Below, one piece after another: positions 1-64,000 of a stretch of DNA of 64,000 bases. The notes under the pieces were generated by a model. That model saw only the letters and a program-made list of their open reading frames with translations. It was not told the origin of the DNA and searched no databases. Source of the DNA: Sedimentisphaerales bacterium (GTDB taxonomy: Bacteria; Planctomycetota; Phycisphaerae; Sedimentisphaerales; Anaerobacaceae); contig OY970194.1 of assembly GCA_963708075.1 (NCBI GenBank), positions 2,944,001-3,008,000 of the forward strand. Direction: 5' to 3'. How positions within the stretch are numbered: the stretch's first letter is position 1; each line of letters opens with the position of its first letter. A program made the position numbers and the translations under genes.

Positions 1-1923
1 CGCGAAGATGTGCTGGAAATACGGGCTGCGGTAGCGCGTCACGATCTCCGGCATCAGGCCGATCTTGCCGAGGGCGGCGTCCTCGAAGCTCGTCGCATCC
101 AGCCCCTTCGCTTCGCCCAGGACATGCCATTCCATGTCGAGAAACGAGGCCGCCAGGTACTCCACCGTGGCAAACCCCTGGTTGAACCGCTCCGCCTCCT
201 TGATTCGGGCGATCAGATCGTCGGAGATCGGCTCTCCGGTCTGCCAGTGCTTCGCGTAGCTCTTGAGCACCTGCGGCTCCAAAGCCCAGTGTTCCATGAT
301 CTGCGAGGGTAGCTCGACGAAATCGCGGGGCACCCGGCCCAGGGTCCTATAATGAATCTGCGAGAGCAGCGAGTGCAGACCGTGGCCAAACTCATGAAAG
401 AGCGTTTCCGCCTCTTCCAGAGACAATAGTGCCGGAGCGCCGCCGACCGGACGGGTGAAGTTGCACACGTTGGTGACGATGGGCCGGATATCCCGTCCGT
501 CCTTGACGTACTGGTCCCTGAAACCGCTACACCAGGCCCCGCCCCGCTTGCTGGCTCGCGGATGGAAATCAACCATGAACACGCCCAGATGCGAGCCGTC
601 GGCGTCCTTCACTTCGAAGGTGCGCACCTCATTGTGATACTTCGGCAGATCGGTTCGCTCGACGAAGCTCAGTCCGTAGAGCTTGCCGGCCACGGCGAAG
701 GCCCCCTGCCGCACGTTTTCCAACGAGAAATACGGCCGCAGCTCATTCTCATCAAGATTGTAGCGGGCCTTGCGCACCTTCTCGGCATAGTACCGCCAGT
801 CGCACGCCTCAAGCTTGAAGTCGCGTCCTTCCTTCCGGATGACCTCCTGAAAATCGGCCGCCTCCTTTTTCGCCACGGCCAACGCGGGCGTCCAGAGCTG
901 ATTCAGCAGACGGTACACTTGGTCCGGCGTCTTCGCCATTCGCTCTTCCAGGGCGAAGTGCGCGTGGCTCGGATAGCCCAGGAGCCGGGCACGTTCCGCA
1001 CGCAGTGCGGCGGTCCGGACCAGAATCGCCTTGTTGTCCTGCCCATTGCCCTGATCGCTGCGCTTCGTGTACGCTGTCAGAATCCGGCGGCGCAGCTCCC
1101 GGTTGTCAGCATAGGACAGAAACGGCCAGATGCTCGGCGCGTGCAGGGTGAAGACCCACTTGCCTTCCATGCCGGCGTTGCCCGCCGCTTCTGCCGCCGC
1201 AGCTATCACGTTCTCGGGTAGCCCGGCCAGGTCCTCGCGTTTGTCAATGACAAGCTGATACGCGTTGGTTTCCTTCAGGAGATTATCGCTGAACTGCAAT
1301 CCGAGCAGGGAAAGCTCCTCGTTGATGACCCGTAGGCGCGTCTTTTGCTCCGCCGCGAGTCTGGCCCCGCCCCGGACGAAGTCTTTGTACGTCTCCTCAA
1401 CAAGCCTTCGCTGTTGAGCGTTGAGTCCAAGCGTGTCGCGCTGCTCCCAGACCGCTTTGATGCGGGCGAAGAGCTGCTCGTTGAGCAGGATGTCGTCATC
1501 GAGCGCTGAGGTCAATGGGGCAATCTTCCGGGCGATCTCCTGGATCTGGTCGTTCGTCTCGGCCGATTTACGGTTGTAGAAGACGCCGCCGACGCGGTCG
1601 AGCAGCTCGCCGGAGGCGTCCAGCGTCTCAATCGTATTGACGAACGTGGCGGGTTGGGAGCTCTTGATGATCGCATCCACTTCCCGCCGCTTGAGGTCTA
1701 TGGCCTTCTGGAAGGCGGGGAAGTAGTGCTCCTCTTTGATCCTGTCGAACGGCGGCACGCCAAAAGGCGTGGTCCACTCGCCCAGCAACGGATTCGTCTC
1801 ATTCGCAGTGGACGCCGGGTTCGCTCCCGCCCGGTCTGAACCATGTGCCTGGTGTAAACTTACAGCAGAGAAACCAACCATGAGCGTTCCCAACAGTATT
1901 GCCGCATGAGACTTGGCCTTCAC
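1..1923 (-). CDS. dcp: M3-family peptidyl-dipeptidase Dcp/oligopeptidase, 3' end runs off the window
   Basis: Manual translation of the minus strand from GTG at 1923 (RBS GGAGG): signal-like MKAKSHAAILLGTLMVGFS, then NPLLGEWTTPFGVPPFDRIK, zinc motif TLFHEFGHGLH, DFVELPSQIMEHW and PRYRSPYFQHIFA at the window edge. Confidence 0.93.
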   Translation of the reverse strand, partial: MKAKSHAAILLGTLMVGFSAVSLHQAHGSDRAGANPASTANETNPLLGEWTTPFGVPPFDRIKEEHYFPAFQKAIDLKRREVDAIIKSSQPATFVNTIETLDASGELLDRVGGVFYNRKSAETNDQIQEIARKIAPLTSALDDDILLNEQLFARIKAVWEQRDTLGLNAQQRRLVEETYKDFVRGGARLAAEQKTRLRVINEELSLLGLQFSDNLLKETNAYQLVIDKREDLAGLPENVIAAAAEAAGNAGMEGKWVFTLHAPSIWPFLSYADNRELRRRILTAYTKRSDQGNGQDNKAILVRTAALRAERARLLGYPSHAHFALEERMAKTPDQVYRLLNQLWTPALAVAKKEAADFQEVIRKEGRDFKLEACDWRYYAEKVRKARYNLDENELRPYFSLENVRQGAFAVAGKLYGLSFVERTDLPKYHNEVRTFEVKDADGSHLGVFMVDFHPRASKRGGAWCSGFRDQYVKDGRDIRPIVTNVCNFTRPVGGAPALLSLEEAETLFHEFGHGLHSLLSQIHYRTLGRVPRDFVELPSQIMEHWALEPQVLKSYAKHWQTGEPISDDLIARIKEAERFNQGFATVEYLAASFLDMEWHVLGEAKGLDATSFEDAALGKIGLMPEIVTRYRSPYFQHIFA

Positions 1924-1974
1924 GTAACACCTCCTGCGTCCTGACGTGGACAACGGTACTCAGCGTGCGCATGG

Positions 1975-2003
1975 AAACGGCCGGAAGGACTGCCTCCCGG
2001 CCG
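1975..2003 (-). terminator. Probable intrinsic terminator after rpoD
   Basis: Minus strand CGGCCGGGAGG-CAGT-CCTTCCGGCCG followed by TTT, 20 bp after the rpoD stop. Confidence 0.6.
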
Positions 2004-2023
2004 ATTATGTCTGATTCGATCCA

Positions 2024-3883
2024 TCAGGCGGACTTGTGATCGAGGAAGCCTTCGAGCTTGCGGGCACGCACCGGGTGCTGCAGCTTGCGGATGGCCTTGG
2101 CCTCCACCTGCCGGACGCGCTCTCGCGTGACTTTGAAAATCCGGCCGACCTCTTCGAGCGTGTACGTGTACCCGTCGCCGATGCCGTAACGCAGCTTGAT
2201 GATCTCGCGCTCGCGATAGGAGAGCGTCTTGAGCACCATGTCGATGCGCTCCTTGAGCATCTCCTGCGTGGCGGAGGCCACGGGCGAATCGACATCGTCG
2301 TCCTCGATGAAATCGCCGAAGTAGGAGTCCTCGCTGTCGCCGATGGGCCGGTCCAGGCTGATCGGATGCTTGGAGATATTGAGCACCCGTCGGGTCTCCT
2401 GCACGGTCATGCCGACCTCGGTGGCGATCTCGTCGATCGTCGGCTCGCGGCCGAGCTCCTGATGCAGGACCTTCGAGGCGCTGCGAATGCGGCTCATCGT
2501 CTCGATCATGTGGACCGGGATACGAATGGTCCGGGCGTGATCGGCGATGGCCCGTGTGATCGCCTGGCGAATCCACCAGGTGGCGTACGTGCTGAACTTG
2601 TAACCCCGGCGGTACTCATATTTATCTACAGCCCGCATCAGGCCTGTGTTGCCTTCCTGGATCAGGTCCAGGAAGCTCAGGCCGCGGTTGCGGTATTTCT
2701 TCGCGATGGAAACGACCAGACGCAGGTTCGCGCTGGAGAGCGTTCGCTTGGCCTCTTCGTATTGTGCAAAGACCCGCTCAATCGCCCGCAGCTTCTTTTC
2801 CAACAGGTCGGGCGTATCGAGAACCAGCTCTCTGAGGCCGACAAGCTCCTGCCGGGCCGCGTCGATATCGTCGGCGGTCATCATATCGTTGACCCCGGCG
2901 GCGATCATCTTCTCAAGCTGGGCCATCTTCTCGCAGATGCCATGCAGCTTGGTTTTCATCGGCTGGATGCGGCTCGTGCGAAGGCTCAGTTCCTCCAGCA
3001 GCGTGGCGACCTTGCGGCGGTTTCTTCGCAACCGCTTGACGTCGGTCCTGTTCTCCTCGGCCAGCTCGTTGCCGGCGACCTTCTTGAAAACCGTCTGGTT
3101 GATATCAAGCAGTTGCGAGACCGTCTTGAGGTTCTCGATCATCCGCTTGCGGATAACGCTCTTGGTAGTCAGTGGCGTGGTGCCCGTCTTGATCGTGCGG
3201 TCGAACGACATCGAGCCGTCATGGACCTGCGTCAACAGCTCCACCGCGTTGCGGGCGCAATAGTCGCACTGGAGCATCTTGCGCCGGAAGGCCATGCGGG
3301 CGATCTCGATCTTTCGCGCCAGGGCGATCTCGTCCTTCCTGGTCAGCAGCGGGATCTGCCCCATCTGCGTCAGGTACATCCGGATGGGATCATCGATGCG
3401 GCGGGAGGTCTCGCCCTCCATCAGGTCCTTCTCGACGATCTCTTCTTCCTCTTCGGCGGGTTCCTCCTCCACGGCAACCTCGCCTTCCTCTGCGGCCGCA
3501 GTGCCATCCTCTTCGAACTCTTCGTCCGCCTTGGCTGCCTCCCGGGCCTCCGCATCATTCTCATCGATCAGACTGATCCCCATCTCGTCGAGCGTGGCGA
3601 GGAGTCTTTCGAGGCGGCTGGAACTCACCGCGTCATCGGGCAACGCGCTGTTCATCTCCTCATACGTGAGAAATCCGCGTTTTTTGCCCTTGGCGACGAG
3701 CAACTTGATCAGTTGCTCCGCCTCCTGGGTCTTTGCACTATCGGCGGGGCCCTGACCGTCCGGCGGATGCTGGACTTGCGTCGGGCTTGCGACTTCAGTT
3801 GCGCTCTTGACTTCAGTCGGGTTCTTGACTTCCGTCTGATTCATATTCTTCGCCTTTTTCGATTTCCGTTCTTTCTTCGCCAC
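2024..3883 (-). CDS. rpoD: RNA polymerase primary sigma factor RpoD (sigma70)
   Basis: Region 1.1 ([11 protein letters not shown]), [81 protein letters not shown]; follows dnaG. Confidence 0.98.
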
Positions 3884-4041
3884 AACAGGGACTCCACTAA
3901 AGCGAAATCACCGGGTCTCGAAGCCACCGCCTCCAAAGGCTCAAACCACAAGTGTGTCTGGTGAGGTCATGCAATTCGATTGTTTTTACGGTCTTTTTTC
4001 TGTAATTGTTCATTCTACAAGGGTTTACCGGACTTCGACGG

Positions 4042-5823
4042 TCAGGTCATGCCGATACTGTGGGGGTTCCGCCGCTCCGGCAGCCCCTCGCCAACGCCCG
4101 AAAAACCACTCCCGTTCTTCGTCCCGCCCGTTCGGATTGTCCCAGAACGGTCCTTATACCGCTTCAACGCATCGAGCGCATCGATCAGGCGGGAGCGGTA
4201 GTTGCCCTTATGCTCGCCAACTTCCTGCAACTCGATCATACAATCACCCAACTGCACTGACTCCGTACGGGCCAGAACAGCACGGAGTGCGAAATCTTCG
4301 TCGGATCGCAGAATTTCGAACAAAATTGCGGCGACCTCCCGCAGGATGGGAACGTCAAACAGATCCTCCGTGATCTCCTGCCCGATGTTGTGAAACAGCC
4401 CCGGCTCATTGAACAGGACCTCGAGGATTTCCCGCTGGGCGGCCGCATGCAAGCCCTGGCCCCAATCGACCGCCTCCGCCGCATTCTGCCGCTGCTTTGA
4501 CTGCGAGAGTCTCTCTATCCTCTTGTTGACATCAGCGTTGACCTCTTTAGGGTCCAAGCCGATGATTTTAGCCACCTTATTCACGAGCAGCCCGCTTTCA
4601 AGCATGGGCAGATTGCCCGCCGCCAGGCCGGTCGCCACCGCCTGAAGGAACTCGTTCAGGGCCGCCTTCTTGTTGGCCAGCGAGCCATCCGTCTTGAAGG
4701 CGGTCTCCAACTGGTTCCACTTGTATTGCAGGACGTCCGTCGCCTGCGCGAGAACGCGATCGAAGCCTTCCTTGCCCGCGGTCAGCAGATATTCGCAGGG
4801 GTCTTTGCCCTCCGGAACAAACGCCAGCTTGATGTCCAGGTGTTGTGACAGGCACACTTCCAGGCCCCGATTAGCGGCCTCCATCCCGGCCGTGTCGCTG
4901 TCGAAGACCAGAATCACCTGCTCCGCATAGCGGCGGAGAATCCGGCCGTGACCGCTCGTCAGACTCGTCCCCAGCGTCGCAACCACGTTGGTGCAGCCGT
5001 ACTGATGGGCCATGATCACGTCCGTATAGCCCTCGACGATGACGGCGGTCCCCGTCGCCACGATCTCGTGCCGGGCCTGTTCCAACCCATAGAGCGTGTT
5101 GCTCTTGTCGAACAGCGGCGTCGTCGGCGAATTGATGTACTTGGCGCCCGTGTTGTTGAGCGTTCTGCCGCCGAAAGCGATGACTCTGCCTGTCACATCA
5201 GTGATCGGGAACATCAGGCGGTTACAGAATTTATCCTGGCTTGTGCCCATCGCCAGGCCGCCCTGCTGCACAAGGTCCAGCGGGACCTTGTTCGCCGCGG
5301 CAGCCTTGACCAAGCCATCCACGGCGTTGGGCGCTGTGCCAAGCCGCCACTTGCTGATACTCTCCGGCGAGAGCCTCCGCTGGGCCAGATAATCCCGGGC
5401 CACTTTGCCCTTCTCCGGGTCATTGAGGCACTGCTGAAAGAATTTCATCGCCCAGGCGTTCAACTTTGCCAATCTGTTCGGATCGATCTGGGGCTGGCCG
5501 TCGGTCCGGGGCGCAGCGCGTCGGACCGGCTTGACTTGGATGCCCGCGCGCTCGGCCAGTCGCTCGACGGCCTGCGAGAATGTCAGGCCCTCGCGCATCT
5601 GGATGAACTTGAGCACGTCGCCGCCCGCCCCGCACGCAAAGCACTTGAAAATCTGCTTGGTCGCGCTGACGTTCATGCTCGGCTTGTGATCCTCATGAAA
5701 TGGACACAAGCCGACCATCTCCCGTCCCTTCCTTTTGAGGCTGACGTGCTCACCTACAACGTCAATGATATCATTCGCCTGCTGCACCCGATTGATGACA
5801 GCATGGTCGTATAGCCCTGGCAT
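4042..5823 (-). CDS. dnaG: DNA primase
   Basis: Zinc-binding CPFHEDHKPS...CFAC, RLMFPI, KYINSP, TOPRIM VEGYTDV and FDSDTAG. Confidence 0.98.
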   Translation of the reverse strand: MPGLYDHAVINRVQQANDIIDVVGEHVSLKRKGREMVGLCPFHEDHKPSMNVSATKQIFKCFACGAGGDVLKFIQMREGLTFSQAVERLAERAGIQVKPVRRAAPRTDGQPQIDPNRLAKLNAWAMKFFQQCLNDPEKGKVARDYLAQRRLSPESISKWRLGTAPNAVDGLVKAAAANKVPLDLVQQGGLAMGTSQDKFCNRLMFPITDVTGRVIAFGGRTLNNTGAKYINSPTTPLFDKSNTLYGLEQARHEIVATGTAVIVEGYTDVIMAHQYGCTNVVATLGTSLTSGHGRILRRYAEQVILVFDSDTAGMEAANRGLEVCLSQHLDIKLAFVPEGKDPCEYLLTAGKEGFDRVLAQATDVLQYKWNQLETAFKTDGSLANKKAALNEFLQAVATGLAAGNLPMLESGLLVNKVAKIIGLDPKEVNADVNKRIERLSQSKQRQNAAEAVDWGQGLHAAAQREILEVLFNEPGLFHNIGQEITEDLFDVPILREVAAILFEILRSDEDFALRAVLARTESVQLGDCMIELQEVGEHKGNYRSRLIDALDALKRYKDRSGTIRTGGTKNGSGFSGVGEGLPERRNPHSIGMT

Positions 5824-6093
5824 AAATACCCGTGCAAATCCTTTCTAAGTGCTCCATTAGTGGAATCCTCCACCCCACCACGGCCTGGACATGGACATGA
5901 GACTTCGGCCCTGGCGATTAAGCAAGACGCTTAGCTACTAATATATAGGTGGCAATCGGCGAAAAGTCAAATCGGGGGCATGGAACCGCACTGCTTGTAT
6001 TGAAAAAACGCATTTTGCGAATTTTGGACAGTTGGTGAACTGAGGCGCAGAGCCGATATTCTGGGGTCTCCACGATGCCGTCAGGGCCGTATA

Positions 6094-6882
6094 TCAGACC
6101 GTCGCAGCAGGCGGAAAGTTGAAGAATGTCGCGGCGGTTTCTGTTGTCGCCCGGGCAAAGTCTTCCATTTCCATGCCCTTGAGTCCGGCGAGGAATCGGG
6201 CCGTATGGACCATCAGGGCCGGCTCATTGGGCTTTTGACTTCGCACGGGCTCCGGAGACATGTAGGGACAGTCCGTCTCAACCATCAGCCGATCCAGGGG
6301 GACGACCCTCGCCGCCTCGCGGGTCTTCTCGGCGTTCTTGAACGTCACGACGCCTGTGAATGAGACATAGTAGCCTCGCTCCAAGACCCGCTTCGCCTCC
6401 TCGGCCGAGCCGCTGAAACAGTGAAAGACGACACCTTTGAGCCCCCCGCCGCTATGGTCAAGTATCTCCATCGTCTCCTCGAACGCATTTCGCGAGTGAA
6501 TAATCACCGGCAGACCCAACTCCTTCGCGATCTCAAGATGGGCAATGAATACCCGCCTCTGGTCCGGCTGCTTGGAGAAATTATAATGGAAATCCAGCCC
6601 CGTCTCGCCGACGGCGACAACCTTCTCGCTACGTCCCAACTGCTTCAATTCCTTCAAAGCCCCCGCGTCGGCGCTCTTGGCATCGTGTGGATGAATCCCG
6701 ACTGTCGCGTACATACCCTCATACAGCCTCGCCAACTCGATCACCTTGCGGCTATCCTCCAGCGACGTGCCGACGGTAATCCACCCAGTCACCCCCGCCG
6801 CCCGGCTGCGTTCGATCACCCCCGCCACGTCTCCCACCAGCGGCTCAAATGTCAAATGGCAATGTGTATCAATCAACTCCAT
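6094..6882 (-). CDS. tatD: TatD-family hydrolase/DNase
   Basis: IDTHCHL, GIHPH, VGETGLD, IHSR, FHCFSG, ETDCPY. Confidence 0.95.
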   Translation of the reverse strand: MELIDTHCHLTFEPLVGDVAGVIERSRAAGVTGWITVGTSLEDSRKVIELARLYEGMYATVGIHPHDAKSADAGALKELKQLGRSEKVVAVGETGLDFHYNFSKQPDQRRVFIAHLEIAKELGLPVIIHSRNAFEETMEILDHSGGGLKGVVFHCFSGSAEEAKRVLERGYYVSFTGVVTFKNAEKTREAARVVPLDRLMVETDCPYMSPEPVRSQKPNEPALMVHTARFLAGLKGMEMEDFARATTETAATFFNFPPAATV

Positions 6883-6900
6883 CAGCCTATCATCAGCGAA

Positions 6901-8062
6901 TCAGACTTGTCTTTCAAGAACGACTTTCACATCCTTGATTCTGCTTCCACGCTGGATTCTCATGGTGATTTCCTTCCCGTGGCCGGAGCGCAGCAGGTCG
7001 CGGATCTCCCACATTTCGTACGTGCTTACATCCCGGCCATCCAGCTTGAGGATGGTGTCACCCGCTTTGATACCGGCTTTTGCCGCCGGTTGACCCTTGT
7101 AGATCGCCGATACGACCGTGCGACCGTCGGAGCGATCCAGACTCACGCCGCACATGCCTGCCTCATCGGGTTTGTCGAAGCTCTCGCCCTTCTTTAGATA
7201 GAGCCTGTCGTGCGGGAAATCGAACGTCACCACATGGCGAGAGAGAAAGCCCAGGCCAAGGAGATTGTCCCTGGCCTCACTGAAGATGAGAACCGCGATA
7301 TTCAAATGGCCCGGCCGTCACGCGATCTGCGCGGATCAGCCCCGATTTGACGACGCCGCTGACCGCGAACATAGCTGTATCGACCGGTTTGAGACGGCCT
7401 TTCATGACTATGCGTCGGAAGCTATCCTTACCCAGGGCTCCGCTCATCTCGCAGCCTGTATCGATGACGAAATCCTGCTCCGGCTGACCATTCACGGCCA
7501 GCCTGATCTGCGGCATCATCATCGAGTTGTACATAATGGGAAACGCCTCTCCCCACTCCCGTGGGTCCCCCTGCTCACTGCCGAGAAAAGCGATTCGGCC
7601 CTCGTCGAAATCGATCTGAACGATATGCTTCTTCAGCACGTCCATGCCGAGTACCCCATGCACATCTCGTCCCATGGTTTCAGCGAAGCCCTTGAGGTCC
7701 GCACACATCACCTCGTTGCAGTCCGCGAGGCTGAACGGGCCCAGGAAGGCACGCGGCGCGGCAAACACCTGCATAGCGATCGGCTTCCCAGGTCCTGATA
7801 CCTTTCTGCTCCTCCTGGGTTTTCCGAGCTGGGGCCGAAATGAGAGGTCGAACAGCGTGCCCGTGCAGCCGGTGTCGAGCGTGAAATCATAGGTGCGAGG
7901 CCCGAACCGAATCGGTACGCACAACGGCCACTGGCCCGGAGCGAATGTGAATGTGGTCGCGGAATCAGATTGCACCTGGTTTGGATCGGGCCCAGATGCG
8001 CCATGGACGCGGGGATTCAACGCAACGAATAGGACGAGGCATACGCCGAATCTGCCTGCCAT
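6901..8062 (-). pseudogene. Secreted aspartyl protease with two retropepsin-like domains plus a C-terminal PDZ domain; +1 frameshift near 7291 (possibly an assembly error)
   Basis: ORF 7277-8062 has a signal peptide, FTLDTG, GVLGMD and FVIDTG; ORF 6901-7305 continues with NLLGLGFL and PDZ PAAKAGIKAGDTIL; removing one T from GGTTCTC joins them as EYRG-LIFSEARD. Confidence 0.85.
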
Positions 8063-8217
8063 GCAATCGCTCCTTGCAGCAAAGACCTGTTCAGCCGCAC
8101 ATTAGCCACTGCGAGCCAATGGTACAGGCAAGATAGCTCATTGGGAAGCAAAGGAGGCGGAATTCTCCGCCATGCGCTCGGATGCAGGTCGCTGATGCTC
8201 TGGCACTCGCCAAGCAG

Positions 8218-8607
8218 TCAAGGCACGAAGGCGTTGGGGTAATGCTGGATGTTTGGAGGGCCGGAGCGGCCGAGGACGAGGGTGATCACGTCGAAACGCA
8301 GGGGGCGGTCCTCGATCTTGTGGGCGGCGAGGAAATACCGTGCGGCCTGGCTTACGTGGGCCCGTTTGGCGGGCGTGATCGTCGCCTCCGGCGACACCAG
8401 GCCCCCCTCCGCCCGGGAGCGGACCTCGACGAAGACGATGCTGCCGTCGGTTTCGACCATGACCAGGTCCAGCTCGCCAACCCCACAGCGGTAGTTGCGG
8501 GTGAGGGTCTTGAGACCTTTGGCCTTGAGGAACCGCTCGCAGCGTTTCTCGCTCCACCGGCCCAGTCGGGCCCGGTCGCTCAGCAGCTTGCGTCGGTTCC
8601 ACAGCAT
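8218..8607 (-). CDS. yraN: YraN (UPF0102) family putative endonuclease
   Basis: LGRWSE, RNYRCGVGELDLV, VFVEVRSR, RFDVI; ATG at 8607 preceded by GGGAGGGAG. Confidence 0.9.
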   Translation of the reverse strand: MLWNRRKLLSDRARLGRWSEKRCERFLKAKGLKTLTRNYRCGVGELDLVMVETDGSIVFVEVRSRAEGGLVSPEATITPAKRAHVSQAARYFLAAHKIEDRPLRFDVITLVLGRSGPPNIQHYPNAFVP

Positions 8608-8640
8608 TTGAAACACTCCCTCCCGAAACCTCGATACGCC

Positions 8641-8732
8641 GGGTGGCACTGCCAGGCTCGCTTGACAGTGCTGATTCGTTCGGCACTGATCGCACGATAC
8701 GCCACGGGCGAACGAGTTTGCCCGTGCCACCC
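8641..8732. repeat. Inverted pair of REP-like palindromes (REPIN-like)
   Basis: GGGTGG-CACTGCCAGGC-TC-GCTTGACAGTG at 8641-8670 and, on the minus strand, GGGTGG-CACGGGCAAAC-TC-GTTCGCCCGTG at 8732-8703. Confidence 0.75.
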
Positions 8733-8767
8733 CTCCTGATCCCGCTCACCCGCAACGTGCGTCAATG

Positions 8768-8792
8768 AAAAGGCCGCAACTCTCTGCGGCCT
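8768..8792 (-). terminator. Intrinsic terminator after rplS
   Basis: Minus strand AGGCCGCA-GAGAGT-TGCGGCCT-TTT. Confidence 0.7.
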
Positions 8793-8835
8793 GAATTCTC
8801 CCTGTATTGTCGAGTTGCCGCCGGACGGCGGACTC

Positions 8836-9204
8836 TTACTTCGAAGCGGTGTGCTCGCTGTGCCGCTGCGACAACTTGACCGCCTTGCCGGCCCGCTCGC
8901 GCAGGAAGAACAGCTTGGCCCGGCGGACCTTGCCGCTTCGCGTCGGGCGGACATCAAGCACGTTGGGCGAATGAAGCGGGAACTTGCGCTCCACGCCCTC
9001 GTTGGCAACGATGCGCCGGACGGTAAAGCTCGCGTTCATACCGCGGCCCTGCCGGGCGATCACCGTGCCCGAGAAAATCTGCGTGCGGGTCTTTTCGCCT
9101 TCCTGAATCCGGCAGTGCACATCCACCGTATCGCCCACCTCGAAGTGCGGGATGTCCTTCTTCAGACTCTTGCTCTCAACTGCATCAAGTAACTGCGTTT
9201 TCAC
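8836..9204 (-). CDS. rplS: 50S ribosomal protein L19
   Basis: PHFEVGDTVDVHCRIQEGEKTRTQIFSG, FTVRRI..EGVERKFPLHSP, GKVRRAKLFFLR. Confidence 0.98.
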   Translation of the reverse strand: MKTQLLDAVESKSLKKDIPHFEVGDTVDVHCRIQEGEKTRTQIFSGTVIARQGRGMNASFTVRRIVANEGVERKFPLHSPNVLDVRPTRSGKVRRAKLFFLRERAGKAVKLSQRHSEHTASK

Positions 9205-9258
9205 CGGTATATCTCCGAAGATCGTATTCCTGGTCTTGGGTCGTTCAGTAAAACCTGT

Positions 9259-9287
9259 ATTTTATGCCCGCTCGCCCCCCAATGCAA
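9259..9287 (-). promoter_or_regulatory. Sigma70-type promoter of rplS
   Basis: TTGCAT-17 bp-TAAAAT on the minus strand, 55 bp upstream of the start codon. Confidence 0.7.
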
Positions 9288-9478
9288 GCCCCTTTTTCGC
9301 AATATTTTCACAACCCTTACAACCAATAGGCAGGTTTCGGAGTCTCTGGCTTCACCCAGACACGGAGAACATTCGACCAATGAATAAGGTGCTCAGCGTT
9401 GACCAGTTCACGAACTTATCTTGCGTCAACGCTGAGCACTCGACAAGATATGGCGTCCTTCGTACCAGTCGCGCCGAA

Positions 9479-12160
9479 TCACTGCTTGGGCTCGATGCTC
9501 AGTTGTACGGGCACCGGCCCGTCATTTCCCTCAGTGCCGTAGGTCCCCGGCTCACCGGCCCACGAGGAGTCGCCCGCGGGCCACTCTGGACCGCCCGGCA
9601 TTCCTCTACCTGCGCGGCCGGCGCGGGCAGTCAGAGCGAGCTCAGACGAAAGAGAAGTCCCATAGTAGAGCCATATATGGCCCCCTGAGCCGCCAGCACC
9701 ACCGCCACCGCCACCGCCACCGCCCGAAATACCCCCGACGTTTCCATAAGCGTTCCCCCCAATCTCGCCGTCTGACCCGTCGGTTCCGTTCACGTCTATG
9801 ACACCGCTACCGGTGATCGCCCCCGACACCATCAGGCAGAGAGCACCACCATGCAGGCCCTTCGCGCCGCCGTTTCCTCCGCGGCCTCCCCACGCGTGCT
9901 CAACGTGCAGATCGTAAGCTTCCCCGCGGCCACCTCCGCCACCGCCCCCGTAGGCGGCATTCGGATCCTTTCCCCGGCGGTTTGTAGTGCAGTAATCACT
10001 GGCACTACAGTCTCCGGGCGTTCCGGCCCTGCGACAACTGCCGCCAACACCACCATGTCCAACAAAGATAGTTGCGCCAGCGCCCCCCCCGCCTCCGCCG
10101 CTACCGTAGCCGCAGCTCACATCTTCTCCTCCGCGGCCCCCATAGAGGCCCCCGCTTCCGCCGAATCCGCCTGTGGCCTGCACGATCTTATAGCTCAGAA
10201 GCTGGTTTCCGCCCTGGAAGGGCACCCATACACTCCACGTACCACCGTCGTGCGAAAGGCCGTTGTAGTCAACCATACCGTCAATAGTGCAGTCTGTCCT
10301 GCAACCAAGCAGAGTGATGGCGCCCGCCTGTCCCTTTAGCTCCCCGAGCTCCTGCTCGTAGGTTCGTGCGATTTCATTGTATCGGCTCTTCGTATCTGCC
10401 GTGAAATGGGCGAATTCATCATGCCAACTGGCATTTCTTTCCCACTGTCGGCTTGGCTGAATGGTAAAGTCATTCCTGCGTTTGTCCCCATATCCAACGA
10501 TACTAAAGTGGGTGTCTTGGGCGATGCGGATTCGATTGAAATCCATGATTGTGCCCGCCAAGAGAGTCCACGGCCCGGTCCCTTCCTCAAGGATGAGATC
10601 TCCGTCAACGCCACGCGGCCAGTTGTTGTCACCGACGATGTTCTTCAGGATTGGGCTTCTCTCCTTGGGATCCATCATGAGAGGGTCTTCCTCCAATCCC
10701 TTGGCGTAACGCAGTTCGGCATACCCTTTGGCCCGCAGTTCCTGCTTCCTATCCGCTGGGCGGATATAGTACGAGATCCCCATGTAGAGTGCCGCCTTAT
10801 ACGCATCCTCCAGACTCTTGATCTCGGAGGGACTCTTAATGGAAGGATCTGAGCCAGGTACGTACATCCGCGCATAAAGAAACTGGCGTCTCTCATAGTA
10901 TTTCGCAAGTAATTCGTAGAAGTCGGCAAGAGCGCCAAGCTCGGCATCAGAGGTGCCGGACATTACGAGGTTGTCAGGCAGAGGAGCCATCTCAAGGCGT
11001 CCGACCTCATATCGTGCGATTTTCTGGCCGACGAAGTCGAGGTCTTTCGGGGCTGGCCAAGAATAGTCGAACGCGATTCGTGGTACCGGGATCCCAGGAT
11101 CTGATGGATACCTCTTAAGGAAGGTCATGATTTGGGGGAGGATCCCAGGCACCAATGTCACGCCGTCCTGGTCTACCTTGCCATCAACGGCATCTCTCGC
11201 GGCATCCAGTTTCGCAACGTCAATATTTGTAAACTCATCGGGGTGCTCCGCGATGTTTCTGAGCCGTTGGCTGATAAGCCAGTACTTGTGCCACTGTATG
11301 AGCTGATCCTGCTGCACCTGCATCTGGTCCAGCAGTATCTGATTCTCGATCTGTGTACGTCCGACAAGCAATCCTTCATACCCCGACAGTTCGGCCTCCT
11401 GAGGATGTGCATTGTCTTTGACAGTCTTCGCGAATCGGTCGCAGGCGGTGATCAAGTTCGCGACATTCGGCTCACCAAGCGTAAGCAGCCCGCCCTCGGT
11501 CCTATAGTCCAGCTGCACCTTATGGGATTGTCTGAACCGTTCGAGGTGGGTCGTGAGGTCGGCACTTGCAGAATATGTAGCATATCTTCCACTTAGGCTG
11601 ACACTCAGCTGTTCTCGCATCGTCTCACTCATGTCATCAATCGTGAGAATCGCGTACAACTCACCGCCTTCTCTGATCGCCGATATATAATGGGTGCCGG
11701 CGCGTTGCAGGAATTGATCCAATGGTAATCCGAGAATGACGTCGCACGGGTCGGGCGATCCCTTGAACCGCTGTATCGCGGTAGTCACCTTCACAGAGAC
11801 ATACAATGTCACGGAATTGGCGGATCTGCTATAATTCTTGGACCAATTCAGTTTTGTGCTGGCCGACCAAGCCACTTCGTTTGCAGAGACATCGACAGAC
11901 AGGCCCATCGCCTTCGCGAGTTCCTCCCGCGTCTCAATCAGGTAAAGGCTGTACACTTCCTCTATGAATGGCACCCTCTCCACAGGGCCACCAACAGCCT
12001 TCTCCCTCGCCTGCCCATTAATAAGGTCCACACCCATCCCCAGTTGGATCTTGCCATACTGAGGGTCGTCAGGTCCGGCCAAGTCGATGCCTATATACGC
12101 GTCCGCGCAGGGGCTCAGGGCCAGCACCAATGATAGTAGGATGATCTTACGGTGTCTCAT
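9479..12160 (-). CDS. Secreted protein with an N-terminal MACPF/CDC-like domain and a C-terminal Gly-rich domain
   Basis: Signal peptide MRHRKIILLSLVLALSPCADA; FLQRAGTHYISAIREGG matches the MACPF signature G-T/S-H-Y/F-X6-GG (11663-11698); long Gly-rich C-terminus; visibly lower GC than the flanks. Confidence 0.7.
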   Translation of the reverse strand: MRHRKIILLSLVLALSPCADAYIGIDLAGPDDPQYGKIQLGMGVDLINGQAREKAVGGPVERVPFIEEVYSLYLIETREELAKAMGLSVDVSANEVAWSASTKLNWSKNYSRSANSVTLYVSVKVTTAIQRFKGSPDPCDVILGLPLDQFLQRAGTHYISAIREGGELYAILTIDDMSETMREQLSVSLSGRYATYSASADLTTHLERFRQSHKVQLDYRTEGGLLTLGEPNVANLITACDRFAKTVKDNAHPQEAELSGYEGLLVGRTQIENQILLDQMQVQQDQLIQWHKYWLISQRLRNIAEHPDEFTNIDVAKLDAARDAVDGKVDQDGVTLVPGILPQIMTFLKRYPSDPGIPVPRIAFDYSWPAPKDLDFVGQKIARYEVGRLEMAPLPDNLVMSGTSDAELGALADFYELLAKYYERRQFLYARMYVPGSDPSIKSPSEIKSLEDAYKAALYMGISYYIRPADRKQELRAKGYAELRYAKGLEEDPLMMDPKERSPILKNIVGDNNWPRGVDGDLILEEGTGPWTLLAGTIMDFNRIRIAQDTHFSIVGYGDKRRNDFTIQPSRQWERNASWHDEFAHFTADTKSRYNEIARTYEQELGELKGQAGAITLLGCRTDCTIDGMVDYNGLSHDGGTWSVWVPFQGGNQLLSYKIVQATGGFGGSGGLYGGRGGEDVSCGYGSGGGGGGAGATIFVGHGGVGGSCRRAGTPGDCSASDYCTTNRRGKDPNAAYGGGGGGGRGEAYDLHVEHAWGGRGGNGGAKGLHGGALCLMVSGAITGSGVIDVNGTDGSDGEIGGNAYGNVGGISGGGGGGGGGAGGSGGHIWLYYGTSLSSELALTARAGRAGRGMPGGPEWPAGDSSWAGEPGTYGTEGNDGPVPVQLSIEPKQ

Positions 12161-12243
12161 AGTTCTTCCTCCAACCTCCAATGAAATGTGAACCATCCAC
12201 TCCGCATGAGATACACACGGTACTTCTCTCACGCACCATTTGC

Positions 12244-12272
12244 ACACTATTACAATAGTAATTACACATCAA
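12244..12272 (-). promoter_or_regulatory. Sigma70-type promoter of the MACPF gene with a BlaI/CopY-type operator in the spacer
   Basis: TTGATG-17 bp-TAGTGT; palindrome ATTACTATTGTAAT at 12249-12262 resembles the TACAnnTGTA BlaI/MecI/CopY box. Confidence 0.7.
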
Positions 12273-12399
12273 GAGGAAAATAGTGAGAATTTTACCCTCA
12301 CTTCAGATCTTGTGCGTGCAGGCCGGCGAAGTGGAGAGGCTATCTTGCTTGCTGTGGCTTTGAATTGACCATGACCGTGTTAGAAAGGGATCTGTTGCG

Positions 12400-14022
12400 T
12401 CAATCAGGTCCTGGCGCGTGCTCCCGCTGCCATTGGGGGTTGGATTTCGGATTGTCAGACGTCTTGATCCTCCAGACGGTATGCACGTCCCAGTAGCTTC
12501 GAATGTCCCTGCCCATGCTCTCCGCACGGACCCGTCCCTGTTCATCCAGCCGGAGGTATCCATCTTTGAGGTTGTGCGATATCAGCCACACACCTTGCGG
12601 ATGAGGGTAGGTACCCCAGCGTGCCGCTTCATTGGGCTCGAGTGCGTCGACCGCGAGGTTTCCCTGCTTGTCCGACGTCAGATACTTGCGCGCGGCAACG
12701 GAATAGAAGTACATGATATCCTTCGGCGTGTTAGAGACCTCATCGAAGCGAAATTCCCACAAGCCTGCCTCGCCCGGCTCGTTAGCGTCGCAGGTGACCC
12801 TGTCTCCGTCCACCACCAGATACTTACCCGTGTCCAAGTTGCGGATGCAGGCCCTCTGAATGTTCGCATGCCTGTCCTGATGCGTCGTAGGGAAGTTCTG
12901 TCGGGCGTAATCGTCCCAAGTCCCACCGGCTGCGAGCCCATTGCTCAGCCCCGCGATGGCCAGGAGTCCCACGATCATGATGGCCAAGGGGGACCGGCGG
13001 CGCGTCTCCTGGCGGAACTGAGAGATCATGGCGATTCTCTGTTTGATCCGGGCCCTGTCGCCCGAAAGGGCGGCCAGCATCCGATGAGGCCGGGATGTGA
13101 GCAACTGCTCGATCTGATGCACAACGGTCCGCCCATAGGCGGACGTCTCTTCGGGAGGAAGCACAGACAGAGCCAACTCGTCACAGACCATCTCCCGGTC
13201 GGCTCGCATCCGTTTGAAGCCCAGGGCGATCAGCGGATTGAACCAGTGCAGAACCTGCAACAGCGTAACGAGGTAGCTGATCAGGATGTCGTGACGTTTA
13301 AGGTGGGCGAGCTCATGCAGGAAGACGTAACGGAGTTCCTGGAGGCTCAGATCGGCCAGTGTCTGCCTGGGCAGCAACAGCCGGGGTCGGATGAATCCAA
13401 ACAGGGCGGGGCTCTCGATCCGGTCGATCGCAACCACCTCGACAGCACGTCTTATGCCCATTTGCTTCTGACAGTCTTTCAGCAGACGGCGAATCCGTCG
13501 ATTGATTACAGGAGGCTTGCGTCGAACGATACGCCAAAGATGGACGTAGCCTGCAATGATGTGGCCGGCCAACACGCACGCACCGGCCAGCCAGAGCCAC
13601 AGGATGATGGTTCGAGCGTTCTCCCAGAGCCGTGCCCTCGCTGACAGACTTGCCGGGGCGCCGGCCTTTTGTGTGCCGTTGGCAGTCGGGTCGGCCTTGC
13701 CACGCCTTTCCGTGGCGAAGGCTCCGTTGGTCGCCGCAAGAGCCGACCCGACATTGCCGGACTGAGGAGTGGCGGCCCACCTGTATCCTTCCCACTGTGG
13801 CAGTGGCAGGAGGTTGTGCACGCTCACAGGGCTCGGAGGCGCCCAGAACATCGCCATGCGAACTAACACCACAAGCCACAGCCAGTAGCGCCCGCGAACG
13901 CCGAGCTGGCGGCCCAGGAATCTTTGAATCAGCAGGATCAGGCAGATTAACACGCTTGCCTGCCAGCTTGTCTGCAGGAGCCATTGAAAGAACGGCTGCG
14001 GATATGTGGTCACAGGGCCCAC
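12400..14022 (-). CDS. BlaR1/MecR1-type M56 metallopeptidase sensor with a beta-trefoil-like C-terminal domain
   Basis: RYWLWLVVLVR, SPALFGFIRPRLLLP, HELAHLKRHD, LHWFNPL, DREMVCD; three C-terminal repeats GKYL..W / RKYL..W / DGYL..W. Confidence 0.9.
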   Translation of the reverse strand: MGPVTTYPQPFFQWLLQTSWQASVLICLILLIQRFLGRQLGVRGRYWLWLVVLVRMAMFWAPPSPVSVHNLLPLPQWEGYRWAATPQSGNVGSALAATNGAFATERRGKADPTANGTQKAGAPASLSARARLWENARTIILWLWLAGACVLAGHIIAGYVHLWRIVRRKPPVINRRIRRLLKDCQKQMGIRRAVEVVAIDRIESPALFGFIRPRLLLPRQTLADLSLQELRYVFLHELAHLKRHDILISYLVTLLQVLHWFNPLIALGFKRMRADREMVCDELALSVLPPEETSAYGRTVVHQIEQLLTSRPHRMLAALSGDRARIKQRIAMISQFRQETRRRSPLAIMIVGLLAIAGLSNGLAAGGTWDDYARQNFPTTHQDRHANIQRACIRNLDTGKYLVVDGDRVTCDANEPGEAGLWEFRFDEVSNTPKDIMYFYSVAARKYLTSDKQGNLAVDALEPNEAARWGTYPHPQGVWLISHNLKDGYLRLDEQGRVRAESMGRDIRSYWDVHTVWRIKTSDNPKSNPQWQREHAPGPD

Positions 14023-14024
14023 GA

Positions 14025-14402
14025 CTAACCCTTGCCTTTTTGGTTGAGCATCCGCTTCAGTTCTTCAATGTCCTCCGGCGAGAGCTTGGCATCGTCGATG
14101 AAGGCGGCCAGCATCGGCGCGATGGTGCCTCCGTACACGCGATGGACGAATGAACGCCTTTCCTGCCGAATGCATTGTTCCCGACTGACGGCAGGGAAAT
14201 AGCGGTACCTGCGGCCTTCTTGCTCGTGTTTCAAGGCCTTCTTTCGGAGCAGTCGGTTGAGGAGGGTCCGGATCGTGCGCGCACTCCAAGTGACTTTCCC
14301 CCGGAGCGCGTCTACCACTTCATCGGCCGTCAAGCCCGGCCTCGACCACAGCACCTGCATCACCAACCACTCCGCGTCCGAGATCCTGGGTAGTGTTCGC
14401 AT
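14025..14402 (-). CDS. BlaI/MecI/CopY-family transcriptional repressor
   Basis: ISDAEWLVMQVLW, TIRTLLNRLLRKKAL, YRYFPAVSR, LSPEDIEELKRML; directly upstream of the M56 gene. Confidence 0.95.
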   Translation of the reverse strand: MRTLPRISDAEWLVMQVLWSRPGLTADEVVDALRGKVTWSARTIRTLLNRLLRKKALKHEQEGRRYRYFPAVSREQCIRQERRSFVHRVYGGTIAPMLAAFIDDAKLSPEDIEELKRMLNQKGKG

Positions 14403-14416
14403 ACTGCTCTCTCGTG

Positions 14417-14466
14417 ATTACATCCGTAATACCCACCAAACTATCATATCTGTAATCGCAGGTAAA
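14417..14466 (-). promoter_or_regulatory. blaI promoter with two BlaI-type operators
   Basis: TTTACC-17 bp-TAGTTT; boxes ATTACAGATATGAT (14443-14456, in the spacer) and ATTACGGATGTAAT (14417-14430). Confidence 0.75.
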
Positions 14467-14721
14467 GGGAAAATAAAGAAAATTTGACTTCGGCCATCAG
14501 AATTTTGGAGTTGAGACACCATTGCGGCGGCAAGTCCCTGTGTCGCAGGACTTTGTCACATGCACGGGGCACCGATAGACGGCTGTGTCCTCACAGAATG
14601 AAGTCACCTGCATAGAGCCGGGCGGGAGGCATTTTGCTTGCGTTGAGGGGCAGTTCCATCAACAATGCCGGTTCTGATGGACGTTGTCCGGCAAATTGAT
14701 GGTCAATGGAGGCACGACACT

Positions 14722-16011
14722 ATGATTCGACGACGGAACCTTTTCCTGTGGACCCTGGTGGTGTTGATCGTCCTTGCCCCGGCGGCGTACGGGCAGGGGT
14801 TGCCAAAGGCGTCGCCGAAGTCGGTTGGGCTGTCCCAGGAGCGGCTGGATCGGATTACCGCCGTGATGCAAAAGCACGTGGACGACGGCCGGCTCGCCGG
14901 CGCGGTGGCGATGGTCGCACGCGACGGCAAGGTGGCCTACCTGCACAGCGTGGGCATGCGGGACAGGGAGCAACAGGTCGAAATGAGCCCGGACACTATC
15001 TTCCGGATCGCCTCGATGAGCAAGCCCATCACCAGTGTCGCCGTGATGATGCTGTACGAGGAAGGACGCTTCCAGCTCAAGGACCCGATCTCGAAATTCA
15101 TCCCGGAATTCAGGGCGCCGAAGGTGATCGTCACGGCGCAGGGTTCGCAGGAGCAGATCGTGCCGGCCAAACGCGAGATCACGATCCGCCACTTGCTGAC
15201 GCATACCTCCGGATTGACGTACCAGTGGGACCCCCGCGTCGGCCAGAAATACAAGGACGCAGGCATCACGCACGGCCTGCTGCAGGATGAGGACCTGCTG
15301 GCCGACGATATGAAGAAGCTCGCCCAGATGCCGCTCGTGCATCAGCCAGGTGAGGCGTGGACTTACGGGCTCTCGGTGGACGTGCTCGGGCGGCTGGTGG
15401 AGGTCGCATCCGGTATGTCGTTCGACGAGTTCCTCCGCAAGCGAATCTTCGAGCCGCTGCGGATGAAGGATACCTGCTTCTTCCTTCCGCCGGACAAGGC
15501 AGGCAGACTGGCCGCTGTCTACAGCCCCGATCCGAATGGAACCCTGAAGCGACTGGGCAACGGCGTCATCGGCACCGGATCGTTTGTCTGCACGGTGACG
15601 TATCCCTGCGAGGGCCCGCAGCGATACTTCTCCGGCGGCGGCGGGCTGTGCTCGACGATCTCCGATTATGCCCGTTTCGCGCAGATGTTGCTCAACGGCG
15701 GCGAGCTGGACGGCGTCCGGCTGCTCAGCCCCACGACGGTGAGAATGATGGCTACGGATCAGGTCGGCGACTTGAGTCGTGACACCGGCTTCGGCCTGGG
15801 CTTCGGCGTCACCCGCAACCTGCGCGAGGCCGGCGAGCTGACCAGCGTCGGAGCGTACCGCTGGGGCGGGTTCTGGTACACGACGTTCTTCATCGACCCG
15901 GCCGAGAACATGCTCGGCATCTGCATGGCCCAGTTGCACGGATCCAGCAAGGCCACTCTCAACGACCAGTTCGAGGCACTCGCCCACCAGGCCATCGTCA
16001 AGTCACACTGA
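14722..16011 (+). CDS. Secreted serine hydrolase of the beta-lactamase (class C/EstB-like) family
   Basis: Signal peptide; FRIASMSKPI (SxxK), LLTHTSG, PGEAWTYGLS, SGGGGLCST, WGG. Confidence 0.92.
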   Translation: MIRRRNLFLWTLVVLIVLAPAAYGQGLPKASPKSVGLSQERLDRITAVMQKHVDDGRLAGAVAMVARDGKVAYLHSVGMRDREQQVEMSPDTIFRIASMSKPITSVAVMMLYEEGRFQLKDPISKFIPEFRAPKVIVTAQGSQEQIVPAKREITIRHLLTHTSGLTYQWDPRVGQKYKDAGITHGLLQDEDLLADDMKKLAQMPLVHQPGEAWTYGLSVDVLGRLVEVASGMSFDEFLRKRIFEPLRMKDTCFFLPPDKAGRLAAVYSPDPNGTLKRLGNGVIGTGSFVCTVTYPCEGPQRYFSGGGGLCSTISDYARFAQMLLNGGELDGVRLLSPTTVRMMATDQVGDLSRDTGFGLGFGVTRNLREAGELTSVGAYRWGGFWYTTFFIDPAENMLGICMAQLHGSSKATLNDQFEALAHQAIVKSH

Positions 16012-16151
16012 CCGCACGTCATTTCCTTGCGAAGACGTTGATCCGGCGGAACGTCTCGAAACACGTCCCGTTGCCGCGGAGCTCCAGCTCGTCAATCAGC
16101 CTGGCGCCCCATGCCTTCTGGTGAGCGGATGCTTCCTCGTACTCCGTGCCT

Positions 16152-16532
16152 TCAAATTCGTGGGTCATCGTGTGACTTCCCGGCACTACCCCGTCGATCG
16201 GCGGGCGGATGCTCCTGCTGCGGCCTGTGCCATAGTCGCGGGATCAGGCCGATCAGCAGGATTGGGACGTTCCAAAGGATCATGAAGAGGCGGAATACAC
16301 GGCCGGGGATCGATATGTCTCGGGACCACACCTGCCGCCACATCCGACCCCAGATACCCGCCTGCCACGGGATATTCACGAAGGGGAGGTACGGCGTGAG
16401 TTGGCCGGTGGCCTCGCCACAGTACGGGCAATAGTAGGCACGCGGATCCACCGGGCGCAGGCATCTCAGGCACAAGGGTGTCTCTTGCGTCTCCTCCAGC
16501 CGCTGTTCTCGCTCCGGGCTCCCGGCATTCAT
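16152..16532 (-). CDS. Small zinc-ribbon membrane protein, hypothetical
   Basis: CLRC...CPYCG followed by a hydrophobic segment. Confidence 0.6.
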   Translation of the reverse strand: MNAGSPEREQRLEETQETPLCLRCLRPVDPRAYYCPYCGEATGQLTPYLPFVNIPWQAGIWGRMWRQVWSRDISIPGRVFRLFMILWNVPILLIGLIPRLWHRPQQEHPPADRRGSAGKSHDDPRI

Positions 16533-16674
16533 GGTCACGCTCCATGAGCAAACATGAAAAAACGCCGCTACGCTTAACATTCTACCATCTCAAGCGCCCT
16601 ATGGGTAGCACGATGGTGTCATAGTCCCTGTGCAAACGTCGGTCCAATGATGCTGAACCCGTTTTGGAGGCCGC

Positions 16675-17742
16675 ATGGGTCAACAGGCCCGCGATTCCGG
16701 CAAGATCATATTCCTCTGTCCAAGCTGCGGCGCCAGGCTGACTGTACGCGAGACGCTCGCGGGCAAACAGGGCCGATGTCTGAAGTGCAAACGAGTGGTG
16801 ACCGTTCCGTCAGTACAGACCCAGGCTACGGCCCCGGAGGCTGCCGCCAACTCCAATGTGACAACGGGCAAATCATCGCTCTACGACCTTCGACTGCTGG
16901 ATGTCCGCCCGAATACAAGCCCACCGACAGCAGCCGGAGAATCGGACGACGTGGGGCAAGCGTACCGGGAACTTCAAATGCTGCAGGGCGTCCCCCTGCC
17001 AGGGAAGCAAGACGAGGCGCCCGGCCGCAAGCTGCCGTGGATCATGGATATCTTCCTGTATCCCCTGAGCAGAGCCGGTTTGAGCGTCCTGTTGATCAGC
17101 GTCGGGGTCCCATTCCTCCTGCGGGTCATCGTGCGGTTCTTCTTCCTTCTCATGGCGTCGTTTGCACCGCTGTTCATCTTCTGGGTTCTGTTTATCGTGC
17201 TCCACTGGGCCTCACTAGCCATGTTCGTTCTGTATGTGAACTGGTACCTCTGCGAATGTATCCGGGACAGCGCCACCGGGGGCATACGAGCGGTCGATAC
17301 GACGGCCACCACGCCTGGACTGGGCGAAATCCTCGGACAAGCGTTTAAGGTGGTTCTTAGCGCCGCCGTCTGCATGGCCCCGGCGTTGATCTACCTGAAC
17401 CACAGCCGTAGCGCCGATAGCGTGTTCCAGGCACTGTATGGCGCTGGCGGCTTTCTCATTCCCATGGCCGTGCTCGCCGTGGTGATGTTCGACGCGCTGC
17501 ATGGGTTGAACCCGTTCCTGCTGTTGGGCTCGATCCTCAGGATGCCCGTTCAGTACTGTGCCCTGGTGGCGTTCTGTTATGTCTCCTGCCTGCTTGTTCC
17601 GCTAGCCGGGTACTACTATCTGAAGCAATGGATACTTGGTTCCGCCCTGCTGTTCCTCACGTTTTACCAGTTGCTGATCCTTGCCCACCTGCTGGGCCGA
17701 TTTTACTGGCGCAATGAGGCCAGGCTGAACTGGGACGCATAG
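16675..17742 (+). CDS. Zinc-finger-containing polytopic membrane protein (DUF4013-like)
   Basis: N-terminal CPSCG...CLKC, IFLYP, then about 6 transmembrane segments. Confidence 0.7.
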   Translation: MGQQARDSGKIIFLCPSCGARLTVRETLAGKQGRCLKCKRVVTVPSVQTQATAPEAAANSNVTTGKSSLYDLRLLDVRPNTSPPTAAGESDDVGQAYRELQMLQGVPLPGKQDEAPGRKLPWIMDIFLYPLSRAGLSVLLISVGVPFLLRVIVRFFFLLMASFAPLFIFWVLFIVLHWASLAMFVLYVNWYLCECIRDSATGGIRAVDTTATTPGLGEILGQAFKVVLSAAVCMAPALIYLNHSRSADSVFQALYGAGGFLIPMAVLAVVMFDALHGLNPFLLLGSILRMPVQYCALVAFCYVSCLLVPLAGYYYLKQWILGSALLFLTFYQLLILAHLLGRFYWRNEARLNWDA

Positions 17743-17767
17743 TGAGCACTTCGCCGCTGAAATGAAT

Positions 17768-17809
17768 AAAGGGCCCGGTGGCGTCCAGGGGACGTTACCA
17801 GGCCCTTTT
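17768..17809. terminator. Bidirectional terminator between convergent genes
   Basis: AAAGGGCC...GGCCCTTTT long hairpin with A and T flanks. Confidence 0.7.
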
Positions 17810-17836
17810 CCGATTTACCCTATAACAGGCCAAATG

Positions 17837-19762
17837 CTATGGAACAAAGCCTAACCACAGATCCACCTGCGCGACGTTGACACTCTTGCTGCCGGGCGGC
17901 AGGGCCGTGAGAATCAGACCTTCGCCCTTAACCCACAGCGTGAAGGTCCCGCCCGGCGGATTGATTATGTCCGGAACCGCCCATCCCGTCCACGTTCCGC
18001 CGGCGGCTGAAGTCGCCGTGACATCCGCGTAGACTTTGCGCGTGTCACTCAGATCATTGATGCCCAGTCTGACGCTACCCGTATACGTGTCCGGGAACAC
18101 GGGATCAGGGGTGAGCTCGACATAGAGGGTGCCGACAACGAATGTCAGAGTGACGCCCGGCAGAGGTCCCGGCTTCTTCGCCAATTGCTCATAGGCGCCC
18201 ATGTCCACACGGCTGCCCTGGACGCGGGTCGTGCGATCCAGGTCAAAAGGAAGCGGTTCAGCGACATCGCCGTCGCCATCGAGATCGACGACGTCGGCAG
18301 GGACGTCAGTGTCGCTGCCCGCATCAATGCATGGCGAGGTGGCTTGGAGGTGGTAATCGCCGTCGATCCACTCACCCTCGATGCTGCGACCACCCGGAGC
18401 GACAAACAAGGGGGCGGCATCGATGTTCCCCGTGTCGGTCCATCCGCCCTGGACGTCGCTGTAGGTGACGCTGACCGCCGGGAGGTTGTTGCTCCAGATT
18501 TCTTTTCCGCCGTTGTAGAGAATGCTGTTGGCAACCTCGATCATCCCCGCGGCAGAATCCCAACTGAAGCTGGTGATGGCCTGACCATTCGGCGAGAGGT
18601 TGTCTGCAACCGTTGAGTTGAGGATCGTCAGATTCCCCGTGAGGTTGCTGATGGCCGCACCACCCATAACTTCCGCACGGTCGGCGGTGTTGCCCACAAT
18701 ACGGCAATTATGCAGGGCCACGGTGCCCTCCCAGTTGTACAAGCCGCCGCCGGAGATGAAGGCTCGGTTGCCGACTAACTGGGTGTTGACCAGCGTAAGC
18801 GCGGCATTCAGGTTCAGGATGGCGCCGCCGAAAGCCCCCGTGTTGCCCTGGAAGAAGCAGTTAACCACCTTCAGGGTGCCGCCGGGATTGTACAGGCCGC
18901 CGCCGATATCGTCGGGGAACCGCCCGTTGGCATTGCCGTCCACGATGATGAAGCCATCCAGGGTAGCCCCCGCGCTGCCCGTCGGGCCGATGACTACGTG
19001 ATAGCTGTTCTCCTCGCGATTCAGGAGGCGCCACAGGTCATTGCCGTTAAGGTCGCCGCTCAGGGTAGTCCTGCGGGCCGCAACGTCCCGGGCATCCGGG
19101 TCGGGCTGCCCGTAGCCGGCATAGCCGCCTTTGACGGTGATACCGTCTTTCAGCTCGAAACTGGCCTCCCGGTCGCCGGCTGTGACGCCTGTACCGCGGT
19201 CGGGCTTGTACGTGCCTTCCGCCACGACGATGTCGTCACCACTGGCTGCGGCTGCAAGCGCGTCCTGCAGCGTCAAAAATGCCGTCGTCCAGGTCTTCCC
19301 GTCATGAAGCGGTCCCGGGGCATCGGCATCCACATGATGCACCGCCTTGCCTCCGACTGTGAAACGAACCTCAAAGGTAACCTCCCTGGAGAGGCTGATG
19401 AACATCCAGTCCCCCGCCTCCAGCGGACCGAAATCCCCCTGTAGGCCGGCCACGGGCCTGTAATCCTTCGTGCAGCCGACCGGTACCGGGCCCTGAAACC
19501 ACAGCGTGACGACCTTAGACACGCTGTCCACGGATATCTGCGGCGAGCCGCCCAGGTCGCTTTCCCCCACGCATGAATTAGAGTACACCCTCGTCGGGCC
19601 GGAGAACCGGATGACAGCCGTCGTGGTTGGCAAGGCCGGCTGAATTTCCCACTTCGCGGGCGGAGTCGTGCCATCGATCCACGAGATACTGGCCGCGTCC
19701 ACCGCGCTCCATGTCGCCAGCGACAGCAGAGCTACCATCATTGCGAGTTTGCGAGCATTCAT
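17837..19762 (-). CDS. Secreted right-handed beta-helix (pectin-lyase-like) protein with a choice-of-anchor-Q-like segment
   Basis: Signal peptide; DGKTWTTAFLTLQDAL, GG(G/A) repeats with N-ladders, DYHLQATSPCIDAG, VDMGAYE. Confidence 0.8.
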   Translation of the reverse strand: MNARKLAMMVALLSLATWSAVDAASISWIDGTTPPAKWEIQPALPTTTAVIRFSGPTRVYSNSCVGESDLGGSPQISVDSVSKVVTLWFQGPVPVGCTKDYRPVAGLQGDFGPLEAGDWMFISLSREVTFEVRFTVGGKAVHHVDADAPGPLHDGKTWTTAFLTLQDALAAAASGDDIVVAEGTYKPDRGTGVTAGDREASFELKDGITVKGGYAGYGQPDPDARDVAARRTTLSGDLNGNDLWRLLNREENSYHVVIGPTGSAGATLDGFIIVDGNANGRFPDDIGGGLYNPGGTLKVVNCFFQGNTGAFGGAILNLNAALTLVNTQLVGNRAFISGGGLYNWEGTVALHNCRIVGNTADRAEVMGGAAISNLTGNLTILNSTVADNLSPNGQAITSFSWDSAAGMIEVANSILYNGGKEIWSNNLPAVSVTYSDVQGGWTDTGNIDAAPLFVAPGGRSIEGEWIDGDYHLQATSPCIDAGSDTDVPADVVDLDGDGDVAEPLPFDLDRTTRVQGSRVDMGAYEQLAKKPGPLPGVTLTFVVGTLYVELTPDPVFPDTYTGSVRLGINDLSDTRKVYADVTATSAAGGTWTGWAVPDIINPPGGTFTLWVKGEGLILTALPPGSKSVNVAQVDLWLGFVP

Positions 19763-20369
19763 CTTCCCATCCTTTCAAAAACCCCTGTTTGCGTTCTGTA
19801 TGACCCTCCCGTGTGTCATCGGAGCAGTGGTTATGGAAATGACCGTGCGGAACTCTCACCCACAGTCACAATATCCTCCTCAATCATGGTCCCCTCCATG
19901 GCCTGTCGCGGCATCGATGGGTTCAGCCGCCCCTTCCCTGCTTGAGTTAATGTACCATATCCTACCGGTCCCGTCTACTATGCGTCAAATGAATTCTGCC
20001 TGTCCCCAGCGGCCAGGGGCACTCCCTGATACGCAGGGACGGGACCCGAGTTCGTCTTTGGAGCATGGCCCATGGGCGAACTGGGCCGAAACAGCCCCGT
20101 CGAACGAGCTTGGCGGCGCTACCCCGAGTCCAGAGACAACGGCTTGATGATCCGGGGATCGATAGACACACGTGGCGACGAGTCATCCATCTGTCGGGTG
20201 ATAGCCGTTGCATTTCGCTGAGCAGTCGGGTACATAGTAGGCGAGCCTGTTCCGATGTGGGACGGGATGTGAGTGTCGAAAACGATCTGGCAAGAATCCC
20301 GGCCTGTCGTCGCCGGCAGGTCGGGAGACCAGGGGACTTCGGCGAAGAGACATGCGAAAGGGGCAGACA

Positions 20370-21146
20370 ATGATTCAGAGATTTCCACGTCGGGCGGTTC
20401 TTATGGTTGCGACGGTGACGGCCGCAGCATTGGTATTGGGTATGGGGCTGCGGGCGGGCGGGGCCGAGAAACCCCAGGCCAAGCGATGCGTCGTCGTGTG
20501 GTCGGAGGGAACAGCGCCGAAGAACGTCTATCCCAATGACATCAATGGCGCCATCGCCGAGGGGCTGAAGGAGCTGAAAGACTGGGAGGTCGTCAAGGCC
20601 AACCTGTCCGATCCCAACCAGGGTCTGACCGATGAGTTGCTCAAACGCACTGACGTGCTGATCTGGTGGGGCCACCAGAAGCATGCCCAGGTCAAGGACC
20701 AGCTTGTGGACAAGATTGTCAAGCGGGTAAAGGAGGACGGCATGGGATTCATCTCGCTGCACTCCTCGCACTTCGCCAAGCCAAACAGGAAGCTCATGGG
20801 CACCCCCTGCTCCTGGAAGACCTACGTCGGCGACTCCACCACGCTGAAGGTCACGGTCAAAGACCCCACCCATCCGATCGCCCAGGGCGTCAAGGAATTC
20901 ACGATCACGCATAATGAGCGCTACAGCGACCCGTACGCCGTGCCGACGCCGAAGGCCGTGGTGTTCGAGGGCGTCGCGACTTTGAAGGACGGCGGCACCG
21001 ACCCCAGCCAGCAGGGCCTGACCTGGGACGTCGGCAAGGGCAAGATGTTCTACTTCCAGCCCGGCCATGAGACCAACCCGGTCTTCTTCGACCCGACCAT
21101 CCGTAAGATCATGATCAACGCGGTGAAATGGGCCGCGCCGAAGTAG
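20370..21146 (+). CDS. ThuA-like (trehalose utilisation, class I GAT-like) exported protein
   Basis: DVLIWWGH, GMGFISLHSSHFAK, GKMFYFQPGHET. Confidence 0.88.
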   Translation: MIQRFPRRAVLMVATVTAAALVLGMGLRAGGAEKPQAKRCVVVWSEGTAPKNVYPNDINGAIAEGLKELKDWEVVKANLSDPNQGLTDELLKRTDVLIWWGHQKHAQVKDQLVDKIVKRVKEDGMGFISLHSSHFAKPNRKLMGTPCSWKTYVGDSTTLKVTVKDPTHPIAQGVKEFTITHNERYSDPYAVPTPKAVVFEGVATLKDGGTDPSQQGLTWDVGKGKMFYFQPGHETNPVFFDPTIRKIMINAVKWAAPK

Positions 21147-21208
21147 GACTTGCGACCGTCCGTGGGATGATGCATGCTCTCTGACGCTTGGATGGCTGAT
21201 CCAATCAT

Positions 21209-21297
21209 GGGTGGCATCGTCAAGGCCGAAGACCTTGGCGATGGCCTTCCTGAGTAGCTATGAAACCATCGCCAAGCTGCGCTTGACGCTGCCACCC
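21209..21297. repeat. Second inverted pair of REP-like palindromes
   Basis: GGGTGG-CATCGTCAAGG-loop-CCTTGGCGATG and, on the minus strand, GGGTGG-CAGCGTCAAGC-GCA-GCTTGGCGATG. Confidence 0.75.
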
Positions 21298-21401
21298 GGA
21301 GTCTGGAGACCTGCGATTTGAATGGATTCAGTAGAGTGGAGAGACACGAGGGATAGAGCGTCGTCCGGGTAAAGGGCCGGAGAATCGATGAGGAACGAGC
21401 G

Positions 21402-22907
21402 ATGGGAAACGGTCTGACAATCGTGGACGGCGGCATCGTCGCGATCTACCTGATCGTTACGATGGTCGTCGGCATCGGGATCCGCAAATACGTGGGCAAG
21501 GTCGAGGACTTCCTCGTCGCCCGGCGCGAGATGGACTTGTACCTGGGCATCGCGTCGCTGGCGGCGACGGAGTTCGGGATCGTGACGTGCATGTACGCGG
21601 CCCAGAATGGCTACGACAAAGGATTCGCCGGGGCCATCCCGGGCATCCTGACGTTCGCGGCAATGTTCGTTGTCGGTTATACGGGCTTTTGCATCAAGCC
21701 GCTGCGCGATTCCGGCGTGATGACAATCCCGGAGCTGTTTCAGAAAAAGTACGGCTCGGGGGTCCGCTGGGCAGCCGGTGTGGTCATCGTGCTCGGCGGC
21801 CTGCTGAACATGGGCGTGTTCCTCCGCACCGGCGGCGATTTCCTGGTGAACATCGCCGACCTGAATCCGAAGTACCTCGAAGTGATGATGACCGCGATCC
21901 TGATCGGCGTCGCGGTCTACACCATTCTGGGCGGCATGCTCTCGGTGCTTGTCACTGATTTCCTCCAGTTCATCGTCATGAGCGCAGGCTTGATCATTGT
22001 GACGTTCCTCATCCTGGGCAAAGTGGGCTGGGGCACGCTCGTGGATACGGTGGATGCCCACTACGGCGCCGGCGGATTCAACCCGTTCCTGAACCCGGAC
22101 ATCGGATGGTCCTACGTCGTGTTCAATGCCCTGCTGAACACGGCGGCGGTCCTGACGTGGCAGACCCAGATCGCCCGCGTCCTGGCGGCGAAGGACTCCG
22201 CGACCGGGCGCAAGGTCTATACAAGGACCTCGTTCTTCTTCGTGGCCCGGTTCCTGATCCCCGGTATCTGGGGCATCGCCGCACTCGCATTGCTCACGCC
22301 GGAGCAAGTGGGCGACAGTACGCTTCTGGCCATGCCAAAAATGCTCGGCATGTTCGTGCCCGCGGGGCTCATGGGCCTGCTCATCGCCGCCATGCTGGCC
22401 GCAGATATGAGCACCGATTCGTCCTACATGCTCACGTGGAGCAGCGTGATCTATAACGACATCATGGCGCCGTTCCGCAGGACGAAGTGGTCGGAGAAGA
22501 AGGGACTCCGGTGGAACCGGACCATCGTCGCCTGCATCGGCGTGTTCCTTCTGATCTACGGCCTGTGGTACAAGATCGAGGGCGATCTCTGGACGTACCT
22601 CGGCATCACCGGCACGATTTACCTGTCCAGCATGTCGGTTCTGCTGATCGCCTGCTGCTACTGGAAACGTGCGAATAACTGGGGCGCCTTCGCGGCCATC
22701 TTCTTCGGCGCGACTGTGCCTGCAAGCACGCTGATCCTGCAGAAGGCAGGCCCATGGACCGACTGGGTCAAAGCCAACGGCCCGTTATGCGGCATCGCCA
22801 CGTATGCGATCGTGGCGCTGGCCATGATCGTCGGATCGCTCCTCAAGCCCCGCCCGCAACTCGCAGTGGAAGGAAATGAGCTATGGCAGCCATCGTCGAC
22901 GGCGTGA
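21402..22907 (+). CDS. Sodium:solute symporter (SSS family)
   Basis: EDFLVARR, TIPELFQKKYG, YTILGGMLSVLVTDFLQF, AAMLAADMST; about 13 TM segments. Confidence 0.93.
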   Translation: MGNGLTIVDGGIVAIYLIVTMVVGIGIRKYVGKVEDFLVARREMDLYLGIASLAATEFGIVTCMYAAQNGYDKGFAGAIPGILTFAAMFVVGYTGFCIKPLRDSGVMTIPELFQKKYGSGVRWAAGVVIVLGGLLNMGVFLRTGGDFLVNIADLNPKYLEVMMTAILIGVAVYTILGGMLSVLVTDFLQFIVMSAGLIIVTFLILGKVGWGTLVDTVDAHYGAGGFNPFLNPDIGWSYVVFNALLNTAAVLTWQTQIARVLAAKDSATGRKVYTRTSFFFVARFLIPGIWGIAALALLTPEQVGDSTLLAMPKMLGMFVPAGLMGLLIAAMLAADMSTDSSYMLTWSSVIYNDIMAPFRRTKWSEKKGLRWNRTIVACIGVFLLIYGLWYKIEGDLWTYLGITGTIYLSSMSVLLIACCYWKRANNWGAFAAIFFGATVPASTLILQKAGPWTDWVKANGPLCGIATYAIVALAMIVGSLLKPRPQLAVEGNELWQPSSTA

Positions 22908-23065
22908 TCTCCATGTTGAAGGACCACTGGTTCTGGGGCGCGGTGACGCTGGTGTGCCTCACCTGGTACTCGACCGTCACGATCTATGTAGCTATCAAAG
23001 GCGCCCGCGACATCCAGAACATGCTCCGCCGATTCTCCGACTCCCAGGAGCAGAACCCGCATTGA
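22883..23065 (+). CDS. Small single-pass membrane protein, probable SSS accessory
   Basis: Overlaps the end of the SSS gene; one TM helix followed by IKGARDIQNMLRR. Confidence 0.65.
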   Translation: MAAIVDGVISMLKDHWFWGAVTLVCLTWYSTVTIYVAIKGARDIQNMLRRFSDSQEQNPH

Positions 23066-23134
23066 CATGGCTCACATGGTCAGCGGAAAGAGCGTGACAG
23101 TGCCCTCTGGGGACGCGGATTCATAGTCTGCGGT

Positions 23135-26100
23135 TCAGTTGTCGCCCGTGCCGGGGGAGCCGCCGGGGCGGGTGCTGGGCCGCCACATAATCTTGTCACC
23201 ATAGCTGCTGGGGTCTGCTGTTCGCGGGTCCTTGATCGTGAGGGAGCAGCCTTCGCCGTCGGTCGTGTCGAACCATTTATCATCGTAAGTAAAATCGTGA
23301 ATGACCGCTCCGACGGCGTCGAGCAGCTCGATTCGCTCGCCCGCGTTGTTCAAGCTGCCCGTGTATTGCCCCGCAACGGGCAGGCTCGCGCTGTATCTGG
23401 CCCGGAACGCCGCGGTGTCCTTGACCACGAGGCAATAGCCGCCCGGGGCCAGGGCGAAACTGGGGAAGGTGAAATCGATGCCGTTGGTGAACCTCACCAG
23501 ATTCAGGTTGATGCTCTCGCTGCCGATGTTGATCAGCTCGATATATTCGGTGTTTGGGTCGGCGGGATTTCCTGTATTGGCCGGATGGAACATGATTTCG
23601 CTGATCCGCAGACTCTCGACCACCGGACCGACGGCGAAGACCGCCTCGCTCATTGCACTCCACAGGGTCCCCGTGTATGCACGTGTCTTGATCCGCACGC
23701 TGCGATCCAGCGTAATGGGTGCAGAGAACTTCAGCACATGAGGCGTGTTGACCGCCCCGCCGGGCAGACGGGGATCGGCGCCGTCGAGCGTGTAATAGAC
23801 AATGCCGGCGGGAGGTCCCATGGTCAGTGAGTCCGTCCGTTTCATGTGTCCGCCGTGCTGCGGCAGCGTGTTCACACGAAACTCGGGGGCATCGACCGTT
23901 GGGTACAGATTGGCGCCCTTGAGCGAGTTGAAGATGCTCTGGCTCCGGCTCGGGAAGAAGGAGTTCAGCTTGGCGGTCGGGGTGCTGAGCCAGTCCAGTC
24001 GCGTGTAGGGCCGCGTCTGGCGGTTGTCGCCCCAGCGGGCAGATTCGCCGACGATGGCCCTGTCAATGGAATCTACCCTGGCCTTGAACAGGTCCGCCGC
24101 CGCCGGATAGGTCAATGGGCCGCCATTGAAGAGATGGCGGTGGATGATATCGGCAAACTGCATGCGGTACTCCCCGCTCCTGGCGAGCTTGCTGTGGAGA
24201 TCCGCGGGGCTCCTGCCCACGTCGTTGCCGCCTTCCAGCGTGTGCTCGGCATCCCAGGAGTGGAACCGCCATTTGCCGTCGGGCGTGTTGCGGTGCGTGG
24301 CGTACCAGTTCTTCTGCGGCCAGTCGTGGTTACCGCAGAACCAGTTTGCCAGCAGGTAGGTCGCGAAGTCCTCCACGTCGAGCAACTTGCACAGGGCATC
24401 ATACTTTGCCAGGTTTGTGGGATCGGAGCTGACGGCGTTGGCCGCGGCGAGCATCGCATTGAAATTCGCCGTCGCACTGCCGCCCGTGCCATTGTTGATG
24501 ACACTTCCGCTGCTATGTTTGACGGCGTCGTACTCATCCTCGTTGCCGCCAAAGACCTCGGCCGCCCAGGCATGGTCCGGTCGCTCGTGTATGTAGTACA
24601 GGCCCCAATACAGGCTATTGATGTAGATGTGGGCGTAGGACCCATGTCCGGAATGGCCGCCCATCGCGTTGTGCAGATCAGAAACGTACTGGTCCTGCAT
24701 GTATAGCGCTGTGTTGCGCTGATCCGCACCCGTGTGCAACCAGGAATGATTCAGCACCCCATCGAGAACGAGGGTATTGAGACGCTCGATGGGCGAGTCG
24801 TGGAATACCTTGTTCTCCAGCTTGGGCGGGCCCCCCGTCGCCTTACCGTCGTCCGTCTGCGTCTTGAATCGCGGGCGCATGGAGAGCTTGAAGGTCTTCC
24901 AACGCTGGAGGCTGCTTCCGCCGCCGGTGATGCCACCCTGCATGGCGATGGCACAATTCACCTGAAACGCCTCCTCGGCGGCAGGATCGATGAACTCCAG
25001 GGACGCCACGCGCTCGGTGCCGTCCTGGGACTTGTTGATGTAGATGCCCTTGGAGCCGAACCAGTCGTCCGTGTTCATCACGAGACAGATGGTCGGGACA
25101 GCCTTGAGATCATCTCGAATCGTCTGGGCATACAGCCCGCCGAAAATATCCTTGCCGTTCTGGCCGACCACATCGGGATCCATCTGGTAGTCGCCCGGCG
25201 TTCCGACCCAGAGCGCCGGATATCCCACGGGCGTCACCTGGGCGCCGGTGGTCGGGTCGGTCGCCTGGCGGATCACGCCATCGAGGAAGATGTACGTGTG
25301 CGTGTCCACGTTGGTGGATTTCCAGCCGGGCTTGAACGCCATCGCACGCAGCGAGGTCGTCGCGCTGATTCGGATCGGGGCCGTGTAGAGGCTGCCGTAG
25401 GACGCCGTCGGTGTGCTGCCGTCGGTCGTGTAGCGAATGGCTGCGCCCTCTGTGGCCGTCGTGATGGTGACGTCGAACGGCTCCGTGTAGAACCCGCGGT
25501 CGTGGCTGAACTTCGTGTCTTCCACCACGGCGAGGAACGCCCCGTTGTTCGATGCGCCGGGCGTGGGGGTCAGCGTCACGCACTCGGGCAAGCCGTCAGG
25601 CTCGCGGCCGAAAGACACATCGGCGATCTGGGCATCGAAGCTGATGCGGTCGATGACAGTCGAGCCGTTCGTGTCGAACAGGGTGATTTCGCCTCCGCCT
25701 GCATTGATCTCGAAATTTGCGTGCAGGCCGGAATCGGTCAGGTCGTTGTCCGCCCAGATGAGCAGGTACTTGCCCGGCTGAATTGTGGTCGTGAGCGGCT
25801 TGCCCGTCGGGATTCGCCACTTCCTCGGCTCACCGGGGTCGTCGGTCAGGTACATTCCGCCGACATCGACCGCCTCTTCGCCGCCATTGTAGAGCTCAAT
25901 CCAATCCTCGTATTCGCCCTGCGGGTCCTTGCTGCTCAGATCGTTGCGGGCGAGGATCTCATTGATGACCAGGGTCGCGCCTTCGCCGATCCGCCAGTTT
26001 TGTGCCACGAGGGCGAAATCGCGGAAGTCGACGCCGTGGGTGATGTTCAGATCGGCCGGACTGTCGGCCGGGTCCAGCCACTGCTTGGTGAACAGCAGAA

Positions 26101-27148
26101 GGTCACGCCAGTTCACCTTGTTGTCCTCATCGAAATCGCCTGAGAGAGGTTGAACAACGGTGATCTTGACAGTCCCACTGGCCTCCTGGGACAACTCATC
26201 CCACACGCGAAGCACAAGCTCATACTCGCCGGGCTTGGGAAACACAGCGATGGGATCGCCGATATTATCATTCGGGTTGAATGTCACGGTTGCCGGGCCG
26301 CTGAGCTGCGACCACTTGTACTTCAGCACCCGCAGGCCGCAAGGGTCGTCATCAGTAACCGCGGGGTTGAGCTGAACCGTGTGCATCGGCCAGACGAGAG
26401 CATCGTAGTCCCCCGCATCCACGTCGGGCGGCCGGTTCCCCGGCCCACCTACCTGCTGGAGCATGAAGCCGCCAAACGGATACGCCCGGCCCTCTTCCGC
26501 CTCCGGCGCCGCTTCCGCGCGCACCTTGAATGTCCCCCGGATCGATGGGACAATCCCGTCCCAGCGCACGACGCAGCCTTTGGCGCTGTTGTCGCCGGCC
26601 AGGAACTTTGTCGTAGCCCCTTGTTTCGCCAGCACGCCGGGGCTGCTGTTGTTGATGAAACTCATGGCATCAAGAATCGTGAAGAGCGAGATGCGGGTCG
26701 GATAACTGGCCGCACGGTTGGCCGTGCCGACGAATGTGTAGGTGCTCGCGGGGTCCAGGTTGCTGAACTCGATCTCCACCCACCAGCCCATGGCGCCGTA
26801 GTAGATCAAGTCGGGGCCGAAATCGACAACGCCGTTGAAGATCTCGTAGGCGTCGGTCCCGGGCGCGAAGTTGCTGCCGGAGCCCCCGCCGCTGACCTGT
26901 AGTCCCGCCCCGCCCACTGTGAACGTGACGGTCGGCATGCCAACGTCGCTGCCTGTCCCAAAGTCCTTCAGCCGTCCGGTAAAATGCGACAGGTCGCGGG
27001 CATGGATCGTCCACTGCGTGGCGTTTGCGGCGGTCCCGTCCCCCGCCTGTTGCAGGCAATCGTTGTAGGCGATCCACCCCGCATCGGCCCGGAGTGGACA
27101 AAAGGACACTGCAAGCGCTGCAATCAGCAGCGCAGATCTAATCAACAT
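23135..27148 (-). CDS. Secreted multidomain protein: PKD-like, dockerin-like, lamin-tail domain (LTD), FN3-associated, CotH-kinase-like, LTD
   Basis: LVINEILARN..DWIELYN, FSHDRGFY..IRYTTDGSTP, YWGLYYIHERPD, DWPQKNWY, WDAEHTL, LRISEIMFHP; GDFDEDNKVNWRDL and ADLNITHGVDFRDF repeats. Confidence 0.85.
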   Translation of the reverse strand: MLIRSALLIAALAVSFCPLRADAGWIAYNDCLQQAGDGTAANATQWTIHARDLSHFTGRLKDFGTGSDVGMPTVTFTVGGAGLQVSGGGSGSNFAPGTDAYEIFNGVVDFGPDLIYYGAMGWWVEIEFSNLDPASTYTFVGTANRAASYPTRISLFTILDAMSFINNSSPGVLAKQGATTKFLAGDNSAKGCVVRWDGIVPSIRGTFKVRAEAAPEAEEGRAYPFGGFMLQQVGGPGNRPPDVDAGDYDALVWPMHTVQLNPAVTDDDPCGLRVLKYKWSQLSGPATVTFNPNDNIGDPIAVFPKPGEYELVLRVWDELSQEASGTVKITVVQPLSGDFDEDNKVNWRDLLLFTKQWLDPADSPADLNITHGVDFRDFALVAQNWRIGEGATLVINEILARNDLSSKDPQGEYEDWIELYNGGEEAVDVGGMYLTDDPGEPRKWRIPTGKPLTTTIQPGKYLLIWADNDLTDSGLHANFEINAGGGEITLFDTNGSTVIDRISFDAQIADVSFGREPDGLPECVTLTPTPGASNNGAFLAVVEDTKFSHDRGFYTEPFDVTITTATEGAAIRYTTDGSTPTASYGSLYTAPIRISATTSLRAMAFKPGWKSTNVDTHTYIFLDGVIRQATDPTTGAQVTPVGYPALWVGTPGDYQMDPDVVGQNGKDIFGGLYAQTIRDDLKAVPTICLVMNTDDWFGSKGIYINKSQDGTERVASLEFIDPAAEEAFQVNCAIAMQGGITGGGSSLQRWKTFKLSMRPRFKTQTDDGKATGGPPKLENKVFHDSPIERLNTLVLDGVLNHSWLHTGADQRNTALYMQDQYVSDLHNAMGGHSGHGSYAHIYINSLYWGLYYIHERPDHAWAAEVFGGNEDEYDAVKHSSGSVINNGTGGSATANFNAMLAAANAVSSDPTNLAKYDALCKLLDVEDFATYLLANWFCGNHDWPQKNWYATHRNTPDGKWRFHSWDAEHTLEGGNDVGRSPADLHSKLARSGEYRMQFADIIHRHLFNGGPLTYPAAADLFKARVDSIDRAIVGESARWGDNRQTRPYTRLDWLSTPTAKLNSFFPSRSQSIFNSLKGANLYPTVDAPEFRVNTLPQHGGHMKRTDSLTMGPPAGIVYYTLDGADPRLPGGAVNTPHVLKFSAPITLDRSVRIKTRAYTGTLWSAMSEAVFAVGPVVESLRISEIMFHPANTGNPADPNTEYIELINIGSESINLNLVRFTNGIDFTFPSFALAPGGYCLVVKDTAAFRARYSASLPVAGQYTGSLNNAGERIELLDAVGAVIHDFTYDDKWFDTTDGEGCSLTIKDPRTADPSSYGDKIMWRPSTRPGGSPGTGDN

Positions 27149-27388
27149 CACAACATTCCCTTCCTCACGGTTGTCGATCAGAAGTTGTACCCCGATCGAT
27201 TTGGCGTCGGCAGATCGTGAAACCCCGGTGTCCATCCGAGGGATTCCATGCCCTGTTCATCATTGTAACAAATCTCCGGCCTCAAAACAACCACGATCCG
27301 GGCCAGTGCATCAGCCAAAAGAGTAAAACCGCCTTCCGCCGGAGGAGTATATCGCTTTGATGCGATTGCTTGTCTTGCGGGAGTTCAG

Positions 27389-28917
27389 ATGATCGTTGAA
27401 ATGCATTGTCATACGTCGGAGCATTCGTCGTGCAGCCGTGTGTCGGCAGAGGACTTGGCACGGCGAGCTCACGAGATCGGCATTCAGACCATTGTCCTGA
27501 CGGATCACCATTATCAATGGACTGACGAGGATCTGGCGGACCTGCGCAGGCGGGCGAGACTGCCTGATGTCTTTCAAGTCCTGGCGGGACAGGAGGTCGA
27601 GGTCCCCGGTTTTGGGCACATGCTCCTCTACGGCGCCGGGGCAACGATCGCCAAGCCGGGGATCCCCCTTCAGCAAATCCGGCAGGAGAATCCCGACGCG
27701 GCGATCATCTGGGCCCATCCCTACCGCGACGGGCGGATTCCATCCCTTGAAAGGCTGCTGGACCCGCACATCGACGGCATCGAGATCTTCAATTCGAACT
27801 ACACAGCCAGGGAGGCGGCCCGCGCTCTGCAGGACTGGCACAAGTACAAATTCACGGCTCTCGCCGGCACGGACACCCACGGGTTGAGCTATGTCGGCGC
27901 CTACCCGACGCTCTTCGATCACCCATTCGATTCGATCGAGGCGATGGCGGCGGAGATCAAGGCGGGCAGGTGCCGGCCCTACTTCAAGGAAGTCCCTCTC
28001 AAAGGCGCGACGAAGACGCGGGTCACGGAGGTGACCATGGGCCGGGAGGAGGCGGAGATCGCCAAAAGGGTCATCGTGAAGAGCTTCGATACGGCAGAGG
28101 CGTGGAAGACCGCCGAGAGAGGCTGCGTAGTCGCAGAGGCGCTGCTCGCCCAGGGGTTCGATCGCGGCCCCTACCGCGTCGCCAGGCCGATTGACGAAGA
28201 CGCGAGGAGTCTGTCGCTCATCGAGGAGTGCATCCCCGGCAAGACCCTGTTCGATGCGCTGGTTCATGCCGAGCCGGCGAGCGCCCCTCACTACCTGGAG
28301 ATGGCAGCGCAGTGGCTGGCCAAGCTGCATAACGCCCGGCTCCAGATCACGCCCCAGGACGAGTTTCTGCAGACCGAGCCCGAACGTCTCGAGTTCTACC
28401 TGCACAGCCTGGTCGAAACGGGGAACAAGCATCTGAGCCGCGTGCGAGAGATCAAGGACCGGGTTCTGGAGAAGGAGGAGGAGTTGATCCGCTCGCGCCC
28501 GAGGCCCTCGTGCAGGGCCACGGCGATTTCCATCCTAAGAATATTTTTATCGCTCGTGATGGCCCGGCGGAGCAGGAATGCGTCACCGCCATCGATCTGT
28601 GCGCCTCGTACCAGGTGCCTCGCGCGTTCGACATCGGCACATTTCTGGCCCAGTGCGTCAGCATGTTCTTCAACGAGCGAGAGGTACAGAAGAACGCGCC
28701 GCCTGATATCTTCCTGCAAGCCTACCTTCACCACGTCGAGGACCTGGAGGAGGACTTCATGGTCCAGGTGAACTTGTTCAAGGCCCGGACGTGCCTGAGC
28801 ATCCTGTACTACCTGGCCCACATCCACCTGGGCGAGAGCGATGTCTTCTGGCGGATTCTCCTCGAAGCGGAGAGAAGCCTCGCCTACGTCGCCGTCAAGC
28901 ACTTGGCCGGCCATTGA
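27389..28917 (+). pseudogene. PHP phosphoesterase fused to an APH/choline-kinase-like phosphotransferase; -1 frameshift near 28499 (possibly an assembly error)
   Basis: EMHCHT, LTDHH, WAHPYR, AGTDTH (PHP); WLAKLH, then in the next frame HGDFHPKNI, AIDL, FDIGTF; adding one C to CGCCCGAG restores the frame. Confidence 0.85.
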
Positions 28918-29072
28918 CGCAGCAGGCAATCTCTGAGCCGAGAGCACGCATTTTACCTATCGGTGAAGATGACGACCCACATGATACCGTACAGACATAG
29001 ACGAACACTATCGATACAACAATTTCACAATCATAGTAGAGTCCTTGCGAGGTACATGAGGGAGGTAGCAAC

Positions 29073-30235
29073 ATGAGAATGTCAGCCACTATCACAGGTC
29101 TTGTACTGATCCTGGCAGTATGCACGGCCCGTGCGCAGGATAGGTGGACTCTGCCGGGAGTGCAAGGGGTCAGCGTCTATTCCTGCCCGACCCACCCGCA
29201 GATTATGGCCACATGGCCCGCCCGTTGCCCGTATTGTCAGAGGGCGCTGCTTCGCGTAGCAGCACCGGCGGGCGGCGCTGCCGGGGGGCGCGCGGAGGCG
29301 GAGCGGGCGCGGCGGCCGGCGCAACTCGCGGAGGCGGCGAGAGCGCCATGGGTGGCCAGACGGGTTCGAGGGCAGGCGCCGCCGGCAGTCAGATGGGCCC
29401 CAGGGCGGGCACCTTACAACCCCAGGCCCAACAACCGGCGCAGCGCGGCGAGGAGTTCAGTGAGCGAGGATTCCGCGGTCAGGAATTTGGAGAGCATTTC
29501 CCCAATGAAGAGGGCCGCGAGCAGTTCCGAGGCAACGAGGAGTCCCGCGAGCGGTTCCGAGGTCAGGAGTTTGGCGAAGGTCAGCCCAACGAGGAATTCC
29601 GAGAACGACAGTTCGCTGTCCCAAGAGAACAATTCCCCCAGAGATTCCGGGGCGAGGAGTTCGGAGAGAGGCTCCCTAATGAGGAGTTCAGGGAGCGGCA
29701 GTTTGGCTTTCCCAATGAGGAGTTCGGGGATCGATTCCGAGGAGAGCAGTTCCGTGAAGGATTTCCGAACGAGGGATTTGAGGAGCCCTTCGGTGGTCCC
29801 GAAGAGGTGTTCCCGCGGGATCGGTTCGGATTCAACGATGATTTCCGAAATCAGCCCTTCGATCGCGACTTCCGCAGAGATCAGTTCGGGTTCGAGGATG
29901 ATTTCCGAACACGCCCATTCGACCGCGATTTCCGGCGAGATCAGTTCGGCGACCAGGGCTTCGGACAGGATCAGTTCGGAGATGAGTTTAGAGACCAGCA
30001 ATTCGATGACGAGTTCGGGCGGGACCAGGACGACCGGACAGACGATATCTGGACCCGGCGATTCAGCAACGAAGGTTCCCGCAGAGACCCGTTCGGTCTC
30101 GAGGAGGACTCTGGGACGCCGGGATTTGACGACGACCGCGTCCAGCGCGCTTCGTTGTCTTTGGTCAGTGAACTCGACGCGGGCTCCGGCGATACAACCA
30201 CAAGCGAGGACACCTGCCCCAGTGTGGTCGAATAG
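29073..30235 (+). pseudogene. Secreted heavy-metal-binding-domain protein with a long Phe/Glu/Arg/Asp/Gln repeat tail; -1 frameshift in the G6 run at 29283-29288
   Basis: Signal peptide and YSCPTHPQI..PARCPYC in frame 29073; Gly/Ala linker and repeats FRGEEFGE.FPNEEFRER / FDRDFRRDQFG in frame 29144. Confidence 0.7.
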
Positions 30236-30237
30236 GC

Positions 30238-32881
30238 ATGGCCATGAGTGATCTGTGTCCCCCGGTTCGTGCCGGCAATGCGAGAGCGGACGAGGCGCAA
30301 GAGGTCTTGCGCGCCACGCTCGACAATGGCCTGCGGATCGTCATCGTCCGCAACTCCCTGGCGCCGGCGGTAACCACCGTCGTCAACTACATGGCCGGCT
30401 CGAACGAGGCGCCCGAGGGCTTCCCGGGCACTGCGCACGCCCAGGAGCACATGATGTTCCGCGGCAGCCCCGGCTTGACCGCGGGACAACTGGCGGACAT
30501 CGTCGCCACCATGGGCGGCATGTTCAACGCGGACACGCAGCAGACCGTGACACAGTACTTCTTCACCGTGCCGGCCGATGACCTCGACGTCGCCCTGCAC
30601 ATCGAGCTGATCCGGATGCGAGGCGTGCTGGACAGCGAGCGGCTCTGGCAGCAGGAGAAAGGTGCGATCGAGCAGGAGGTGGCCCGGGACCTGTCGAACC
30701 CGGAGTACGTCTTCTACACCAGGCTGCTCGCGGCCATGTTCAGGGGGACGCCCTACGCACACCCGCCGCTCGGCACCGCCGCGTCGTTCGACAGGACCAC
30801 CGGGGCCATGCTCAAGACGTTCCACGAGAACCTGGTATGCCCCGAACAACGCGATCCTCGTTGTCGTCGGAGACGTGCAGCCACGGCAGGCGCTGGAGCA
30901 CCTCACGTGCCTGTTCGGCCCACTGCCTGCGAGACAACTGCCGGAGCGGCCTAAGATCTCGCTGCAGCCTGTGAAACCTGCCACCTTCCGGCTCACGACG
31001 GACCAGCCCATCGGGATGATCGTTGTCTCGTTTCGCATGCCGGGCTATCGAAGCGAAGACTACGCCGCCAGCCGGGTCCTGTCGGACGTGCTGGGCAGTC
31101 CGCGAGGTGGTCTGTACGCTCTGGCGCCGCAGGGCAAAACCCTGTACGCCGGCTTTGATCTCAGCACATTGCCCGAGGCCGGCCTGGGGTATGCCGTGGC
31201 CGCCTTCTCACATGACGCGGACCCGCAGCCACTGATGGACGAGGTACGAAGAATCCTCGCGGAGAGCGTGACGAAAGGATTTCCAGCCGACCTCGTAGAA
31301 GCCGCCAAACGGCAGGAATTGACCCGGTCTGAACTGCAGAAGAACTCCGTGTTCGGGCTGGCCATGGCGTGGTCGCAGGCGGTGGTCGTCGAGGGCCGGC
31401 AGTCTCCAGGGGAGAACATCAGGGCGATACAAGCCGTCACCGTAGAGGACGTGGACCGAGTAGCGCGCCGTTGCCTGGACCCGAACCGCGCCGTTGCCGC
31501 CATTCTCACACCGGAGACATCAGGACCGCCGACGGCCCACAAGGCCCCCGGCAGTATGGAGAGCTTTGCCCCCAGGCACACCGAGACTGTCAAGCTGCCC
31601 GACTGGGCTGAGAAGGCGATGCGGCGGCTCTCGATTCCAAAATCGACCCTGAATCCCGTCGTCACGACCTTGCCCAACGGGCTCAAGCTCATTGTCCAGG
31701 CCGCGACGATCAGCGATACGGTAAGCCTCTATGGCCATGTTCGAAACGAGCCCGCCATGCAGACCCCACCGGGGAAAGAGGGAGTGCACCAGGTGCTGAA
31801 CGGGATGTTCAGGTACGGCGCAACATCCCTCGACCGCGTGGCCTTTCAGCAGGCACTGGATGAGATCGGGGCCCGCGAATCGGCCGGGACGGATTTCTCG
31901 CTCGACGTGCTGGCCGGACAGTCCGACCGGGGCGTTCAACTCCTGGCTGACAACGTACTGTACCCCGCCCTGCCGCAGGAGGCGTTCCAAATCGTCCAAC
32001 AACAGATCGCCGGCACCGTGGCCGGCCAGTTCCAGAGCCCCGGATACCTGGCCATGCAGGCCCTTGCCAGGGGCCTGTACCCAAGTGGCGACCCGTCGCT
32101 GCGCGAGGCGACGCCGGCAACCGTGAACGCATTGACCCTCAAGGATGTCCGGGAGTATCATCGCAAGGTCTTTCGGCCGGACCTGACGACTATTGTCGTC
32201 ATCGGCCGGACCACACCGGAGGCGGCACGAAGGATTATCGAGAAGTACTTCGGCCTATGGCAGGCGGCCGGGTCGAAGCCAGACGTGTTCCTCCCGCCTG
32301 TGCCTGCGAACACGCCCTCCACTGTAGCGGTGCCCGACGCCAGCCGCGTGCAGGTCCAGGTCACGCTCGCACAGACGCTGCACCTGGAGCGATCACACCC
32401 GGACTATTATGCCCTGCAGCTTGGCAATCATGTGCTCGGCGGAGCGTTGTACGCCACACGGCTTTACCGGGATCTGCGAGAGGAAGCCGGGCTGGTCTAT
32501 AACGTCTCCACGTCCCTGAACGTGGGCAGGACGCGAGGGACCTATACCGTGCAATACGCCTGCGATCCCTCCAACGTTGCCATGGCAAAAGAAATCGTCC
32601 AGCGCAACCTCTCGCAAATGCAGTGCGAGCCGATCAGTGACAGCGAGCTGCAAACCACCAGAGCCCTGCTGTTGCGCGAGATTCCGCTGTCCGAGTCGAG
32701 CATGGACAGCATCGCGGAAGGCTTCATTTCCCGGATCAACCTCGCCCTGCCGCTAGATGAGCCGATCCTCGCAGCCCAGAGATACCTGGACCTGACCGCA
32801 CCGCAGGTCCAGGCAGCGTTCAGAAAATGGATTCGCCCGGATGCCTTCGTCCAGGTCAGCCGGGGCCCGGCCCTAAAGTAA
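30238..32881 (+). pseudogene. M16-family (PqqL/insulinase-like) zinc protease; +1 frameshift near 30830 (possibly an assembly error)
   Basis: TLDNGL, GTAHAQEHMMFRGS (HxxEH), then in the next frame WYAPNNAILVVVGD and a second lobe TLPNGL, RLYRDLREEAGLVY. Confidence 0.9.
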
Positions 32882-32903
32882 CTGAACACACCCCTCGATG
32901 CGG

Positions 32904-33494
32904 CTATGCCTGCGCGGGGACTTGTCCCACGCGGCGCAGCGCGGCGGTGAAATCCGGAGAGTTTATGTTCATCGTGTCGCCGGCCTTGCTGTAGTTGGCG
33001 TTGATGATATAACCCGGCTGACTTCCTGCCGCGGGTTTGTTGATGATGAGTGTGTTGCCGGAAATCCTGTATGTTTCGGTAGCGCGGACCACTTTTCCAT
33101 CCGGCGTGACCGTAGTCGTGACCAATTGGCTGTTCGGCTCGAACGACAGGTACATGTCCTTGTAGGGAGGTGCATTCGGCACGTTCAATTGTTCCACATG
33201 CCAATTCGTCCCGGTCAACTCTGTCGCCTCAGCCGGATTGTGCTCGCGGGCCTTTTTCTTATCGAACTCGTTGCCGATGATGTAGCCGAGGCCCGCGCCC
33301 ACGCCGGCCCCAATCACCGTACCAGCAGTATTGTGGCCAATCGCGTGGCCGACAACGCCGCCGAGCCCCGCGCCGGCCACTCCTCCAATGATCCCCCCGG
33401 TATGCTCCTTGGCGGTTGTCCCCACTTCCTGGCCCTGGCACCCGGCCAGCATGATGGCAACCCCCATGACCACCAGCACTATCTTCCTGCTCAT
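32904..33494 (-). CDS. Glycine-zipper lipoprotein
   Basis: Lipobox MLAGC; GGIIGGVAGAGLGGVVG...GAGVGAGLGYIIG. Confidence 0.85.
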   Translation of the reverse strand: MSRKIVLVVMGVAIMLAGCQGQEVGTTAKEHTGGIIGGVAGAGLGGVVGHAIGHNTAGTVIGAGVGAGLGYIIGNEFDKKKAREHNPAEATELTGTNWHVEQLNVPNAPPYKDMYLSFEPNSQLVTTTVTPDGKVVRATETYRISGNTLIINKPAAGSQPGYIINANYSKAGDTMNINSPDFTAALRRVGQVPAQA

Positions 33495-34240
33495 GATTCC
33501 CCCTTTTTGCACGCATCAAGTTCCCATCAGACTCGGTGATCGCCCCATCCGGCCGTACCCGCTGGGGACCATACAAGACCACCCCTGTGTGCTCGCCATC
33601 CAGGATAGAGCACAATGCCCCAAACGCCTATCGGCATCGCTCTGCTCCCGCCGGAGGATTTTGCCTAATCCCGGCGAGCGCCAGATCCGAACTCAGCCAC
33701 GACTGAAGACGCAGGCGCCAGGCTTGACAGGCCGTCGAAACTCATGCCACCTATTATCAAGCTCGATCATACCTTCTGGCGGAGTCTGCATGGAGGGTGG
33801 ACCAACGACCAGACCATAGTTCTCCCCATGCGGTGCATACCAGCGAAACTCGATCGTGACGCCGCGGTCCACCTACGCCAAGTGCAACGACCCCAGCGGT
33901 TAGAACGACGGCAAGGATGCCTGACGCCTCCGGCTTCAACGACACTCTGTTGGTTTGTCCCGCTGATTGACTCATACGGCTCCTTCGCCTCATTGCCCGC
34001 TGTGCCTCGCACCACCTTCAACATCACTGCGCTTCAGCACGCTGCGGCACAGTATAACCTTGCGGGTCCGAAGGAGGCAACAAGGCAGCGTAGGTACATG
34101 CCGTGCGTTTTGCACGCTGGCGGTTGCGACGCCATGGAGGGTGTGATAGACTGTGATGGTCCCAGGAGCGGCCGGTGGTTGTGGGGCATGCGTGGAAGGC
34201 CGCGGATGACGTGGTGAGCACGGGGTTGAGGACGACGGAT

Positions 34241-35110
34241 ATGAGGATCGGATTTCACACGGACGCGTTCAACAGCGCGTATTTCAGCTTCGAGAAGTGC
34301 CTGCAGTGGGCGCAGAAGAACGGCGTGCATTACATCGAGTGCGGGCTGATCGACGGAGTGAGCTGGATTCACGGGCTGGGCTACCAGCCGCACGTCGCCC
34401 TCTACGAGGACCCGATCCTGCTGCGGCGCAAGATGGACTCCTACGATGTGCGGTTTTCGCAAGTCGATGCCGCGTATCCCCTTTCAGGCAAGGACGGCCC
34501 GATTCGCGGCGTGCCCTACGTGATGAAGTCGATCCAGTGGGCGCACGTGATCGGCTGTCCCTGCGTGGACACGACCGACGGGATGCACCAGCCGGAAGGA
34601 TTGACCGACGCCGAAGCGATGGAGCTGATGAAACGAAGCTACGGGCAGATCATGGAGGTCGCCGAAGCCCACGGGATCATCGTGAACGTCGAGCCGCACG
34701 GCTACTTCACTACGAAACCCGACATGATGGCGCGGATGCTCGACTTTGTTGACAGCAAGTACCTCCGCATGAACATGGACACGGGCAATACATTCATCGC
34801 GGGCCAGGACCCGGTCGCGTTCCTCAAGCGATTCATCGACCGCGTCAGCCACGTGCACGTGAAAGACGTCTCGCAGTCGCTGGCGACCTCTGTCCGCGGC
34901 CAGCAGACCGGCATCGCCGTCAGCCAGTGCGCCATCGGCGACGGCGTCAACGCCGACAACATCCGCAAGTGTCTGGAGTTGCTCCGCGACCACGGCTACG
35001 AGGGAACCCTGAGCATGGAATGCGAAGGCCAGGCCGGCCCGATGATCGAAAAATCCCTCGCCTGGCTCCGCCAAACCCTCGCCGAGTTGAAGATTCCGGT
35101 CGAGAAATGA
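34241..35110 (+). CDS. Sugar phosphate isomerase/epimerase (xylose-isomerase-like TIM barrel)
   Basis: VNVEPHG, NMDTGN, HVHVKD, LSMECE. Confidence 0.9.
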   Translation: MRIGFHTDAFNSAYFSFEKCLQWAQKNGVHYIECGLIDGVSWIHGLGYQPHVALYEDPILLRRKMDSYDVRFSQVDAAYPLSGKDGPIRGVPYVMKSIQWAHVIGCPCVDTTDGMHQPEGLTDAEAMELMKRSYGQIMEVAEAHGIIVNVEPHGYFTTKPDMMARMLDFVDSKYLRMNMDTGNTFIAGQDPVAFLKRFIDRVSHVHVKDVSQSLATSVRGQQTGIAVSQCAIGDGVNADNIRKCLELLRDHGYEGTLSMECEGQAGPMIEKSLAWLRQTLAELKIPVEK

Positions 35111-35254
35111 CCGGCGGGCCATAAGATGAGTGTCCCCGAGAGCTGAATTGTGCGGGGGAGGTGCTTGAGACTACTATTGCAGGCAGATATACTGTGACGC
35201 ACTGGGCCGTTCATCAAAAGATGTCGGATAGCAGGCTAATATAGGGGAGTATCT

Positions 35255-36229
35255 ATGCGAAATGAACGTACACACGCCGGAAGTCCCGCTCTCGCTCGTC
35301 GTCAATTCCTGGCCGTGGGCGCCGGATCGGTTGCGGCTGCGATGAGTGGCACAGGTGCTGTCCAGGCCGCGGAGGCCGGCGCCTCGCGCGTTGTGACGCC
35401 GCCGCAGGGCAAGCGGATTCTGCTGTCCTGCAAGCTCGGCATGCTGCCGAAGGAGATCGAGGGGAAGAAACTGTCGGTCGTGGAGCGGCTGCAGCTGGCG
35501 AGCGAGGCCGGATTTGACGGCGTCGATTTCGACCAGGCGGGGGAATTCACGCCCGAGCAGGCGCGGGACGCCGTACGCGAGTCGGGGGTGTTCGTTCATA
35601 ACGCGATCAACCATGCTCACTGGGACAAGCGGTTGACGAGTGAGAAACAGGAGGACCGCGATCAAGGTCGGGCCAACATCGAGCACTGCCTGCGCGTCTC
35701 GCATGCGGCCGGGGGCAGCGGCGTGCTGATCGTCCTGGGACGAGGCGACGATGGACCGGCGGAGGTGATCGAGGAACGGGCCCGGCAGGAGATCAAGAAG
35801 CTCCTTCCGATGGCGGGGCCGCTGGGCCAGATGATCCTGGTTGAGAACGTCTGGAATAAAATGATGTACGACCACGATGCCCCGCCGGAGCAGAGTGCGG
35901 AGAGATTCGTGAAATTCATCGACAGCTTGAATAGCCCGTGGGTCGGGATGTACTACGACATCGGGAACCACTGGAAGTACGGCCAGCCGGGCGACTGGAT
36001 TCGGGCGTTCGGCCGCCGCTGCGTGAAATGCGACGTGAAGGGCTTCAGCCGGGCTCAGAACAAGTTCGTGGAGATCACCGGTGACGGTGATGACCTCCCG
36101 TGGGCCGATGTCCGCAAGGCCCTCGACGATATCGGCTTTGCCGGCTGGGTAACCGCCGAAGTCGGTGGCGGCGACGTCAAACGCCTCACCCAGGTCCGCC
36201 AACAGATGCAGAAGGCCTTCGGCGTCTAA
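35255..36229 (+). CDS. Tat-exported sugar phosphate isomerase/epimerase (hexulose/ribulose-phosphate 3-epimerase-like)
   Basis: ARRQFL Tat motif; AGFDGV, ILVENVWN, YYDIGNH, DVKGFS, WVTAEV. Confidence 0.88.
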   Translation: MRNERTHAGSPALARRQFLAVGAGSVAAAMSGTGAVQAAEAGASRVVTPPQGKRILLSCKLGMLPKEIEGKKLSVVERLQLASEAGFDGVDFDQAGEFTPEQARDAVRESGVFVHNAINHAHWDKRLTSEKQEDRDQGRANIEHCLRVSHAAGGSGVLIVLGRGDDGPAEVIEERARQEIKKLLPMAGPLGQMILVENVWNKMMYDHDAPPEQSAERFVKFIDSLNSPWVGMYYDIGNHWKYGQPGDWIRAFGRRCVKCDVKGFSRAQNKFVEITGDGDDLPWADVRKALDDIGFAGWVTAEVGGGDVKRLTQVRQQMQKAFGV

Positions 36230-37231
36230 ATGGCCCCGATGGAATGCAGTAAGTGCCGGAAAGAGATATCTGACGCTGCAAAGAAGTGCCCTCATTGCGG
36301 CGCACGCACGAAGAGTCGCCAAGGCACGAGGCCAAAGAAGTGGTACGAGAGAACGTCCGTGACCCTGTGTGTGGCGGCGGGTCTTGTCGTCGTCGGCCTG
36401 GGATTCATCCACGTGGTCACCGGCGTCACATCCTCCTACGAATTGCCCTTCGACATCCTTCTGAAGGATTCGTTCGGATATCGTGAAACGCTCGTGGATG
36501 CCGGGAGAATCCAGGCGTTGCCATACGCCGCCGCACTGCATAAGTATCCGCTCGGGGTCAGAGTGCTCCAGAAAAGAGGCTATATGCCTGCCGGCCTCGA
36601 GTTTGAGGCCGAGATGGCGACCGAGCAGCGGCAAGACCTGCAGCGATGGCAAGTGCAGTTCGAGGAGGCACTCGGCCGGCCGGAGTCCCGCTGGCAAGAT
36701 CAGTTGCGGCAAGCAGGGCAAGTTCCTCCGGGGGACGCAGAGGACGCCCAAGCCTGCAATCATCGGGGTGTTGCCCTCGCCAGGCAAGGCGAGTATCAGG
36801 CAGCCATCGCGGAGTTCACCAGGGCAATACGGAGAGACCCGACATATGCCGACGCTTTCTACAATCGGGCGATGGTCTGCCTTGCCATCGGCAATCTGGG
36901 CGCGGCGGCATCCGATTTTGGCAAAGTCGTCGAGATACGACCGGACTTCGTCGAAGGCTACATCAGACGGGCTCGTCTCCAGGCCGCGATGAACGAGCGC
37001 AGCCAGGCCATTTCGGACCTCACCAGGGCCATTGAGATCGACCCCCGTTGCGTCAAGGCGTACTTCCATCGCAGTCTGGCTCGCTACACGAACGGTGAGT
37101 ACAACGAGGCATGGAACGATGTGCGCAAAATCCAGGACCTCGGCTCGCAGGTCCCTTCGGGATTCATCGAGGCGCTCCGTGCCGCTTCGGGCGGCAAAAA
37201 GCATGAAACACCCACATCAGCGCATCGGTGA
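36230..37231 (+). CDS. Zinc-ribbon, TM-anchored TPR protein
   Basis: CSKC..CPHCG, one TM helix, several TPRs (AIAEFTRAIRRDP, AISDLTRAIEIDP). Confidence 0.85.
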   Translation: MAPMECSKCRKEISDAAKKCPHCGARTKSRQGTRPKKWYERTSVTLCVAAGLVVVGLGFIHVVTGVTSSYELPFDILLKDSFGYRETLVDAGRIQALPYAAALHKYPLGVRVLQKRGYMPAGLEFEAEMATEQRQDLQRWQVQFEEALGRPESRWQDQLRQAGQVPPGDAEDAQACNHRGVALARQGEYQAAIAEFTRAIRRDPTYADAFYNRAMVCLAIGNLGAAASDFGKVVEIRPDFVEGYIRRARLQAAMNERSQAISDLTRAIEIDPRCVKAYFHRSLARYTNGEYNEAWNDVRKIQDLGSQVPSGFIEALRAASGGKKHETPTSAHR

Positions 37232-37420
37232 GAGATGATTGCCACACACCACAACCTGATTTGAGCGTGCGACTGGCCGGGCGTCTGGATGACAGAATCT
37301 CTGCGGCGTGAACACTTTTCGAATCTATATTGCCGAATGGGAACAGGGTGCTCATTCCGGCGTCCAAGGGCCGAACGGCCGACTTTATGAGACCACACAA
37401 CGGTCTGCGTGCTTGCGGGC

Positions 37421-37449
37421 TTGCAATTCGGATGAAAACAAGCTATAAT
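37421..37449 (+). promoter_or_regulatory. Near-consensus sigma70 promoter
   Basis: TTGCAA-17 bp-TATAAT. Confidence 0.75.
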
Positions 37450-37455
37450 TGTCGG

Positions 37456-37536
37456 ATGGGCACACTTGAGGTGATCGTCGTTGTTTCGCTCGTATCGGTG
37501 CTGTACTTGTACCTGAGACAGTCCAACGAGCAATAG
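37456..37536 (+). CDS. Putative leaderless 26-aa membrane peptide MGTLEVIVVVSLVSVLYLYLRQSNEQ
   Basis: ATG starts 7 nt after TATAAT; single hydrophobic helix; GC hairpin at 37538-37554 right after the stop. Confidence 0.5.
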   Translation: MGTLEVIVVVSLVSVLYLYLRQSNEQ

Positions 37537-37579
37537 CCCGCCGGGGTCCGGCGGACTCACTCCATCCCCGCCTCAAATC

Positions 37580-38701
37580 TCACGCCACTTTCTCATCCAT
37601 CAGGCGGGTGAATTCCTCGAAGAGGTATCTCGAGTCGTGCGGGCCCGGAGAGGCTTCGGGGTGATACTGGACAGAAAACGCCGCCAGTTTCTGACAGCGG
37701 AGGCCTTCGAGGGTGTTGTCGTTGAGATTCATGTGGGTGAGTTCCACGTCCTTGCCCGCAAACGAGTCGAGGTCCACGCAGAAGCCGTGGTTCTGGCTGG
37801 TGATCTCGATCCTGCCCGTGTCGAGGTTCTTGACGGGATGATTGGCGCCGCGATGGCCGAACTTGAGCTTGTACGTGCGTCCGCCCAGCGCCAGGCCGAG
37901 AATCTGATGGCCGAGGCAGATGCCGAAGATGGGCAGCTTGCCGAGCAGGGATTTGACCGTCTCGATCGCATAGGTCACCGCCGCAGGATCGCCCGGCCCA
38001 TTGCTCAGGAACACGCCATCGGGCTTGCGGGCGAGGACCTCCGCCGCCGGGGTCTGGGCAGGCACGACGGTGACATCGCAGCCGTGCGAGACCAGCAGCC
38101 GAAGGATATTCTGCTTGATGCCGTAGTCGAACGCAACGACCTTGTACCTGGCCGGCGGCTGAATCCGCTCGCCGGTCAGGACGTTTACAGCACCCTCCTT
38201 CCACTCGTACGGCTTATCGACTGTCACGTCCGTGACGATATCCCTGCCGACGAGTCCGGGGTACTCCTGGAGCTTCTCCGCCAGTTTTTTGCGATCCGCC
38301 TCCGTAGAGGAGATGATGCCGCGCATCGCCCCCTGCGTGCGGATATGCCGGACGAGGCTGCGCGTGTCGATGTCCTCAATGCCGACGATTCCACTCTTCT
38401 TCAGGTACTCGTCGAGCGTGGCGCCGTTTCGCCAATTGCTCGGATAGGGGCAGTTCTCCTTGACCACGAAGCCGGCGGCGAAGAGCTTTCGGGACTCCCA
38501 GTCCCCCGTGTTCGTGCCGTAGTTGCCGATGAGCGGGTACGTCATCGTGATGATCTGCTCGTGGTACGAGGGGTCAGTGAGGATTTCCTGATATCCGCAC
38601 ATGCTCGTGTTGAACACGACCTCGCCGCACCGCTGGCCGCGGGCGCCGAACGCCCGGCCCTCGAAAAACGTGCCGTCTTCCAGTAGTAATGCTGCCTTCA
38701 T
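37580..38701 (-). CDS. carA: Carbamoyl-phosphate synthase small subunit
   Basis: [41 protein letters not shown]. Confidence 0.98.
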
Positions 38702-38859
38702 GATTTATGATTTACCATTTACGATTTATGATTTGAAAAGGACAGTTCCCATTATGGCTCACGATCTACTATTTACACATTCCGATTTGTGAAGGACCGT
38801 TCCCTATGTCTCATTCAATCCGCCTCTTCCCCTTTCAATCGCAAATCATAAATTGTAGA

Positions 38860-38860
<1 letters not shown>
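38701..38860. repeat. AT-rich heptamer tracts in inverted orientation enclosing a ~23-bp imperfect direct repeat
   Basis: GATTTAT/GATTTAC/CATTTAC/GATTTAT/GATTTG at 38702-38735 mirrored by CAAATCATAAATTGTAGAT at 38842-38860; AAGGACAGTTCCCATTATGGCTCA (38738-38761) vs AAGGACCGTTCCCTATGTCTCA (38792-38813). Confidence 0.6.
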
Positions 38861-42069
<3,209 letters not shown>

Positions 42070-42220
42070 ATTCTCCTGTTAGGCTCACCGCCTCGGTCAG
42101 AACGCACCTGCAGCCCGACCGCTCTGGATCACTTCGACGTACGGGGTGCGACGCACACCCTACCGGCTATCTACGACCTCCCGTTATTCTACGGAGCGTA
42201 TGGGGAGGGGGTTTCGTGCG

Positions 42221-43640
42221 TCACTGGGGATTCTGACGCAGCCAGCAGTCCATCGCCGCTGCCGCCTCTCGCCCGCTATGGATAGCCCGGACGACCAGTG
42301 AGGCCCCGTTGACCGTATCTCCGGCTGCAAAAACCCACGGCTCACTGGTTTGATAACGGTCCACTATTACATTCCCTTTTGCGTCAAGTTGCAAGCCTAA
42401 ATCCTGCACCAGGCCCTCATGCGTGACATGTAGGAAACCCAGGGCCAGCAGGACCAGGTCCGCTTTCAGGACGAACTCCGTTCCGGGCAACTCTTTGAGT
42501 TGCCAGTTGCCGTTGGCATTGACCCACTCCACTTCACAAGCGTGCAGCTCTTTCACATTACCGTTATCGCCGGCGAACGCCTTGGTCAGCACGGACCACC
42601 GCCGCTCGCAGCCCTCCTCGTGGGAAGACGACGTCCGCATGATCCGCGGCCACGTCGGCCAGGGGGTATCCACGGGGCGAGTCTCGGGCGGTTTCGGCAG
42701 GATTTCCAGTTGATAGATCTTCTTGGCCCGCTGCCGACGGGCGGTGCCGACACAGTCGCTGCCGGTATCGCCGCCGCCGAGCACGACCACGACTTTGTCG
42801 CGGGCGTTGACTCTCGGGATGCCATCCAGCGGCTCGGCGGCACAGAGCTTGTTCTGGGCGGCCAGGTAGTCCAGGGCAAAAAGAATGTTGCCCCGTTCCC
42901 GACCGGTAACGGAAACATCGCGAGCGGCGCGCGTGCCCATGGCTAAGCAGACGCAGTCGAACATCTTGCGCAGGTAGTGGGCGGAGATGTCCTTTCCAAC
43001 GTTGACGCCGGTCTGGAACTCCACGCCCTCCGTCTTGAGCTGTTCCAGCCGCCGGTCGATGATGTGCTTGCCCAGCTTGAAATCGGGGATGCCATAGCGG
43101 AGCATGCCGCCGGCCTGCTCGTCCTTTTCGAAAATGACCACGTCGTGACCGGCTCTGGCCAACTGCTGTGCGGCGGCCAGTCCGGCGGGCCCGGAGCCGA
43201 CGACCGCCACGCGTTTGCCCGTTCTTCGCGGCGAGGGCAGCGGCCTGATCCAGCCTTCCTGAAAGCCCCGCTCGACGATCTGGTATTCGATATGGCGAAT
43301 CAGGACGGGCTGATCGCTGACCGACAGCGTGCAGGATGCCTCGCACGGAGCGGGACAAATCCGGCCGGTGATCTCGGGGAAATTGTTCGTCTCGTGCAGG
43401 ATGCGGCAGGCCCGTTCCCACTGGCCCTTGTACACCGCTTCGTTCATGTCCGGGATGTTGTTGCCGAGCGGACAGCCCGCCCCGTGGCAGAACGGGATGC
43501 CACAGTCCATGCAGCGGGCGGCCTGCAGACGAATCGCATCCGGCGTCAGCGGCAGGTCGAGCTCGCTGAAGTCATGGATGCGCTCCTCGACCGGACGATG
43601 GCCGACCTCCTGGCGTCTGTGCTTGAGAAACCCTTTGATC

Positions 43641-43648
<8 letters not shown>
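42221..43648 (-). CDS. gltD: Glutamate synthase small (beta) subunit
   Basis: QAARCMDCGIPFCH, GRICPAPCE, VGSGPAGLAAAQQL, GGGDTGSDC, FAAGD; ATG overlaps the gltB end. Confidence 0.97.
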
Positions 43649-48251
<4,603 letters not shown>

Positions 48252-48405
48252 GATTTTCCTGAACTTACGAGCATGTGCAACCACTGCCACTCGTTCACAG
48301 CGTTACCCATACTATACGACATTACTCCCCTTCCGCTATGGCAGTTCCGTTAATATACATCATAAACGTGATTTATAACATTATCAGAAACCCTTATCGA
48401 ACATC

Positions 48406-49628
48406 TAGGGCTATCGCATCTAAATTGAGCCTTTGCAGGCATGGTTTCGTATTCTTCTCAGAAGCAAGACACTTCAAGTAGAGAGGAATACGTTTTTGAT
48501 GAAGAAATCGATTTGGGATCATTTTGCCGCGGTTCCTGATCCTCGCGTGGAGCGGACGAAACGGCATGAATTACAGGATATTCTGGTCATTGGCGTCTGT
48601 GCCGTGATCTGCGGGGCTGAGCACTGGACGGACGTAGAGATGTTCGGCAACGTCAACGAGGAATGGTTTGGCACGTTTCTGGACCTGCCCAATGGCATTC
48701 CATCGCATGATACCTTTGGTCGGGTCTTTGCCGCCCTGGACCCGGATGCGTTTGAAGCGGTCATGCAGGCGTTTGTGGCGGATCTGGCCGGCAGCAGCCG
48801 GGGCAAGCACATCGCCATCGACGGCAAGACCCTGCGAAACAGCTTTGATCGGGTCCGTGCCAAAGGCCCGTTGCACATGGTCAGTGCCTGGGTCCACGAG
48901 AACTGCGTGGCTTTCGGCCAACGGGCGGTCGATGCCAAGAGCAATGAGATCACCGCGATCCCGGAGTTGCTCAAGCTGCTCGACGTGGAGGAGGCAACCA
49001 TCACGATTGACGCCATGGGTTGTCAAAAGGAGATCGCCGAGCAGATCGTCGATCAGGGCGGCGACTATGTGCTGGCCCTCAAGGCTAACCAAGGGACTCT
49101 GTACGAGGATGCCCGGATGTACATGGAGGACGGCATCGCCCACGGGTTTGCCGGCGAGCAGGACTTCTGGGAAACCGTGGAAAAAGGCCATGGACGACTG
49201 GAAACCCGGCGGGTGTGGACTACCAGCGATGTGGGATGGCTGCAAGGGCGTCACGACTGGCCGGGTCTGGGCAGCCTCACGGCCATCGAGCGAGAGCGTC
49301 AGGTCAACGGCCAGTGCGAACGAAAGCGACACTACTTCATCAGCTCCCATCCGGGACACTGTGCCCAGCGTCTGGGGACATTGATTCGCCATCACTGGTC
49401 CGTGGAGGTCCAGTTGCACTGGTCGCTGGACGTGAGTTTCCATGAGGACGCCAGTCGAGTCCGAGTGGCCAACGCCGCCGAGAACTTCTCGCGATTGCGT
49501 CGAATCGCCCTGATGCTGCTCAAGCAGGAGAAGACGGCCAAGGGCGGCATCGCCGCCAAACGCCTCCGAGCCGGCTGGGACCGAGACTACCTGCTTAAGG
49601 TCCTTGGCATTTAGATGCGATAGCCCTG
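48406..49628 (+). mobile_element. Complete ISAs1-family insertion sequence, 1223 bp
   Basis: IRs TAGGGCTATCGCATCTAAAT and CAGGGCTATCGCATCTAAAT (19/20 match); 10-bp target duplication ATCGAACATC at 48396-48405 and 49629-49638. Confidence 0.97.
48499..49614 (+). CDS. ISAs1-family DDE transposase
   Basis: [79 protein letters not shown]. Confidence 0.97.
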
Positions 49629-49818
49629 ATCGAACATCCCCTTCGCATATCGCGTCTTACAGGGCAAAACGAGGATTCCGGGCGACCTGCGAGAAATTGC
49701 CACAAATCCGTCACCGCTGCCTGTGGAGAGCCACTATTCTCGTGATGCGGGCACATTCTGTGCACACTGTGCCTGCGACAAATGGACCGCCGGGGCCAAC
49801 GTCTGGCAGGAGGTGTAG

Positions 49819-52800
49819 ATGATGAGAAGCACAAAGCGGGAAAGGGCGGCCTTGGTGGGCTGCGCAATCGTTTTGCTATTGAGCGTGCAGTTCACCGCGG
49901 CACCGGCCAACGGCGTTTCCCTGGTGATCAACGAGGTCATGGCCTCCAACGGGGCAACCAAAGCCGACCCGCAGGGCCAGTACGACGACTGGATCGAGGT
50001 CTACAATTATGGAGATACTCCCATCGACCTGGGCGGCATGCACCTGACCGACGATCCAAACGACCCGGAGAAGTGGCAGATTCCGACCGGTAATGCGACT
50101 CTGACCACCGTTGCCCCGAAAGGATATCTGCTGATCTGGGCAGACACGAATATCAAGGACCAGGGCTTGCACGCCGGCTTCAAGCTCGATGCCGGCGGCG
50201 AGGATCTTGCCCTGTTTGACACGGACGGCACAACCCTGATCGACAGCATGAGTTTCCCGGAGCAGGCCCGTGACATCTCCTACGGGCGCTACCCCGATGC
50301 CAACGACACGTGGCAGTTCTTCGGCGTTGCCACCCCCGGAGCAGCCAATCAGGCCGGCTTCCTGGGAGTGGTCGGGGAGGTCCAGTTCAGCCAGAAGCAC
50401 GGCTTCTACAATGAGCCGGTCTCCGTCGCTCTAACCACTGAAACGCCGGATGCGGCGATTTACTACACTCTCAATGGGGATACGCCGGGCCAGATGGTGG
50501 GACGCAACCTGTCGGGGACACTCTACGCGGGTCCGCTCACCATCAGCAAGACCTCCTGTCTGCGAGCCGTGGCGATCAGGCAGGAATGGAAACCATCCGC
50601 CGTGACGACTCAGACCTACATCTTCGTAAGTGATGTAGTGAAGCAATCGCCCACCGGCGCCAAGCCCGGGGCGGACTGGCCCAATCCATCCACAGGCGGT
50701 GGCGGCGGCTGGCCGGGCGGAGGGGGCGGCGGTGGCGCCCAAGTCATCGACTATGGCATGGACCCGGACGTCGTGAACGATGCGCGGTATAAGGACCTCG
50801 TGGACGATGCCCTGCTGTCGATTCCGTCGATCTCGATTGTGACGCCTCTCGCGAATCTGTTCAATGCGAGCACGGGGATCTACGTGAACGCGACGCAGGA
50901 CGGGTCGGAGTGGGAGCGGCCGTGCTCCGTTGAGCTGATCTATCCGGATGGGACCGAGGGCTTCCAAGTCGATGTGGGCCTGCGGATTCGGGGAGGCTAC
51001 GGCCGCCAGGGCAGCAACGCCAAGCACGGTTTCCGCCTGTTCTTCCGGCCCGAGCTGCGCTATCCCCTGTTCGAGGATGAAGGGATCGACACCTTCGAGA
51101 AGGTGGACCTGCGAACCGAGCAGAACTACTCCTGGGCCTTCAAGGGCAGCCAGGGCGACGACAACGGCAGCAAGAACACCATGTTGCGGGAGGTCTTCTC
51201 CCGCGACCTGCAGGGCGCCACGGGCCAGCCCTATACGAGGAGTCGCTACTACCATCTTTACATCGACGGCCAGTATTGGGGCGTCTACCAGACGCAGGAA
51301 CGTTCCGAGGCGCGGTACGCCGCATCGTATTTCGGGGGCGACGTCGAAGACTATGACGTGGCCAAAGTCGATTCAGGACCCGGAATGCCCTATACGATGT
51401 ACACGACGGACGGCACCATGGACGCGTACAACCGGCTGTGGGATGCGGCCGCAAAAGGCTTCGCCACGGATGCGGCCTACTACCGCGTGCAGGGACTCAA
51501 CCCTGATGGCACGCGCAATCCCGCCTACGAGCGGCTCGTCGACGTCGATAACCTTATCGACTACATGCTCTGCACGTTCTACGCCGGCGACATCGACGGG
51601 CCGGTTCCGAATTTCCTCCAGAACACCCGGCCAAACAATTTCTACGCCGTCTACAACCGCACGAATCCCGACGGCTGGAAGTTCTTCCGGCACGATTGCG
51701 AGCATACCCTCTTCAACGTCAATGAGAATCGCACGGGCCCCTACTCCTGCGGACAGCAGAGACAGTACTTCAATCCGCAGTGGCTGCACCAGCAACTGAC
51801 GGCCAATGCCGAGTACAAGATGCGTTTCGCCGATCACGTGTATAAGCACTTTTTCAACGACGGCGTCATGACCCCGCAAGCCGCCGCTCACCTCCTGTCC
51901 GCCCGCAAGGATGCCATCGACTTGGCGATCATCGCGGAATCCGCCCGCTGGGGCGATGCCAAGGTTTCCAAGCCGCGAACGAAGGACGATGACTGGCTCC
52001 CCCAGGTCCGCTTGCTGCTCAATGATTATCTTCCCAAGCGGACGGACATCGTTCTCGGGCAGTTCAAAACCAAGAACTGGTACCCGGCCATCGACGCGCC
52101 GAGCTTCAATCAGCATGGCGGGGCCGTGAGCAATGGCTTCGCCCTGACGATGACTGCGCCCTTCGGTGACATCTATTACACGCTCGACGGCACGGACCCC
52201 CGCCTGCCGGGCGGTGCGATCAATACCGCGCACGCAACAAAATACACCGGGCCTGTCACCCTAACAGAGTCCACGCGTGTCAGGGCACGTGTGCTCTTCG
52301 GCATGTGGAGCGCGATTTACGACGCCGTCTTTGCCGTGGGCCCGGTGGCTGAGAGTCTTCGGATCAGTGAGATCATGTATCACCCGGCCAGTACAGGCAG
52401 TCCGGATGATCCAAATACCGAGTACATCGAGCTGACCAACATCGGCACCGAGACGATCAATCTCAACATGGTGCGCTTCACCAACGGAATCGACTTCACC
52501 TTCCCCGATATCGAGTTGGCCCCCGGCAGCTATTGCCTCGTGGTCAAAGACACCACCGCCTTCACAGCCAAGTATAGCTCGACCTTGCCTGTCGCGGGTC
52601 AGTACACAGGCAGTCTGGCTAACGACGGTGAGAGAATCGAGATGGTGGACGCCATCGGCGCAACGATTCACAACTTCCGGTACGAAGACGCTTGGTACGA
52701 CCGCACCGACGGCGACGGCTACTCCCTAACCATCGTCAACCCAGCCAACCCCGACTTGGAGACCTGGTCCCAGCAGACCGCCTGGCACGCCAGCACGCAC

Positions 52801-52839
52801 AAGAACGGCTCCCCTGGAACAGGCGATGCGACCCCGTAA
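49819..52839 (+). CDS. Secreted LTD / FN3-associated / CotH-kinase-like / LTD protein, paralog of 23135-27148
   Basis: LVINEVMASN..DWIEVYN, YWGVYQTQER, DNLIDYML, NNFYA, HDCEHTL, AESARWGD, LRISEIMYHP. Confidence 0.85.
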   Translation: MMRSTKRERAALVGCAIVLLLSVQFTAAPANGVSLVINEVMASNGATKADPQGQYDDWIEVYNYGDTPIDLGGMHLTDDPNDPEKWQIPTGNATLTTVAPKGYLLIWADTNIKDQGLHAGFKLDAGGEDLALFDTDGTTLIDSMSFPEQARDISYGRYPDANDTWQFFGVATPGAANQAGFLGVVGEVQFSQKHGFYNEPVSVALTTETPDAAIYYTLNGDTPGQMVGRNLSGTLYAGPLTISKTSCLRAVAIRQEWKPSAVTTQTYIFVSDVVKQSPTGAKPGADWPNPSTGGGGGWPGGGGGGGAQVIDYGMDPDVVNDARYKDLVDDALLSIPSISIVTPLANLFNASTGIYVNATQDGSEWERPCSVELIYPDGTEGFQVDVGLRIRGGYGRQGSNAKHGFRLFFRPELRYPLFEDEGIDTFEKVDLRTEQNYSWAFKGSQGDDNGSKNTMLREVFSRDLQGATGQPYTRSRYYHLYIDGQYWGVYQTQERSEARYAASYFGGDVEDYDVAKVDSGPGMPYTMYTTDGTMDAYNRLWDAAAKGFATDAAYYRVQGLNPDGTRNPAYERLVDVDNLIDYMLCTFYAGDIDGPVPNFLQNTRPNNFYAVYNRTNPDGWKFFRHDCEHTLFNVNENRTGPYSCGQQRQYFNPQWLHQQLTANAEYKMRFADHVYKHFFNDGVMTPQAAAHLLSARKDAIDLAIIAESARWGDAKVSKPRTKDDDWLPQVRLLLNDYLPKRTDIVLGQFKTKNWYPAIDAPSFNQHGGAVSNGFALTMTAPFGDIYYTLDGTDPRLPGGAINTAHATKYTGPVTLTESTRVRARVLFGMWSAIYDAVFAVGPVAESLRISEIMYHPASTGSPDDPNTEYIELTNIGTETINLNMVRFTNGIDFTFPDIELAPGSYCLVVKDTTAFTAKYSSTLPVAGQYTGSLANDGERIEMVDAIGATIHNFRYEDAWYDRTDGDGYSLTIVNPANPDLETWSQQTAWHASTHKNGSPGTGDATP

Positions 52840-52872
52840 ACCGCCAGCAGCATCGAACTGCGGCGCAGTGAA

Positions 52873-53313
52873 TCAGCCGGTGGCACAGTCTCTTTTCTTC
52901 GTCGTCTGCACAACCGAGACGTATCCGCAGGCGGCTGCCCCGGCGATCCAATAGAATACGATGGACGGGAGGTAAAACAGACCTATGCTCCCTTCGGCAT
53001 CTCCACCAAAGTAGGCTACAGCGCCACGGGAATTCAAGCTGATCGTGACGACGAGACTCGCGCCGATGGCGACTGTGTACGCTGTGCCCAGGATGAGCAA
53101 TCTACCCCAGTGCTTGCTGTTCGACCAGAGCCTCAGCCGCCATTCGCACAGATTCAAAAGGACGGCGACGCCCAGCACAAAGCCAAAGGGGATGAAATAG
53201 ACCAGGTATGATGACAGGTAGCCCTGCAAAGGGTACGAGAAGACGTGCAGGAAGAAGGAGAGCAATATCCACCATATCATAATGACCAGGTGCTTAGCGG
53301 GTCCCCGCAGCAT
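52873..53313 (-). CDS. Hypothetical 4-TM membrane protein
   Basis: RBS AAGGAG before ATG 53313; four hydrophobic segments. Confidence 0.6.
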   Translation of the reverse strand: MLRGPAKHLVIMIWWILLSFFLHVFSYPLQGYLSSYLVYFIPFGFVLGVAVLLNLCEWRLRLWSNSKHWGRLLILGTAYTVAIGASLVVTISLNSRGAVAYFGGDAEGSIGLFYLPSIVFYWIAGAAACGYVSVVQTTKKRDCATG

Positions 53314-53665
53314 TCGGTTTCTCCTTAAACTGAACAACGAGCAAGTTCACATCGGCACTTGGCTCGAACCATCTGCCTTGGACATGGCACTGATCTTATC
53401 GCCGTCCATCAGGTGAATCAACACGGATAGTGCGCCGAAGACAGCACTGTTGGAGAATCTTCTTCTGTCTCGTTCAAGTCTTTCCGGTCTGAAGCCGCAC
53501 GCACCCGCAACGAGCCGATGTGCGGACCCGCCGAATTTGAAAAATCGTGGCGCACGATTCACCCGTGAATCGGCTTGTCCTCGACGCCCAGGATGGCCAT
53601 AATGTCATTAGCCGAGACAACAGTGGGCTCGGAGATTGGAGGATCTTATGGATCGGAGGACATCT

Positions 53666-55103
53666 ATGTCGAATGCGATTACGAGACGGCAGTTGATGGG
53701 GGCGGGAGCAGCGGGGTTGTGCGCGCTGGCGGTTGGCGCGAAGCTGCAGGCGGCGGAGAGTAGGAGGCGGCCCAATGTCTTGATCATCACTACGGACCAG
53801 CAGCGCGTCGATGCGATGAGCGCGGTGGGCAACAAGTGGGTCAAGACACCCAACATGGATTCCCTCGCAGCCAACGGGGTGTATTTCACGAACTCGTACA
53901 CCCCCTATCCGTTGTGTAGTCCGGCGAGGGCGGCCCTGCACGCCGGCCGGCCGCCGCATGAGATCGGCGTGGATCACAACAGCATGGCGGTCGATTCGAA
54001 AATCCCCCTCTCCGGCCAGGTCTTCCGCGAGGCCGGCTACGACACCGGCTACGCGGGCAAGTGGCATTGCCCGGAAGTGTATCCGACCGAAGGCATCGCC
54101 GGCTATGACAGCCTCAACACCACCACGCGGGTGGGCAAGCTGGCGCAGGTCGTGGACGAGGGGACGATGAATGCCGCCGTCGAGTTCATTCGGCGTAAGC
54201 GAGAGAAGCCGTTCATAGCCGTCGCGTCGTTCATCAACCCGCACGACATCTGCCTGCCCGCGGGCGGGGACAGCCCGATTCTCGATCAGGTATGGCAGCG
54301 GTATCAGCCGCCGGCCGGGACCGAGTTGCCGCCGCTGCCCGCGAACTTCGGGGACACCGAAGGTCTGCCGGAGGGATTCGCTCGCAAACCCCGGCACGAT
54401 GGGTGGGACGAGAATCAGTGGCGAAAGTACATCTATGCGTATTATCGCATGGTGGAGGATGTGGACCGGCAGATCGGGCTCGTGCTGCAAGCGCTGCGTG
54501 AGAGTGGACAGGAGAACAACACGATCGTCGTATTCACCAGCGATCACGGCGAAGGTCTGGCCTCGCACCGCTGGACCGGTAAGATGATGTATTACCAGGA
54601 GGAGGCCGCGGTGCCGCTGATCGTGTCGTGGAAAGGCGTGACACCCGCCGGACGAATCGACCGCGAGCACCTGGTCTCGGCGCTGGACGTGCTGCCGACG
54701 ATCTGCGATTACGCAGGCGTGAAAGGTCCGGCGATCATGCGAGGCAAGAGCCTCAAGCCCATCATCGAGAAGCCACAGCAGTCCGGGCATGAGTATGTCG
54801 TCTCGGAAATGGCCAACGGTCCCGCGCAGCTTCATGGTGCGGACGAAGCAGTACAAGTACATGGTCTTCCCCGTCGCGACCGGCCCGAAACAGGAGATGT
54901 TTTTCGATATGCAGGCCGACCCCGGCGAGATGAAGAACCTCGTCGCCCAGCCGGCACTCGCGAAGGAGATCGAGCGACATCGCAAGCTGCTCGCGGACTG
55001 GAACAAGCTCACCGAGGAATCCAGCCACCCGATTCAGCCCGCACCCAAAGCCCAGAGAACCAAGGCTCAGAAAGACAAGGCGAGGCAGAAGAAGAAGAGA
55101 TGA
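53666..55103 (+). pseudogene. Tat-exported Cys-type sulfatase; frameshift near 54822 (possibly an assembly error)
   Basis: ITRRQLMG, PNVLIITTDQQR, CSPAR, GKWH, FTSDHG; C-terminus MVRTKQYKY..FFDMQADPGEMKNL lies in the next frame. Confidence 0.9.
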
Positions 55104-55116
55104 GAAGGAGAATCTG

Positions 55117-55830
55117 ATGAATCGCAGAACGTTCATGAAGACGATGCCGGCTCTGGCAATGCTGGCCGGCCCGGTCACAGCACGCGCCGCCGCGACGAGT
55201 GCCCCCGCCGGGACTGTCCAGGATTTGCAGCCGATCACCCTGCCCAAACACGAAACCGACGGCGGCAAATCCGTGCTGGCGGCCCTGCAGGAACGAAGGA
55301 CAAACCGCAACATCAGCGATAAGCCCCTGCCGATGCAGACGCTGTCGAATCTGCTCTGGGCCGCCTTCGGGGTCAACCGCGAGCAAGGGTCATTCGGCAA
55401 GCCCGGGAGAACCGCCCCATCCGCCAGCAACTCGCAGGAGATGGATTTGTACGTCGCCCTGCCCGAGGGCGTCTATCTCTACGAGGCAGTCCCCCACCGC
55501 CTGACCCCAATCGTCCCCGGCGACTTCCGCGCGAGGTCCGGTCGGGGCGCTGCGGCCAAAGCCCCGGTGAACATCTTCTACGTCGTGGACCTGACCCGAT
55601 ACGACACAGGACCGAGCCAGCCCGACCGCAGGATTGGCGACCCCGAAATCCAGAAATCGTATTACTATGTCGCGGTCGGTCTGATCGCCCAGAACATCTA
55701 CCTGTTCGCGGCATCGCAGGGCTTGGCCGCCTGGTTCCACAACTGCAACAAGGACGACACCGCCAAAGAGTTCAGACTCCGCCCCCAGCAGCGAGTCCTC
55801 TTCGCTCAAACCATAGGCTACCCGGCGTGA
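55117..55830 (+). CDS. Tat-exported nitroreductase-family (SagB/ThcOx-like) protein
   Basis: MNRRTFMK; ALQERRTNR, LSNLLWAAFGVNR, RTAPSASN, GLIAQNIYLFAASQGL. Confidence 0.88.
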   Translation: MNRRTFMKTMPALAMLAGPVTARAAATSAPAGTVQDLQPITLPKHETDGGKSVLAALQERRTNRNISDKPLPMQTLSNLLWAAFGVNREQGSFGKPGRTAPSASNSQEMDLYVALPEGVYLYEAVPHRLTPIVPGDFRARSGRGAAAKAPVNIFYVVDLTRYDTGPSQPDRRIGDPEIQKSYYYVAVGLIAQNIYLFAASQGLAAWFHNCNKDDTAKEFRLRPQQRVLFAQTIGYPA

Positions 55831-55944
55831 CAAGTACTACAAGACTCGACTGTGCTCTAACTCGCGGCACTGGCTTCCTATTACCTTCCTTAGCCAGCCT
55901 GGCTACAATACCTTCTGGTGCGATGAACAGAACATTGGGACTCT

Positions 55945-56682
55945 ATGTCAGACCATGACTTTCACAACCGGCTATTCCTCTCCAGCGTTCCGCTTGTTCG
56001 CTTGGACAAAGCACACAAGCCGGTGGGTTTTGCGTCAGGTTGTCTGGTCGATTATCATGGTCATCGGATTCTGCTTACGGTGTCTCACGCGACTGGAGAT
56101 CAAGGTAACTGGGCCATTCAGCTTCGGTACATTCCCGGCAAGGGCGCTGCGTTGTACCAGCTGGGAGCAATGTACTTCCTTGAGACAGGCTCATTAGCAG
56201 ATCTTCGAGTCAAGGAAGTCGATTTCTCCTATGTCGAGGTACCGAGTGAGCTTTGTGCGTACAGACAAGAGGTGGCGTCTCTTGCCACGATCAAATCGGA
56301 GATCCCAATAACAGTCCACAATATGAGCTTCGAAGAAGTGCCGCAGTGCGGCGTAAGCTACGGTTTCTGCGGCATCGTCTTTCCAACCTATGAAGAGCAT
56401 TTTGGACAGTTTTGTGTCGGCGGAGAGCCTCGCGTCTACTCCGGCCTAACCTATCTGCGAACTGAGGATGACTACCACGTGTTCTCTCTACCATTTGAGC
56501 ATCCGGGGCACAAGCACTTCGAAGGCTGCAGTGGTGCGCCAGTGGTAAGCGAGCATGGAGGGATTGTAGGCCTTGTGTGCGGAGGCGATGAGAAAACGAA
56601 GGAGGTTTGGGCGGTGTCCACCAACACATACAAAGTGGTAATCGACGTACTCATAGGTAATATAGCACAGGCGCCCACGTGA
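55945..56682 (+). CDS. Trypsin-like serine protease without a signal peptide
   Basis: LLTVSHA (His), VDFSY (Asp), GCSGAPVV (Ser), IVGLV; lower GC. Confidence 0.7.
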   Translation: MSDHDFHNRLFLSSVPLVRLDKAHKPVGFASGCLVDYHGHRILLTVSHATGDQGNWAIQLRYIPGKGAALYQLGAMYFLETGSLADLRVKEVDFSYVEVPSELCAYRQEVASLATIKSEIPITVHNMSFEEVPQCGVSYGFCGIVFPTYEEHFGQFCVGGEPRVYSGLTYLRTEDDYHVFSLPFEHPGHKHFEGCSGAPVVSEHGGIVGLVCGGDEKTKEVWAVSTNTYKVVIDVLIGNIAQAPT

Positions 56683-56721
56683 TAGAGTGTTGAGGTGTCT
56701 TGTCTAAATAGGAGTTGGTAT

Positions 56722-57144
56722 ATGCCAGATGAGAATCCGATCACTCAAGGGCTGATGTTCCTCGGCGAAAGATTACTTTCGATATCTGATACGCTTGCCA
56801 AATCAAAGCGAGAGAAAAGGGACCGCATTGCGGACTACTGTGAGAGAATTGGCGACACCCTATCTCGTGCTTTCAAGGACTTGGACCGTGGCATTGTCCC
56901 TCACGGCTTGTGTGCTGAGATGGACCACTACATGAGAGACCTCAGGGCCGTCCTAGCGGATACCCTCTCGGCAAACGAGTACGATGATCTCCGAGGCGCG
57001 CTTCAGGTCGCCTATGAGGTCGAACATATTGATCGTGAGTTTCCTGGTCCCCAAAGGTCTGGATCTAAGTATGCGGAACTGGATATCGCGGCTGGCAAGT
57101 TCAGGGCAACGGCAGGAAAAATCCGCGCAACACGACGGACATAG
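56722..57144 (+). CDS. Hypothetical helical protein
   Basis: RBS AGGAG before ATG 56722; 140-aa ORF that appears co-transcribed with the protease. Confidence 0.65.
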   Translation: MPDENPITQGLMFLGERLLSISDTLAKSKREKRDRIADYCERIGDTLSRAFKDLDRGIVPHGLCAEMDHYMRDLRAVLADTLSANEYDDLRGALQVAYEVEHIDREFPGPQRSGSKYAELDIAAGKFRATAGKIRATRRT

Positions 57145-57203
57145 GAAAAGAGGCAAGGCATGAGAGGTGGAATGTCTTCTTTCCCTCCTGGAGGCGACCG
57201 TCG

Positions 57204-57386
57204 ATGAGGAAGAATGAAATACTCGAAGAGGTCTGGCGCAATCGGGACGAGTTCGCCAGAGAGCACAATTATGATCTTGATGCGATGGTGGCTGCGCTCC
57301 AAGAGATGGAGAAGCATCCACTCACGAAGGTAGTGAATCGCCGTCGGAGAAAGCCGGGCAAGGCCGCCAAGAAGCAGAAACGCTGA
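57204..57386 (+). CDS. Small protein resembling the partners encoded downstream of PIN-domain toxins
   Basis: NEILEEVWRNRDEFAREHNYDLDAM pattern with a basic tail; RBS GGAGG. Confidence 0.6.
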   Translation: MRKNEILEEVWRNRDEFAREHNYDLDAMVAALQEMEKHPLTKVVNRRRRKPGKAAKKQKR

Positions 57387-57433
57387 TTCTCTTTGCGCCG
57401 ACAAGGCTCGGGGTAGAGCCGGAATGCAGCGGC

Positions 57434-58441
57434 TTACAGGATTGTGCCCGTGAACTCCCTGACTAGTTTCAGGGTGTCGCCGCTGTCCGCCATTTCGAAC
57501 ATTCGGGGGCGGACGGCGGGGCCGTTGGGGGCGTGCAGGACCATCATCAACGTGCCGTCGAAGGTCGTGAAGAGCATGCCGTGGCCGCCGTCTTCCGAGA
57601 AGAGGGGTTCGGCCTGCTGGGTCCAGGGGCCGGCCAGTTTGCCTGAATCAGAGATGGCAATGCCCTCGGTGTAGCCGCCCTTCCCGTAGCCGGCCCAGAT
57701 CATGTACAGCTTGCCGGTCTTGCCCTTGTGGAGGAACGGGGCGTCGGTGACGTAGTTGCCGTGGGCCTTGCCCATCAGGTTCCAGGGGGTCTCGCTGGCG
57801 CGGAACAGGACGGTCGGTTCGCTGACGGTCTCCGACAGGTCGTCCTTGAGGCGAACGTACTCGATCGAGCCGTTGGTGATCTGCACCCACTCGTGGCAGA
57901 AGACCATGCAGGGCACGCCGTCTTCGACCCAGAGCGTGCCGTCGAGTGTCATCATGTCCGGCGGCAGCGTCGAGCGGCTCACGAAGGGCTTGAACGGGCC
58001 CGTCGGCGAGTCGCCGGCCAGCACCTGCGAGCCGCGAGTCACACGAGGCAGCCAGTTGCGCCACTGCTCGGGGAACTGGTGGCGCGTGTCGAACGTCAGG
58101 AACAGATAGTACTTACCCTTGTAGGCGTGCAGCTCGGGCGCCCAGATGCCGACGACGGGGATGTCGCCCCATATGTCCGCCGGCGGATCGAAGATCGTCT
58201 GAGGCCCCTGCCAGGTCGCCAAGTCGGTGCTGGTGTATGCCCGCACGCTCCTGCGAGCCGAACCAATCATATAGTAAGTCTTCGAACTCTGGTCGGCCAG
58301 GATGCAGGGGTCGCGCATCCGGATGTCCGCCAGCTTGACAGGGCCTGTCGTCGGCGACGCCGCCGGCTGCGCTTGGGCCACGGTAGACAAGCCAAGCACC
58401 ATCAGAACGTGAAGACTACATCTTCCGAATGCCGTGTCCAT
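57434..58441 (-). CDS. Glycoside hydrolase family 43
   Basis: MRDPCI, IWAPELHAYKGKYYLF, SPTGPF, TLDGTLW, FCHEW, DGGHGMLF. Confidence 0.92.
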   Translation of the reverse strand: MDTAFGRCSLHVLMVLGLSTVAQAQPAASPTTGPVKLADIRMRDPCILADQSSKTYYMIGSARRSVRAYTSTDLATWQGPQTIFDPPADIWGDIPVVGIWAPELHAYKGKYYLFLTFDTRHQFPEQWRNWLPRVTRGSQVLAGDSPTGPFKPFVSRSTLPPDMMTLDGTLWVEDGVPCMVFCHEWVQITNGSIEYVRLKDDLSETVSEPTVLFRASETPWNLMGKAHGNYVTDAPFLHKGKTGKLYMIWAGYGKGGYTEGIAISDSGKLAGPWTQQAEPLFSEDGGHGMLFTTFDGTLMMVLHAPNGPAVRPRMFEMADSGDTLKLVREFTGTIL

Positions 58442-58668
58442 ATCTTGTCCTCCCACGCGGACTGATCTTCAAACGCCTTGTTCGGCACTAATGCGCCATC
58501 ATAGCCGCGTGCAGAGCCGCTTGGCAAGCAGGCTTCGTCACGACACAGGTGAGGCAAAGAACGAACGGATGCTGAGCATGTCCGCCGATGTACATAGGAG
58601 TGGGCAGACTGCGCTCAGATAAGAATGACAGACCAGAGACCGGGCACGAACGGAACATCGAAAAGCGG

Positions 58669-58731
58669 AGGCCGGAGACCGTGGAATTGGACGCGCACAG
58701 CATCCAATAAGTTGTCCACAGTCCCCGGCCT
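58669..58731 (-). terminator. Long 3' stem-loop/terminator of glnA
   Basis: 17-bp arms pair fully on the minus strand with two G-U pairs; inner TTGGA/TCCAA stem; followed by CCGCTTTT. Confidence 0.6.
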
Positions 58732-58760
58732 ACACACTAATGGCTATTGATCGCCGGAGC

Positions 58761-60860
58761 TTACCGCATGAAGAGCATCTCGGCGTAGCTGGGCAGCGGC
58801 CAGAGGCGGGCATCGACAATGGTTTCGAGCTCGTCGGCGGTCGCTCTCAGGGCGGCCATGGCGGGGATCACCGCCTCATGGTAGCTCTCAGCCTGCTTCT
58901 GGGCGCCCTTGGTCTTGGCGGCTTTGGCCGTCGCCTGCTCCAGGGCTTCGACATGGCTTTGCATCGCCGTGATCAGGTCGCAGACCCGCGTGAGCAGGGC
59001 TTTCTGCGTTCCCGCGTTGACGCCGGCCTCGGAGACGGAGGTAACGGCCTTGCCCAGCCGGCGCGAGTACTCGCAGCAGGCGGGCAGGATCTGACGCTTC
59101 GCCATGCTCAGCATCGTCATGGCCTCCACGTGGATCTGCCGGCTGTAGACTTCGAGCAGGATTTCCGTGCGGGCTTCCAACTCCTGCTCGGTGAGCACGC
59201 CGTGCTTCGTGAACAGCGCCACGTTCTCCTTGGATGGGACGGTCTTGAGCGACTCGGGCGTCGAGCGAATGTTCCCCAATCCGCGACGCTCGGCCTCCGC
59301 CACCCATTCCGCACTGTAGTTATCGCCATTGAACACGATCCGGGCATGCTTGACCGCGACATCCTGCAGGATCTTCTGCGCGGCGGCTTGCACGTCACCG
59401 GCCTTCTCCAGCACATCGGCAATGTCGCTCAGGGCATCGGCTACGATCGTATTGAGGGTGAAGCTCGGCCCGGACACCGATTGCGACGAGCCTACCATGC
59501 GGAACTCGAACTTGTTGCCGGTAAACGCGAACGGCGACGTCCGGTTGCGGTCGGTGCTGTCCTTCGGCAATGGCGGCAGGGTCGAGACGCCGAGCTTGAG
59601 CTCCCCGCCCCGCTTGCTGCTCTTGGCGGTGCCCTTGACCAGTTGCTCGAAGATATCCGTCAGTTGCTCGCCGAGGAAGATCGACACGATCGCCGGCGGG
59701 GCCTCGTTGGCGCCGAGGCGGTGTTCGTTGCCCGCGTTGGCGACGCTCGCGCGAAGCAGCCCGGCGTATTTATCGACGGCAGTGACGACGGCACAGAGCA
59801 TTACCAGAAAGACCATGTTGTCGTGCGGCGTATCGCCCGGGTCGAGCAGGTTGGCCCCGGTGTCGGTAGCCATACTCCAGTTGTTGTGCTTTCCCGAGCC
59901 GTTGACGCCCGCGAACGGCTTCTCGTGCAGCAGGCACACGAACCCGTGCCGGCGAGCGACCTTCTGCAACGTGTCCATCGTCAACTGGTTGTGGTCGGCG
60001 GCCATGTTGATCGTGGAGAACACCGGCGCCAGCTCGTATTGAGCGGGAGCAACCTCATTGTGTTGCGTCTTGGCGGTGACCCCGAGCTTCCACAGCTCGT
60101 TGTTGACCTCGTTCATGAAGTTCGCCACGCGCTCGTGCAGGGACCCGAAGTAGTGGTCCTCCAACTCCTGGCCACGAGGCGGCTTGGCGCCGAAGAGCGT
60201 CCGGCCCGCCAGAATCAGGTCCAGCCGCTTCGTGTAGAACGATTGGTCAATCAGGAAATACTCCTGCTCGGGCCCCATGGTCGCGGTCACCCGGCGCACT
60301 GTCGTATTGCCCATCGCTCTCAGGACGCGCACCGCCTGCCTGCTCAGGGCATCCATGGAACGCAGCAGCGGCGTCTTCTTATCCAGTGCTTCGCCCCGGT
60401 AGGAGCAGAAGGCGCTGGGGATGTACAGCGTGATATTCTTGCCGTCCTCTTTGACAAAGACCGGCGAGGTGCAGTCCCAGGCGGTATAGCCGCGGGCCTC
60501 GAAGGTCGCGCGGAGTCCGCCGGAGGGGAAGGAAGACGCGTCGGGCTCGCCCTGGGTCAGCTCCTTGCCGCTGAATTCCATGATGGTCCTGCCGTCGGGC
60601 GTCGGCGAGATGAACGCATCGTGCTTCTCCGCCGTCAGGCCGGTCATCGGCTGGAACCAATGGCAAAAGTGCGTGGCGCCCTTGCTGATCGCCCAGTCTT
60701 TCATAGCGTTGGCGATCACATCGGCCGTCACCCGATCGAGCGGCTGCTCGCCATCCAGTGTCCTCTTGAGAGACTTGAACACGTTTTTCGGCAGGCATTC
60801 CCGCATCGTCGCTTCGTTGAACACATTGCGACCGAATTCACCTGTCAAGCAGACTGACAT
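58761..60860 (-). CDS. glnA: Glutamine synthetase type III
   Basis: GATHFCHWFQPMTGLTAEKHD, GEPDASSFPSGGLRATFEARGYTAWD, HNEVAPAQYE, HEKPFAGVNGSGKHNNWS, DRNRTSPFAFTGNKFEFR; RBS GAGGAG. Confidence 0.97.
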   Translation of the reverse strand: MSVCLTGEFGRNVFNEATMRECLPKNVFKSLKRTLDGEQPLDRVTADVIANAMKDWAISKGATHFCHWFQPMTGLTAEKHDAFISPTPDGRTIMEFSGKELTQGEPDASSFPSGGLRATFEARGYTAWDCTSPVFVKEDGKNITLYIPSAFCSYRGEALDKKTPLLRSMDALSRQAVRVLRAMGNTTVRRVTATMGPEQEYFLIDQSFYTKRLDLILAGRTLFGAKPPRGQELEDHYFGSLHERVANFMNEVNNELWKLGVTAKTQHNEVAPAQYELAPVFSTINMAADHNQLTMDTLQKVARRHGFVCLLHEKPFAGVNGSGKHNNWSMATDTGANLLDPGDTPHDNMVFLVMLCAVVTAVDKYAGLLRASVANAGNEHRLGANEAPPAIVSIFLGEQLTDIFEQLVKGTAKSSKRGGELKLGVSTLPPLPKDSTDRNRTSPFAFTGNKFEFRMVGSSQSVSGPSFTLNTIVADALSDIADVLEKAGDVQAAAQKILQDVAVKHARIVFNGDNYSAEWVAEAERRGLGNIRSTPESLKTVPSKENVALFTKHGVLTEQELEARTEILLEVYSRQIHVEAMTMLSMAKRQILPACCEYSRRLGKAVTSVSEAGVNAGTQKALLTRVCDLITAMQSHVEALEQATAKAAKTKGAQKQAESYHEAVIPAMAALRATADELETIVDARLWPLPSYAEMLFMR

Positions 60861-61172
60861 CTCGTACTCCTCAATAACCCCTGGACACACTACTATCTCA
60901 TCGAAGGAATGTTCGACCCGGCGCACCAAGCTCTCATGCTATGCCCACCCTGCGGCCGTGTCAACAGAACAGTCCGGCCGGACACAGTCGAACACCCGTT
61001 CCACGTCGTCTTCCCAAAACCTGCCCTCGTGCAAAAAGGAGCGAGGCTCGTGCCGCTCGGATATCCCCAGCAGAACGACCGGCAGCCTCAAGCCCCGCCC
61101 ACAACCCAATGCCAAAGATCGCATCCGCCCGGAACCCCGGGCAGGAATATCAGCCGATTCTGCACCCTTACG

Positions 61173-61188
61173 TACAAACCGCGTGCCA
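61173..61188 (-). promoter_or_regulatory. Sigma54-type (-24/-12) promoter of glnA
   Basis: TGGCACGCGGTTTGTA; GT rather than GC at -12, as in the amtB promoter. Confidence 0.7.
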
Positions 61189-61275
61189 GACACGACCTGC
61201 AACGCAGAATTGCCGTAACACACGTCTTTTGGCACTTACAGCACAGGGTTCACGCAAGGCAGGCTGTGCAACTCC

Positions 61276-61319
61276 ATACATTTGTGTAGACTGGACAAGC
61301 AATAAGTACATTTTTGTAG
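61276..61319. promoter_or_regulatory. Tandem upstream activator sites for glnA
   Basis: ATACATTTGTGTAG (61276-61289) and GTACATTTTTGTAG (61306-61319), 30 bp apart. Confidence 0.7.
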
Positions 61320-61450
61320 TTTTCCATCTCGTTGGCGGGCTCGGCAGTGCGCGATATATTCAATGTGATGCGTGGCCCCGAGCGGATGGAAGGCAAGCGA
61401 TTTCGGCGGTGCAGAACATTCATGGCGAGGAGAACAGAACATGGCGGCTG

Positions 61451-61482
61451 AAAAAGCGGGCCCCGCCGGGTTCGGCGGGGCC
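61451..61482 (-). terminator. Intrinsic terminator after amtB-glnK
   Basis: Minus strand GGCCCCGCCG-AACC-CGGCGGGGCC-CGC-TTTTT. Confidence 0.8.
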
Positions 61483-61525
61483 GGGCACGGAATTGATGGC
61501 TCGGTTGCGACAGAGAAGCACGCGA

Positions 61526-61867
61526 CTACCCGATGGCTTCGCCGCCGCGTTCGCCGGTGCGGATGCGGATGCACTCGTGCAGGTCGAGGACGAAGATCTT
61601 GCCGTCGCCGATCTGGCCGGACTGGGCCCCTCCGCTGATCGCCTTGATCGTCTTCTCCACGAATGCCTCGTTGACGGCGATCTCCAGCTTGACCTTCCTG
61701 AGCAGACTGCCCTGCTCCTTATGGCTGCGATAAACTTCGGCGATACCTTTTTGCCGGCCCCGGCCCAGCACGTTCGAGACCGTCACCAGATGAATCTCCT
61801 CTTCCGTCAACTTCTTGAGCACTTCGTCCAGGCGATCGGGCTGAATGATGCCGATGATGTATTTCAT
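61526..61867 (-). CDS. glnK: PII nitrogen regulatory protein
   Basis: IIQPDRLDEV, GRGRQKG, KVKLEIAV, GQIGDGKIFV, IRIRTGERG; directly downstream of amtB. Confidence 0.95.
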   Translation of the reverse strand: MKYIIGIIQPDRLDEVLKKLTEEEIHLVTVSNVLGRGRQKGIAEVYRSHKEQGSLLRKVKLEIAVNEAFVEKTIKAISGGAQSGQIGDGKIFVLDLHECIRIRTGERGGEAIG

Positions 61868-61887
61868 GTGTCAGTACCCTTTCTCGT

Positions 61888-63264
61888 TTAGTCAATCACG
61901 GTGTATGCGGCTTCACGATGCAATGTCAGGTCCAGGCCCACGCGCTCCTCGTGCTCGCTGACCCGCAGGCCCATGAGGACATTGACGACCTTGAGCAATA
62001 CGAAGCCAAGCACGAGCGAGTAGACCACCGTGATGAACACGACCTTGATCTGGATCCAGAACAGCATCGGGTTGCCATAGAGCAGGCCGTCTGCACCGGC
62101 CGGGTTGACGGCTTTCGTGGCGAACAGGCCCGTGGCGATCGCGCCCCAGATGCCCCCGATGCCGTGCACGCCAAAGGCGTCCAACGTGTCATCGTAGCCC
62201 AGCGCCCCCTTGATGTACGTCACGGCCACCCAGGGAATCACCCCGGCCCCAAGGCCGATGCAGATCGCGCCGACGGGGGTCACGAACCCTGAGGCCGGCG
62301 TGATGGACACCAATCCCGCGACCATGCCGGTGATCATGCCCAGGGTCGTCGGCCTCTTGTGCTTGAGCCAGTCGAGCAACGCCCAGGTCACGCCGGCCGC
62401 GGCTGCGGCGATGTGCGTTACGGTAAACGCGCTGCCGGCCAGGCCATTCGCTCCCAGGGCACTGCCCGCGTTGAACCCGAACCAGCCGAACCATAGCAAA
62501 GCAGCCCCGAGCACCGCAAATGGCAGGTTATGCGGCGGGGACATGCCGTCCGGATAGCCCTGCCGCCGACCCAACACCAGGGCGGCCGCCAGCGCCGTCA
62601 TGCCGGCGTTGATGTGCACCACTGTGCCGCCGGCGAAATCGAGGGCACCCCACTGTCTCATGAAGCCCCCGACGCCCCAGACCCAGTGCGCCACGGGATC
62701 ATATACTAGCGTCGCCCACAGCAGCATGAACACGCACAGGGCGGAGAACTTCATCCGCTCGGCGAATGCCCCGATGATCAGCGCCGGCGTGATTACGGCG
62801 AACATCATCTGGAACATCATGAAGACTTCGTGCGGGATTGTGGCCGCATAGTCGGCGTTCGGGGTCAGCCCAACCCCATTAAGGAAGATCCACTTCAAGC
62901 CGCCGATGAAACTGCTGCCCGGGCTGAACGACAGGCTGTACCCGAACACCACCCACTGCAGGCTGATCAGGCACAGGATCATGAGGCACTGCATGAGCAC
63001 AGAGAGCATGTTCTTGCGCCGCACGAGCCCACCATAGAAGAACGCCAGCCCAGGCGTCATCAGCATGACCAGCGCGGCACTGACGAGCACCCAAGCCGTA
63101 TCGCCTGTGTCCACCGCGGACTGAGCAGGCGCCGCCGCTCCAGCCCGGTCGCCGGCGAGCGTGCAATCCACTGCGCCCGCAAGCACGAATAGACCGATTG
63201 CCGCCAGAAGCATCTTCCCCGCCCCGCCCTCTGGCAGGACGGACCATCTTCGTGTAGCCATCAT
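61888..63264 (-). CDS. amtB: Ammonium transporter
   Basis: DTGDTAWVL..LMTPGLAFFYGG, FQMMFAVITPAL, DFAGGTVVH, WFGWFGFNAGS, DDTLDAFGVHG. Confidence 0.98.
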   Translation of the reverse strand: MMATRRWSVLPEGGAGKMLLAAIGLFVLAGAVDCTLAGDRAGAAAPAQSAVDTGDTAWVLVSAALVMLMTPGLAFFYGGLVRRKNMLSVLMQCLMILCLISLQWVVFGYSLSFSPGSSFIGGLKWIFLNGVGLTPNADYAATIPHEVFMMFQMMFAVITPALIIGAFAERMKFSALCVFMLLWATLVYDPVAHWVWGVGGFMRQWGALDFAGGTVVHINAGMTALAAALVLGRRQGYPDGMSPPHNLPFAVLGAALLWFGWFGFNAGSALGANGLAGSAFTVTHIAAAAAGVTWALLDWLKHKRPTTLGMITGMVAGLVSITPASGFVTPVGAICIGLGAGVIPWVAVTYIKGALGYDDTLDAFGVHGIGGIWGAIATGLFATKAVNPAGADGLLYGNPMLFWIQIKVVFITVVYSLVLGFVLLKVVNVLMGLRVSEHEERVGLDLTLHREAAYTVID

Positions 63265-63366
63265 ACTCGTGTCCCTTTTATCATAGGCTGACTATCTTCC
63301 ATATTCCCCTTCCGCCCGACAACGCAGCGTCGGACAGGATCGTTAGCTATTACGCAAGCACACAGG

Positions 63367-63382
63367 AACAAACGGCGTGCCA
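63367..63382 (-). promoter_or_regulatory. Sigma54-type promoter of amtB-glnK
   Basis: TGGCACGCCGTTTGTT. Confidence 0.7.
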
Positions 63383-63471
63383 GAGCCCCCGGCCAGCGAC
63401 ATGTTCCTTGCAACTCCTTGCGTCTTATCGACTTATAAACACGCTTCTGCTTCAACTGGCTCCCCGCTAGT

Positions 63472-63515
63472 CTACGTTTCCGTAGGTCCGACGGGGATAT
63501 GGCACATTTTTGTAG
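63472..63515. promoter_or_regulatory. Tandem upstream activator sites for amtB
   Basis: CTACGTTTCCGTAG (63472-63485) and GCACATTTTTGTAG (63502-63515), 30 bp apart. Confidence 0.65.
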
Positions 63516-63592
63516 TTATCCCCGCCGGGCCATACTCCGCCCTCCCGTGCCGGCAGGACGAGGATCACTGCGTCAGTCTTCCAGGGGATGAT

Positions 63593-64000
63593 TTAGAAAT
63601 CGATGTCCACTTGAACCGTGAACGTATCCGCAAAGTCGTTGTTGTTGAACATATCGTACGCAAAGATGGCGGATACATTGTCGCTGAATTTCCAGGAGAA
63701 CCCGAAGTTCAGTGCGCCGTACGCGCTCTCGGTTCCCTGGTAGTCCACACACACCCAGAGCTTGTCGGTGATCTCCGTCATCACTCGTTCCCAGGCAAGC
63801 AGGACTCCATCGTTGTCTTCTTCGTCTCCATCTCTGAGCAGATCGGAATTGCCTGCGAAGTATCCGGCGGAGAACCGGCCGAGCGAGAAGTCATTGAGTT
63901 TCAGCGTCTTGGCCGCTTTGGCATAGACCACGTTGAAATTCGTCTTATCCTCTTCCGTCCCGACGTCATAGATGCCCACGGCAAACGCGGGCAGTATCTT
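63593..64000 (-). CDS. Probable outer-membrane beta-barrel protein, C-terminal part only
   Basis: Alternating amphipathic strands ending TFTVQVDIDF (C-terminal Phe beta-signal); the ORF is open at the window edge. Confidence 0.6.
   Translation of the reverse strand, partial: KILPAFAVGIYDVGTEEDKTNFNVVYAKAAKTLKLNDFSLGRFSAGYFAGNSDLLRDGDEEDNDGVLLAWERVMTEITDKLWVCVDYQGTESAYGALNFGFSWKFSDNVSAIFAYDMFNNNDFADTFTVQVDIDF

Follow-up and report, generated by a model that had tools for sequence, protein, structure and literature searches.

A BlaIR module with a predicted beta-trefoil sensor, and a putative BlaI operator before a MACPF-like gene, in a Sedimentisphaerales bacterium

The BlaI/BlaR1 and MecI/MecR1 pairs of S. 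aureus and B. licheniformis are the classical cases of a repressor joined to a membrane protease. As published, the repressors recognize a palindrome with the consensus TACANNTGTA, tandem operators lie at the repressor promoter, and the sensor is an M56 protease with an HExxH motif (PMC1935004). Most members of the larger family are, of course, built differently at the sensing end. Only ~6% of M56 proteins carry a penicillin-binding domain, while ~94% of BlaR-like sensors do without it and their ligands are not known, according to a study of CenIR (PMC13492132). There, in Clostridioides difficile, CenI represses 500-fold the gene for an exported protein that lies 215 bp downstream of cenIR.

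The locus considered here was found in a window (the whole stretch of DNA analysed, 64,000 nucleotides, to which all positions refer) from a genome that is one 7.5-Mb contig with 60% G+C. Three genes follow one another on its minus strand: blaI (14025..14402, 125 aa), a BlaR-like M56 membrane protease (12400..14022, 540 aa) and a MACPF-like gene (9479..12160, 893 aa). This tandem order had been proposed earlier, and the gene calls agree with it, as do the Pfam matches to PF03965 and PF05569.

Compared with BlaI/BlaR1 and MecI/MecR1 (PMC1935004), the locus shares the repressor family, the recognition helix, the TACANNTGTA-type palindrome, the HExxH protease and the tandem operators at the repressor promoter. 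It differs in having no penicillin-binding domain and in placing its putative target downstream in tandem, rather than divergently. Further, the Asn of the N101/F102 cleavage site of BlaI and MecI is Ala in the BlaI of the locus, while the Phe is kept.

The likeness to CenIR (PMC13492132) is closer in layout. In both, a blaI-blaR pair lacks a transpeptidase domain, and a gene for an exported protein follows at about 200 bp (215 bp in CenIR, 239 bp here). That gene is a repressed target in CenIR, whereas here its repression is predicted. Unlike CenIR as described there, the locus has a folded beta-trefoil sensor, a diderm host, an 893-aa MACPF cargo and an operator that can be seen in both predicted promoters. 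The cargo, in turn, recalls BSAP-1 (10.64898/2026.08.05.742979) and other bacterial MACPF toxins (Mpf2Ba1, GNIP1Aa and Aegerolysin-L, found as PDB matches), which are secreted and carry after the MACPF domain a distinct C-terminal region that may set target specificity. Here, that region differs in being rich in glycine and in its resemblance to mostly viral proteins. A literature search found no paper linking BlaI and MACPF.

The repressor and its predicted sensor

The blaI product matches PF03965 with an E-value of 1.8e-36 (125 bits, against a cut-off of 22.6) and MecI (1sd6) with 7.8e-20. Its recognition helix, ARTIRTLLNRL, aligns to PKTIRTLITRL of MecI and BlaI. The domain, the helix and an operator of the TACANNTGTA type place it among the BlaI/MecI/CopY repressors. 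There are 11 blaI genes in the genome, and behind every one of them lies a match to M56.

The adjoining M56 protein matches PF05569 (E 9e-64, 216 bits) and has its zinc-protease motif, HELAH, at aa 236-240, where it is kept in all nine complete orthologues. A hydrophobic stretch at aa 344-367 precedes the C-terminal sensor domain. A membrane-anchored M56 protease with HExxH next to blaI, as seen here, is one mark of a BlaIR pair in the broad sense; proteolysis of the repressor upon a signal, another mark, would be expected by analogy with BlaR1 and MecR1.

The C-terminal domain (12403..12927, minus strand) appears from its sequence profile to be a beta-trefoil of the fascin/FGF-like kind, not a penicillin-binding domain. 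When compared with the PDB, its profile (A5) found designed beta-trefoils at E 6.5e-7, fascin at E 0.006, and FGF as well; the Fascin Pfam model matches 9 of the 12 rows of the sensor alignment, two of which are duplicates. No SxxK motif occurs beyond residue 345 of the M56 protein. Against the blaR1_generic model the protein scores 213 where the cut-off is 400, with the matched part ending at aa 356, and it falls far short of the BlaR1 and MecR1 cut-offs. The predicted fold, the missing SxxK and these scores together argue against a beta-lactam sensor of the BlaR1 type, just as the original prediction had it when it set beta-lactam resistance aside. The locus appears to belong to the BlaIR family in the broad sense, and not to the canonical beta-lactam sensors. 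In BlaR1, the C-terminal domain faces the periplasm. By that topology, the beta-trefoil would lie on the periplasmic side.

Operator boxes and promoters

Three boxes were found where they had been predicted. The first, ATTACTATTGTAAT (12249..12262, minus strand), is exact and occupies the spacer of the predicted MACPF promoter (12244..12272), abutting its -10 element. That promoter reads TTGATG (12272-12267), 17 nt, TAGTGT (12249-12244). The second, ATTACGGATGTAAT (14417..14430), also exact, lies just ahead of blaI; six orthologues have a box at a like position, about -30 relative to blaI. The third, ATTACAGATATGAT (14443..14456), has two mismatches and lies within the predicted blaI promoter (14438..14466), which reads TTTACC (14466-14461), 17 nt, TAGTTT (14443-14438). 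In both promoters, the box runs from the fifth base of the spacer to the first base of the -10 element, again as proposed.

The hexamers themselves are weak. Each pair carries only 7 of the 12 sigma-70 consensus bases, and a consensus promoter scan listed neither promoter. Here, the orthologues help. The box begins at the fifth base of a 17-nt spacer in five orthologous loci whose hexamers are better: TTGACA-17-TACGAT (G151 and G171), TTGACT-17-TAGTTT (L018), TTGACG-17-TAGCAT (L017) and TTGACT-17-TAGGCT (L021). Because the register is the same there, the promoters proposed for the locus gain support despite their poor hexamers. A box also stands ahead of blaI in eight of the nine orthologous loci that have upstream DNA.

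These promoters from other genomes can be turned into a search. A 35-nt profile of promoter plus box, trained only on five sites taken from blaI promoters elsewhere, among them a second box chosen by mistake, was run over both strands of the whole genome. The MACPF promoter ranked first (29.7 bits), ahead of the blaI promoter (28.6); the next site scored 19.8. Profiles of the box alone, again from other genomes, rank the MACPF box fifth in full, fourth with the two central bases masked, and joint first of three with four masked; a first version, weighted to an AGAT/GGAT centre, placed it only 121st.

The box is also rare. A genome-wide scan, which the original prediction had called for, found three exact copies of ATTAC-N4-GTAAT in 7.5 Mb, two of them at this locus and the third ahead of another blaI (C1:6121204). 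When the 239-nt gap between the M56 and MACPF genes was shuffled, an exact box arose in 71 of 200,000 shuffles. These two counts argue against a chance box at the MACPF promoter.

The original prediction named TACAnnTGTA palindromes as the sites of such repressors, and the core does fit the published palindrome (PMC1935004). The operator of the blaI promoter, TACGGATGTA, has one mismatch to the TACANNTGTA-type palindrome, and exact TACAGATGTA is present in several orthologues. A caution comes from CopY, a related repressor, for which one study warns that the 10-base core alone does not suffice for binding (PMC7253601).

The remaining features of the gap are simple. Directly ahead of the MACPF -35 element lies a weak terminator-like hairpin (12282..12302, minus strand), whose stability is not beyond the chance level (fold z -0.9). 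The MACPF gene starts at ATG 12160 behind a GGAGG site, and a database protein from its cluster likewise has 893 aa, matching that start. A longer reading frame from GTG 12247 was rejected, as its start falls within the -10 element.

Thus, a BlaI-type operator appears to be present in each of the two predicted promoters, that of blaI and that of the MACPF gene. The repetition of this operator in the MACPF promoter makes it likely that the switch controls the MACPF protein.

The MACPF-like protein and the slot that it fills

The original prediction was of a secreted MACPF-like protein, and the fold and the N-terminus support it. The 893-aa protein begins with what looks like a cleavable signal peptide (aa 1-21), with no lipobox, followed by the MACPF domain (~aa 38-330), a helical middle and a glycine-rich C-terminal region. 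No Pfam or NCBIfam model matches it, PF01823 included. A search with aa ~38-330 gathered 616 distant relatives at E<=0.001, and a 142-row profile of the domain found Aegerolysin-L (E 5e-25) as well as Mpf2Ba1, TgPLP1, GNIP1Aa and stonustoxin. The MACPF Pfam model matches 2 of the 25 rows of alignment A3 at E<=0.01, and the atlas assignment is also MACPF.

Structure prediction agrees. The domain model has a pLDDT of mostly 80-97 and the kinked central sheet and two helical clusters expected of a MACPF fold. With this model, Foldseek returned TgPLP1 at the top (E 1.9e-10) along with MPEG-1, stonustoxin and perforin; MACPF/CDC proteins hold all ranks among the matches listed. The N-terminal domain is therefore, by profile and by predicted structure, a MACPF domain.

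The MACPF signature is Y/W-G-T/S-H-F/Y-x6-GG. The protein has A-G-T-H-Y-x6-G-G at aa 154-166 (11663..11701, minus strand), which deviates at the first position; G155 and G165 (numbered 134 and 144 in the trimmed query) are invariant across the 142-row alignment A1. Amphipathic alternation in both TMH segments is expected of MACPF pore-forming toxins; judged by eye, small-polar and hydrophobic residues seem to alternate in aa 85-110 and 185-205.

The C-terminal region holds 30-40% Gly over aa 651-850. Compared by features, it resembles mostly viral hypothetical proteins (0.94); compared by sequence, it resembles two unnamed proteins. Its structure model (pLDDT 33) is unusable. One full-length homologue is known, P0156, a protein of 931 aa that is 25% identical over 655 columns and has an extra Ig tail. 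Its existence shows that this architecture of signal peptide, MACPF domain, helical middle and glycine-rich end is that of a real, rare family with two known members.

The distribution of the gene differs from that of the switch. Orthologues of the sensor C-terminal domain were found in 7 of 200 family genomes and at four further distinct loci (L017, L018, which is the same as L022, L019 and L021), giving 11 loci; L020 and L023-L025 were set aside as weak matches with E above 1e-4. The named records with the closest orthologues are Phycisphaerae/Phycisphaerales MAGs. At eight of the 11 loci (G127, G175, G198, G185, L017, L018, L019, L021), the gene after M56 encodes a REC-LuxR response regulator, with the Pfam domains checked for two of the eight. 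At the other three (G151, G171 and G106, the last with its blaI hidden by an assembly gap), the product is unrelated and starts with a stretch like a signal peptide; in G106 it is an LRR protein. None of the 11 has a MACPF gene after the switch.

The MACPF gene is, likewise, absent from the 200 family genomes and the 17 genus genomes searched, and nothing beyond the Ig-tail match was found among 370 order genomes. The family profile gave one convincing match in 400 class genomes and one in 400 phylum genomes; tblastn found no blaI or M56 match in the stretches fetched around these two. The pairing of blaI-M56 with a MACPF gene is therefore seen in one genome only. Within that genome, the GC3 of the MACPF gene is 0.63, against 0.73-0.85 in six neighbours. 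Both its distribution and its low GC3 suggest that the gene was acquired horizontally. The distribution also suggests that the conserved module is blaI-M56-response regulator, whose third slot is filled here by the acquired MACPF gene.

This limits one part of the original prediction. It had offered blaI-M56-MACPF as a new system, and that proposal is not supported: the synteny does not recur at any of the 11 loci, no blaI or M56 match turned up in the DNA fetched around the two further genes of the MACPF family, and the CenIR layout is already published (PMC13492132). The best reading of the sequences is instead a conserved, non-canonical BlaIR module with a MACPF gene predicted to be under BlaI repression.

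Competing readings and a proposed mechanism

A slot with changing occupants invites the thought that the box before the MACPF gene is older than the gene itself. On this view, box and promoter would be a remnant, either of the gene that stood downstream in the ancestor or of a blaI promoter that had been duplicated. The MACPF gene would have landed recently, and its control by BlaI would be incidental and unselected. The MACPF promoter core does align without gaps with orthologous blaI promoters and with the response-regulator promoter of G185. In G185, two boxes with the register described above separate M56 from the gene behind it, and none stands ahead of blaI. For the preferred reading given below, G185 is a precedent for such control of the gene in this slot; that it is the only one of the 11 loci with a downstream box counts against that reading. 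The frequent response regulator in that slot (8 of 11 loci), the orphan status of the MACPF gene in genome comparisons and the neighbours of the module, which vary from genome to genome, all sit well with a relic. However, the arms of the MACPF box form a perfect palindrome, better than the distal blaI box, and no response-regulator remnant was found at 9000-15000 (best E 0.26). Nor does the sensor of the locus group with that of G185 in a tree, where the placement of G185 is itself weakly supported. We consider a mere relic unlikely. A relic origin and a present function are, of course, not mutually exclusive.

Less likely still, the main reader of the MACPF box would be a paralogue of the adjacent BlaI (C1:391965 or C1:388138), and the gene would obey another sensor, or more than one at a time. 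This thought arises because the operator ACTACTATTGTAAT of C1:391965 is identical to the MACPF box at 13 of 14 bases, the centre included, and because the recognition helices of the two paralogues (SRTIKTLISRL and RETIRTLINRL) resemble ARTIRTLLNRL. Against it, the outer arm of the MACPF box is ATTAC, as in the boxes of the adjacent BlaI, and not ACTAC or GTTAC, and the C1:391965 promoter scores 13.6 bits against 29.7 for the MACPF promoter. Outer arm and gene linkage favour the adjacent BlaI as the putative reader.

That BlaI instead controls a divergent serine hydrolase in the manner of blaZ, with the MACPF gene a bystander, is hardly credible: a PF00144 gene (14722..16011, plus strand) with an SMSK motif and a signal peptide, to which the original prediction made no reference, does lie beside blaI, but the sensor has no penicillin-binding domain, the hydrolase scores 55 against a class C beta-lactamase cut-off of 415 and lies under all the beta-lactamase cut-offs shown, the boxes are 266-305 nt from its ATG, and it was found at none of the 10 orthologous loci long enough to be searched (two more were too short) and is unlinked to blaI/M56 in five of five genus relatives. 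It does not supply the linked beta-lactamase or PBP target of canonical BlaR1/MecR1 systems, and is probably a neighbour rather than part of the module.

The preferred reading, taken whole, is that a BlaIR pair with a beta-trefoil sensor represses the MACPF gene until its protease is triggered, whereupon a pore-former is exported; we regard this as reasonably likely. It builds on observations: the genes, their folds, the copies of the operator and its conservation ahead of orthologous blaI. In the resting state, BlaI dimers would occupy the spacers of both promoters, holding the MACPF gene off. By analogy with BlaR1 and MecR1, the beta-trefoil would bind a periplasmic ligand (a glycan, an envelope fragment or a protein), the zinc protease would be activated, BlaI would be inactivated and both promoters would open. 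Both blaI-M56 and the MACPF gene would then be transcribed. From what is known of MACPF biology, the exported protein might bind a target surface via its glycine-rich region, oligomerise and form a beta-barrel pore, most plausibly in competitors or grazers.

Outer-membrane export, proteolysis, pore formation and the target are inferred. Antagonism, towards bacteria or grazers, is about evenly balanced with adhesion or some other non-lytic role. In a bolder version, the beta-trefoil BlaR would be a receptor that keeps watch in the periplasm and arms a perforin fused to a phage-type glycine-rich receptor-binding domain. This would be inducible, protease-gated antagonism in a planctomycete, its cargo swapped into a portable BlaIR switch; we offer it tentatively, as possible yet rather doubtful.

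As the pairing is known from one genome only, the value of the finding is limited to that extent. If the preferred reading is true, a bacterial MACPF protein is under BlaIR control, a case that the literature search did not find. The locus also defines a rare MACPF architecture. As regards the sensors of the family, its sensor domain is folded and conserved, its operator is sharply defined and two promoters give a read-out, which together would make a screen for the ligand feasible.

MACPF-family genes and the surroundings of the locus

The MACPF-fold protein of the window (893 amino acids) has a second database copy, P0001 (Logan), of 775 amino acids, where the reading frame shifts at a G-rich tract encoding poly-glycine; this corresponds to approximately 10070-10100 of the window and may reflect either an assembly slip or phase variation. 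The phylum and class samples also delivered MACPF-family genes, at 2416-4623 of L034 (G467:C242), which scores over the Pfam MACPF cut-off, and at 2438-4501 of L033 (G791:C96). Neither BlaI nor M56 was found near these two genes within the fetched stretches.

Elsewhere in the window, a signal-peptide protein (7277-8062) contains two retropepsin-like aspartyl protease domains. The genome (G000) as a whole carries 99 copies of a REP-like palindrome, TGCTTACGC-NN-GCGTAAGCA (for example, at C1:27435, 128912, and 263882), often bordered by arms of the GGGTGCCA / TGGCGCCC type; none of the 99 lies within the window.

Paralogous switches in the same genome

The genome holds 11 blaI-M56 modules, two pairs of which stand in tandem (C1:388062-395250 and C1:6506500-6511950). 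Their C-terminal sensor regions are long and differ between modules, and the operator variants of the blaI paralogues are paralogue-specific. One strong box-like site each at C1:1150558 and C1:6699334, neither matching the promoter profile, is a possible further BlaI target.

Genes that accompany the switch in relatives

Downstream of the orthologous switch in L013 (G171:C36; 251-5944, minus strand) is a tandem array of four paralogues whose products look exported, are 376-392 amino acids long and contain repeated “VSADGSVVVG” motifs; the one paralogue tested matched no Pfam family.

The Phycisphaerae loci L010, L012, L014, L015, L017, L018, L019, and L021 conserve a three-gene order: blaI, M56/beta-trefoil, and a REC-LuxR response regulator. 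In L015 (G185:C227), two boxes precede the response regulator (approximately 4480-4545, minus strand) and none stands in front of blaI; here, the operator position is shifted from blaI to the response regulator. In this three-gene module, the BlaIR switch apparently feeds a second regulator.
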